From the NCBI GenBank assembly GCA_025201805.1, contig MU619242.1, positions 329,507-393,506 on the forward strand: 64,000 nt of DNA. Direction: 5' to 3'. Shown here one piece after another: positions 1-64,000 of this stretch (within the stretch, counting starts at the first letter, position 1; the number at the start of each line of letters is the position of its first letter). This DNA comes from Parasitella parasitica NRRL 2501 (lineage: Eukaryota > Fungi > Mucoromycota). The position numbers and the translations under genes were made by a program. A model generated the notes under the pieces. That model saw only the letters and a list, made by a program, of their open reading frames with translations, was not told where the DNA came from and did no database searches.

Positions 1-796
1 GAAATCAACAGTCTGATAATGGACCAATTCCCTGGAGAATATGTTGAATTCCTTAGTGCTGATTCTGCAGACGATGAAAGTCGGTCCATGCTATACCCAG
101 TTGAATACCTAAATTCTCTCAACCCAGGCTCATTACCACCTCACTGTTTAAAGTTGAAGGTTGGCTCACCTATAATGATGCTCAGAAACCTTTCACCTAA
201 AACTGGTGTATGCAATGGCACTCGATTGATATGCAAGTCATTCAAAGCACACATTATTGAAGCAGAAATAGTAACAGGCCCAAACAAAGGGGCTACATTC
301 TTAATTCCCAGAATTGATGTATTCTCAAATGAAGCACAAACAACAATACCTTTCAGAAGAAGACAATTTCCGGTTAGACCGGCATTTGCCATGACCATCA
401 ACAAGGCCCAAGGTCAAACTCTCGACTTTCTTGGTCTTTTTCTCAATTCTTCCGTCTTCTCACATGGCCAGTTATATGTTGCTTTCTCGCGCATTAAGCA
501 GCCATCTTTAATCAAAATTCTCTTGGATAGAAAAACCTCAACTATCAAAAACTATACAGGATCATACACCGATAACCTTGTATTCCATGAAGTATTCAAA
601 TAACTCTACTGCTTTCTACATTTTTTTTTCTATTGTGCCTTTCTACATCTATGTTATTATTCCTGTCTAACAGTATACTTTAAATTATAAATAACAACAA
701 TAAAAGAACATTGAATACTTTATTAGCATTTATAGAAAATTGAGCTCCCGATAGGGCGACGATGGCCGTCGTGAGCGAAGCGAGCAGGTCAGCTAG
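1..796 (+). mobile_element. Helitron 3' end (Rep/PIF1 helicase C-terminus, subterminal hairpins, CTAG terminus)
   Basis: Helicase ORF followed by GC-rich palindromes at 747-781 and CTAG at 793-796, then T. This is the canonical Helitron 3' end; the element is cut off by the window start. Confidence 0.85.
19..603 (+). CDS. PIF1-like Helitron helicase, C-terminal part (5' partial)
   Basis: Motifs GSPIMMLRNL, CNGTRL, RRQFPVRPAFAMTINKAQGQT, VFSHGQLYVAFSR. Confidence 0.92.
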   Translation: MDQFPGEYVEFLSADSADDESRSMLYPVEYLNSLNPGSLPPHCLKLKVGSPIMMLRNLSPKTGVCNGTRLICKSFKAHIIEAEIVTGPNKGATFLIPRIDVFSNEAQTTIPFRRRQFPVRPAFAMTINKAQGQTLDFLGLFLNSSVFSHGQLYVAFSRIKQPSLIKILLDRKTSTIKNYTGSYTDNLVFHEVFK

Positions 797-2207
797 TTTT
801 TTATAAAAAGTGACCAAACAAATGACCAATATTTCGTTTACGCGGGGTCCATCTCGCTCTGTGAGGCTTCCAGTCGCTGAAATAAATGAAACTTTATTGT
901 ATTTTTACAGTGTGAACTGATCATCACATAAAAAGAATCTCCCTAAATATTATGAATATGAACTTCACTAGTTTTGTATAAAGACATATTTATCATGTAA
1001 TATTACATAAATGGAATGAACCAAAAAGAGCTCATTTTTGAAATGCAACATGTAGATACCTATTATTGCTATTTTCGGGAGCGATGGAGGCAATATAGTA
1101 TAACACCTTAAGTGAAAAGAGCATAGTGTGGTAAAAAGTGCAAAAACAACGATATATACAATTTATTTCCTTCTCTATTTTGGAAGTAGGATAATGTGCA
1201 TTGGTTAAACATTTCCACTCTATTTATGTTCGTTGTTGTAAACGGTCTGTCAGTCAGTTATGCCGTAACTGTCAGTCGGACCAAGTCAAGTACGGTATTC
1301 TAATATCGATATTTCTGACACATTTGTAAATGACATGCACGGACCAGTCCTTACATTGGTCTATGCGTCCCAAATGTGATTTGTGATTCGATTTCTTTTT
1401 GTTGGTTCTTAATTGATTATAAATGCTTTGTGGTCTCACGGCTAGATATTTAGGTAATTTGTTTGTTAGCTTGATTTGGAACCTCTAAGGTAGTTCCGTA
1501 AGAGATGACATTCAATTACTTCTTTGTAGGAAGTTCTATTACTTCAGCACACATATTAGTCTATTATATTTTATACTGAAACATCTTTTTACTTACATAT
1601 TAACTAAAAAGCCAAGTATATTTGGTTCACTATTAGTTCTACCATAAATTTGGCAATCCCCGAAAAAGTGCTATGCTTTCAAGTCAAATATACGATCTAT
1701 TATACCCCGTAGTGCGTCAGAATAGGACTAATTAACCATATTCGAATCTTGTTAGCAACAAGACACACTTTGATAGTCATTCTCTCGCTGAATCTGATTA
1801 ACTTGTGCTAGATTATTGTCCTCAAGATATATCTCATGATTTGCAAAGAATACTACCGATGCAAGAAAATACATTAGCATAACTATTCTTAAAGATTTGA
1901 TCTCAAATAACCTTTGCATTGACTATCATGAAAAAAAAAAAAGAATTTCCAGCGAAACCAATTAACAATTACTAATAATTTTAGCAAATTAATCAAAGCA
2001 AAATCACAAAGTCTAAATGAACAAGAGAAAGAAATAAAAGTTGGCCCGAGACCAACGCGAAAAATCAGTTCGTTGGAAAACCAAAATTTGGGATGGAGGC
2101 TTTTTTGTAATTATTATAGTTGCACATGTGTGCGATGTAGTAATTTTTTATATAACATTAATAAATAAACAGTTTGTAAATCGTATAGACGACTTACTAT
2201 GTACTGA

Positions 2208-5200
2208 TTAAAAAATTAGCGGATTAAAGTGTTTACATGCTGAAGTAAGGAAACTGATACTGCTAGACATCTGATGAAACAACGGTATGTAAGGAAACTG
2301 CATCATTTGAGCAACAAGTGTCCATCGTTGATCCTCCAAAAGTATTGCTATTGCTGCTGCTGCCGTTAGTGTTACGGCTGTTATTAAAATGATGGTAGTA
2401 GGTCCTTCTTCTGCTTTTTCTTTTTCTATAAAACATTAGATATAAGGCCGTATGAATAGTGTATATATTTGGGTCATTCTACTTAGCATACCTGTCAAAC
2501 AAGTCGCACCATTCATTTAGTTGTATTTGATCAGGGACCTGAATTAGTATATCAAAATATCCAGTAGTGCCATACACCTTAAAAACGTAATTCCCTGCCA
2601 CATTTGAAAAGATGGAAGCATGGGAATAGCAAAATAATATAGGTTTCGATGAATCTTGCATGTCCTTTTGGTACGGTATAGTCAGCAATATTAACTTTAA
2701 ACAGTCCATTGTTTTACATACCGATTTGAATGATAAGAACGAAACTTGGGGTAGAAATGTAATATACTGCATCTGCCATCTTCCCAGGAAGGGGAAATAT
2801 CTGAATACAAATTGCACCGGTAGTTTATCCTTCGAAATCGAAATGATTGTATAAGGAAACGTCTGTTGAACAAGTTATATACAATTGAATTACCTTGTAG
2901 ACTTCCAAATGATTCAATGAGTCTGTCACTACAATTTCATTTTTGTCATTTAAAATGTCGTCGGAAGCTGCTAGAATATGATTCATAGTCAGTAGCTGCT
3001 TGTCGTACAAAGTTTTTTCATCATCTTGTCGCTCGCTATTGTTTGCCGCTGACACAGAAATAGCATTATTCTTTTTCTTGGGAAACAGAATTTTAAATAT
3101 CTTGGGGAAAAACAAAACACACAGTGAGAAGGAGCTGGCCCAAATTATCGTCATTGCGGTGAGAAAGTATCTTGTATAGAAATCCGATGTGGGCATGAAA
3201 AATATTATGGTCCCAATCAATGCTGAAAAAAAGATGTTGCTGCAAGAAGCATTAGACGACTTTTTGTCTGTGAAAATTACAAGAGTATACACGTACTAAA
3301 CAGACAGACCCAGCTGTTTGTGTTCACTATATTTTGAATAGCCACCAAAACTCTTTGTTTTGAGAGCCAAGAATACAGACAAGCATAATTGAATGCCTGC
3401 AGAAAATGCCAGCAGACCGATGAAAAAGATATGTCCTGGGCCGTCGTAGACACAAGAATTAAGGCTAACAGTAGGTGACATGGGGATGGCAGAGAGCTTC
3501 ACATTATCAAATAAGCCAAGCCAGCATACTAAGATTAACTAGGAGTTGTATTAAAAAAAAGATAGTATTATTTTTATGCCACCCGCAAAAATAAACTTAC
3601 TGTGTTAAAGGCCAAGATAGAACAAGAGATCTTGAGTAACTTTACATTGCTATTTTCGGAAGTGGAAGCTTCTTTGGCGTATATATTATTAATAGTTTTA
3701 TAAACTCTGTAATTTCTTGAAAACATGGTGCTTAGAATAAGAGATAGCCCTATGTAAAACGTCGATGGCAATGTGAAGCATGTATAGATGGAGTAACTGC
3801 TAGCAAAAAAGAATGGAACCGAGATATAGGACAATAATAGTCCGAGCAGTTCTAATATGCAAAAGATGGGACTAAAATGTGATTGATTAACATATGAGTT
3901 GTTAGATTGCGATATAGCATACCTTGAAGATTTGAATACGGGATGATATCTGTATTTTATTACCATCATTAAAATACTAAGTGTTGTTACTATGCCAACC
4001 ATAGCTAGGCTTACAGTTGCAATGGATATTGGCAGAGTGATACCGCCTTTAATAATAGTCAATGAAGGTATTCCTGACGGAGGCTGATCCGTGTTTTTGG
4101 TTAACGTCTGTTTTATGTCATAAATAATCTCAAAATATACCTTTGTTGTTCCATCAAAATAAACGGGGTCCATAGTCAAGCTAAATGTTCCATTTAGCAC
4201 CTTACCTATTTCTTGCAGAGAACCATTCTGGAAATTGAAAATCTTGAAATTTCTTCGTGTATAAAATTTGATGGAACGTTAATAAAGATTTTTATGTGAA
4301 AAAAATTCAAGGAAAAATACTTACCCAGTTTCCACGTCGCCATTTTTATCAAACAAAGCAGGACCTTGAGGACCAGTAAACCCAGTATCATTAAAGATAG
4401 ACAGCGTATAGCGGGGTAATAGCTGTCCTAATGCTAGTTCTTGCAACGTGTAATTTGCGTCTACAGCATCTCGGATAATTTGGCCAAAACCATGAGCCAT
4501 GACCATCATGCAAGAATAAGCTAGTCTAAGGTATACCGGTTATGGACAGATTTTTTTTATATAAAATGGATGCCATACATACCCTGACTGATAAACTGAA
4601 TTTGCAGATGGGTCAAATCTGTAATGGTTACATTTTAACACATCATAAAATGCAAGGCATCCAATAACTTACTGTAATAGTTTTTGCTGAAACATGTCAT
4701 ACGGTGGATATCCCACTAAATTTGTTTGCTGTTCAAATATAAAGACACCGCCAGTAAACAAATCCTCCATCGTCAAGTAATTCAAGCGTTGAGTATTCCA
4801 AGCTACTTGCTCAATAGCATTTTTATATGTAGTGGTGCTATTCTGATTTACATTGATAGTTCTTCTGTGTATAATGTCGTTATAGACTTGGATATAAGCG
4901 TTCAATTGCTGGGAAATGGAGACTGAATTACCGGCAGTGAGCCATACTGTGTCCTTATTTACATGACCTGCAGCAGCAGCTATGAATAAAGCCATTGCCG
5001 CACTGTCATCCATTGCGATCAATATAACCCGTGAACCAAGACTCATTAAGGCATCGATGGAGGCATGAATATTATTTGAATTACCCCTATCATAGTAGCT
5101 TTGGGAGGATTTTACCATAATGCCGTCGGTCTTTTTAGTTTTTGAAATAACATTCTGGACCACTATGATGCATAAAAAGAATGAGCATTGAATTTTCTAG

Positions 5201-5921
5201 ACTTTTTTTTTTTTTCATGTAAAACCAACTTGAAAGACCCAGGTCAGAATCTGTGTACAAGACGCCCATCGTAGTCCAATTTTGGCCGAGGACAAATGAT
5301 ATCACTGTATCAATATGCAACAAGTCTGTTGGCACTGTGCGAAAAAAGAAATCGTATTGCGCTTTATCAGCCAGGGACACTAGCACAAAGAGCGTGAGTA
5401 TTCCATATGCAATATGATGGTATAATATTGTACCGGCTGTTGCTGAGTAGGAACATTGTGGTATTTCTAGAACGCTTGTCATTAATGTTGATAATGTCGT
5501 GAATGAATTGGACATGTCACCAATGATGCCTATGACACCTTGCTGAATCAAGGAAGCCACAGAGTAGATGGTGTGTGCGATGGTAGTGGATGAGGTTTGA
5601 TCCTGCTGCTGTTGCTGCTGCTTTATTGGAAGATTACCGACGTCTTTTTCTATCAATGTCACATATGAACCAGGAATGATACCCCATTGATTAATCTCGT
5701 TTACAGCCATTTGAACACCTGACAATCCCCTAAATAGAAGTCGTTGGTCCATTACATAATGCTTTTTGGCTGAATCAGTAGCCTTACTGCTTCGTATCAT
5801 TATGGACTAAAATTCCAATTTTAATTTCTACCTTGTTATCGTTGACGTTGATCGTTTTAGTATCACCTGCTGACGAAATGATGGTGTTATTGCTGATCAC
5901 CTGCAGGCTATCCATCGACAT
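2208..5921 (-). CDS. Class C GPCR-like protein: Venus flytrap (ANF-receptor) ectodomain + 7TM_3 + cytoplasmic PH-like domain; multi-exon, ends approximate
   Basis: Spliced exons give EIKIGIL..MAVNEIN, GVIGIIGD, IPQCSYSAT, YDFFFRTVPTD, WTTMGVLYTD, FTGPQGPALFDKNGD. TM motifs follow: KSSSPIFC, RNYRVYK, LALKTK..KYSEHKQLG, LFFPKI. No Cys-rich linker, hence GABA-B-like. Confidence 0.8.
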
Positions 5922-5964
5922 TTATTGAGACTAAAAACAAAATCAAAAAGCAAAAGAGAGAAAT

Positions 5965-6004
<40 letters not shown>

Positions 6005-6426
6005 TTACTTTGATTGAGTTCAAGATTTAGAATATATACATATGTCCATTTATTAAGGAGCATGGTACTAGAAAGGGAGCAATGCACTGTATTCAAGAAA
6101 AGCTGCTCCTACACTACCAAATCAATCTTGACAATATGACTTTAGCCAATGAACCGATCTCAAAATAATGCAAACAAGGGGTATTCATGTACCTGAATTA
6201 CTGTTGTAGATGTATGTATGTATTTTTTTTTTCATTTATTTGTAATAAAAAGAAGAGGGTATACAAATCGTGCAATAGAATCTCTTCCAGTGGATTTTTT
6301 TTTTCGAGTATTTACAATTCAAAGCATGAAATTTTCTTGTTTATATGGGCTGACGTTGATAGCGAGACACACTATTGGTCAAAGATAAAGATAGTGCTGC
6401 AGTGGCAACGATTGGATGCCCTGCGT

Positions 6427-6893
6427 TTATGATGTAGTAGTATCAAATATAGAAAAATAGTTGAAATAAGTAGGCTTTGCAATAGCTGTGGTTGTAATTG
6501 GAGGTAGAGATGTTGAGTTGGACAATAAATCAAACTTGGGTGGAGACGATAATTGGATAGACGAGCCGCAAGTTTGAGATGATGTTGCAGTTAAAGCTGG
6601 AGAGACTGATGCAGATGAATAGTTGGAATATGATATGTTTGGTTTGTGTGTATGGGTAATAGTATGGTTGTGGTTGTTGTTGGGTCTAGGAAAATCAGTA
6701 AATTCAGGGTATGTGTAACCTAGCAAAGGATGGTTTCGAAGAGCATCAGCACGAAGACATTGCTCGCTACAATAGAGTGATTCCTATGAAACCTTGTTAG
6801 CGTATCACACAAGGCAGGTAGACATACACATGTACTTACAGAGAAAGGGCTCACAGCATTGTCGCAGAATGTACACCAGTTAAGATCTGCCAT
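6427..6893 (-). CDS. Ecl1-family (life-span regulator) zinc-binding protein, 2 exons
   Basis: Spliced N-terminus MADLNWCTFCDNAVSPFS|ESLYCSEQCLRAD (CxxC...LYCSxxCxxxD) followed by a Ser/Thr-rich tail. Confidence 0.8.
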
Positions 6894-7652
6894 TGTTACT
6901 TGTTTTATATAATTGTTGTTGCTTATTAATGTTAATTTGACGACTGGAATTGTTCTTATCCACTATGACATCTAATAGCGATTTGTAGAAGAGAAGAGAG
7001 AAAGGAGAGTGATATGGGAAAGAAGAGGAAAAGAAAGAGGTAAGAAAACATTTCCCTTTTAATAGACATTTATGCTTTCAAAACCATTGATTTGGTTGGT
7101 TAATGAGAAATGATATAAATTGACTTTGTTCTTATCACATACCTTTGTAGGGGACGCACGTTTTTTTATCTGCGCTCCCAAGTTTCTTTGAATTGCTAAA
7201 TGGAGTAAATCTTGCAATACCAATGATAATATGCTATGGCTAGTGCGGATCAATGATGACAATATCTGGTGTACATCATTGGTTAAACTCACCAATGAGA
7301 AAATTTCTTTATTCATTTGGGATGCACTATCAGAGGTCTCCCCTTTTATCTTGCTCTCCCTTGATTAGCACTAACCCTTTCGTTATTTTGATGCTCGCGC
7401 ACGCCCCTTGATATTCCCATCCGATAAGCAGCGACGATACATGAAGAAATTCTATTAATAATATATGAAATGACAATGATTTGCTGTTTTTTGTTCGTCT
7501 AATACAATATCTTCATGGGAAATCATTCACGTGCGTTGCTCAACAAGGAAGGGCTCGAGCGCACCATTTGGAGTTGGAGAAAAAAAAAAAAAAAAAAAAA
7601 CATAATACCCAGAGTAAATGATGTAATCCAGGATTTGTCTTAAAAAGGGATT

Positions 7653-7832
7653 CACATCCAACAGAACACAACTTAAAACAGTTGCCATGATTGCACAATA
7701 TTATCTTTTGCTGTGCTAGTCAACTCTCATGGCTCCGTAGGACTCCAACTGAGATCTGATATTTTAGAAATATGCCCGCCATGCACAAACTGTTGTACGT
7801 TGTTAAATTCATCTGCAATTCTTGCAACGATC
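7653..7832 (-). pseudogene. Degenerate duplicated 3' fragment of the neighbouring RBBP4/HAT2 gene
   Basis: Nucleotide similarity to ~9250-9405 and 9482-9505, including intron sequence (VHGGH.SKISD.SW.P..PW.L.STA.DNIVQ region). Confidence 0.85.
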
Positions 7833-9151
7833 TCAGTGTGCTAGGTGTGATTAAAGCCTACACTTAACAGATTATTAGTCTTGGATTATACATCTTGTAT
7901 CAAGATGAAACTGATACCGATGAAAATTGCATACATACACTCACCTTTTGCATGTGTCGCTTTGATTGTAACGAAAATTTGGAACTGAAGAATGTATATT
8001 TTGGGGTATCATCTAAAATTCAGCTATATACGTCTTCCCCTGTTTGTTTATCAATGCTCACTTTCAATTCATATTTATGTCAGAAACACTTGATCCAAAC
8101 CGCTCAATTTAGCACATCCCTGCAAACCAAATTCAGATATTCGAGCATCTATAGCTTTGAACTTCAATTCTAGTATAGTTTAAGGTATTTTTGAGACGTT
8201 GAGGATCAGAAATCATTCTCGTCAAAGCATGCTTTCCAATCCATTCTCTTTTTATTTTAGTCAACAAATTCTTTTATTTAATCCACATCTTTCTTTTTCG
8301 CTTGTCTGAACTGTTGGCGATAGCTCTAAAGGCTCTCGCATGGATGAACTAAAAAAGCTGTTTAGCATATTTTCATTTATGCTTCATTGTAGATCAAGCC
8401 ACCATTTGTGTGTCATTATCAAGTGTATCAGATACGAATCAATATAATATCTCAACGTTGTTCATGCTTGTTTTGAATTATTTTCATCCTCTTTAATTGG
8501 CTCTATCATTCTTATAGTATATTAACTTTGGTTGTTTTCAGACACGCTAAACAATAATTCAACACTTCTTTCTTCATTTTGTGCCTCTGTTCAAATGCTG
8601 CCCTAGAGATTTCAAACAACATCTACGCTGTTGGATCATCTCTGTGCTACAAACTAAGAAAAGAAACTTTTTGTTTACTTGATAAGCATCCGAGCACAAC
8701 CATCTCTGATAGCAGTGTGTCTAAGAAGTTTTTTTTACTCGTAATAGAAAACTCTTGAATCCAACAGTCGGATGGTAATCTGTCTACATAGATTGCTTTG
8801 GACGTCTCACGAATAAGATTACCAACACATATTTGTCTTTGGCATTTTAGCCTATTCTATTATAGTTCAATTAGTATGAAAACAACGCTTTTATATTTGC
8901 CAATGTACCTAACAGCATTTTTATAATCAAGTTCATGATTCTTGAGTCTTGAAGCATTAGTTTAGCCATTAACTATGTTCAAGGTCTGCGCTTGTGTGGA
9001 ACAATGAATTGCAACTTTTAATTGTTAATTAATAAAAAAAAAATAACAATGCGTCAAACGATACGCAAAATCACTGCATTTACTAAACAGAATTGTATGA
9101 TACATCAATCTACGCTTTATGGAAATGTGTGATGAAAGGGTCTATTCTATT

Positions 9152-10899
<1,748 letters not shown>

Positions 10900-10952
10900 T
10901 GCAAAAAAAAAAAAAAAAGTGGAATCGAAAAGGAAAGGAAAAAACCTCGAAA

Positions 10953-10967
10953 ACGCGGTGCACGAAA
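10953..10967. promoter_or_regulatory. Adjacent MCB-core (ACGCG) and SCB-like (CACGAAA) boxes in the divergent RBBP4/RAM1 promoter
   Basis: ACGCG at 10953-10957 and CACGAAA at 10961-10967, ~55-70 bp upstream of the RBBP4 ATG. Confidence 0.35.
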
Positions 10968-11245
10968 CATTTCCAGAAGTGCACTTTTTTTTGTTTGCAT
11001 ATGAATGCTACGTTTGGGGAATTACTAGGCAATATCTGGCATAAGAACACTTGGAGTATGTCGCTTTAATCAAACACCAGATAATGGACAGTATCTGTAT
11101 GTTTTTCATTATGATGCAAGTTGGTTTTTGAGTGCCATTTCATTTGGGAGAACTGTCACGTGTAGCTTTGGCATTCTTTTTCGCCTCCTCCTCGTCCTCC
11201 CTGCTGCTCTCTTTTATTTATTACACTATTGTAAATCAGCATATC

Positions 11246-12744
11246 ATGGGCATACTTAATGGCAACATCCCTCTCAATAACTTGCGTTTTCAAGATGATA
11301 ATTTACCCTCTGACACATCTATTAAACAAGTGAGTGCATCCGAGAGTGGAAGTCTAGGAATCTAACATTTGTCCGTCAGAAAAGAACAGAGGAAACAGTG
11401 CTAGAAAAGTTTGTTCCTTATGCGCCCAAAAACCAAGACAGGTTATCTCTCGATGAGTTAGTAAATGACCACAAAGTTATATCTACAGCACCTCCTAAAA
11501 CTATGAAATAGAATACAATTGGAGCGTGAAAATCACATTGACTATCTGAAAAAAGGTTTGAGTGGCCTTGGTAGTTGGGGATCCAGTTTGGACGCCAGTA
11601 AGCCTTGGCTGGTTTATTGGATATTTCACTCTTTGGACCTGCTGGAATACAAGTTTGACGATGCTCTCATTGCCAGGTAACCTAGTAAACCAAGATGTTT
11701 GTGGCCAGCTACTAAAAATTACTGCATAGATCTATTGAAACATTCAAGAAATGGCAATCGCCTACAGGTGGATTCGGGGGAGGGTCAGATCAATTGGCTC
11801 ATTTAGCTACAACGTATGCAGCTGTGAATGCATTAGCAATTACTGGCACCAAAGAAGCCTATGATGTGTTGGATAGGTAAGCGTGCGTACTTGAGCGGCA
11901 GAAGGCAATGTGATTAACGTACAAAATGACAAGAAATACATTGTACGACTTTTTGTTAAGCATGAAGCAACCTGATGGTTCATTTACCATGCATCAAGGC
12001 GGAGAGATTGATATTCGAGGCTCCTATTGTGCTCTATCCGTTGCAGCTCTCACTAACTTGCTCACGCCCGAATTGACCGAGAATTGCATCGAGTTCATCG
12101 CTCAATCACAAACATACGAAGGGGGCATTGGCCCTTACCCAGGCAAAGAAGCGCACAATGGATATACGTTTTGCGGTTTAGCTGCCATAGAGTTACTGGG
12201 CGGATTTTCCGAATTGGACATTGAGAAACTAGTGCACTGGTGTTCCGAACGACAAATGGGGCTAGAAGGAGGATTTCAAGGAAGAACCAACAAACTGGTA
12301 GATGGCTGCTACTCTTTCTGGGGAGCAGGCGATTTTCCCATTATCCAAGCACATTTAAATGGCGAGGATTATCTGTTTGATCGAGAAGCTTTGCAGGAAT
12401 ACATCTTGATTTGCTGTCAGTCCGAGTATGGTGGACTTATTGACAAGCCAGGCAAAGGGGCGGATTACTATCACACTTGCTATTGCTTATCCGGCTTATC
12501 AGTCGCTCAGCATCAGCTAGAATTTCATCATCAAAACGAGGGGAAAAAAACGGGGCCCAGATCATTGATGTGGACATCCAAGAACGAGTATGTTATTGTG
12601 GGCAATGTCAACAACCTTTTAGCTGCCGCCCATCCAGTCCACAATATTACGATGCGTGCTGCAAGAGGTATAATGCAGTATTTTTATGCAAACGAGTTGG
12701 AAGATATCCAGTTACCCTTGGATGACGAACCAGAACTTGAATAA
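11246..12744 (+). CDS. RAM1: Protein farnesyltransferase beta subunit
   Basis: LDASKPWLVYW, GGFGGG..QLAHLATTYAA, GEIDIRGSYC, GFQGRTNKLVDGCYSFW, GGLIDKPGKGADYYHTCYCLSGLS. Confidence 0.95.
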
Positions 12745-12895
12745 AAAAAAAAAAAAGAGAGACATCTCCTCATATTCTTAGGAGTCCGCTTGTATGATGC
12801 TTGATGGCATAAAAGCAACTTTTTCTCTTTTCTACTCACTCGCTTCTTTTCTTTCTTTGTTTCTTTTAATACTATCGAAAACGCATATAACAACC

Positions 12896-13657
12896 ATGAG
12901 CCATTCCCCTAATTTAAGCGCCAAACCAGCAAAAGGGATTTTGAAAAAATCCAAACAATTTGGTGAACCAACGCGGTATATTGTCTACCAAATGCATGTA
13001 GCCGACTAGCTGTTAACAAAAAAAGTTTATCATCTGCATAGATTGCGCTGGGACGAAGCTAACCTAGAACTCACAGAATCACAAAAAGACTCAACCATGA
13101 AGGTAGATGAGCCAAAGACTCCCTATGTTCGATACGACGCTGAGAAGGATGAAGTCTTGAATTTAACCGGTGAGAGCCTTTTTTTTGTTTTTTTTTTTTT
13201 TTTTTTTTTGAAACCAAAAATCGAAAACTAAACGAGGGAACACAGACATTCCTGGCATTAGTTACAGAGGCTCTTCCTCTGACGAAATAGAAGAACTTAA
13301 TCTAGATGAAGGCGCCGAGTCAGACAAAAGTAGCGTTAGTGGAGAAAAATCACGCAGAAGAGTTTCAGTGAGCGATGACGATTGGGATATGGACGAAGAT
13401 GAAAAGACTGAAGAAGAACAGGAAGAAGGTTAGCTCTCTTTGGATTTTACATGTCAAGTTATTGAAAACATAGTGTAGCCAAGCAGAGGCACAAAGAGTT
13501 CCTTCGTCAGCGTAAAAATCATTATCATATGGGTGGTGCTTTACGCCATGAAACCGATGACAATGAAGAAACTGCCAACGTCACTGAAACAAAGGAAGCA
13601 ACCTCTGTACCTGAACTACCATCATTACCTAACCATGATTGTAAAATGAAAGACTGA
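12896..13657 (+). CDS. GLC8: Protein phosphatase 1 inhibitor-2
   Basis: [28 protein letters not shown] motifs across 4 exons. Confidence 0.9.
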
Positions 13658-14527
13658 GATAATACACCCATGACATTACCAGAACTACTGCATCATGTAC
13701 ATTTTTACTTTAAAGGATAAAAAAAAAAAGGTATTTTTTCAGCCATCAATTAGCTCCGAGGAAAGAGTAAATTCCATCAAAACATGCATGGTCATCACTA
13801 TCTGAGCATAACTTGATTTCCTTTGAGCGACCTGTCTACCAAAAGTCATCTGCAAAAACGGGGGGGGGGGGGTTGGAGGGTTTTTTATTCATAAATATCA
13901 GATACGGCCGCTGGGGGCAGTGAAGCATGTTGTTTAACGTGATGATCCGCAAAACGGCACGTAAGACATTATTAACTTGCAGCTAATCCGATCTTGTACC
14001 TGATTTTCTTCATCATTACACTTACATGAGAGCATCCTTCACCATCCACGAAAACTAATACTCAAGTTGTGATGGAAAGCCTCTTGTAGTCAGGGATTTC
14101 AAATAAATTTGGCACACTTTGTAACCTTTTGGAGGTTGGAGGTTGCTCATAATGCACTGCTTTTAAGGACAGGTAGAATATAAACTTCTTCTCCATTATC
14201 AAGCATTGCATTATCACAGCTGTGATGATGGACAGAGGGCCAGATCATCGCTCGCAAAGTGTACATATGCACAGCTTAAATAATGGGCTGTTGGCAATCA
14301 TCATTGAAAAAGGAAGCTGTTTAGACTTGCTCTTTGTCTTGCTTTTTGCACACATTAATGATACTAAAATCTTTCTTCCAAATGATTTGCTTCTACGTTT
14401 TGAAACCAACAACTGCTTTTCACACATAGTTGCCGCGCTGGGATGAGACAAGGTTTACGGTGTTTTCGATTTACGAATTTTGAACAAGACATCAAATGTT
14501 TATTGGCATGTACACTTTTCAAGTATT

Positions 14528-17053
14528 CTACACGGTGATAAATTCACTAAATCGCAAATCTGATTCCTCACTTAAATATTCCATCCACCTCTTCAGGAAC
14601 CCACCATCGAAACGAGGGGCATGCTTTGAGCCACCCTTTGATCCCAGCAAGGTCTCTGAATCACAAATAACACATAAATGTCTCTTGGCTCTTGTCATGG
14701 CAACTGTAAAATTTGATCAGTCCAATTTTTGCTCTCATGTCGCTAAAATATCTCTTCAAGCATACCGTTTAATCTTCTTTTCTCGGCCAAAAACCCAACT
14801 TCTCCAGTATCATTTGACCGAACCAGTGACAACAAGATTGCTTCCTTTTCTCTCCCTTGAAACCCGTCCACAGTGCCAATTTCAATTCTTGGCCAATGCT
14901 CGCGGATATCTCTCTTTAATTTAGACACTTGGGCTGCGTAAGGTGTAATAACACCAATTTGGTCCTCTTCAAGCCCGTCTTTTAGTAAAGCACGAATATG
15001 CACTAACGCCAACTCAACTTCCAATTCATTTGCTTTACTTTGCTCTTCTTGATTATCGTCTGTGATTTCATGTCCCAAGCCAGTATCGCTGGTATCCATC
15101 ATGACCAGTGGGACATTTGTATCCTCTGAAATTTCAACGTCGGGCAGATCTTTTAACAGATGATTAGCAACACTTTTATCGGCGATGAGCTTGTTATCGT
15201 ATAGTTCTTTGGAACTGAATTCCATGATTTTCTGGTGCATGCGATACTGTACCATGAGCATTCGTTTAACTCGTTCCCCATACATGCTCAGCAAACGATC
15301 AAATAATGTGGTTGATAGATCAGTGTCTATGGACATGCCTCCTTTCTTGAGTTTTTTGTTTGTGTCCAACTTGACAGGCGTCTTGATTGTAGGCGGTAGT
15401 TGTAAATGATCTCCTGCCTATTGCATATCACAGAATGTTAGAATATCTATCCCAAGTAGAGTCTCGGTTGCATTATACCAAAATAGCCTTCTTTGCTTTC
15501 AGTAGTGCTATCCAGCATTCCGCTTCTAACGCCTGAGTGGCTTCGTCAATAATAACAACGTCGAAATCTCGATTCCACATATTCTTGCTTGCAGCACTAA
15601 CACGACGAAACACTTGTTGGCTTGAGAAAAAATTATCACAAGTGTCAGGATATATACCCGTTCAATGTGGAAATTGTAACTTGCGCAGTAGTCAACACTT
15701 GGTCGACTACCTTCTTTTCTCTTACGCGATAATCCTTCCTGAGGTCTTTCACAAGTCCATACATAGACCTTCTCTCTGATCGACTCTTTGTCTTTCCAAT
15801 TTTTGCCAAGGTTTCGTCCATTTCTTTCCTGATGTCGGATACAATTTGACCTGAATCACACGTACGAGTGATGATGTCCAGTGTGTGGTTTAATACAGAT
15901 GGCAATACCCTTGCAGGGTGGCCCACACGAACAATATCAAGCCTGTGTTGAGCAAGTCTTTCCACCAGATTGTCTATGCGCCATTCTTTAAAAGGCCACG
16001 ACCGAATAAAGAAATCGTTCCATCACTTACCGACAGATATGTTTGAAGGACCACAGACAAGCACTCGTTTGTTTTGATTCACTGCCAGTTGGCGAATAAT
16101 TTCCACAAGAGTATACGTCTTACCTGTCTGCGAATTGGGGGGGGGGGGTTTGTCAGAGGCAATGTATTTGACAGAGGATAATTGAAACTTACACCCGGCG
16201 GACCATGGATAAGCGCTACTTCAGGAGACCCCAAGGCAAATCGAACTGCTTCCTTTTGTGATTCATTCAGTGTTTGATCAAAGAAATCTATGTCTGTGGG
16301 TGATGTATTCGAAAGGTCTGATTGGCCCAGCAAAACGTTAATGAGACTGGAGCCACCCTCCTCACAACGTTTTTGTAGCCTTTCTAATCCTTTCAACATT
16401 CTAAAGCGACTCAATTCTGTGTGCTATCGTCGTATCTGTCTCACAACGTTACCTTTCATACGTGATACTGTTTGCAAGCTTGACTCTATTGCCACAAATA
16501 CCAACATTAGTTTGGAATAACTACCTGCGGATGACAAGCGCTCACATTTGACAACGTTCCTGAATTTCTGAGGGCAATTCTTCGTCCATTTCCTGTAGTG
16601 CCAATGTAATCTTTGCGTCTGCTACTCGTAATACAACGCCAGACCATTTGCCAACTTGTTGAGAAGGTTTGTCCTTTTTGTACTCATCCAATCCAACAAT
16701 GTCACCAGTCGTAATCCTATGCGCAGGGAAAATAGGCGGCAATATGCTTGGATTGGCAAGTTCCAAGTCAACCAAACTAGTGTGTATGTGAGATCCATGT
16801 GTGTATTAATGTATATTCAACTGATATGTACCTCTTTCCTCCTAAACCTGTCCTTATACCTTTGAAAGCATGAGACTGGCTGGTTCATTCTGTGTTTAAT
16901 CTGCTCACCTGTCACTTTGAGGCCAACAAGCGCTACGCCGCGACGCTGCAACTGGATTGGAGCATAAGCCGATAGCAATTTGAGAGTATCTTCGACATCT
17001 ATTTTCCTCTCTGTTTCTACTAGTTTGATTTGATGAGCAATAAACTTCTCCAT
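14528..17053 (-). CDS. HCS1: SF1 DNA/RNA helicase, IGHMBP2/SMUBP-2/Hcs1 family
   Basis: LIHGPPG|[67 protein letters not shown]. Confidence 0.93.
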
Positions 17054-17439
17054 CTTGACGTTTTGACAAAAGTAATTGAATAACGCGCATAAACAGAGTG
17101 ATGTTTAAAAATGAACCAACTTGCACTGCCTGGAAAACCGTGAGTGACTCGTCGTAACCAGGACATATTGCTTTGTGATTATTCGAAACAAAGTTTCTAT
17201 AGACACGAATACTGGTATGAAAGTGGTGTGTCCATCCTTTGCTTTCACCCTTGTCTATTGGTGCTGTTGTTTGTTTGATCACCAATGAGTTCTTTGGTAG
17301 TGAAGCTGCTCAAGCTATGACCGTATTGGCTTTGCCAGAGAAATCTCCCAACGTCCAAGAACGTGTCTGGAAAAAAAAAAGGGGGGGGGGGGATGTGATG
17401 CTGATGAACTCGATAAATCAGAAATAGTTTTCAAATGAA

Positions 17440-17945
17440 AAGATCGCTACACACTGGCAAAGAATCATTAGTTTTCAAGATTGCAACAAGTACTCTTTAT
17501 CCTCAGAGATATTAAAGAATGGAGAGAACCAGTTGGCTAGATTTGTCTCTCATTGTCCATATCTCGAGACTTACAATGTCAACATACACTCAATCACACC
17601 GGCGATTCCGAGAGTAATGGATGCAAGTGGAGTTAAATGAAAGGCGATGATGAAGATCGACTATTCACATGTTCGATATTACGAGAAAGTCATGATGAAG
17701 GAAACCTTTGAAGCCTTGAAAGCTTTCCCAAACCTCAAGAATTTAAACCTGTAAGGCGAAGACTATTTTCGTTTCCCCTAATTTTCTCTCTGTGATTTTT
17801 TGAGGAAAAACTGCATTTGGAATCACTCGAGCTAAAAGATTGAGAAATTGAAGATCGAAACCCCCTATCGAAATCTCGGGATGACCTTTTGAGCGAATTT
17901 ACAGAAATAACAAGAACTAAATTGGTCTTGGATAACGTTGTTTAA
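17440..17945 (+). pseudogene. Degenerate LRR (F-box/LRR-type) relic
   Basis: Fragments FVSHCPYLE, LKAFPNLKNLNL, LHLESLELKD interrupted by stops and frameshifts. Confidence 0.4.
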
Positions 17946-18182
17946 AAGATATATTAACGGCTTAAACTTGTATTCATACTCGTGGCTCTGTACTCTTGAC
18001 TAAAGTTGGATTCGATCATTTAGAAATGTATAATGTATTTTTTTTTTAGGTAGCAGTTTTGTTTATTCAAAAAGATAAAGATGAAAGATGAAATCTACGG
18101 CATCCATGTAAAGCAAAAAAACACGAGTTAAACAAATTTTACAAACAAAGTATAAGATGGTGAAAAGAACTGTCCAATTCAG

Positions 18183-18944
18183 TTAAAGTTCATAGCTCCC
18201 TTCACTGTCAGTTCTGTCAGCGCTGCCAGCATCGCTCTCACTCTCTTCTTCAGATGAGCCATAAGATTCCAAGATATCTTCAAGTTCTGCAATCCTCGAT
18301 CGAACAAATCTTGCTCTTTCACGCACTTGATTCCGTTCTGAACACAAATCTTCTTCCTTTGCGTTCAAACCGTCTTGTTTTTCCTCCATATTGGCCTCTT
18401 CTTCGCTCAAGTCCCTTTCTTGATCTTCTAACTCGCCCAATTCTTCTTCTACTGCTGCAAGTCTTTCCTGCCACTCGTCTCTTTTGTATTCGAAATGTCC
18501 ACGTTCTTCCTCAAATCTAGTTGGCCCATAGCTCATCTCACGTAACTCTGCGCCTACTTCTTTCATTCGTGATTCAACTGCGTATAATTCAGCAAGCAGT
18601 TCTTCCTTTTTATCGCAGAGGTCGTCATACTCTTCCTCTAATTCATTCTGTTCGGTATTGAATTCTTCTTCGCGAGCATTAACGTCTTCAATCTCCTCAT
18701 CCAATACGTCTATTTCGCCTGCAAATTGTTCTTTCCTTCCATCCAAATCGCCTCGCTCTGTCTCCATGCAGTCTAACTCTCTAAGAATTTCTTTTGTCCT
18801 GTGGTGCATATCTTCTCGATCTTCAATCACTGCTTCTAATTCTGACTCAATTTCGTCTTCTCTGTCATCAAGCTCTCTTTTTTCGGCGTATAAATCGTCT
18901 CGTTCTTCAAGCAATTCTTCTCTGGACATGTTGTGTGGCTGCAT
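18183..18944 (-). CDS. Intronless, highly acidic heptad coiled-coil protein (253 aa), unknown function
   Basis: Clean ATG-TAA ORF; about 36% Asp+Glu by hand count, continuous heptad pattern. Confidence 0.75.
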   Translation of the reverse strand: MQPHNMSREELLEERDDLYAEKRELDDREDEIESELEAVIEDREDMHHRTKEILRELDCMETERGDLDGRKEQFAGEIDVLDEEIEDVNAREEEFNTEQNELEEEYDDLCDKKEELLAELYAVESRMKEVGAELREMSYGPTRFEEERGHFEYKRDEWQERLAAVEEELGELEDQERDLSEEEANMEEKQDGLNAKEEDLCSERNQVRERARFVRSRIAELEDILESYGSSEEESESDAGSADRTDSEGSYEL

Positions 18945-19657
18945 GAGACTATTGATATCAGTTCAGTGGAAACAAAAGATGAAAGAAAGAAAGAGAAAAG
19001 AAAAATACTGTCCATTATCAACCTGATATAATGAATCACATTGTCCCTAATCATCAGCATCTAAATTGATGGTTTGGGGTTGTGATGTCTATAGCTTCTT
19101 TACTTACGTAAAATTGCGGTTGACATATTATCAGCTGCTCAGTTTTGATACGAAAATCATCATCATAGACATTCTCAATGGCAATGTCGCAACCAGTGTT
19201 TTTGAATTGTCGTAAAGCGTCTCTGGGATCTATATATATCTTGGATCATTGTAAAAAAACAAAAAAAAAAAAAAGGCTCCTTAAAAGGTGCTTTTCTAAC
19301 AATGATATATCTGGTGTCCATTTCTTTATTGAAAAGGCCCTCAAGGTTGATTTTTCTCAATGTTAAGGTAATCAAGATGCATCGTCTGCAGGGTGCCAGT
19401 AAAATGGAGTGACGAACCTAAAAATGGGGTACGAATCCATGGTGAAACGGCCAAAGTCTTCAATTGAGTTTTGCAAAACCAAAAGCTGCATTCTGCTATT
19501 TGCCAAACTCTCCAAGACTACAGACACTTGTCGAGCAACTATTAATAACACTTTTTGTGCATAAAAAAAGACAATCCAAGAAAATAACAATTACTTGCTA
19601 CTCTATTTTATTGCAAATCATTTTTACACGGCCATGAGAATCCAAAGAAGAATCAGC

Positions 19658-22049
19658 TTAGGATTTGGCACGTTTACTGTTCACACTTTTTCTTGATTTA
19701 CGAGTAGCCTTGATTTCAGGTGGTGCTTTTTCAGAGATATCAAGAGAAGTAGGAGTATCAGCTTGTTTTACCCTCTCTTTTGTTTCTTCTTCTTCAACAC
19801 GCTTTTCAATCTTCTTGCTGTTTGCTATAGCTCTCTTTGTAGTTTTACGAACCTGGGTCACCTCCTCCTCCATTTGGCCACCCACATCAACCTTTTTTTT
19901 TATTGCTCTCTTTGTAGATTTGCGCGGCTTTGATATTACTTTGACATTCTCACTGTATTCGTCATCGCCATTCTCTAATTTATCCTTCAATGCATCGTCT
20001 TGTGCCTTTCTCTTTTTGGCTTGTTTTACGCTCTTTCGGCCACTAGTTTGTGTTGATTCAATGCCGGTTTGAGGTATCCAAGATTTAGCATCGACAGGGT
20101 ACAAATCAAACAATCTATACAAATGGAAAACAGCTTGCTCTATTGTCATTTTCAGTGGTGAGCATCTCAAAGCAGACATGTTATCGTGGCACCAAGATTA
20201 CCTTTGTCTTTTGCCTCAATCATCAAATCGACATCATCTGTGGTAGGCGGTAGGTTCTATTTGCATATACAGTTACATAGACCATTCGAATCTCTATAAT
20301 TCCGCTATACTTTACCTGCACACGATCACTATGCGCCCTTTTCTCCATCTGCGACACTGCGCCATTTCTCGATTCCGAATAGTGTTGCTGATACGACCAT
20401 TAGCTCTCTGTCTGAATAATACAACCACTGTAGCCATATATATCTACCTTGGGCTTAATGCCTTTGTCAGTCCAGGTTTTGTTGATGGCGGGTAGCAACG
20501 ATAGTAAATCTGTAGCATTACCTGGATTAAGACTATGTGTAGAATTGTTTAGCAAGCTCACAAAGACATATTGTTTTCTTTCCGACTTACTGATGATGGT
20601 GCCAGTCCAGCACTAGAGGGATCCCAAGTTTCTGGCAGATGGGCAGTAGATCAGAAACAGAGTAGCCTAGCTCATCATTCTCCAAGACTAATCTTCTCTT
20701 GATATTTTCAGGCAACTTGACATACTCTTGTTCAAATCTCTGACAAATTGGTTAGATGATTTAAATTTTTAGTCATTTTTGACAGCTTACGGCTAATGCT
20801 GCTTCTCTATCACCTACATGTCAATGTCATAGATTAGATCATGTTTTGCAAATAAGATAACTTTTTTTTTTACCATAAACACCGCCCATATGTCTTGCAT
20901 ATACGTTATTAGATTTTAGATGCCTCTTTTATGCGATATTCTACTTACATTATCATTACAGCATCCTGGTCCAAGCCCATCAAATCCATTAAACATGCAT
21001 GATCTATAGACAAACATTCATTGCAATGAGGATCAAAATTCCAAAAAAAAAAAAAAAAATAGCTAACAGTGAAGTTCTCTAATAGTATTGGCGATAACTT
21101 TGGGTGTAAGTGAGACAAGCTGATTGTATTGCCCGGGATGCATTGTCTATATGTAGACTCAAGGTTAATACGCCAAACAGGATTATGGTAGAAGCGTCAC
21201 TTACCAATCTATGGTTATATCTTTTAGCCAAATCGCCTGCCTCTTTTAATTCCTTTTTCGCAAAATCGATATCGTATCTAGCAACATGGCGTTATTACTG
21301 ATGAGCGCCGTAAGATTACTGCTGTTACCCAATCTTTTCATGGCTCGCGAAGGGGAACATGTCGCTTGAGAGTCGCATGAATCTGATATTGTTGTCTGTC
21401 GACTGTATTAGATCCAGCCACTATTCACCAATAAGCAATCACTTGCCTTCGTTCCATTGAATCATGGTTTTCATATCTGCAACGTTCTATATAGACATTC
21501 GTGATTTTAATACAGCAAGTTATTTCCTCATGTAATGCATACCGCCAAAGCGATTTCCTTAACAAACTCATGGCCCTTCTCCGCAACAGTAGCTATTTAT
21601 GATACAAGCAATCAATTTCTTTGGCAAAAGTATCTTTTTGTTAGAAAAAAAAAGTCATCATACCTAATCTGCATGTTCTTGCACTGAAAACAGTAGGTTT
21701 CTGTTTGCGCAAAATGGTATTCATGCAACTAAACATGTATCAGCATTAGTTTGTCGTGAATACAACACCCCCCCCCCGCCTCCCTCCCTCTGCAGCCATT
21801 GCTGGTTACATACGCATAACCAAGGCGTCCTTTGAATGATCGAGGATTATCATGCACATATCTTGTGCTGTCAAATGTCGCAGCGGTTTCTGTCAAATTT
21901 TCTTGCAAATTTGTCAAGATCTTGTCTTCTTTTTTAGATAAAGTATTCATGCTTGCAGTTGCAGCCGTGGCTGATTCTAGCTTGACAGCTTTTGATCTCA
22001 TTCTTTTCAAGCAGCTTTGGAACAAATTTTTATAATGAAAAAGTAGCAT
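19658..22049 (-). CDS. UVE1: UV-damage endonuclease UvdE/Uve1
   Basis: GRLGYA|CMN, FSARTCR, IRFMRLSSDMFPFASH, HPGQYNQL, HMGGVYG, RLVLENDE, PLVLDWHH, QHYSESR, RAHSD, LMIEAKDK; basic C-terminal tail. Confidence 0.95.
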
Positions 22050-22202
22050 GAAGCAGAAAATGGAAGTTTTTTTTATTTTTATTTGTTAGTGGCACATACA
22101 ACTGCATCAGAGAAATCACACTCGATCTCGATTCGCAATGAGTTTGTGTGACTCCCTCGTTTCGCTGATACTGCTGAATGCCAATGCTATTGTAAATCGG
22201 AA

Positions 22203-22280
22203 TCACTGCTATTGCTTACTGCTGCTACTGCTACTGCTGCTATTGCCACTGTTACTATTACTGTTGTTATTTATTGCTGC
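22203..22280. repeat. Degenerate (GCT/ACT)n trinucleotide tract in the MCT1 3' flank
   Basis: gctgctactgctactgctgctattgccactgttactatt. Confidence 0.5.
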
Positions 22281-23653
22281 TTAAGCAAAGGAGGGTTCAT
22301 CGGGCTTATCCTTTTTACGATTGTATTCCAAAGCATGCCGCAAAATGTCATCGGCGCTAGTGATTGTTCGGATCTTGTCTAATGGATATTCTTTCTTTAG
22401 CAAATTTGCTAAAACTTTGCCAGGTCCAAAGCATAAAAAGTCGTCAATGTCTTGTCCTTTACAATAATTTATACTGCGTTCCCATTCCACTGTGGCTACA
22501 ACCTGCTCAACTAGCCTTTTTGGGATTTCCTCGGCATTTGTATACTAAGCAAGAAGTCAGCATCGGACATGTAGCGTCTTGAATTTACATACTGGTTTTG
22601 CAGTGACATTGGACACTACTTCGACACATGGCATCTTGATCTCAACGCTCTTCAATGCATCCTCCATCACATCAGCAGCCTCTTGCATTAATTCACAATG
22701 AAAAGGAGCACTGGCCACTAGCACATTAATATGATACGCTTTGCCGAGGAAGTCTCTGCTTACCTGACAGGCAGATCAACTGCACGAGCAGCAAATCGTC
22801 GTTCTTGCAGGATACGCGATGCCTGATCCACGCCCTGACTAGTACCGCTAATTACCACTTGAAAAGACTACAACATCAAGTTAGCAGCCAAAAACACCCA
22901 TTGGATGCGCCACAACCGGGGTACTTACACTGTTGATATTAGCTACCGCTACCAATTCACCTTTTGGAAGGTTTGCTTTGATTTCCACCATGGCCTTTTC
23001 TAAATCGGCAAGTTTATCCTTTCTGACGACAAGGGCAGACATTGCGGTTTTCCCCTGTTTATCAGCAACAGCGCGGGTCATTGTCTCACCACGCAAACGT
23101 ACCAAACGCACGGCATCTGTCAAAGACATGGCCTTGGAAGCCACTAGGGCTGTATATTCTCCCAGCGAGTGGCCTAATGCATGATTGCATGCTTTAAAAA
23201 TATCAAACCCGAATTCTGTTTCCAATACCCGTAACATGGCAATTGAGGTAGTGAGTATGGCCGGCTGTGCGTTCTCGGTCAGCTTTAATTTATCCTGTTG
23301 CCCTTCAAAAATAAGGGCACGAAGTCCATTTCCAAGCGCTTCGTCTGCTTCGTCGAATACAAGTTTGGCACTTCTTGGATACAGGTTGTAGAGATCTTTT
23401 CCCATACCTACATATTGAGACCCTTGGCCTATCACCTCCTGTTTAGACGGCTGTCCTCTTTATAACAATGCGCTATTACTTTACCTGGAAACAGAATAGC
23501 GCGGTGAGAACGCTCAATGCCTGCGGTACTCTGCATGTGTGTATTCGATAGTGTATAATTTTAGCATTTCAGTAGTAAAACATGTTTAACTCTCCATACC
23601 ATCCAATTACGGCGACCTAGGACCTTGGTTGTTGCATTTCTGAGGTTATTCAT
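22281..23653 (-). CDS. MCT1: Mitochondrial malonyl-CoA:ACP transacylase (FabD)
   Basis: LFPGQGSQYVGMG, TENAQPAIL, GHSLGEY, ANINS, SAPFHC; basic N-terminal presequence. Confidence 0.95.
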
Positions 23654-23883
23654 GATTGGAAAACAAAAGGTGAGAAAAGGGAGATATAGAAATACTGTTT
23701 TTCTAATAAAAACCAGCAATGTGGTTGCACACAGCAACATAGCTAACATTTGAAACTCACGAATCACAGCACACATTCATCATCATTACAAAAAAAAAAA
23801 AAATACGACATGCTCTCAACAAGAAATAAATTTATATTATGAAAAGTGTATGTATATATGTATAAAAAAAAAAAGCAGTAAAT

Positions 23884-24543
23884 TTACAAAAGATCGTAAT
23901 CGTCCAACTGATAAAATAGTTAGACATTTTACATAAAACCCAAATGCCAAACCTTACCTTGTCATTGTACTTCATGATCTTTCTCTTGATCTTTGAAGTA
24001 TCCACCCAGGTAACGTAATCTTCCATGGTGCGATTCACCAAAAATGCAGGGTCTGTCACTGTTTGAGGTCCAACTCGAATATGCCCTTGCTCAACAAACG
24101 TAACTGCCTCCTTTACCGTTTCCGCCATCTTTAGTCGACACATGACAATAGGCAAGCGCCTGCGACAAAAAGCAGATACTGTTACTTTGCGGCAATCTGA
24201 GAATTTCGTAGTAGCTGTAATAATGCCCATGTTGTACAGCTTTTCTAACAGTGCCTTTTCTTGCTGTGTACGGAAAGGATCACGAGCGTCTAATAAAGAA
24301 ATCTTGTTTGCTAATTGCCGAATGCTGCCAACCAACTTGTTGTATCTATGTTACATTCGATATTAGTATATTGCAGCTACACCGGATGAGCTGTGTTTTT
24401 TTTTTTTACTTGTGATAGTCTTCTCTTTGTTGAAGGAAATATCTGCGGATGACCTTCATCTCACGTATCGTATCTTCCTTTTTCCATTGCAGGAAATCAA
24501 CCTTCTTTAACAGCTTTTGCTCGTGGTGCTTCAATTGTCTCAT
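23884..24543 (-). CDS. IMP3: U3 snoRNP protein Imp3
   Basis: [67 protein letters not shown]. Confidence 0.96.
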
Positions 24544-24859
24544 ATTGGTGGTGGTTGTGAATAAAGAGCACTTTTAACGATTTTTTTTTTTTTCTTCAGA
24601 AAAGAAAAGACAGTTCAACATTGATACCAAGCCACTCAGGGACAAATACTCTTTATGGTGATGCTATCAGTCGCTGATCTACAAGAAGTGTATTTCGTAT
24701 AGTTCTATAATAAGATGATGTATAGTAGCTGTATACACTCTAACTGTTTTGAACATGGCGCTTTAATATACTACTATTTTTATTTTAATGGCACCAAACA
24801 AGCGTAGGATTGATTCAATGTGTGGCCCGCATGTACTCTCGGTCTCATCTCCCTGTTAC

Positions 24860-26330
24860 TTATTACTTACTATATAAAACTGTACTTGTACGTTCCAAAG
24901 TACCGTTGTTACTATTTGCATCTGTTGTTACTATTTGCATCTGTTGTTGTTGACATGTTATCTTTAAAGTAACAGTTATTATAAATTATTTCTACTATAT
25001 TGTACAAACGGTCAAAGTATGGAATTAGCTGCGGTAATTCATCAAGTGAAATGGGGAGTCTTAGATTGTTCAATTCAGTCATAATACACACACCATCAAC
25101 ATTTTGACATATATAGAATTGCAGATTGGTGCCTAAAGTTCATGATGATGTAAGTAACCAGTTGCCAGACAATATATTTATCGGTCTACAAAGTATACAA
25201 CTTACCAATAGCCATTACTTGGAAATTTTATTTAGGCTGTATTTGGAAAGGGCAGTTTTACCAAAGATCCCCAAACGATGCAAATCAACATTTATCTTCT
25301 GGCGATTGGTAGCATAATCAATGGTTTTTACTTGGACATAGCCAATAGTTTCACGATCATTTTCAATACAACCATCTGGTCTATTATTAGTGGCTGCTGG
25401 TTGGTCTTCATTACTATTGCAGCTGAAAGTGATTGTGTTAATCCATTTAAAAAGCATGTTATCGTCTTCATTACTATCAAACAAGGATTGAAAGAATGGT
25501 TGCAAATAACGAGCGCACAACTCATGCTCTTTTACTTTCTTCTGTTGTGTGTTGCTCGGAAGGGTTTCAACTAACGCTTTGAAGCATAGCAACAACTTGA
25601 CAAGTATTGGATCCATATCTTCAGTTAAAGTATTACTAACCTTTTTCAAGGCATTGATCTTGGTCAACACTCCGTTGCTGAGATCGTTGGCAAATTTAAA
25701 TTTTAGGCTTTCAAAAATATTCTTTCGAACGCTGTCAAAGCTTGTGGTTTTGAAATAATTATCCAATTCAGCGTCATAGACATATTTTTTAACTATCAAA
25801 ATATTTGACAAGGCAAGGATTTGTTGAAGATTGGACTCGTAACTGAGCAATTTTGAGTCGTTGATACTGTTAAAAGTGTCAAGTTTGAAATCAAAAAATG
25901 CCTTTTGAAGACTACTGTGATTCCTGCTGCTGTTACTGACACAGTTTTCTCTAATCAGACTCTTTGCTTCATCTAAAGTTATCGTTTCTACACTCTCAGC
26001 GACTGAAGAGCTGCGATTCATAGATACAATACTATGGTTGGCAGGAGAGGTACTTGCAGCGCTTGTTGCTTTAGTGCATGAGTCAATGTTGATTTCGTTA
26101 TTTTGATTACATTGATCTTGAACGTTCTTACGATGAGCCCAGTACTGCTGAGCTTGCTTGCTTCTTTTCCACTTATTGAATTTCGAAGGAACTTGTTCTC
26201 TCTTCTCTTTATCTGAAATGTATTCTGTGATTTCTTTAAATCTTCTGATTGCAGTTGTTTGAGAATACGACTGAAAGAAATCAAAGAAAGACAAATGAGA
26301 TAATGTCATTAGATTTTTTTTTGTAGCCAC
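24860..26330 (-). pseudogene. PD-(D/E)xK restriction-endonuclease-fold protein (Mucorales multigene/Crinkler-like REase type), disrupted
   Basis: EHELCARYLQPFFQSLF..FKW..NRPDGCI..IGYVQVKT..DLHRLGIFGK. A 1-nt frameshift near 25225 restores FQVMAIG|intron|TNLQFY..ELNNLRLPISL. Also a GTG in ATG-like context, ExK changed to QVK, and a 19-bp tandem duplication at ~24906-24943. Confidence 0.7.
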
Positions 26331-26440
26331 GTTGTTTTGCTGAGTTTTCTATTTTGGCGTTGTTTTGTTCGCATGTTGATGGTGTGTGTATATGACTGAA
26401 TTGAACAGTCTAAGACTCCCATTTCACTTGATGAATTACC
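25033..26440. repeat. 70/68-bp inverted repeat pair (25033-25102 and 26373-26440)
   Basis: The reverse complement of the left arm matches the right arm with 1 substitution and two 1-nt deletions. Confidence 0.97.
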
Positions 26441-26826
26441 ACCAACATTTTCAAAAAAGTGTCTAAAAAGGAGAAGTGGCTTCCAAGGAGACGTAGTGGT
26501 TACATTACTGCTTTGTTGGAATCATGCAGCAGATCAGCTATTCTACACTAAACAAAATTGATGTCTTTCCCACGGCAACGTATGCCATTGTTTCAACTTT
26601 ATAGTCATCAAATCAAGGAGGCAAATGCTTTATTTGGTAATAACTCTTTTTTTTCTTCCTTTCAATCTGTCTGTTTTAGCAATGTATTGCTGATTCAGTG
26701 AGAGCAGCTGGTATGATAGAAGTCGATATTTTGAAGTCGTGGCAGAACAAACAGGGAATGGTACAATAGTTTCTGCGCAAATAAATGGGAGATTAGCTTC
26801 ATCGCTTACATGACCTCAAAATGCTT

Positions 26827-27138
26827 TCAATAGTAATTAGCATTGTGGTCAATGTTGTAGGTCTTTGCTTGTACACGATGAAGAGATATGCTTTGTCCTG
26901 AATATATAACTCTTCTGTACGGGTCAGAACAATGACTGTCTCGATGAATTTTGAGTGCTCCGATGCCATTATATTGTATTTCCATTGATTCAGAATCGCG
27001 AGGGAAGTCGTAGCACGTATTTTCGGCAAGCTGTGAATTTATTACCTCACCGTTAACAGATATGGTGTCACCGTCCTGGGCAGAGGCAAAAGAGAGAGCA
27101 GCGAGGAAGAGTGAAATTGAAAAAAACTTGAGTACCAT
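26827..27138 (-). CDS. Small secreted protein (103 aa, signal peptide, 2 Cys)
   Basis: MVLKFFSISLFLAALSFASA signal peptide; A-rich start context; TATA-like element upstream. Confidence 0.7.
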   Translation of the reverse strand: MVLKFFSISLFLAALSFASAQDGDTISVNGEVINSQLAENTCYDFPRDSESMEIQYNGIGALKIHRDSHCSDPYRRVIYSGQSISLHRVQAKTYNIDHNANYY

Positions 27139-28689
27139 TTTTTTTATCTGTATGATGAATTGTCTTTGTAACTTAAAAATTGAATGCTTTTATATTCAAT
27201 TTGCTTGAGTCAAAGCACGAGGAGCCATGATATTGATTGTATTTTTCTTTCTTCCTTTTGTTCGGATGAGTAGAATACTTTTTAGCTGTCATGATATCTT
27301 CTCTGCTGTGAAATTAAGTGACCCGTGTCGATTGTTATTTTGCAGCATGAGTCCAATGTGCTGCTGCGAAACCTCTGCTTTACTTCAAAAATTGAGAAAT
27401 AAAATTTTGAACATGATGGCTTAATTGCTATTGACTCGCTAATGTACAAATAAAGTAGTATCCGCCTAATACAATGGTCTTATTGTGCTTAGGCTTGACA
27501 AGACCAAAACAAGACACCTTTTGGGGTATATATGGTAAACATAACAGTCATTGTTTATGATTGCCATTGTGATTGTATGTAATTATATTGATAATGCCAA
27601 GAGTTGGTCTGCCATCAGCCTTACAGAGAACCTATCGTTATTTTATAACCTAACCTAATGCCAACTCATATTTGTAAAGCAGCTCGCATCTTGATGACAG
27701 CTGCAACCTCAAACTGATCATTGACAGTGGCGGAGTGCGCAAGACGCTCATTCTCTCTCTTATACCATAAAATAGGGCATTACCATAGTTTGATAGCGAA
27801 TATTAGAAACTGTCTTGCGTCAAATATGGCTATATTACACAAACATATTTTCCAAGAGAATAACCTGCTAATCAAACCACAAATGCTTGTTTTTGTACAT
27901 CAACAATAGGTTTTCATAATTTTCAGCATGCCATGTTGGAGGTTTACAGTCGTTACCTTTTTTTTTTCAAAACGTTTTGGGAGAATAATGATACCCACAC
28001 TTTTGGAACAATATTGAGAAGGACATATCTGGTAGACTTTTTATCCTGAACTGCTGCTTTCGTTGTATCAATAGTATACACTAACAACCTAATATGCATC
28101 GAAGTAGCGTTGGAAGGTATAAACTTATAAGCTCAAAAAAATGACATGAAATCTTCTCAAATCTAAAAGATCCTTTGGTAACATCTATGGGTAATATTGT
28201 CAGTTTCCTAGTTATTAGTATCAATTTCCATATCAGAGCTGGCATTTGATAGGGATTGCAGAACCAGGGCCAGATAGCTCTTACGTTCTCCGTGATTACT
28301 GTTGTTCATTTTATTTTCTACATCTATTTTTCACAAATAACTCTCATTGAGAGTATGCTTATACTCTGACCTTGAGACAGCATTCATCATGTTCACGCAA
28401 CCTGACACGAACAATTTATATTTTTCTTCTTTGTTCGAAATGATACAAATTCTCAATAGCAAAACCACAAAGAGCACAACCAGGAATCAGGGACTTGGTC
28501 AAAACAATATGACGACACCAAGGTGTACAGAGCAGGAACATACGAGCGTTTTTCATTTTTGCTTGAACTGGATACTGTACTCATCGATATCGCTTGTTTT
28601 TATGATGGCTTTTGCATTGTATACACGTTGATTAATAAAAGACAAACATTAACCGGAATTGGAGGGGCCACTTGGGACGATGCCTAACA

Positions 28690-30640
28690 TGAAAGCAATT
28701 ACTTTCAGGACGACAAAAAAAAAAGATAGTTAGTCTCTATTTCCGGTACGCTGCCTTGGAATGTCATCCTGCTGGAGAAAAGCGCCAAAGGATCAATCAC
28801 GAAAGGGGGTGTGTCAGGTGTTGTTCGTGATCTCCAAAAGCCAAGCAAAAAGATTAATTGTAGTGCTAAACTCAAAGTAACCTGTTACAAAAACAATCCT
28901 GGCTATGCAACCTTCATTTATACCGGAGAACATAATCGCGATGTTGGAAGGTTGAATGATTTACAACATTTGCCATTATCGAAAGAAGCAAGAGAACTAA
29001 TTGAGCAACGATTAAGGGAAAACTTCAGCAAAAGGCAAACAAGAATCGCCATCAAGACGAATTACAATAAGTTTATTACAGAGAATCAAGTGCTGGCTGG
29101 CCTTGATAATTCGACTTCTTCCCTGATCCATCAAGATCAAATGGTTCATGCAGATGAGATTCACAACATCTACAAAAAAATCCAAGAAAAATTTTTGTTT
29201 GAAAGCAAGAGACCATAAAACTTTGGCTACAAGAATTATCTTTGCAAAAAGGAAATGTTACCTTTCTGGGCACTGATTTTAACTCTAATTACACCTTTGG
29301 CTTCGTATCTCCATGGCAAAAAGCATTATTGTCTACATCAATATCAATTTGCTTAGATGCAACCCACTGCGTTAAAAGTATCAGCCAAGGTGTCTTGTAT
29401 AGTATTGTGATTAAGCATCCGTATACGAGTACATGATGCCCTGTTGCGTTTATGTACACAATTGATCACTCTTTGCAACCAATAGCAGCCTTTTTACGTT
29501 TTGTAAAAGAACAAATTGCCGTGCCAAACTTACAAAAAATTACAATAGATGTCAGCACTACTGGTACCACTAACGAAGTATTTCCTGAAGTTAGTGTCTA
29601 ATAGTGTTTGTTTCACGTTGCAAGAGCTTGGATGGCAAAGATACGAGATACCATCAAGCTGGGTAGCACGGCTCAGAATCAACAAGTTCACAGGGCGATA
29701 ATTGCACAGTTGAAGAGCATGATGTGGGAAAAGAGTCCAGATGCATTTGTCTTCAAAGTGACAAATTTTCTTGTAATGTTCCATCAATACACAGAATTCT
29801 TGATTTACATGGACACATAATACTTTGCACAAGGAAAGTATCGGCACTGGTGCGCTGCATATCAGCTGCAAATGTTCTCAAACATGGAGACCAATAACTT
29901 CGTTGAAAGTTGGCATAACCAACTAAAAACATTATACCTTAAAAGAAAGCGTAACAGACACATTGGCCGCTTAATTTACATCCTTGTCAATGATATTGAA
30001 CCGGATTTTATCCAGAATACCAATAAAATTTGCTTAAATACACGGAGGATGAGACCTCAAGAGAGAAGATGTCGACATAGAGAAATGGGGGCTGAAGCAA
30101 TCAATGTAGCGATTTTTGAGTTTATGGTTGTGGAGTTGCTCAACGACAGTGAAACTCTCAAATCTGCTATCCAGTTCTCAAAACAAAAGATGTTCAGTAT
30201 GAAATCATCGTCCAAAATGAAGAAATGCGATCATACGCTTGTCAGACTTCCAATGAAACCAAACAGCTTGCAATCATATGCATTTGTTGAAATGTTGGTG
30301 TAGAGACCTCATGGCATATCAAGGTAATATTCTATATAGCCAAAACCCAAAGATTAGCAAGCTAATTTGGTCTAATAGTACCTATCTCTACTGTGCAAAG
30401 AACACCACGAGATACTGCTGTTATCAATCCTTTGCCTCTCCAAACTGCTGATACCAGAATAGATGGCTGTATAGTCAACATCTCATCTGTAATAAATACT
30501 TTGAAATTTGACAACAACATAAACTTGAATGGAGATCAAATCCGGTAGTTACAAACAGCTACAAATATGTTAAGAGGCGTACTTCCTACCACTACTGATA
30601 CAGCTACAAACAGTAATCTTACCACCCAACGAAGATAAGC
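28690..30640 (+). mobile_element. MULE/Mutator transposase pseudogene
   Basis: SKKINCSAKLKV..H (WRKY/FAR1-like), ICLDATH, KITID, CLFHVARAW, TNNFVESWHNQLK, degenerate SWIM finger; several stops and frameshifts. Confidence 0.88.
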
Positions 30641-30751
30641 TATTAAATAAAAATAAAATGCATTTGTTGTAAAAGATAAACGTCATCCACTGACGAATTC
30701 AAGCTCGTCTTATTTTAGGAGGAAATAAGGAATTCGAAAATAACTTTTATT

Positions 30752-30848
30752 ATATAACTGATGATTGCGCCCGCCGCTTGATTACACTCAAAACTCTGTA
30801 ATTTACGCGGAGCAAGTAATAAAAATCTTTAAAAAAAAAAAAAAAAAA
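30752..30848 (+). mobile_element. Short retroposed insert (5'-truncated LINE tail or SINE) with poly(A) and target-site duplication
   Basis: Flanked by AAAATAACTTTTATT at 30737-30751 and 30849-30863; contains AATAAA and an A-tail; shares TTGCGCCCGCCnCTTGA...GCGGAG with the LINE 3' UTR at 44926-44975. Confidence 0.8.
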
Positions 30849-31608
30849 AAAATAACTTTTATTTAAGCTGTAAATTTACTGTATCCGCAAAATAACTCGT
30901 AACTTCTCATCATTTTAAGAATATGGAGATATACAATGATCTACAGTAATGCATTGGTCTTTTATTGTCTAAAACCACATCTATTATGCTATACCTTCTA
31001 GAATAATAATAAATCTTAAATATCCTTAATAGTATTAAGGCTATTTTGTAAAAGTGCCATTTAACAAATTATTAGATAGAGACAATATTAACTTGTGTTT
31101 GCAACTACGTAAAATAAAAAAATTATTTTTATTTAGTCTGTAATACAGGTAGAATAAGACAGTGGTGGTATCATACTCTTTTTATTTATATACAAGGGAT
31201 AACAATTTTGGCCCAAAAGAAAACCTTAAAGTGAAGTCGATTCATCCAGTACTTATGTCCCTCTTCAAATTTCATCAAACCTCCAGAAATGATTGATATT
31301 CTATCCCTAGGTAAAAAGTAGGAAAATATGAGATCCAGCAACAGCATGTCCAACCCAGCCTAATTACCATTAACGAACTTCTTTGAAGAGCTATCACAAC
31401 TTGTAGACCCGAGATCAATAAACGCACCCTTAAGAAGCTTGTAATGTAGATTAGATTCTATTCGCGTTTTGATTGTTCATAATAAAGGTATTCAAAGAGG
31501 TCGTACATATATTAAAAAAGGGACTAGCTAGAATATCTCCTACCAAAATTCCAGTATAAACTCTCAAAGTCTATTGCACTACAGAGCATCAAGGCGTTTT
31601 CAAGAGAC

Positions 31609-32021
31609 AAATGTTATTATGCGAGCCGCTTCTAATATTCGATTGTATAAAGAAGAGAATAAAAGAAAGTTTTGCGTCACTGGCATGGGAAGCCAACCAA
31701 GCTCTGCAAAATAACCTGACCAGATACATACATCACAACAAAGTCCCAAAGATGTAAGTAGCCGTGTGTCACTCCTTCTTCATATCGGAACCAAGTCAGG
31801 TCTCTTCGTCTAGATGCCTCTTATTTTGATGAACATTATTATGCGAGCCGCTTCTAATATTCGATTGTATAAAGAAGAGAATAAAAGAAAGTTCTGCGTC
31901 ACTGGCATGGGAAGCCAACCGAGCTCTGCAAAATAATCTGACCAGATACATACATCACAACAAAGTCCCAAAGATGTAAGTAGCCGTGTGTCATTCCTTC
32001 TTCATATCGGAACCAAGTCAG
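31609..32021. repeat. Two direct 191-bp units (31609-31799, 31831-32021), each enclosed by inverted arms
   Basis: The 186-bp cores differ by 4 transitions. Arms: A/A' 31583-31608/31800-31821, B/B' 31820-31830/32022-32032, outer C/C' 31571-31584/32036-32050. Confidence 0.95.
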
Positions 32022-32560
32022 ATCAAAATAAGGAGCTGTAGTGCTAATAGGGTATGCGGTAATTCAGAGCTGATAAGCCATAACTACTGTGTATTCATTT
32101 AATGACCAAAAAGTGGATCGAGGAGTACAGTTAAAAACAAAAGTAAAAGTGAGTTAGATACTTTGGCCTGACATTTATATATTTGCTGATTAGTTCATTC
32201 TATAAAGGAATAAACAGCTTTAGAGCAAATTAATCCATAATGAGTACTTACAAGGAAACTCCAATAAAGCATTTGTTAATTTAGCTTCCAAACAGCAGCG
32301 CTATAGAAAATCTAAACAAAACAAACTTATTAGTTATACTCAAACATGACAATAATTAAAAGCCAAACGAAGGAGATGCAAGATTTTTTTCAATAAAGAA
32401 ATAATACCTCAAACCGGAGATTTAAAAGTCAAACACGTATATGGATACGTCACCCTTTGCTGAACGTTCATTTATCAGTCATTCATTTTATTCACCAAAT
32501 AAATAATCTCTTGTGAGAGCCTTATATTAATTATATAATGCCGAATACGCTTATAACATC

Positions 32561-34192
32561 ATGGATTATTCATACAGATTAAAACACGACAACCCTTCAT
32601 TTAAATATTTTTCTGACCATCCTATTATCGAATGGTCTTTCGCAAATTTCACCCGTTCATTTGATGACGGCCAAATAAAACCAACAAACTTTACAAAAAT
32701 TAAAAACACCTATATATCCAAAATGAAAGACATTCAAAAGTTAAATGATGTACCGTATTTCGTGAAGGAAGAAGTCCGACGCTTATTATCCTTAATAGAA
32801 TCCCTTGAAGAAGAGTCTTCAAGCTTCAGTGTTAACATTACAGCACATGATTCTAACATCTACAATGCTTCTGTCTCAGGTACTCTCAATTTTAACCAGC
32901 AGCAGCAATCAGCAGAAAGAGCTCAGCAGCAAAAAGATGTCGAGTCTGTACTAAACATGGAGCATTCTGCTTCTGGGAAGAGCGATGAAGAGAAAAGTGA
33001 TGAAGAAGAGCGCGATGAAGAGGACAAAATTCCCTCCGATTTATCAATCGACCACCATCCAAACCGTACTTGCGAGTACAGTCTTAAAATCATAGGTTCA
33101 GATGAGGACAAAGAAGAAATAAACTCAACCAGACCTGCGAAGACTTCAAATGAGTCAAAACGGATGTTAAATGATATCTGTATCTCTGATTTATGCCTTC
33201 GTTTTAAGGAGGCATCCTTTAAATTGGCTAAAAACACTGATCCTTCACGACTATCTGATATTCGTCTTCTCACCTTGAATGATATTTATATATTTGATAG
33301 AAACTTTTTGTCTTCTGTTAGCAAATATTTTTCAACTAAAGTCCACACCATACTCAAACCTACTTTATCTTTTGATGCTTATCTCCCTACAAGAGGCTTA
33401 AATTGTTACGACTGGTGCATGGATATCGAAGTATCACCTCCCGTTGATTATATCACTTCAATAACGCTGTGTGCTGATTTACTTAAAGAAGCCTGAGACA
33501 GTAAAAATTTCTTGGATATACACACTGCTCAGATTTTGACCCAGATCCTCCCAGTTCTAGTCAATGGTCCTCCTGAAGACTCAACTGAAGATAGTTACGT
33601 ACACTATTACCTCTCACCACTACTGTCATCGGTCTTTTCAACTGATCCTCTGTTAAAGATGAAATGGGCTAACGGCAAATTAATGAACAATCAAAATGAA
33701 TACAAACCTGATTTTCTGGTATACAATACCTCCGGCAGCAAAAGGTGTGTAATTATTATTGCAGAGTTCAAACCTACCGAGAAAAACTCGTATGTTGAAT
33801 CAGACCTGGTGAAGCTTGCCCAACAAATGAAGGTGACCTTAAACGAAATGATTATGAATGGAGTTTCAAAACCTGAAGTCTGTGGTGTTCACTGTGAAGG
33901 TGAAAATGTGTATACGTATATCATGGACCTCCCCTCTCCCAAGCTCTACAGATTAGCCAATGCTTCTAAAATTAAACTCTTCAAAAGCTTGGATCAAATC
34001 TCGCTTCTCCCAAGTGTGATTACACATCTGTTATGTTTGAAGAATGTTGCCTCAAAGACTGCTACCAAGGTTGAAACTGCTTCGCTGTATAGTTACAACA
34101 ATTTAAAACGTCCAGCTCCAAATCCACCTGAAGAATGGTTATCAAGTGTAAAGGCTGTCCTCTCCCGTTTACCCAAAAAACAAAAGAAATAA
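32561..34192 (+). pseudogene. Second PD-(D/E)xK nuclease-fold gene with one in-frame TGA at 33494-33496
   Basis: The two ORFs are in the same frame. EDSYVHYYLSPLLSSVF..KWAN..YKPDFLV..IAEFKP..SDLVKLAQQMK..VCGVHCEG; C-terminal PKKQKK NLS-like motif. Confidence 0.75.
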
Positions 34193-34239
34193 ACACTATA
34201 TCCTATTATATTGTATTAATTAATAATAAATTCATGTGT

Positions 34240-34560
34240 GTCTTAAGTAGCTAGTAAACTTCCTGTAAACTCTTAGAGACTTCATCCTAAATTTTTGGAT
34301 AAAGAATATTTATAATTGCTTATTAGAAGCTGGCCAAATTATTTGTAAATTGGAGTTCAATCATTTGACCAAGTTAGTCCCATTTTTCTGGGAAACTTAA
34401 TCTCACACAAGTGTTCAAAATAATTCAAAAAGTCGGGCAGAGTTTTCAAAAATTCGGTACATTGAGAGTGGAAGCACTGTAGGTTATCAGAATGCGCCAA
34501 TTGGGACGTTCCTAATTTTTGAAGAGTTAATTGGCACCGGAGGCTGTATGAAAACTCCTC
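34240..34560 (-). mobile_element. Short MULE transposase relic
   Basis: EFLKTLPDFLNYFE resembles the helix preceding the TNN..ESWH motif of MULEs; highly degraded. Confidence 0.35.
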
Positions 34561-34593
34561 TTCGTACGTCTCTCTCCCTATCAACTAGCATAG

Positions 34594-34634
34594 GGCACAG
34601 GCACAGGCACTGGCACAGGCACAGGCACAGGCAC
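34594..34634. repeat. (GGCACA)n hexanucleotide microsatellite, ~7 units
   Basis: ggcacaggcacaggcactggcacaggcacaggcacaggcac. Confidence 0.9.
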
Positions 34635-34957
34635 ACAAGCATATACACTACGCTTATTCACAGACTATATTAAACAATCTAATTTTATTTGTTTCCCTTT
34701 TCCCCCATAATTTTTTTTTCCTTTCTTTCATTTCCTTTCCTTCTCACATCTTTATTGCTTTTCTCCTCTATATCTCTAATTTTTACTTGTTTCTTCTTTT
34801 TGTATATAACTATAATAGTTATATAACTACATGTTTATTTAACTACCTTTCAGCTACTGGAAATCATAAAGTAGATAACAAAATATATTTTCTTCCCTCT
34901 CCTTTTTGATAATTTTTTCTTGGAAACTACAGATTCTGTGACAACAGCGACACTATT

Positions 34958-36477
34958 ATGTGGATCATATCTCGAGTTGTAAGACAAATAACAGAAAGCC
35001 GACAGATATCAGATTGAAATAACTCTTTTTATGTTGTACACATGTAGTTTGGTGAGTCTCGATGGACAAGGGCGATCTTTTGTGCTGTAGTACTCCAGGC
35101 ATTGCTAGCCATTGCATTTGAAGCAGTAATTTTCGCATTTCACAACAACGAAATCAATGCAATCAACAGCTTGACTCTGACACATAAAGAAGTATCTGAA
35201 ATGAACACAGCATTTGCAAACGCAAGATCATTGTTGGTTTATTTTATTCTATTTATGCTTGCACAGATATTTACTGTCATTTTAGTAGTCGACGCAGTTA
35301 GTATGATATATGTATTGATCCGACTCAGTGACTAATTACGCCAGAATAGATCTATCAACGCAACACCATTCAGCTTATTGCGCTGGTCGCTTTCGAATTA
35401 GGCATGAGTGCTTATTCAATCATCCAATTTCACCAATCTTCGACGTTGATCAGCGACGACCAAGAACCCACTAATGAAGCACTAAAATACCTTGTCAACG
35501 CATATCACCTATCAAAATGGGCTGAAATCACTCAAATTTGTGTGATGCTTGTCAGCACCATGGTTTTTGTCTTTCTTGCCTACAAACTCTATCTGGAATT
35601 TGGTTGGCACATTTATAAAAAGATCGGCGCAGACTTGGCTATGCGAGGTGATTAACAAATTACCCATATTATGATGATCCGTCCACTAACATAAACCTGA
35701 CCCGGTTTGTAGATCGCTATAAAATGTATCAAATTTTCATGATGCTGCTTAAATTTGACTTTTTCTTTTTCCTTGGATTTTCAGTCCAGTATCTCGCCTT
35801 GTTGATTGTTGCTTGGTGGCCAGACGCAACCTCAAATGGAAGTAAATCAGAGATTGTGCGAGAATTGATTGAGCATATCATCCTGAGTTGTGTGCTCTCA
35901 GTTACCATGCTATGCTCAGCATATTGGGGTGTAAGTTTAATTAACAAATCTGGGGCTATTTTTTTTTGATTTGTCATGTTAACAATTTATAATGCTAGTT
36001 GAGGCGCGAGAAGAAGGTGCACATGTACATTTTTTTAATACTGTGTGCGGTGAGCATGGGCTACTATATTTATATGCTCGTACAAATTGCATCAGACCCT
36101 GCCAGATTTTTGGGTTCAAAGGTTTTCTTGACCTTTTTCTGTAAGTACTTTATGTATATTGTAGTAGAATCTCTCTAATTTTTTTTATTAGTATGTGTGG
36201 ATATGGTGTTGATTTTGGTAAGTAACTTCTGTAAGCCCTTTATGCACAACTATTAAATTAAAAAACAGGCATCTGTGCCTATTGCAATTATCTGTCTAAG
36301 GAATTTCAATCTCGGCTTAATGAATCACAGTAGGTTTTTCATGCGTTTTTAACAAACGTTCAATCTAACTCTTGCTACATAGTCTCACATGCAACAGCGT
36401 CGGCTACTTCAGCACATTCTATGGCGCCTTTAGGTATCGAGAAATCAAACTCTTCGAGGCGCTGGTCAATAGAGTAG
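34958..36477 (+). CDS. Multi-pass membrane protein, UPF0658 (fungal Golgi membrane protein) family
   Basis: DA|[55 protein letters not shown] motifs; multiple introns. Confidence 0.8.
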
Positions 36478-39251
36478 AATTACTAAAAATAAAAAGGGTT
36501 TATTCTAGCACCCACAATTATAACAGCAACCACAACAAAAAGTAACGGTAAGGATGCACTCCTAAAGAGCTCCCTGCCTTTTTTCAAACATTTATTACCG
36601 TATTGTTATCAGATCACTAATTTCCGTCTCTAATACTTACAATTTACCAATTTTGCTTTTGCAATTTTTATCGTCATTGTGGTGCATCTGTCAATCGCTT
36701 GCTTCATTTGTCCATTGTTTCACCCCTCTTCCCCTTTCTATTTTTCCCCTTTAGTTTATAACACTTTGGGTTTTCTCTTTTTCGTATATGTTTTTTTATT
36801 GAAATAAAACACCTGAGAAAGAAAAAGAGGCATTAAATGAGCTCTATCCTCTGGTACAAACAAGTCGGTTTACATTATACATGACCTGAAACCTAATATA
36901 TGTAGTTGATTCAACATGTACATCACTAAATTTGCTCACTAATCCCGCTAACCTGCATACAGTAGAGCAAAAATATTTAGACATGACACAAACGTCTCGA
37001 TCTGCAAAAGATGCCAATTTTATTATCATGGAAGATCAACTGTTGATCATGCGATAATTATAGGTATCGAATGAAAAAATATTAGAGATACAAGACTGAG
37101 GTAAAACTCAAGATAATGAACAAGGGGCATTGATCCATTTCATTAAATTTTAGTAGCAATTGACAGTTGTTCTCATATTCCATCTCGCCCAAAATGCTGC
37201 TTACTTGAAATTTCTACTCAAAGCGTAATTCTTTTCCATAAACTACAGATAAATTTGCTAACAAGATCTTGATCTGCGGATGATAATGGCAGCTACTTTT
37301 TGAAGTAACACTACTTTTGTTCTTTTAATATTCGAATCTTAGAGCTATTAACTTTATTACGTTGGGCTTAATTTTATGTGAAAGCAACTTATACTACTTG
37401 ACGCAGATCAAAGATCTGTGTAAAACATCAAGCATAACTCAACCTGTAAACAAATTTGCTTGAAATATGAATATACCTATTTAACGTCGACCCTTTATTT
37501 TTATTAATTAAGAACCCTAACGGGTGTTCATTTGAATATAAATATGTACACATTTACCTTATTATTTATGATAGCCCTGAGTTGAATAAAACGCAGAAAA
37601 ATAAACGTAGGAGAGGTTGCAATACCTCCTTAACTATTTTTATTTTGTCATGAGGATTGGGGTAACCTTGAATCCTTGATAAGCATGCTTTATTGAAAGA
37701 CTTGTGAACAATGCATTTGGTGGCACGACTTGTAGCACGGCGAAGGTTTTTTGCTTTCTATCGCCTCGTTCCCATCCTAAAGTGAACGAGTTTGGCTTAA
37801 TTTACGCACTTGGGTCAAACCATTCATTTGGACTACTTTGAACATCTAATACCTATTAAGAAAAAAAAAAAAACTAGTGAAAAGCATGGTGAAATAATTC
37901 CAAGTCCATTCCATGAACTCCTTTTATTTCAAAAGATGGTTACCTTCATTCGGATATAGCAGAGAAGAGTGACAGTGTGTCGACACCTCGAAAGATACAA
38001 ATGGTTTCCAGATCACCTTGATATCTGAACACTTCACTATCAAAGGTAATCACGCTACTGCTAGTGTTCTATTTTGTAGACACAGACAAAGAAAGAGAAA
38101 AGCCTACAGACTGCAAGCTAGCCAAGTACTACGGCAACTTATCAGTCGTCTGAACCTTGCCTCTAAACGAAAGGTACATTTAAAGAGATATTTTCATACA
38201 AGGCAAGCTTTGCAGTTTATTCTCTCTTCCCAAAAGCAGATAGTTGTTCCTATTAAACAAGAAAGATGAGTTGAGCATTGGCTATAGCAAGATGTATTCT
38301 TAACCAAGATAAATGAAAACTTATTACAGAGAATTACTGATGCATGTAGCAATATACGTCAGCGCTAAATCATCAACTGCTATAGCAAATCGAGTTTCTA
38401 ATCAGCTGCTTATATTTTTATTTACTCGGAAATCTCAAAATTTACCAGCCGCAATGTGTATATAGAACAACCAAATAATTTAGGTGATACGTTGGCAAAC
38501 GTTGGTTTGAATATCGTCTTTGCCAAGATATATTTTAAACTGAAATCTTTGTCTGATTTAAAGGAGCAGTTCATAATGTTAAGCCGATTTGATACCGCAT
38601 ATCTGGCTGTAGATGAACAAAATATCATCCCGAGACGTTTAAAAATATATTAGCTGATGTACCACAGTAAATGTGCAGTACTCAGGGGAGATGTATCTAA
38701 ACCGAGACCCTTGTTCTAGACTAAAAAGTGATTTAAAACATGTACAGCAAGCTTTACGGCATCATCACTCGGATGGAAGCCATGTCAAAAAAAAACCAAA
38801 ATAAGCGTCCAGTCTATAAATCAAACGTTAATGAAATAAACAGTAGACGGTTCATTAGGTGTCGTGTAACCGCGAGGGTTTATTATTAGTTTATTTGGAT
38901 TCTATAGAGCAGAATCTTTTCCTTCAGATCCAACAAGAAAAGCAGCTGGAAAAGGGTATTTAGCAAGAGCGACAAAGAAAATCAGGAAGATACAACTGAT
39001 TTTAGCATCTATCAATACAGGGCTATTCGTTTAGCTAGCAAAACAAAGAACAAAACAAAGAACAATGAACACAATAAACATTTGGTAATATATCTCATTT
39101 TATTAGGATAGTGTGCACAGAATTTTGTACGGTTGATGGTCGCGGCTGCTTTTTTGGTGAAGATGATAATAAGGCAAGCAAGATTTCTATAAATAAAGAA
39201 AGCGTTTGAATGTAAGGAGAGATGTGTTGAAAAAGTTCTTTTTTAATGATA

Positions 39252-39851
39252 TTAAATGATATAAGCAATCAAAGCTGCACATCCTAGCGCTAAAGCAGAA
39301 CCACTGGCCAGCTTGTTTGATCCAGAGGCTGCGGGTGTAGCACTTGGGGAAATAGAAGAAGTGCCAACAACAGACATGGTGGGGTTTGCAGAGCCACTTG
39401 CGACAGGAACAGCGCTGGAAGCAGCAGCAGAAGCAGCGTAGGGAATAGGTAAAATGGAAACAGCACCATTATTAACTGAGCCATAGCAGTAATTGTTGGC
39501 GTTGTCTACACAAAGAACGTTTTTATCGTTGCAAAGACAAGAAGTAGTGGTTCCAGTCATGGTGGATTTGCAAGAATCAGGAACATTGGGACATGTGGTT
39601 GAATTTAAAGAGATGGATCCCCAGCAAAACTGTCCACTTGTGTTGATACATGTGGTGACGGTATCGCTACAACGACAGGACACATTGCCGGTAATTTTGC
39701 TACAAGTTGTTGGTATTGCGCAAGATGCTGATGGCAAACTAGCGTAAGGTAAGCCATGGTCTCTCTTGAATAAATGTCCATCGATTTGCGATGCTGATGC
39801 AATGTAGAAAAGGGTTGAAATCGAAGATGTTAGGAGAAGACTGAGTTTCAT
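39252..39851 (-). CDS. Secreted, probably GPI-anchored protein with two 6-Cys modules
   Basis: MKLSLLL signal peptide, KR site, two Cys modules, Ser/Ala/Thr stalk, hydrophobic C-terminal tail. Confidence 0.85.
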   Translation of the reverse strand: MKLSLLLTSSISTLFYIASASQIDGHLFKRDHGLPYASLPSASCAIPTTCSKITGNVSCRCSDTVTTCINTSGQFCWGSISLNSTTCPNVPDSCKSTMTGTTTSCLCNDKNVLCVDNANNYCYGSVNNGAVSILPIPYAASAAASSAVPVASGSANPTMSVVGTSSISPSATPAASGSNKLASGSALALGCAALIAYII

Positions 39852-40187
39852 TTCGCAAAGAGTTACTAGATGTTGAGAAATAAAGAAAGAAGGAAAAGAG
39901 GGAAAGAGAGCGAGATAAAGGGAACAAGGCTGTATAGAGTGAATCAACTCCGTTTAATGAATACGCTCCTTTTATAGTTTAAAGACTCGTGTGTGGGTTC
40001 CTGAATGAAATCAGCTTAAGAGGGGCCAAAATAAGAAAGACGCTGTTGCACCAGCAGTTTTTTTACAAGATCCTCTTGAACTATATGCCACAGTTGTACA
40101 GTATCACAGCTTAATTCAATAATATAAAATATATAAATCCTTTTTCGGCCATCAAGACATTTCTGTTTCTTTTCTTTACAAAAAAAA

Positions 40188-42278
40188 ATGACCCATTTGA
40201 GGTAAATGCTTCTTTATGACATGTAGAAAGCATTCAGTCTAAATCAACTCCTTAATCCTGTTTTGCAGTGATTTTTCATATTTAGGCAAGGTTAAACTAG
40301 ACTAAAAACAAACAAACCAGCACTAATGCACCCTTAAATAACAATAGAAAGATGTACAATTTGGACATATATCTCGGTGTATTTTCTTTTTAGTGTCTAC
40401 CAGAGCGACAAATTCAGATGTTTAAAGTGGAAATCGCTTGTAGCTGGAGAATTAAAATCGATTATCACCATTCTGCTAATACTAATGATGGCAATGCAGT
40501 TTATGTGGGGTAAGCAATAAGCAGCTTTTTCTTCGTAGCTGTGTCGTCTTGCTCACAGCCGTCCAATCAGATATCGTTTCCACGTATGTCAAATACAAGG
40601 AGGGGTTCACCGTCTATGAAGGCAAAATCATTACAAAGCCGTTCGCTATGTGGTCCTCTTCGCATCAAACAGATATGATGGTAATTATGATTGGAACAGT
40701 CTAATAAGCATTGTGCAACCTTGTACCAACCCTTTCTTCTTCGATTGGTGATGTATAGGCCATGGACTATGTTGAATGCGTTACATTCTCATTGCAGGTG
40801 GGTGTGTTTTTTCTGATGCAGTCATTCTGGAACTATCTCTCCAATACAGTGGCACGAAAGAGCTTCATGGGCTCGTTTGAATTCAAGTTTTACATTGTAT
40901 GGTACGATGGCTGTAAGATTTGATCTGCCATACATGTTACTGACAACTTTTTCAATCAAGGGCCCTAGGTAGCATGGCCATGTTTCCTATTCTTCAATGG
41001 GTGTTTCGGAACGATGTCAGCAAAAGAGAAGGCATCCCTCAATTGGCGTATGGTATTGAAGGTACAGTATCCTAAATACGCACAGAAACAGATCGATTTG
41101 TGCGACAGCCATGTGAATTTATTCATTAACACACAAAATGATGATAGCTTTGATTACTTCTTTATTGGGCATTCGGTCACACTTTAGATTCAAGCGGATT
41201 ATCGCAGTGTCACAGAGAAACAACAGTGCCAGCTACAAAGCCGTCGTAGCTAGATTGACTTATTTTAGAGACATGAATGTGCTGGTATCGATCATCCTTT
41301 TTAGCTACGCTGCTTCATTCATTATTCTGTGCTCTGACGGCTTGACCGACCACAAGATTATCAACTCGAACAAATTTGCTACTGATACCATCATTGCTAA
41401 TGTCAATATTTGCACCGTATTCCTTTGGCTGCTCTTGGTAAGCTTGACAGAGAGCGACAGTCAAAGGCAGGATTTCTCTAACATGGCATATTTAGATCTC
41501 TATCTTTCATCCACGCCCTCAATACTCTCGTGAAATTGACGGCAGTTCCGCCAGCAACAATAACGACTCTTCTTATACAAAGAACACTCAAACCAGAGCT
41601 CAAACTACGGCAAGTACTGACGGGCGAACAAACAGCTATGTTGTGAATGAAAGCACTCGCGGTATCACAGAACATGTTGGCTCTGATATGAAATACATTG
41701 ATTCTGCCATTTCTGCAAACAACAGCAATACAAATAGCGGCGGATTCATGCGTGTCATGTCTCCTGTAGCCGTGAATTACCCTCCCTCGCTCTCTAACGA
41801 CACAATGCCATTAACATCTCCAACTGCTACAGGCAGGCCATTATCTCCTTCAGAGTCTCACATAAATTTCCAGCAGCAACAATATCGCAACAATCTCACT
41901 GTTCAAGACCCGTATAGTAGTCAACCTGTTATGTTTTCTATGATGGATACCAAACAGCAACAACCGCAACAGCCAACAAGCCCTACACATATAATTCCAA
42001 TGCGTGGCATGCATGCCGGTAGTGACAATATCAATCGCATCAACACTCTATCTTCTTCTGCAAGACGATATGATGATGATGATATTATTGATTATGTAGG
42101 GTATGAACAGACCAGATCCCCTCACAAAATAAGACGCCCTTCTTGGGAGCGCAGTAATGATATGAGTGAACTCAACATGCCATCATCTCATCAATTTGAA
42201 CAGCAACAATTAGGTCAGCCTGGAGAGCAAATGGTGCGAGACTGGTTATGGCAATCACCTGATAGAAGAACCACTTGA
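40188..42278 (+). CDS. Uncharacterised multi-TM (7TM-like) protein with long disordered C-terminal tail
   Basis: Spliced MTHLSDFSYL|ERCTIWTYISVYFLF..GELKSIITILL..KYKEGF..SLQVGVFFLMQSFWNYL..EFKFYIVW..YFRDMN..NKFATD; needs a GC-AG intron at 40286-40347. Confidence 0.8.
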
Positions 42279-43679
42279 GTAAACTGATAATACTAATGCT
42301 TTAATTTAAACACTCCGTTTCTGGTGCACATTTATGCAATAAAATAATGGTGATTTTACAAATTAATGGTGTTTTTACAAATTACTAAAATTGCGGTAGT
42401 TAGGGGGCATCCTTAGGAATCAGTTGTGACCTAAGCGTTTTCATGCTACATTACTGTACAATTTCTTTTGCCCTGAACTGCGTATCAACATATCTGACTT
42501 TCGCAAAATGATTAGGGAGTTCGTAATTTACCGTTTTGTATAATAAAATATTTTCAGCTTGAGCAACAAACTATTTTAACATTTACTTTGGTCTTAAAAG
42601 ATTTGAAAGAAGCAAGCGCTTAAAAAGAATGGTCTGTCTGGAAGGCAGTGTTGAGTTGCAAATTGATAGTAGCCAAAGAAAGTTCTGCTGGAAAAGGCAT
42701 TTGTCATTTCGGGGAAGACTGGAGGCGAATTCTGCTTGTCACTGGAGAGAGTAATGGCTTGTGGATGTACATTCATTGGAGTTCTTTTACAAAATTGTGG
42801 AAGTTGCAGGGATATTAGTAGTCTCAGAAGGTTTTGTTGGAAGAAACAATTGTTTTTAGGGTAAGGCTAGAGACAAACTTCTCGATATTACCTTTGCATG
42901 ATGGTTTATAAGCATTTCCCGCTCTGGGTTTCTTCCCTCACTACAGTCAACCATATATGTGTTATAAACTAATTACTACTAATGACTTTTCTGAGGCCCT
43001 CCTGTCTGCTGGAGCTATTTGCCCCTTTCAGATTCTCTGATTTTCGGTATTGGACAAGATTTGTTATCATCACTATGGGAAGAATGTAGGTGCAAATGAA
43101 CTAAACTTGGTGTACTTTTACACCTCTCTTTCTCATTACCAACTGATCCTGCAATTCAATACACTATGTCTCGAAACGAATATGCTAGCTAAGCAAACTG
43201 CAGCGAATTAGACAATCCACAAGGCAATCAATGACCGTGAAGATCGTTCTTCTGTCTACACTCTTTGACTCTGATTGCTCTCATTGCGTCAGACGACTCC
43301 GTTGATTAATCAATTCGGTAGCGCCCAAGCCAGTTTTGAGAAAAATGATAGAGTCTGCTCGGTTTTGACAAACGTGCACGTAGTCTGCACTTGATGTTCA
43401 TGTGTTAAATTTGGTGCGTATTATGTTAGAAAGATCAGTCTTGGAGTTGTAGTATTCACTTAATATTCCTACAAATCGTTGCTGCACCTGATATTATCAA
43501 GGCACTCCCAGCGTTCAAGATATGGTACTCTTTAAACATTAGAGATTCTCCTTTATCAAGGCACCATTGGGTGTCGTTTGGAGTTGGTTTCTTTTTTGCT
43601 CTGATGCCTTGCTCTTCATCTTAGGAGGCATTTATATTAATAAAGAAAAGAATAAAAATAAGCTTGAGAACATCTCTTG

Positions 43680-44390
43680 GCCTTACAAACCCGGAAAGAT
43701 TAAACGACTCGCTACAAATCACCATCGCGACCACGACTTTTGATGACTCTATGCCAGCGCAATAAATAAGGCGTACAGCCTTTTTATGGTTTCTGGAAAA
43801 AAAAAGTTGAAGTAAATGGTAAATTACATGGTGTTTGTGATAGTATATACTAGGGTTTCTGGTAACAAACCTTTTATATCTGATAGATGGTGAGAAGAGA
43901 AATGGCTCCTTAAGAAGAATTTAAATGGGGATTTCCATATTTAGTTAAAAGAGTTATTACTTTGAGTGAAAATACGAAGAGAATGTGTTGTCAAATAAGC
44001 TATCTACATCATATCTTCAAGTTCAAAGTCGTCTAAAAAAAGGTTATGGTTGTCTATTGACAAACATCTGTAATTCTGGGTGCAAGTGTGTCTGTTAACT
44101 TTGGATCAAAAATCTTTAATTAGATTCAGGAACGGAGAGCAAGGTTGAAGATAAACACATTAATGTCCTTGGGATTTCTTAAATTTCTACACAGATGATT
44201 TTTTTTTAGAAATGGGTGTGATATCTTGGGGCAGATTGTTTCCTTTCTTCTGGCACTTTCTTATATTTTAGTTGATCTGGCGTCTTCTAGTGTAGAAGGC
44301 CTTGTCAAACAAGTATCAAGCTGGGTCCTATATATCCAGTAGCACAGTAGAACTGCCATTCAAACCTGTGCCATCTTTTCCATAATATTG
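43680..44390 (-). mobile_element. Degraded Tc1/IS630-like transposase fragments
   Basis: CVYLQPCSPFLNLIKDF (consensus YLPPYSPxLNPIE) at ~44100-44160 and a VIxSxESxFNL-like fragment near 43700. Confidence 0.5.
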
Positions 44391-44392
44391 GA

Positions 44393-45010
44393 ATGGCGCG
44401 TCTTTGTAAAGCCAGCGTCCCTTCCCCACTATGCACTAATTGCCCACTAATTGTTGATTCTTCTACGCATTTTCTCTTCTATTGTCTAGCCAAAGCCAAC
44501 ATTTGGCAGGCTGTTGTTTTCGAATTCCTTTGGCCAACAGTATCCATTCATGAAATTATTCAAGCTATTCACTCTTTTGATTTCTATGACATTCGCTACA
44601 GCCAAAAAAGTGCTGTACCTGCGCCTCTCATAGTTTTCATAGCCTTGGCTAACATCTGGAGAGCTCACTTTCGCTTTATCTTTGAGGCACTCCTTTCACT
44701 ACAGCCGCGGTTCTGGCCAACGTCCGAATCGATGTTTTAAAACGCATTGAGGAAGGCTCAGTCCAATCTGTTCTGTAGCATATTGGTAGGGTCATCGTTC
44801 TATTGTCAAACTGGACCCCTCTTTTATTATTATCTTTTACTTTAATATGTTTTATCCCTTCTATTTAATATCTCTCAATCTCTGTCCCTCAGTATTATTT
44901 TATCTCCGTCTGACTAAATCTATATTTGCGCCCGCCTCTTGAGCCAGTTTCACTACTTTTTCTTTGATAGCGGAGATAAAACGCGTCCAAAATCAGGAAA
45001 GAAAAATTCT
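44393..45010 (+). mobile_element. 5'-truncated non-LTR retrotransposon (zf-RVT C-terminus plus 3' UTR)
   Basis: SPLCTNC..DSSTHFLFYC..K..IW..IWRAHFRFIFE; frameshift near 44690; 3' UTR has an 11-bp inverted repeat (44898-44908/44971-44981). Confidence 0.8.
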
Positions 45011-45839
45011 TTCAGAAACTCAATTTGGACAATTTGAAAACAAAATTACTCCTTTGAGGCAAGATATCATCCTCTGATACTATGCATACCACGGCAGTCA
45101 GTCTATGATCATAGCTGTAAATTTGGGCACCCTACACGATGGTGTTATTTTCATAATCCCCGTACGCCTATGGAAAGAATTCTGCTAAAAAATCTCAAAT
45201 ATAGATAAAGAGAGAAAAGCCAACATTTTGCTTAATCAGAGCGCATTTCCAGTCTTTCAGATCAAGCAATAGTCTTTTACGATCATTTTTCTCTAATATA
45301 TGATATAGTGAAAAGTTGCATTTTTGAAGTCAAAATTGAGGATAATGCATAATCGATGATTTTGGATGTGTGGATACAAGGAAAAAATCGAAAAAATCCG
45401 TCATTTTGCATCGAAAAAAAAAAATCATGCTCAAATTGCACCAAAATCATATATAATATAGTTTTTTCCAAATGGATACTATTTCTGGTGTTTTCTGAGC
45501 GCTTTTGGTTATAAAAATTAATCAAAAAATGGCATATAAAGTTAAATTTCTTGCTTTTAAGCTGTAAAAAATACATATCTGGAGATGATATCACATTAGC
45601 ATCAATTCTACATGACACAGCTCTATAAAGCAAATATTTTTGATACCACAAGTATACCTTTCTTCATATTAATACAATAAAATAGGTATTGCCCATCGAG
45701 TTGGAAGCATAAGAGGATACTTAATCAATACTTTGCTGCAAAGACCTCTTGTTATTTGTGAATAATTCATATGTTGCTAGTTGCTAGTGACAGAGAAGCC
45801 CTTTTGCCATTGTTACTTAAAAAAATGCTTAGTAAAGAT

Positions 45840-47295
45840 AAGTGGTGTCAGAAATTAAATTCAAATTTTGAAATGTTTTTTGATTGAAAAAACTTATTAG
45901 TGAAATATCAATAGAATCGTATAAGATTTGAAGTATACAAAACTTAATATGTTTATTTTAGTAATATAGCAAAAAAAAATTAAAATTAATATCTGGTGTT
46001 GCCACCATTAGCCTCAATAACAGCCTTGCATCGAGAGCTCATACTGCCGACTAAAGCCTCTAAAAATGATTGAGGTATTGCATACCATTCGTTGCGAATA
46101 CAAGTCTCCAACTGATCCACATTCTTCAATTGGTATCTACGACTCTCCATCCGCTTTTCAAGGTAAGCCCAGACATGTTTAATGGGGTTTAGGTCTGGAC
46201 TTTGAGGTGGCCAGAAGTTGAACCCTTGGATCTGATGTCTCTGCTTATACCAGGTTGCATACTTTCCAGTATGGCAAGAGGCACCGTTTTCTTGGAATAT
46301 AAATTCCTTGGAATGTTCAACACTCAAGTCCTGCAACCATGGGAGGAAGTGGTTGGACAAACAGTTGACATAAGCGTCTTGATTGATACTCCCTTTCATG
46401 ATTACAATGGGACCTAAACCCCCAGCCCAGAAACAACCCCAAATCATCACTGAACCATTCCCAAACTTCACAGTCTTTCGAACATGGTTTGGAGAGAACC
46501 TTTCGCCTTCTTTTCGAATCACTCGGACCCTTCCATCACTGCCATTAACGTTGAATTTAGATTCATCGGACCAAATGGCATTCTGCCATTGTTCCTACAC
46601 ACTTGGTATACTCGAGCTGATCAAATCGTGTCTTGATCACTTTAATTGGGCCAAATTCCCCCTCCTAAAAAACATCCCCAAACCATCACTGAACCACTTC
46701 CAAACTTTGTGAACTTCATAACATGGTCTTCATGAAACCTTTCATTGATTCGGCGGATAACTCTAGTACCAAAATCATTGCCTACAATGTTGAATTTTGA
46801 TTCATCCGACTAAATCACATGTTTCCATTGATCCATAGTGAAATCTACTTTATCTTTTGCCCATTGTAGTCTTCTTTCCTTGTGAGTTGTTCTTAACCGT
46901 GGTCTGTGAGCAGCTTTATAAGATTTTAAACCTAAATCTACGAGACACTTTCTGTAAGTGTTCAAATGGATGCCGTATCCGCAATGTCATGTAAATCAGC
47001 CAAATGGTGTCTCATTGGCTTCAACGGTTGCTTTCTTATCTCGTGCTTGATAACTCTTTTGTCCCTCACGACAAAATTTGGAGGTCTACCAGGTCTTTGT
47101 GCTAGAAGTGCCGAGCCTTTGTGCTTGTATCTGTATATCAGACCCTTCACGGCACCTTCCTTGATGCCCGTCGACTTGGCGATAGCGGAACTTGGAACAC
47201 CGTACTCATGCAACCCAATTACTCGTCCGATATCGTAGTCAGCGTTCTTGTAAAGCCATAATAAAAGTTTTAGCAGATAATTTTTAGCACTGTAT
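45840..47295 (-). mobile_element. Tc1/mariner transposase pseudogene, apparently chimeric
   Basis: HTH with RPGRPP, two different WSDESKFN..KFGxGSVM segments, FQENGASCH, WPPQSPDLNPIKHVW, ANGGNTRY; TA-CAGTG at the 5' end (~47288-47295). Confidence 0.88.
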
Positions 47296-47450
47296 AAAGG
47301 TACGTGGATTTGAAAGTGGATAGGACATGTTCATTTTCCTTAAATTTACTACAAATAGTGACCGTGGTTGTTGATTCATTGCCGGTTTGATTGCTGAGGA
47401 GAAGGGGGCTTTATTTCTCGTTTTCTTTTTCTTTCGCTTACAGTAACAAA

Positions 47451-49119
47451 ATGTCTGCAAAGCAGCTTGACTACAGCCGGGATCCAAATCATGACGGTTA
47501 CAAACTCATCGTTCGCAAGGATGCTCCGTTTAATGCGGAGCCTTGCCCAGTTGACTTGATCAAGAATTATATAACACCTGAAAAGTACTTTTTTTGCCGG
47601 AACCATGGTCCATTGCCTGATATTCAAGAAGCAGAACACACAATTCTTGTTCAGGGCTTGGGCTGTGACAAGCCTACGGTTTTTACCATGAAGCAGATCA
47701 AGGAGGATTATGAAAAGACCTCGGTGATGATGGTGATGCAGGCAGGTATTATATAGTAGTCGCTGTGTGTATGCATACTAATCTGTTGTGTCATGTATGT
47801 ATGTAGTGTGCTGTAAGGCTCTCTATCCGCATGCTATTTGATTGTATTAACACGCTGCATATGTAGGGAAACAGAAGAGACGGTCTTCACAAAGTCAAGC
47901 ACACAAAAGGTGTAAGTTTTTTTTTTCAAGCATTGCACACCACACAGACTCACCAACATATCCTGGAATAGGTCATTTGGGGACCTGGTGCCTTGGGAAA
48001 TGCAGTTTATAGTGGCTGTAGGCTACGTGACATCCTTGCTGCCGTTGGAGTGACCACAAAAATCCAAAATTTGCAACGACTTCATGTTGCCTTCGAGTCT
48101 GTGGAACAGGTTAGTGTAAACAAATAACGTTATTGAATGATGCAATAATACTCAATGACCAAAATCATATGACTCCAATGTAGTGCGAGGAAGATAAATG
48201 CTACGGATCTTCAATTCCATTGTCCAAGGCACTGTAAGTTTGCCGCCTATTTCATCAACCCCGATTAACACTCGAGTAATACATAGAGATGAATTCGGAG
48301 ATGTGTTGTTGGCTTATGAGGTACATAATATACGCATCGTCATTTTAAATTTTTGACCATAACAAATGTAACATGTCATGCACATTTCGCAGATGAATCA
48401 CGACACATTAACCCGCGACCATGGATATCCCATCAGAGTTGTGGTACCAGGCTACATTGGCGGGAGATCAGTAAAGTATCTAAAATCAATCACGGTTCAA
48501 GATTACGAATCAATGTCCTATTACCAACGTAGGGATTACAAGATTTTACCCGAGAGTGTATAGTATATAACTTTGATGAATAACAGGAATCATGCTTGTA
48601 TTTAACATATGTATGTGTGAATTTAGGTTTGTGAGGAGAAACAAGCAGACGCTTACTGGTGCAAAGTACCCTCGATTGGCGAATACAATGTTCAATCGTA
48701 TGTGTGTAGTCCTTCCGACGGTATTCATGATGGAGCAAGCCCGAACCAAACAGTACAAGGGTATGCTCTTTCAGGCGGGGGACGATGTATACAACGAGTA
48801 GATGTATCTGGAGACGATGGAAAAACCTGGACCACAGCCCAATTGCATCAACCAGCTGCAGAGGGCAATAATTGCAGAGTATGGGGCTGGTGTCTGTGGT
48901 CTGTCACGATAGCTACAAAGCGAAACATTAGAATTGTTAGTAGAGCAGGTATGTGTACAAGCAGTTTGTCAGTTATGTCTATTATCTCATAAAATGCATG
49001 CACCAGTGGATTCTTCTGGAAATGTTCAACAAGAGTATCCGGTTTGGAACTATCGTGGTGTCATGAATAATTCCTGGAGAACTGTAGATTCGAATACAAT
49101 GGAGATGTCAAATATTTAG
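47451..49119 (+). CDS. Sulfite oxidase family molybdoenzyme without heme b5 domain
   Basis: PFNAEP, YITP..FFCRNHG, MQ|CA|GNRR, YGSSIPL, LAYE|MN..LTRDHGYPIRVVVPGYIGGRSVK, GYALSGGGR.I.RVDVS.D.GKTW, WNYRGVMNNSW. Confidence 0.93.
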
Positions 49120-49235
49120 TTGATTATATACACAATAAAGCCAATGTCTTGCTGTTACCCCTGGACACATTATGTCTGCCAAAATAATGCGAATGATGAT
49201 ATGCATGCAGCAACATCTTTGAAACTATGCTAGCA

Positions 49236-49236
<1 letters not shown>

Positions 49237-49326
<90 letters not shown>
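49237..49326. repeat. A90 homopolymer between convergent genes
   Basis: Uninterrupted run of A. Confidence 0.9.
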
Positions 49327-49329
<3 letters not shown>

Positions 49330-49532
49330 GAACAAGCTGGTAATGCTTTATTTATTACGGATTGATAAAAGGTATAGCAAATATATACGTAAGAGGTAAA
49401 GAGAGAGAAAAGAAAAAGAAAGAAAAAGGTGTACATTGTTTAAAATTGAAGCTACCTGAGAAAGGGAAAGAGTCTAATAGTTATTACAAGGTAGCTAGCG
49501 TAGAAATACAAATAATGATAAGCAAAGTAGCT

Positions 49533-52500
49533 TTAGCGTCTAGGCTTTCTGAAAAGATAAACAAGGCCGATAAAAGCAAAGATATTAAAGACAAAGTAGG
49601 CAACGAGGATGCCAAAATTACGCCACTTATGACTAGCACTCCAATCGAATCTAGATTCGTAGAATTCAGGGCCAGAGTTATAGGTACAGTAACCACACAT
49701 TTCAGGTGCAGTGGCGTTGGGGTTAGCTATGTAGCCTGGTGCGCCGTATGAGAAAAAGTTGGCAGTGTATTCGCCACAGGTTTGATTGGGAGGTGGTGAA
49801 AATGAAAGGAGATCGCCTTGGTCACACACAATCTTGAGGTCGGCCAACTCATTGACAGCGAGACCCTCAATGTAGTAGTGGAAAGGATCCAGCCAGTACA
49901 TCCAAGAACTCCAGAATTTAGGCATTTGAGAGGGTGATTGCATCAAACCGCAGAAGAGAATAAGAAGAGATATGACCAATGGGTTGATAACAGCAGCCAT
50001 CAATGGAGACTCTGATACAGCGGCAATAACGAAACCGAGAGTGACAGCCCAACAAACGAGCATAGTGAACATGATGTAGAAATAACCACCTGATTCAGCA
50101 GAAGGGTTCATTCCAGCGGTCCAGTAGAAGCCTGCTCAAAAGACAATTAGTATTGGTTCACTGATATTTCATCCTCGTTTTTCCTTACCAAACATGAAAC
50201 AAGCAGAGTAGAAAAAGATGTAGGGAAGTTCAACAAGCACAGCAGAGACTGCCCATGGTAACCAACTGTAGTAACGAGAAGCATATTCACGTCTAAAGTA
50301 TTGGCGTTCGGTGATGAACTTGGGTTGCGCAAGAATAATAAGAGTCATTGCCATGATGAAGGTACCGAACAGAGCAAAGACCTTGTTCAGCATATCAGAC
50401 GAAGAAGATCCCAACTTCCAGTATGTGAAGCCGGTGACCAAGGAAGTAAACATGACGTTGAGGAAACGACCAATATTGTAGTCAGGAGAGCGCCAGTAAG
50501 CGAGAGCCATGCGACTGTACACCAATTTGAACTGATTAGCCAGACTAGTGGCATATGTATGGGCGTCACGAGTAGGGTTAGCATCAGAGGCACTATGAAT
50601 TTCCTCGAGTTCTGCAGTTAGGGCCTTGGCCTCGAGTGAGTTTTCCCAGATGGTAGCCCAATCAGCCTTGGCTTTACCGGCAGTACCTGCGCCGACACAC
50701 TCCAAGATGTATTCAGCGGGATTGGCTTCAGGAGAACACTTGGGTCCGCCGTTTGACTCAAAGTAGTTGATCATAGTCTGAGAGTCGGGGCCAATTTCAC
50801 CATGATAAGCAGTACGACCACCACGAACCAAAAGCAGCAAGTGGTCAAAATGTTCGAAAAGGATAGCAGAAGGCTGATGGATAGTACAGAGAACAGGCCA
50901 TCCAGAATCAGCGAGCTTACGAATGAAACGAATAATGTTATAGGAAGACTGGGCATCCAAGCCAGAGGTAGGCTCATCGAGGAAGAGAAGCTTGGGTTTA
51001 CCGACCAGCTCCATACCGATAGTAAGACGTTTGCGCTCTTCAACAGAGATACCGAAGCCGAATTCAACCACACCAATCTGGGCATCGCCAATATCCTCCA
51101 TTTCCAAAAGCTCAAGGATGGTCTCGACATACTTGTCCTTTTCTTCTTTGGGAACACTGGCAGGCTGGCGAAGATAAGCAGAGAAACGAAGGGCTTCGCG
51201 GACAGTAACAGCAGGCTGGTGCACGTCCATTTGTTCACAGTAGCCAGTAATGCGTTCAAAGTCAGTCATCAACGCCTCATTGTTGAGGTAGACACGACCT
51301 TCGACCTTACCAATGGTCTTGCGACGAGCCAAGACATCCAACAGAGTAGTCTTACCAGCACCAGACGAGCCCATCAACGCAGTTAGATGACCAGGGCGGA
51401 CAACGCCAGAAACATGGTTCAACAGTTGCAGTTCGCCACCCTTGACAGGAACAGTGTAGTCGATGTTTTGCCAGGAAAAAGTAGTGCCGGCAGAGACACT
51501 CTCCATGTTTTCGCTGAAATTGGCTTGTTTTCTGCGACGGGCATCTTCTTCTTCAGGAGTACGAGGCTTGGGAGCCTTGCCAGGCAGATAAAGCTTTGTA
51601 AGGGTACCGTTTTTGCTGAGACCCACCAATTCCATCGCACCAGCTGTCAGAACAGTAAACAGCAAAAAGAAGGCAACAACGACAATGAAATCAGGAGCCC
51701 ACATTTGGCTGGGGTTGTAGCTAAGATAGTCGTTCAAGTAGTCATCTCCAAGCACATAATTAGCGCCAGGCTTGCCACCAGCCATAGTGCAGACCTTGTA
51801 GTTCCAATCATCATAGCCAGGGCCGAACGGGACAGCATTACCAGCGCCTTCACAGCTATATTCAACGCCCTTCAATTCGTTGATCAACAAGGCCTTGTAA
51901 GAATAAGTCAAAGGATTGATCCAGTAGATCCAGGAGAGCCAGGGATGCATCTTGCTGTAGGGGATAGTATAACCCGTGTATGTAGTTACAGCAATGAGAA
52001 TGACACCAGACACCTGAGTAGCAAGGAAGAAACTGGATGTGGAGGCACCAAAGAACCTAAAGAAGCCGTTCATGCACAGATTCATAAAGAACAGAATAAC
52101 AAAGAAGGTAAAGAAGGCACCGGCCGTTAGTTTGAGGCCCATCATAAAGTAAGCACAGATTTCGAAAAGCAACACTTGCACAATTGCATATGGGATGTCC
52201 ATCACAACCTGGGCAATATAAAAGGCAGAAGGGCGATACAGGGCATATTGCTTGTGCTTTTCAAGAATAGGACGGCCCATCAAAAAGTTAACAAGCTCGG
52301 CTTGAGAGATAAAAGAGTTGAACAGCAGGGCAAAGAACAGAGCACCGCCACGAGAGAAAGCGCCAGCACCATCTTCACTCATTTTGAAGAAACAGGAAGC
52401 AGTAATCAGAGACTGAATAAGGATTGTACCGTAGCGAGAGATCAAAGCACCCAAATCGGTGATGTTAAGGTAGTATTGGCGGATAGTAAGCGCCTTGACC

Positions 52501-54061
52501 TGTTGGTAAAAGGAAGCAGTGAACGGGGCCTTCTTGGGGGCGCGTTTTTGATGCTCCTCGTCAACAGCTTTCTTAAAGACATCGCCAGGTTTTTGGTTTT
52601 GAACAAGAGCTTCGTAGTCGGCAAACTCAGCCATCACCTGTTTGTAGATTTGCGATTCAAGGTACCTCTTTTCGAATTCAATAGCGTATTTGGGAGCAGC
52701 ATCTTCGAAGCCAGGTCTCACCTCACGTTCGTTTGGATTACACAAGCCAGTCAAGAAATCAGGAATAGACTTTCTCTTGGGGCAGTGGAAACCAAGCGAT
52801 TCAAAGTATTCTTTAGCGTCAGCAGTGGGGCCAAAGTAAAGACAGCGGCCTTCATCCAGCAGCAGCACCTTGTCAAAAAGAGCGAAAATATTGTTAGAGG
52901 CTTGATACAAGGTGGCAATAGTAGTCTTTTTAAAGACGTCTGTCATGATGCGAAGAGAACGGACGTAATCCAGAGCAGAAGCAGCGTCAAGACCACGGGT
53001 AGAGCAATCCCAGCAGTTGATAGAGCTGGAAGTTGTCATTTGTTCAGCAATTGACATACGCTTACGCTCACCACCAGACAAACCACGCACCCAAGCATTG
53101 CCAACCATGGTGTTCATTTGCTTGGTAAGACCAAGCATATTGCCAAGCATGTAAAGCACCTTGTTTACAAAATCGGTTTTGGATTCATCAGGGAGACGTT
53201 TACCGGGTGTCTTCATGCGCAAAGCGAATTCTAGGGTCTGCTTGGCTGTCAAGGTAGGGTAATGCTGGTCCTCTTCTTCATTGTAGCAAACTTGGCCTCT
53301 GTATCTTTTCGCAAATGTCTCGGCATCAATACCACCGTAAGAGACGGTGCCATCGATGTCGGTATACGCACCACGCATGTTGGCCATGACCTTTAAAAAG
53401 GTGGTGCAGCCAGCACCAGGGCGACCCAGTACCAAAAGCATCTCTCCTTCCTTGCAATGGCCTGTCAGATCGTTCAAGATGACCCTTTTGTTCTTGCTTA
53501 CACCAACGCCCAAGAATTTCCAGAATTGAAGAAACGTAAATACTGTAGGGATTGTGTGAGCATCAGCAGCTTGACCCTATTCACCAGATGTGAGTTTTAT
53601 AAGTCGGCAGAAGAAATTAAAAAGTATGTGTACCTGAACAGTCAAATTTTTCCAAATCAAACCCAAATTTTTGAGTTCTTGGCCATTGTCATTTTGATCC
53701 TTGCGAAGGCCATGGAGATACTCATCGAGGTTGAAATCATCGGCTTCAGCAGCACCCTCTTCCAATTTACTGGCATGGGTAGACAAGCGACTGATGCGGG
53801 ATAGCTCTTTTTTCAAATCAATATATTCGTCCTTTGCGGCTATATTTTAGTGACATTAGTATACTTGCGTGCATGCTTCGATCTCAATAACATACCATCA
53901 ATATTAACAGCATTGGCATTGGGTTCACCAAATGCATCTCCGTTGGATTCATAACGGAGGCCGTTTTGGTATATAGTTTGTGTGGATCCATCACTAGAGT
54001 GTTGATCGAATTCTCGACCCTTTTCTCCACTGGGTTTTTGGAGATGATTGGTTAAAGTCAT
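49533..54061 (-). CDS. Full-size PDR-type ABCG multidrug transporter (NBD-TMD-NBD-TMD)
   Basis: NBD1: GRPGAGCTT, VRGLSGGERKR, CWDCSTRGLD. NBD2: GSSGAGKTT, ISVEERKR, LDEPTSGLD. Two TMDs with Cys-containing loops. Confidence 0.97.
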
Positions 54062-55989
54062 GGTAAGATGACAAGGAGCAGTGAATGTTTATATAGTGTA
54101 AAAAAAAATTATAAAAAACCTATACAAAACAACAAGGAAGAGAGAAAAAAAACTGTAAATCTTATCTACCATGTCGTTTCTTTTATACAAAACGTGTGCT
54201 GTCGAAGGATTAGGCGGAGTGCCGTAATTTTTCCGTTTGTCGACAGCTATCGCTGAAGTTGAAAGTCTTATTCGCCTGTGCACTGATGGAATTATATTAT
54301 AGCATTTGATTTGAGAAACGGCACAATGTTGGCCGACCCTATGAAATACAGAAATTTAAAAATATAGAGTGTGATGAGGCGGAGCTCTGTATCTTGAAAA
54401 AGATCAACAATACGATACATCCCATCCACGCACTTGCTAGCGTAGATGGGCCATGTCAATCATTTTGATGGTATCACAATAATTTAGAAGAAGGATTATC
54501 TGTAACATGTGCTATTCAAATGTGTCAATTACAACAGTTTGCTTGAAATTTAAACCAAACGACTGACTGACAAGTTTTCGCAATATCTTGATCTATGGTA
54601 GACCTGAATTCGTGGATCAGCCGAATGAACCGATTCTTGTTTTTTTTTTGGATCTGTGAATAAACGCCGGCAAATAAAGTTGGACCTACTCCGTAAATTT
54701 TTACGTGGTTCTCGGCAATGCATTTTCCACAACCATCTATTGGCTGGATCGCTTGTATAGTAGTGATTACAACGGAGACCTAATGCGGACATTAATACTC
54801 TCGATGTTTAAACATTTACCGGCCCGTATTTTTACAAAGGTATGGCATGGCTTATTGAAATGGTATCATTAAATCCAGCAAACCGTAACAGAAGTTAAGC
54901 AAGTAGTTTATTTTCCACAAAAGGCTTCCATTCAAAGAAATTTTGCACTTTGTCAGTGGAAAGAAAGCCCCCCCCTTCATCTGTATATTAGTTCAGTATC
55001 CAAGAACCTTCAACGCTAGATCTCACTATTGATTTCTCCTGTCTATTGCCTTGATTAAAGGATCCTAAATTGGATAAGTACGATTGTGTCATGGTGCTTC
55101 ATACACAAGGATTTTCTGTGGTATATATCCCATATAATCTTTTGAAATGTGCTGTGTATTTTTAGATTTGTATGACATGCACCTCATATTAATACAATAC
55201 GGCTGGTAAATTTCCTAATTGATAAGCATGTTTCAAGCATATATTTTATTCATAAATACGTGTACATTTATGATAACTAATATTGTCGTATGCATAGCAA
55301 AATCAAATAGAGTACTACGATGAAAAATAGCTTTACTGATTAATGATTAATGATTAATTTGTGTAATTTTATGTCATCGTCATTGGTATTATCATTGTCT
55401 TTGTCAATATTGCTATCGCTGTCTTCTTTGCTAGTATCGTTTTTTGTCTTGGTCATCGGTATCGATTGCTATCTTCATCACCAGTATGATAATTGGTATC
55501 ATCATTATCTTCGTTATCTTCGTCATCCTGAATTACTGGACTTGGCCATTGGTTAGATCGTAAGGCGAATTTCTGCATGATGTACCTCGCGTTGATATTT
55601 GAAAAAAAAAAAAAAAAAAAAAAGAATCCGAGAGATTCGATCGAATGCATAATTTTCGGTATATTATAAAACAGATTTTTACATGCAAGAGTCGATGCAG
55701 TAGATTTTTGATTACGTTTGAGACGAATTTGACGTGTCGAGACCAATCGTTTTATTTTGTAGACATATCACAATATTAACTTGATATCTTTTTTATACAT
55801 CATAATGGATTACGTCAAATATAGTTATCGAAGCGGGATCATCTCAGACCAAGATGCTGAAATGAAAGTCGGTGAGATCGGATTTGACTAAGGAGGCCTT
55901 GCTGATTGATACAGAAGCAGTATATCAGGTAGATCATTGTTGAAGGTTTTCGCTGTAGTAAGACAGCAAATCCAGGTTCAATTTCATTT

Positions 55990-58900
55990 AAACTAACATC
56001 CGAATGAAATTAAGCTATAAACAAAAATAAAACCAAAGACCTGAGAGCTCTTGGCTTCCTTTTCACTGAATAATAAGGGCCCTGCGTTCTCTGTAAACCA
56101 ATTCATCGTAGTCTCTTTATTTAATGATCGATTAGGAAATGATACTGTTTTTACAAATAACTCTCGACTGCCAATCAATGGAAATTTGGCTGAAAACGAT
56201 GTTCATGCAGATGTATAACAAAACATTCACCAAACAAAGCGCAACATACATTATTATCAACTTTTTACTAGAATGACCATGGACAATGTTTTGGACTCGT
56301 GCTACTGATAATAACCAACTTGCTAATTTAACAAAATGATCAAATTGATGAACTGAAGTCCACGTTCAAGTCAAAATAATCACCTCGCAGCTCACTATAT
56401 GTCGGACCCCCTTGAAGTATGTACCATCTTCTAATGTGATCCCAGAATCGATAAGCGTCTGACGTCCAGAAGCCGTAGGAAGCTACAAAATTTCCGGAAA
56501 ATCATGTCTAATTTGTTTTCTGTATCCTAGAAATTTCTATCTTTAATAAACGCCAAATTGGTAAAGACAGAGTTCTCTTTGACACTTTTGAAGGACGGAC
56601 GAACCACTGCAATAAGTGCTAGAGCTGATGATCCAATGATGGCGTTTTGACTAGAATCTGAAGTCGTAATCGGTCAGATCGGTGTCACCAGTGATCATCA
56701 CAGGCCTCACACCACCTCGCTTGAGTTGGCCTATGGCGTCTGTGGTATCATCTTTTATCATATTTCTAAACAGCACAAACCCAATGAAATGGCAACCGGC
56801 TTCCAAATCGTCACGACTCATTGTTTTGATGTCGCGATGGGCTAGTGCTAAAACATAGCAGCCCTCTTGCGCGTATTTTGCCGAGACTGCATCATAGTCG
56901 GTTGGAATAGAAGCGCTAGTTGACAATTCTTTCATGCATTCAGACGAGCCCTTGAAATAAAACGTGCACATGATCGTTGGATGGATCTAGAATGGCAACT
57001 GACTGTGAGGCACGGACATGGACAAATTCACAATGGCGAATAAGATGCACAGGAATATCGGTATTCTTGGAACCTTTGGGTGGCATAAGCGAATTGAGGT
57101 GGTTAAGAGTCACTCGTAGACACAAGTCTTGTACTGCATTGTTTGGTAGGAACCAATGTCGACTGGATCCTCCATAAACTGATCGCCAACTCGAGTCACT
57201 ATATGACACACATTGCAATGCCCATAGCCAGTGTGGGAACCATGCCTAGCGAATTCGCAATACGCTGGTTTGAGTTCACGAGAAATAGCAGGCCCTCTCG
57301 AGTCAGTGCACCGGTCTTGTCAAACCAAAATACACGCACCTTGACAGACAGACAGATGCGAGGGAGGTCAATGCACAGAATACGTTTTTTTTTTTTTTTT
57401 GCGCAATCTAGCGGCGCATACGGATTGTTTGATGGTGAATGCAGTTGGCAGTAGAGGGGAGGGGAGGGGAGAATATTCAAGACACAATGAGTGTCAAACA
57501 GGACGCCACCTTGATGTGCTCATCAAGCATAAAGCTGATAAGAGAAGGAAGCAAAATATTGTGGATGAACATGCTCTTTTCGCTTGAAATTTTTGTGCAA
57601 AGTGCAAGGGCGCATACATTTTCCTGCAAGCCGCTATGCAACTCATCCAGAGAGGGCATGACTTGGGACACCAAGGTGCCAGCATACAACGTACTAGCTT
57701 TACCAGCACCGTCGATTTCGTACACATAGTTGTCGTCAGGCAGAGCAACTTTACGAATCGACATTGCTTCCCCTGTCAAAGGCATCACCAGGGACTAATT
57801 GTGCGCTCAATACAGCGGCTCTCCATTGACCGCCGCGACAGAAGCAATATCGTTTACCTACTCTGCCATTGCCTTGATTTTGTGCTCGGCTCTCTATCTT
57901 GAAAATATACGAATTAAGGCTAAGATCGGAATAATGCCGCCTGTTTGAACTAGGCCCATCGGATGATATTGAAAGCAACTTGTACCGGTAGTAGAGACCA
58001 TGAGTCAAGTCATTTGGTAAAGATATAAGAATGAGCTGAACCGCAAAATACAAATAGCTGGATCTTACTCGTGTACAATTGCCCATGGGATAAACGGCGC
58101 ATAAACTGAAAAGACATTGAAAAACCACCAACTTTTGTCTGCAGCTTCGTAGTTTTTGATTAATAGAGCCAAGCTCAAATCACACAACTTAAAAATCCCT
58201 TTTTTGCCGGTAATACACGTACCTCATACGTAGGTATTCAAAATAGCGTAATCCATTTGAAGTCAAATGCACAAGACAAGCCTTTACGATAATGTTCATT
58301 TTGTCGTAATGCAGTTAGTCGTCGGCAAATATCAAATAGCAACAAGTGAGCTGCCCAGATAGCTTGATAATGTACCCTGATTTTTGATACCCATTTAATA
58401 TCATTCTTTAGAAACACAATCTCATCCTGCTGTCTTTCCACTTGGAGGAATGGGACATTTATGCGGGAACATTTAATTCAAAAAAAGTCTGAAATTAGGT
58501 TTCTAAGCAACGTGATGGTAGCAAACCAGGCTGCAAGTTAGAAACACATGCAAAACGCCACCGTGTAATTTTACGTCAATTAAAACTTGTTTTTGAAGCG
58601 CTCCAAAAGAAACATTTACAGTAATCATCACGAATAATAATGTGGTAATGAAAATTAATGAAAGCAACACTAAGCACAAGCAATCTCGCTTGAACCCTCT
58701 AAATGTCAAATGCTCCGATGCTTTTTTCTTTACTTTGTAATTCTTTCTGACGTGGATTATAATGGATAATATTGATAATTTGCGTTGTGGCACAAGGTAT
58801 GAATTGTTGCACAACCACAAATTGATGGATTGTAGATGAATAGATGCTATTTGACAGGTGCCATCATGGCAACATTCTTGTCCGCTTGGACAAAGATCAT

Positions 58901-59054
58901 GGCTAGTGACACATAAAACTGGACAAACGACACCATATTGAGGAAGCAATGGACATTGAGTATGATCATTAAAATGACTGTTTGATAGTTTTTAACGCCT
59001 ACCTACTTTAAAAATGGGTAATGTTTCTGTTGTCAATATAAATAGTGTTGCCAT
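55990..59054 (-). pseudogene. Degraded P5-type (ATP13A/Ypk9-like) ATPase with Cys-rich N-terminus
   Basis: LVPGD, LTGEAMSIRKVAL, TLYAGT, FDKTGALT, YFKGSSE, GFVLFRN, GVRPVMITGD spread over different frames, with stops; the 3' boundary is uncertain. Confidence 0.85.
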
Positions 59055-61078
59055 GAGAACAAGAAAAGCGCTTCTGTTTCTTGGTAGACATTGTATCTCC
59101 GAGAAATATTATCATTGTGTAATTGCAAGAAATTTAAGTGAATGTTGTCTGTAGCAAGGCATCCGTAACGGACCACCTTTACATGGCAACGAAGCAGACT
59201 TTACAATATTTGACAGCAACTGCTTTGGGTATCCGAAGGATTGTTTTGACGAATGAATAATTGAGTAAAAAGCAGCGCTTAGATCAGGGCTATCCATTAT
59301 ATTATATGATGAGATGCACATTTCGGCAAGTTTTTATACGCCTCAAACTTTGATTTTTGCACTTACTTGATGCAAAGATACTTTTTTCAATATTTGAAGA
59401 CGGAAACTGCCTTACATATAAAACATTTCCTGGCTCAGGTATTACACCCAAAATATCGACCGTGTTTTTATTGAGTAATGAACGTTGTGGTAAACAACCA
59501 GAATGCTTGGCTTGCTAAATACATACCAACCAAAAAAAACTCCACAAAAATGTTTGTAGGCTTTATCAGAAGACTTGTGGCTCGCAGACGGAACTGATGT
59601 TAGTAAATGCACTCAATTAGACGGACACCACTAGTGCTAGTTGAGGTTTGCTACATGGAACAATTCAACTTGTTCCGCTCTTGGCCTTAGCTAGATACCG
59701 CATTTGATCCTTCACGTTGGCAAATGTGGGCTTCAGGTACCCTTTGCAGCTGTTGTCTTTAAAGTCTGGAGGCCGCAATCAGATTTGCACTCAACTTCTT
59801 GCGGTTGATTGTGTTAGTATTATGGTACATGTACTATAAGAACTAAGATGTGCATACACAATTATGTAGCTTTTTTCTGCTGTTATTTTTTTTTTACTGT
59901 TAACACAAGGCTTTCAGAATATGTTGATGTGAGTGGTAAACCAATACGATTTTAGAATAGACCCTCTCTTCAATTTTCTATACTTTAAAGTTTTCCTCAA
60001 TTCATAAATATGGTAGCTTTATGTAATAAAAAGAATTTGTTGTATACAGTTGAGTATGAAGGTATTCCTTGTGTTGTAGCATGAATCCTGGCTTAAAAGG
60101 TGCCGACCTCTTGTACACAGCATTTCCTGATGCTGATTAGACAAACTGCCAGATGCCGTAACTATTTCACAAGATTTGCATTCTAAGACGGGTATTGATT
60201 GTAGCTTATGTTAAATAAGAATTGGTGCAATATCTATCATTTTGCAAACTTCTCTCTTAAGTAAATAAAGAGACATGTAGCCACAAGATGTGCTCTTCGT
60301 ATTACATTTATATCACAAACAGCTAGTAAAACTATTGATTCGACTAAAATGCAATTATATACGCAAAAACAAAAAAAAATCAACAACCAAACACGATACA
60401 ATCATTATAACGATCAAATGTTTATACAATTTAATTCTTGTATGAGCAGTGCACGGGTAAGTAGTAATCGCGATACGCTAAAAACAAAGAAGAAATCATA
60501 TCAAACTGCCCGGAGTTGCATCTTTAGTTCATCAGTAACAAGAATTGGTTGTAATGCATCCATGCTCGTAAGGATCAAAGTTGTGGGTTAACCTCTTATT
60601 GCTATAGTATTTACGCTACTCGCATAGCTAAAAGGCCAAGCAAATATAGCATGCGCCATCGTGCTTTCAGTAAGGGACGCTAAAGAATGACCTCATGAAA
60701 TCCAAAGGTAAGTTGTAGGATCCTTGAATCAGCTCTCGCTCACATAGTGTTCCTATATGTTACAATTACGATATGTTGTAATCCATTACAGTTTCTCTTA
60801 TTCAAAAGGTAGAAACATTTGGCGATTGCCCATTTATCTATGTTTGAAAAAGCCATAGTAGAGCTAATATCAAGATACCAGAATCTAACATGGAAGCTTC
60901 ATCTTGAATATTTTAAACCAATCATGTCAGCTCGGGCCAATATACAACGAAACACTATGGGCAACCGCACAAACAGACCTCATTAAGCTACAATCTTATT
61001 TTGCATGAGAAAAATAAATTCTTTTTTTTTTCTTGTCCGTCCAAAGTAATAATTTCTTTCTTCATAATCTTTATAGCC

Positions 61079-61326
61079 ATGACAACAATGCAAAGGAAAG
61101 CATTCTCAGATGAAGACGATAGTGATAATATGGGAACAAACAAAACACAAGCGAAATCTACTAAAAAGAGGAAAAGAAGTGCAGTAAAACGATTTGACGA
61201 CGAACAACATACATCCACCACCATAGCAACCTCAGAAACCACAGCAACCACGGCCGAAACAACATCAGCAACAGCAATACCGAACAAAGGTAGTGTATGT
61301 GTATGTGTGTGTGTGTGTATGTGTAT

Positions 61327-61378
<52 letters not shown>

Positions 61379-62218
61379 TGTACAAGGGAATAAAACATAA
61401 AAAGGAAACCCAAGCGCGGGTGTATCTAATCTATCCAAACAACTAGATACCTCATACTTGGACGATATCGAAGAAACTGAAGAAAAAGAAAAGAAAAAGA
61501 TCAAACGAGAAAAGAAATCTAAACCAAAAGCGATACCCAAAAAGAAAGGTGTGCTATCGAGAGAAAAAAGAGATACGTTTGTAATTAATTTATATAAATT
61601 GTTAATGTATATATAGCACCCTTAGATTTAGATCGACAATGTGGTGTATTGATAGCGCCTTTAATGAATCCATGCACAAGATCACTTACATGTAAAATTC
61701 ATGCAATGGGGGCAAAACGAGCAGTGGAAGGACGAACTCATCCGTTTAACGAATTGCTGGCAGCCTATCAGAAAAAGGGCATTGGGAGACCACAAGGTAA
61801 AATTGCACATCTTAATTTTCAAAATAAAGTCTTATATTTTTTGCCGACACTATTAGTACCTGTTGGAGGTAACCAAGCAAATCAACACGGACAGCAGAAA
61901 TCTTCATCCAGTAGCAAACTAAACTTACAGCATCAGCAACAAAAACAGCAGCAACAGCAGAAAACTCCAAATGAAGATGATGATAACAGTAATATAGCAA
62001 TTGACTCTGATGAGGAAACTGAAAATATTAGAATAGCTATTGAACAAACCCGACCCATTCCATTAGGATGTAGACAAGTGTTTTATGTAAGAAGAAAGAG
62101 AGAATATCATAAATTACGAGACATTTTATTAGAAGCGATTACGCCCAAAGTGAGTCCAACATCTGCTGCATCTACCACCACCACCACATCTACCTCTCCA
62201 ACGTCTACCTCTTTGTGA
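61079..62218 (+). CDS. SCA7 zinc-finger protein (Sgf73/ataxin-7-like)
   Basis: [35 protein letters not shown]; DSDEE motif downstream. Confidence 0.88.
61294..61381. repeat. (TG)n microsatellite in intron 1 of the SCA7 gene
   Basis: Long tgtgtg tract. Confidence 0.95.
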
Positions 62219-62794
62219 ACGAAAGATAATAAACGGAACCAATCAATCCTTGTTGATATCAGCGGGTGTGTATGTTAGAGAATATCTTTAACTTTATTAT
62301 GTTCGATAAATACGCCACGTGGAATGGCCCAGCATTTTAAGATTATTGCTGTCATTTACAATGTAATATCGAATCACAAACGTGGGTATGTCGAGTTACA
62401 CCTTACTAATTGAGCTGAAGCCATGTGACACACAAGTATATAACACACACACTCAATATTAAACGAGAAAGAAAGTTTCATGATTATCAATTTGGGAAAC
62501 TATCGAAACTTTTTTAGTAATACCTGGTGGGATGAATCAAGATTATTATTGATGTATATATGTGTGTAATTGATTTAAACGCACCCCAGATAAGACATTT
62601 TTGATTCGAATAAAAAGAGTTTTTTTGTTGATTTTTCCTCTTTATCTCTTCTTTTGTTTTTTTCACCTCTCTTTTGTTTTCTCTAAAAAAGAGCTTTAAT
62701 TTAGAAAAATATGTCATTAAATAAGTAAATAAGAATAACAAAGAGTTAATTGCATTGTGTATTAAAATACCAAATCATACTCAGGAACAATTAT

Positions 62795-64000
62795 ATGCTT
62801 CAGCATACACCCTCTTCATCGTCGTCAAGGTAACATGAAAGAATTACAACGGCTCTTTAATTCCATCTCGTTGCCATATGTCAACCAGATTGGCTGAACA
62901 AAAGAAGAGCTTGTTTTGCCATCCAAATAAACTAAATTATTAAATCGGTTGATAGGGATGATAATCATTGCTTGATGTTACCGCCCATCTCATCAATGGA
63001 CAATTATTTACCTACACGTACGTGGAATCCTCCCTCTTTCACAGCGTCATCGCCAAAAGAATTACCTACGACAACATCTTTACCCACACCTCCTCAGCCT
63101 GAACAATGGAAATCACCTCCTTATAACAGTAAAAATGAGTTAGCAAGAGATAGTCTGTATAAATCGCCATTATTGTTTTCAAACACAAGTGCAATGACAG
63201 ACCAGCAGCAGCAACATTCACCCGTTATGCAATCGCATCATAACAAACCCCTTGAATCCTCCTCGTATTTTCAATACACATCAAAGGCATATCATTTTCA
63301 ACAACAACAAAAGAAACACGGCTCTTCTTCAGCATTCAAATTGCATCACAATACTATGGTAAATAAAGCGGATCATGACATTGATCAAGTTGTATCACAA
63401 TGCAACACATTGTGCGATAACATCATTCAGCACAAAGACCAATTTATCAACCATGATCATGAGCAATCTTCCACAAGACCGCTACTGGATGACATGATTG
63501 GGAGAGCAAATGAAGTATTAAATGCTTTGTTAAGGCTTCGAAAACATCAAATAGCATCAGAACAATATCAATCCAATTTGTTGCAGCAGCGGCAACAACA
63601 ACAAACTGCAGCGGCAATGGAGCAAGATTCTGATAATACTGAGCCTGATGCATGGCGTTCGTTATCTGGTGAATCTGTATCTCATATCAACAATCCTGCT
63701 AGGCAGCGTAAAAGAGGGGTAAACATGCTTTTGCAAATGTTTGTTGTTGATGGTGATGATGATTAACAATTTATATATATAGAAACGTCCACAATTTCGA
63801 GGTCGATGCCATTCTTGTAACATATCCGAAACACCTGAATGGAGAAGGGGCCCTGATGGAGCGCGCACCCTTTGCAATGCATGCGGCCTTCGTAAGTTTC
63901 CATCATTCAGAAAGAATTATGCAAATTAATCATTTCATCTGTAGATTACGCTAAATTAGCTCGTAAGCAGCAGGAAAATCGTGGCATGAGCAATGCTCAG
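62795..64000 (+). CDS. GATA zinc-finger transcription factor, NsdD/SUB-1-like (3' partial)
   Basis: [29 protein letters not shown]|HYAKL (C-x2-C-x18-C-x2-C); Gln/His-rich N-terminus. Confidence 0.92.

Follow-up and report, generated by a model that had tools for sequence, protein, structure and literature searches.

A candidate twin-domain structured RNA upstream of a predicted nuclease gene in a Tc1/mariner-like element of Parasitella parasitica

Introduction

Modules that combine a nuclease with an RNA, as in TnpB, IscB, Fanzor and IS110, have reshaped the view of selfish DNA and have yielded genome-editing tools. All nuclease-plus-RNA modules of transposons known to us use RuvC, HNH or DEDD enzymes. 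In the OMEGA/Fanzor systems the gene for a TnpB-like RuvC nuclease and a structured non-coding RNA travel together in a DNA transposon as cargo other than the transposase, and the omegaRNA overlaps the 3' end of the gene and the end of the transposon, its guide being derived from outside the element. Fanzor1 reportedly also occurs in Tc1/mariner elements. Another arrangement is found in the bacterial type III toxin-antitoxin systems (ToxIN), where a mobile element carries near-identical, directly repeated structured RNA units of 34-36 nt just ahead of a nuclease gene and in its orientation; the endoribonuclease ToxN cuts its own RNA, and the units bind and inhibit ToxN. Fungi also harbor selfish elements with a predicted nuclease domain. 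Spok of Podospora is said to be a nuclease-type killer on a giant transposon, the antidote being the kinase domain of the same protein.

Two further systems are of interest for their architecture. Tandem-aptamer RNAs such as the glycine riboswitch, which acts in cis on bacterial mRNA, contain two homologous but diverged domains in one RNA, joined by flanking and linker helices. The inverted terminal repeats (ITRs) of AAV and other parvoviruses are terminal DNA hairpins of 125-145 nt with Rep-binding and nicking sites, in which nested palindromes form a T-shaped three-way junction.

The element described here lies in a 64,000-nt stretch of the genome of Parasitella parasitica NRRL 2501 (assembly GCA_025201805.1, contig MU619242.1, positions 329,507 to 393,506), in the following called the window. 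The original prediction, made from the letters of the window, had described two near-identical 191-nt units sitting on the axes of nested palindromes upstream of a nuclease gene. The following analysis traces the element through this and other genomes, assesses its fold by covariation, and compares its association with the downstream gene and with a transposon to the systems above.

Results

Architecture of the twin element. Direct reading of the sequence gives the order of parts C-A-U1-A'-B-U2-B'-C' (Table 1), in exact agreement with the layout that had been described for arms and units. A repeat search returned the two units as a direct repeat (189 nt, 97% identity, spacing 222) and the B/B' arms as an 11-nt match (100%, 191 nt apart). 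Across all 191 columns the units are 96.3% identical, the initial 5 nt being different. Stem A is longer than originally described, as GCATC/GATGC and AGGCG/CGTCT also pair across U1, and the 31-nt linker between the units is base-paired to the two flanks over almost its whole length. For either strand the minimum-energy fold is a three-way junction in which the arms close the two unit copies, supporting the T-shape proposed for the locus. Likewise supported is the remark that two units with different arms cannot be explained by simple tandem duplication, and the start of the downstream gene at 510 nt from the element agrees with the distance of about 510 bp given before.

Table 1. Coordinates of the twin element, the neighboring features and the related loci (positions without a contig name are those of the window).
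Feature	Position	Strand	Description
Outer stem C, 5' arm	31571-31584	+	CTATTGCACTACAG; partner 32036-32050
Stem A extended, 5' arm	31585-31608	+	GCATC, AGGCG and AAGAGAC with internal loops between; partner 31800-31817
Inner arm A	31602-31608	+	AAGAGAC
Unit U1	31609-31799	+	191-nt multi-helix domain; covariance model R1, 209 bits
Linker	31800-31830	+	A' 31800-31806 (GTCTCTT), A' extension 31807-31817, B 31820-31830
Inner arm B	31820-31830	+	CTTATTTTGAT
Unit U2	31831-32021	+	191-nt multi-helix domain; covariance model R1, 208 bits
Stem B, 3' arm B'	32022-32032	+	ATCAAAATAAG; 100% complementary to 31820-31830
Outer stem C, 3' arm C'	32036-32050	+	CTGTAGTGCTAATAG; partner 31571-31584
Nuclease-like gene	32561-34192	+	Fast-evolving N-terminal part 32561-33493; C-terminal PD-(D/E)xK domain (predicted) 33512-34189
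Right terminal inverted repeat, Tc1/mariner-like	34291-34481	+	Ends ...GGAAGCACTG + TA
Paralogous block	30945-34203 = C4:371110-367871	+	Upstream region, twin RNA, spacer and gene; ends at the gene's stop codon
P. parasitica C6	this window		Twin; upstream of and co-oriented with gene
P. parasitica C4	C4:370026-370446		Twin; upstream of and co-oriented with gene
P. parasitica C69	C69:43926-44339		Twin; upstream of and co-oriented with gene
P. parasitica C40	C40:70201-70593		Divergent twin
P. parasitica C21			Single unit
P. parasitica C90			Single unit
P. parasitica C19			Truncated; remnant upstream of and co-oriented with gene
Gilbertella persicaria	L034 4740-5157		Twin; upstream of and co-oriented with gene
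Rhizopus stolonifer	L032 4056-4249		Single unit; upstream of and co-oriented with gene
Backusella circina			Contig begins inside a unit; upstream of and co-oriented with gene
Mucor circinelloides			Truncated remnant; upstream of and co-oriented with gene
JGI contig (L043)			Truncated remnant; upstream of and co-oriented with gene

Fold of the unit and covariation. An RNAalifold consensus of seven loci, represented by one unit each, contains 44 pairs in 7 helices, and 16 of these pairs show compensatory double changes. When 11 units are considered, 89.7% of the cells at paired positions are indeed paired, as compared to 32-36% after sliding the partners by 1-3 columns; 17 of the 44 pairs are altered on both sides, as compared to 0-3 in the slid controls, and none of 500 shuffles matched the observed pairing values. 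The unit consists of two sub-domains. One is the long helix P1 (14 bp), enclosing one hairpin whose loop, CAUGGGAAA, is conserved and another containing AAGAAGA; the other is a junction closed by CUGAC in mid-unit and GUCAG at the 3' end of the unit, an invariant 5-bp helix, which bears P2 (conserved 16-nt loop ACAACAGAGUCCCAAA) and P5 (loop UUCUUCAUAU), both loops being very conserved. Even the two units of the window differ in a manner that respects this fold, as G5-C108 of U1 is replaced by A5-U108 in U2, a compensated swap at the terminal pair of P1, and the remaining three internal differences all fall into unpaired columns. Complementarity between loops (UGGGA/UCCCA and GAAGA/UCUUC) is kept to 96%, too invariant for covariation and equaled in 91 of 500 shuffles, and might reflect tertiary loop-loop contacts.

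The stems that hold the units together covary as well. Over the four twin loci 92.7% of the scaffold-stem cells are paired (29-49% in slid controls) and 7 of 28 pairs have changed on both sides, with none of 500 shuffles performing as well. Three of these seven double changes, all compensatory, are found in B/B' of the C69 copy, and in the stem A extension 4 of 10 pairs are double-changed (alignment A7). Pairing of stem C is preserved with other sequences in C4 (GCAAUACAG/CUGUAUUGC), in Gilbertella (CAUUGUAAU/AUUACAAUG) and in C69 (UUGACC/GGUCAA), and the divergent twin C40 has the same architecture with an unrelated flanking stem sequence (TGTAATAGAC/GTCTATTACA). The linker is identical in the window and in C4 and deviates in Gilbertella at 1 of 31 nt, though the units differ by about 20%. 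By these sequence comparisons the junction scaffold is shown to be the best-conserved part of the element. Since base pairing is maintained by compensatory changes, the alignments point to a selected single-strand fold, almost certainly an RNA. As to the strand, G.U and A.C combinations in the unit helices are about equally frequent (about 6 each, with the decayed C90 copy omitted), and single units fold no more stably than their shuffles in either orientation (z +0.2 to -1.6). Two G.U pairs in the scaffold and one in a loop slightly favor the + strand; the stem A extension of both C6 and C4 has a + strand G.U pair.

Copies in this and other genomes. Searches of the 32.8-Mb genome (450 contigs) by sequence and with the covariance model R1 yielded 5-7 loci in P. 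parasitica, intact or decayed, and no unit anywhere outside the scaffold. In other species, copies were sought ahead of genes homologous to the nuclease-like gene and were found in four further genera (Table 1); in Pilobolus, Phycomyces, R. arrhizus, M. mucedo, P0009 and P0011 the RNA was absent or the contig too short, and P0001 is a short Logan contig that starts within the nuclease-like gene. Pattern scans of metagenomes revealed no further copies, the first giving 0 matches and the next 32 chance matches to the 19-mer only. When this genome is compared with Gilbertella, non-coding conservation is limited to 31573-32031, which is the element itself. The homologous copies in this genome and in other genera, together with covariation far above shuffled and slid controls, argue that the twin element did not arise by chance. 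In Rfam no family was matched, the best hit being the sR60 C/D snoRNA on the minus strand at 19.8 bits (threshold 50, E 0.26); six related loci gave none at gathering score, and no description of such an element was found in the literature. The twin element belongs to a family, so far undescribed, of single-strand structured elements that are almost certainly RNA. Motifs of C/D and H/ACA snoRNAs, U-snRNAs, SL RNA and hammerhead ribozymes are not conserved on reading by eye, in line with the empty Rfam result.

Units are 96-99% identical within a locus and 56-84% identical between loci, which indicates that U1 and U2 undergo concerted evolution, with the closing stems apparently setting the limits of homogenization. 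In its first 4-5 nt each unit has a sequence specific to its position in the twin, and this is consistent across loci. Such position-specific unit starts and the near-invariant linker indicate, at the level of sequence, that the twin is the ancestral arrangement in the mucoralean genera. The single-unit loci C21, C90 and R. stolonifer read A-U-B', the order expected as product of recombination between U1 and U2, and are most simply seen as deletions of this origin.

These data also bear on several explanations that had been offered for the locus. The element was suggested to be a palindrome-targeting mini-element. Mobile elements that target palindromes or REPs, IS1397-like elements or MITEs for example, should have copies at unrelated sites, each with its own flanks, and leave empty target sites elsewhere. 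Every copy found in the genome-wide search resides instead in one and the same homologous scaffold. There are no empty A palindromes in the genome and a single B-like palindrome, equal to the control count, and only three junctions of this type exist in the genome, so the unit does not qualify as a mobile element in its own right. A one-off template-switch product is contradicted by the same linker in Gilbertella. The 31-aa open reading frame noted in each unit is present and both differences between its copies are synonymous, but it is not coding, since other loci have CTG in place of the ATG and carry indels of 1, 2 and 12 nt. Similarly, the 46-nt GTAAGT...CAG segment exists, but not as an intron: other copies read GCAAGT, GCAAGC or GCTAGC, and GUCAG belongs to the helix with CUGAC. 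With start, frame and splice sites not conserved among copies, a micro-ORF or spliced exon was rejected. A protein gene on the minus strand to the left of or across the twin was discarded as well, as its candidate exons run into stops or frameshifts and lack conservation in Gilbertella. The RNA may be released through cleavage of the RNase III type, and it may consist of a scaffold with a variable part.

The downstream gene. The nuclease-like gene of the window contains an in-frame TGA at 33494-33496, a premature stop at a position where homologues have a conserved Cys. Its C-terminal 226 residues bear a D...ExK signature with E85 invariant and D67 and K87 nearly so among 30 homologues. An AlphaFold (AF2) model with pLDDT 71 has a strand and helix order that fits the alpha-beta-beta-beta-alpha-beta core of the PD-(D/E)xK superfamily, and its structural matches in VIA-align are headed by BpuSI (Z 11.3) and the nuclease domain of DrdV (Z 11.0), followed by more REase-fold proteins. 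Judged from this model, the linked gene belongs to the PD-(D/E)xK superfamily and encodes a predicted nuclease. Pfam contains no family for the gene, and the N-terminal half alone is likewise without a match. All protein relatives are from Mucorales, about 12-15 of them in this genome. Between the proteins of C6 and C4 identity is 48% in the N-terminal half and 73% in the nuclease domain.

Linkage of RNA and gene. At 9 of the 12 RNA loci the unit precedes the gene by 0.5-2 kb in the same orientation, the distance from twin to open reading frame being a constant 0.5-0.8 kb in intact loci; the other three (C21, C90 and C40) have no gene. A paralogue of the gene on C177 (45% identity) is preceded at about 1 kb by an unrelated-looking twin of 178-nt units, 99% alike at a spacing of 211, with a B-type stem of its own (TAAATAC/GTATTTA). 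Neither unit nor twin was found in the 2-6 kb (depending on the locus) that precede the homologues from Pilobolus, Phycomyces, R. arrhizus and M. mucedo (50-63% identity), or upstream of about 8 paralogues in this genome, and the RNA is thus not obligatory for the gene family. Copies, covariation and co-oriented loci together support what had been proposed, a structured non-coding RNA associated with the nuclease-like gene downstream, and we consider it very probable that a selected structured RNA is linked to a nuclease module.

Transposon context. The terminal inverted repeat (TIR) to the right of the gene is 80-88% identical to the TA-flanked TIRs of 1.7-kb elements elsewhere in the genome, whose inverted ends read CTGTGCTTCCACTC...GAGTGGAAGCACAG and one of which, the C187 copy on which the assignment depends, encodes a DDE_3 transposase (E 3e-13). 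In Backusella and R. stolonifer the same repeat (126-190 nt) stands behind the gene, and at C4 it precedes the module in inverted form. Only the decayed M. circinelloides copy has TIRs on both sides of the module; C6 keeps the right and C4 the left one. Between the twin RNA and the right TIR lie about 2.4 kb, and the autonomous copies of about 1.7 kb are devoid of units. Since the repeat at the module matches the TIRs of a family with a DDE_3-encoding copy, sequence comparison shows RNA and nuclease-like gene as the apparent cargo of a non-autonomous Tc1/mariner (DDE_3) element.

Discussion

What could be the function of a twin RNA next to a nuclease gene? The best reading of the data is that of an RNA carried as transposon cargo and serving as partner or controller of a probably dimeric nuclease, a proposition for which we see the chances as evenly balanced. 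In this reading the element would be transcribed into a separate RNA of about 480 nt, the gene's own sense being the more likely one. As restriction-type nucleases usually work as dimers, the encoded nuclease is by analogy probably dimeric too, and each of the two equal domains of the RNA would then bind one protomer. Binding of the RNA may restrain or assemble the nuclease, the RNA acting as antidote or controller of a selfish module, and fast, coupled drift of both domains and of the N-terminal half of the protein would keep the RNA specific to its own nuclease. Action of the RNA in trans on the nuclease protein is put forward tentatively. That the transposon carries a two-part selfish module, in which a REase-fold nuclease is joined by a twin-domain RNA that binds its dimer as antidote or specificity cofactor, is an idea of doubtful standing.

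Alternatively, the twin could be part of a long 5' untranslated region or an upstream exon of the nuclease gene and control its translation, stability or splicing in cis. The same strand order and the constant distance to the open reading frame in intact loci are what such an arrangement would produce, a GTATGY-like motif directly after C' in several loci offers a possible splice donor on the + strand, and the two scaffold G.U pairs slightly favor that strand. However, it would be unusual for a leader to be at least 1 kb long and to contain many upstream ATGs, a block resembling TATAAAGG between twin and open reading frame in C6 and R. stolonifer would place the twin before the promoter (albeit the block is not conserved in Gilbertella), and twin or single RNA loci survive without the gene at C40, C21 and C90, so that we regard control in cis as rather unlikely. 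The RNA might also serve the transposon or the host, be it as precursor of small RNAs for RNAi, as decoy, or as antisense or intron-borne RNA from the minus strand. The location within a Tc1/mariner-type element, counts of G.U and A.C and z-scores that do not single out a strand, and a GTAAGTAC block on the minus strand, some 200 nt further right and conserved in C6, C4, C21 and Gilbertella, would agree with such a role, but stems of 7-15 bp are too short for Dicer-type duplexes, autonomous copies of the transposon family, at about 1.7 kb, are too short for the twin, no unit was found in them or elsewhere outside this scaffold, and the minus-strand exon models near the twin are neither open nor conserved on reading by eye. 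Service to transposon or host therefore appears quite improbable.

A cruciform or T-shaped hairpin acting as DNA in transposition, replication or recombination would account for the perfect palindromic flanks and the likeness to parvoviral ITRs, and Watson-Crick covariation is by itself strand-symmetric. The 191-nt 'loops', however, are multi-branched with long-range covarying helices, a trait of single strands; in addition, the element is internal rather than terminal and tolerates G.U pairs, and we know of no single-stranded intermediate in Tc1/mariner transposition, leaving little room for a structure at the level of DNA. No greater probability attaches to a functionless relic, that is, a tandem duplicate in decaying transposon cargo homogenized by gene conversion. 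The many truncated or gene-less copies (C19, C21, C90, L038 and L043) and the stop codon in the local gene speak for decay, but 24 pairs with compensatory changes, an architecture that persists across genera and in the divergent C40, and a linker that stays near-invariant while the units drift speak against it.

How does the proposed RNA partner of the nuclease compare to the known systems? Like OMEGA/Fanzor, the module joins a structured non-coding RNA to a nuclease gene, both being cargo, distinct from the transposase, of a DNA transposon. Unlike in those systems the nuclease fold is predicted to be PD-(D/E)xK, the RNA is internal and lies upstream of the gene, its architecture is that of twin domains, and the twin shows no locus-specific guide, as differences between loci represent homologous drift and are not derived from the flanks. 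The locus resembles ToxIN in that, on a mobile element, a nuclease gene is preceded by near-identical, directly repeated units in the same orientation, an arrangement found at C6, C4, C69 and Gilbertella and, with the second type of unit, at C177. It differs in having two 191-nt domains in a three-way junction, in residing in a eukaryote and in the predicted PD-(D/E)xK fold of its nuclease, which is unlike that of ToxN. The domains of the glycine riboswitch are similarly joined, but have diverged, whereas those of the twin element are 96-99% identical. Resemblance to the AAV ITR, as originally noted, holds for the T-shape and for nothing beyond it, since here the element is internal, each arm has a folded insert of 191 nt and no HUH/Rep gene is nearby. 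Spok, finally, shares the status of a fungal selfish element with a predicted nuclease domain, but involves no RNA and has no sequence relation to the twin module.

The pairing of a twin RNA with a restriction-enzyme-like nuclease gene has not been described before. The R1 model, the alignments and the intact Gilbertella locus provide material for direct tests. If true, the coupling of an RNA to a REase-fold nuclease within a Tc1/mariner element of a eukaryote would make a new combination, and if the RNA were an antidote, eukaryotes would have their first RNA-antitoxin-like system. Function aside, the twin elements represent a well-supported new family of large structured RNAs in early-diverging fungi, with an internal two-fold repeat of an unusual kind that concerted evolution maintains.

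Other twins and the upstream interval

The RNA family of the window twin is also represented by a divergent twin on contig C40, whose closing stems, TGTAATAGAC/GTCTATTACA, are unrelated in sequence to those of the window twin and which has no gene of the nuclease-like family downstream. A second kind of twin, on C177, is not detected by R1, the covariance model of the 191-nt unit family; its units have inverted flanks of their own (TAAATAC/GTATTTA), and a paralogue of the nuclease-like gene, at 45% identity, follows some 1 kb downstream. Of the conserved blocks between twin and ORF, CTATAAAGGAATAA is TATA-like on the plus strand and GTACTTACAAGGAAACTCCAATAAAGCATTTG reads on the minus strand as a GTAAGTAC splice donor.

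Features in the window and at related loci (G000, this genome; C-numbers, its contigs; L-numbers, stretches taken from contigs)
Feature	Position	Strand	Details
'Nuclease gene 1' of the original prediction	window 25215-26330	minus	ORF
ORFs with MULE/FAR1-like transposase motifs	window 28347-30743		e.g. NNFVESWHNQLK
Two short high-copy repeats	window 30750-30935		~98 and ~87 nt; numerous matches at 92-100% identity, to the ends of contigs or to short contigs
Conserved blocks, twin-to-ORF interval	window 32201-32275, with counterparts at homologous positions in C4, C21, R. stolonifer, Gilbertella		CTATAAAGGAATAA and GTACTTACAAGGAAACTCCAATAAAGCATTTG
Divergent twin	L092 (G000:C40:70201-70593)	minus	R1 E ~0.003 per unit
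Second twin kind	L014:3645-4033 (G000:C177)	minus	178-nt unit present twice (99% identity between the copies; spacing 211)
TA-flanked Tc1/mariner-like copy, 1.66 kb	interior at L096:801-1925 (G000:C14)		readable coding part, C-terminal 56 codons only; interior N

Surroundings and state of the module

The ORF originally called nuclease gene 1 is enclosed by a 30-nt inverted repeat (97% complementary; window 25054-25083 and 26391-26420) and was not matched in searches with the gene-2 protein at E <= 0.001. Closer to the module, the MULE/FAR1-like insertion, of which window 29500-30740 has at least five copies on other contigs at about 90% identity, probably took the place of the left end of the module-carrying Tc1/mariner-like element. 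A poly(A) run (window 30825-30850) adjoins the two high-copy repeats. Within the nuclease-like gene an in-frame TGA stands at window 33494-33496, in a column occupied by a conserved Cys in 30 homologues; the window copy of this gene is probably inactive.
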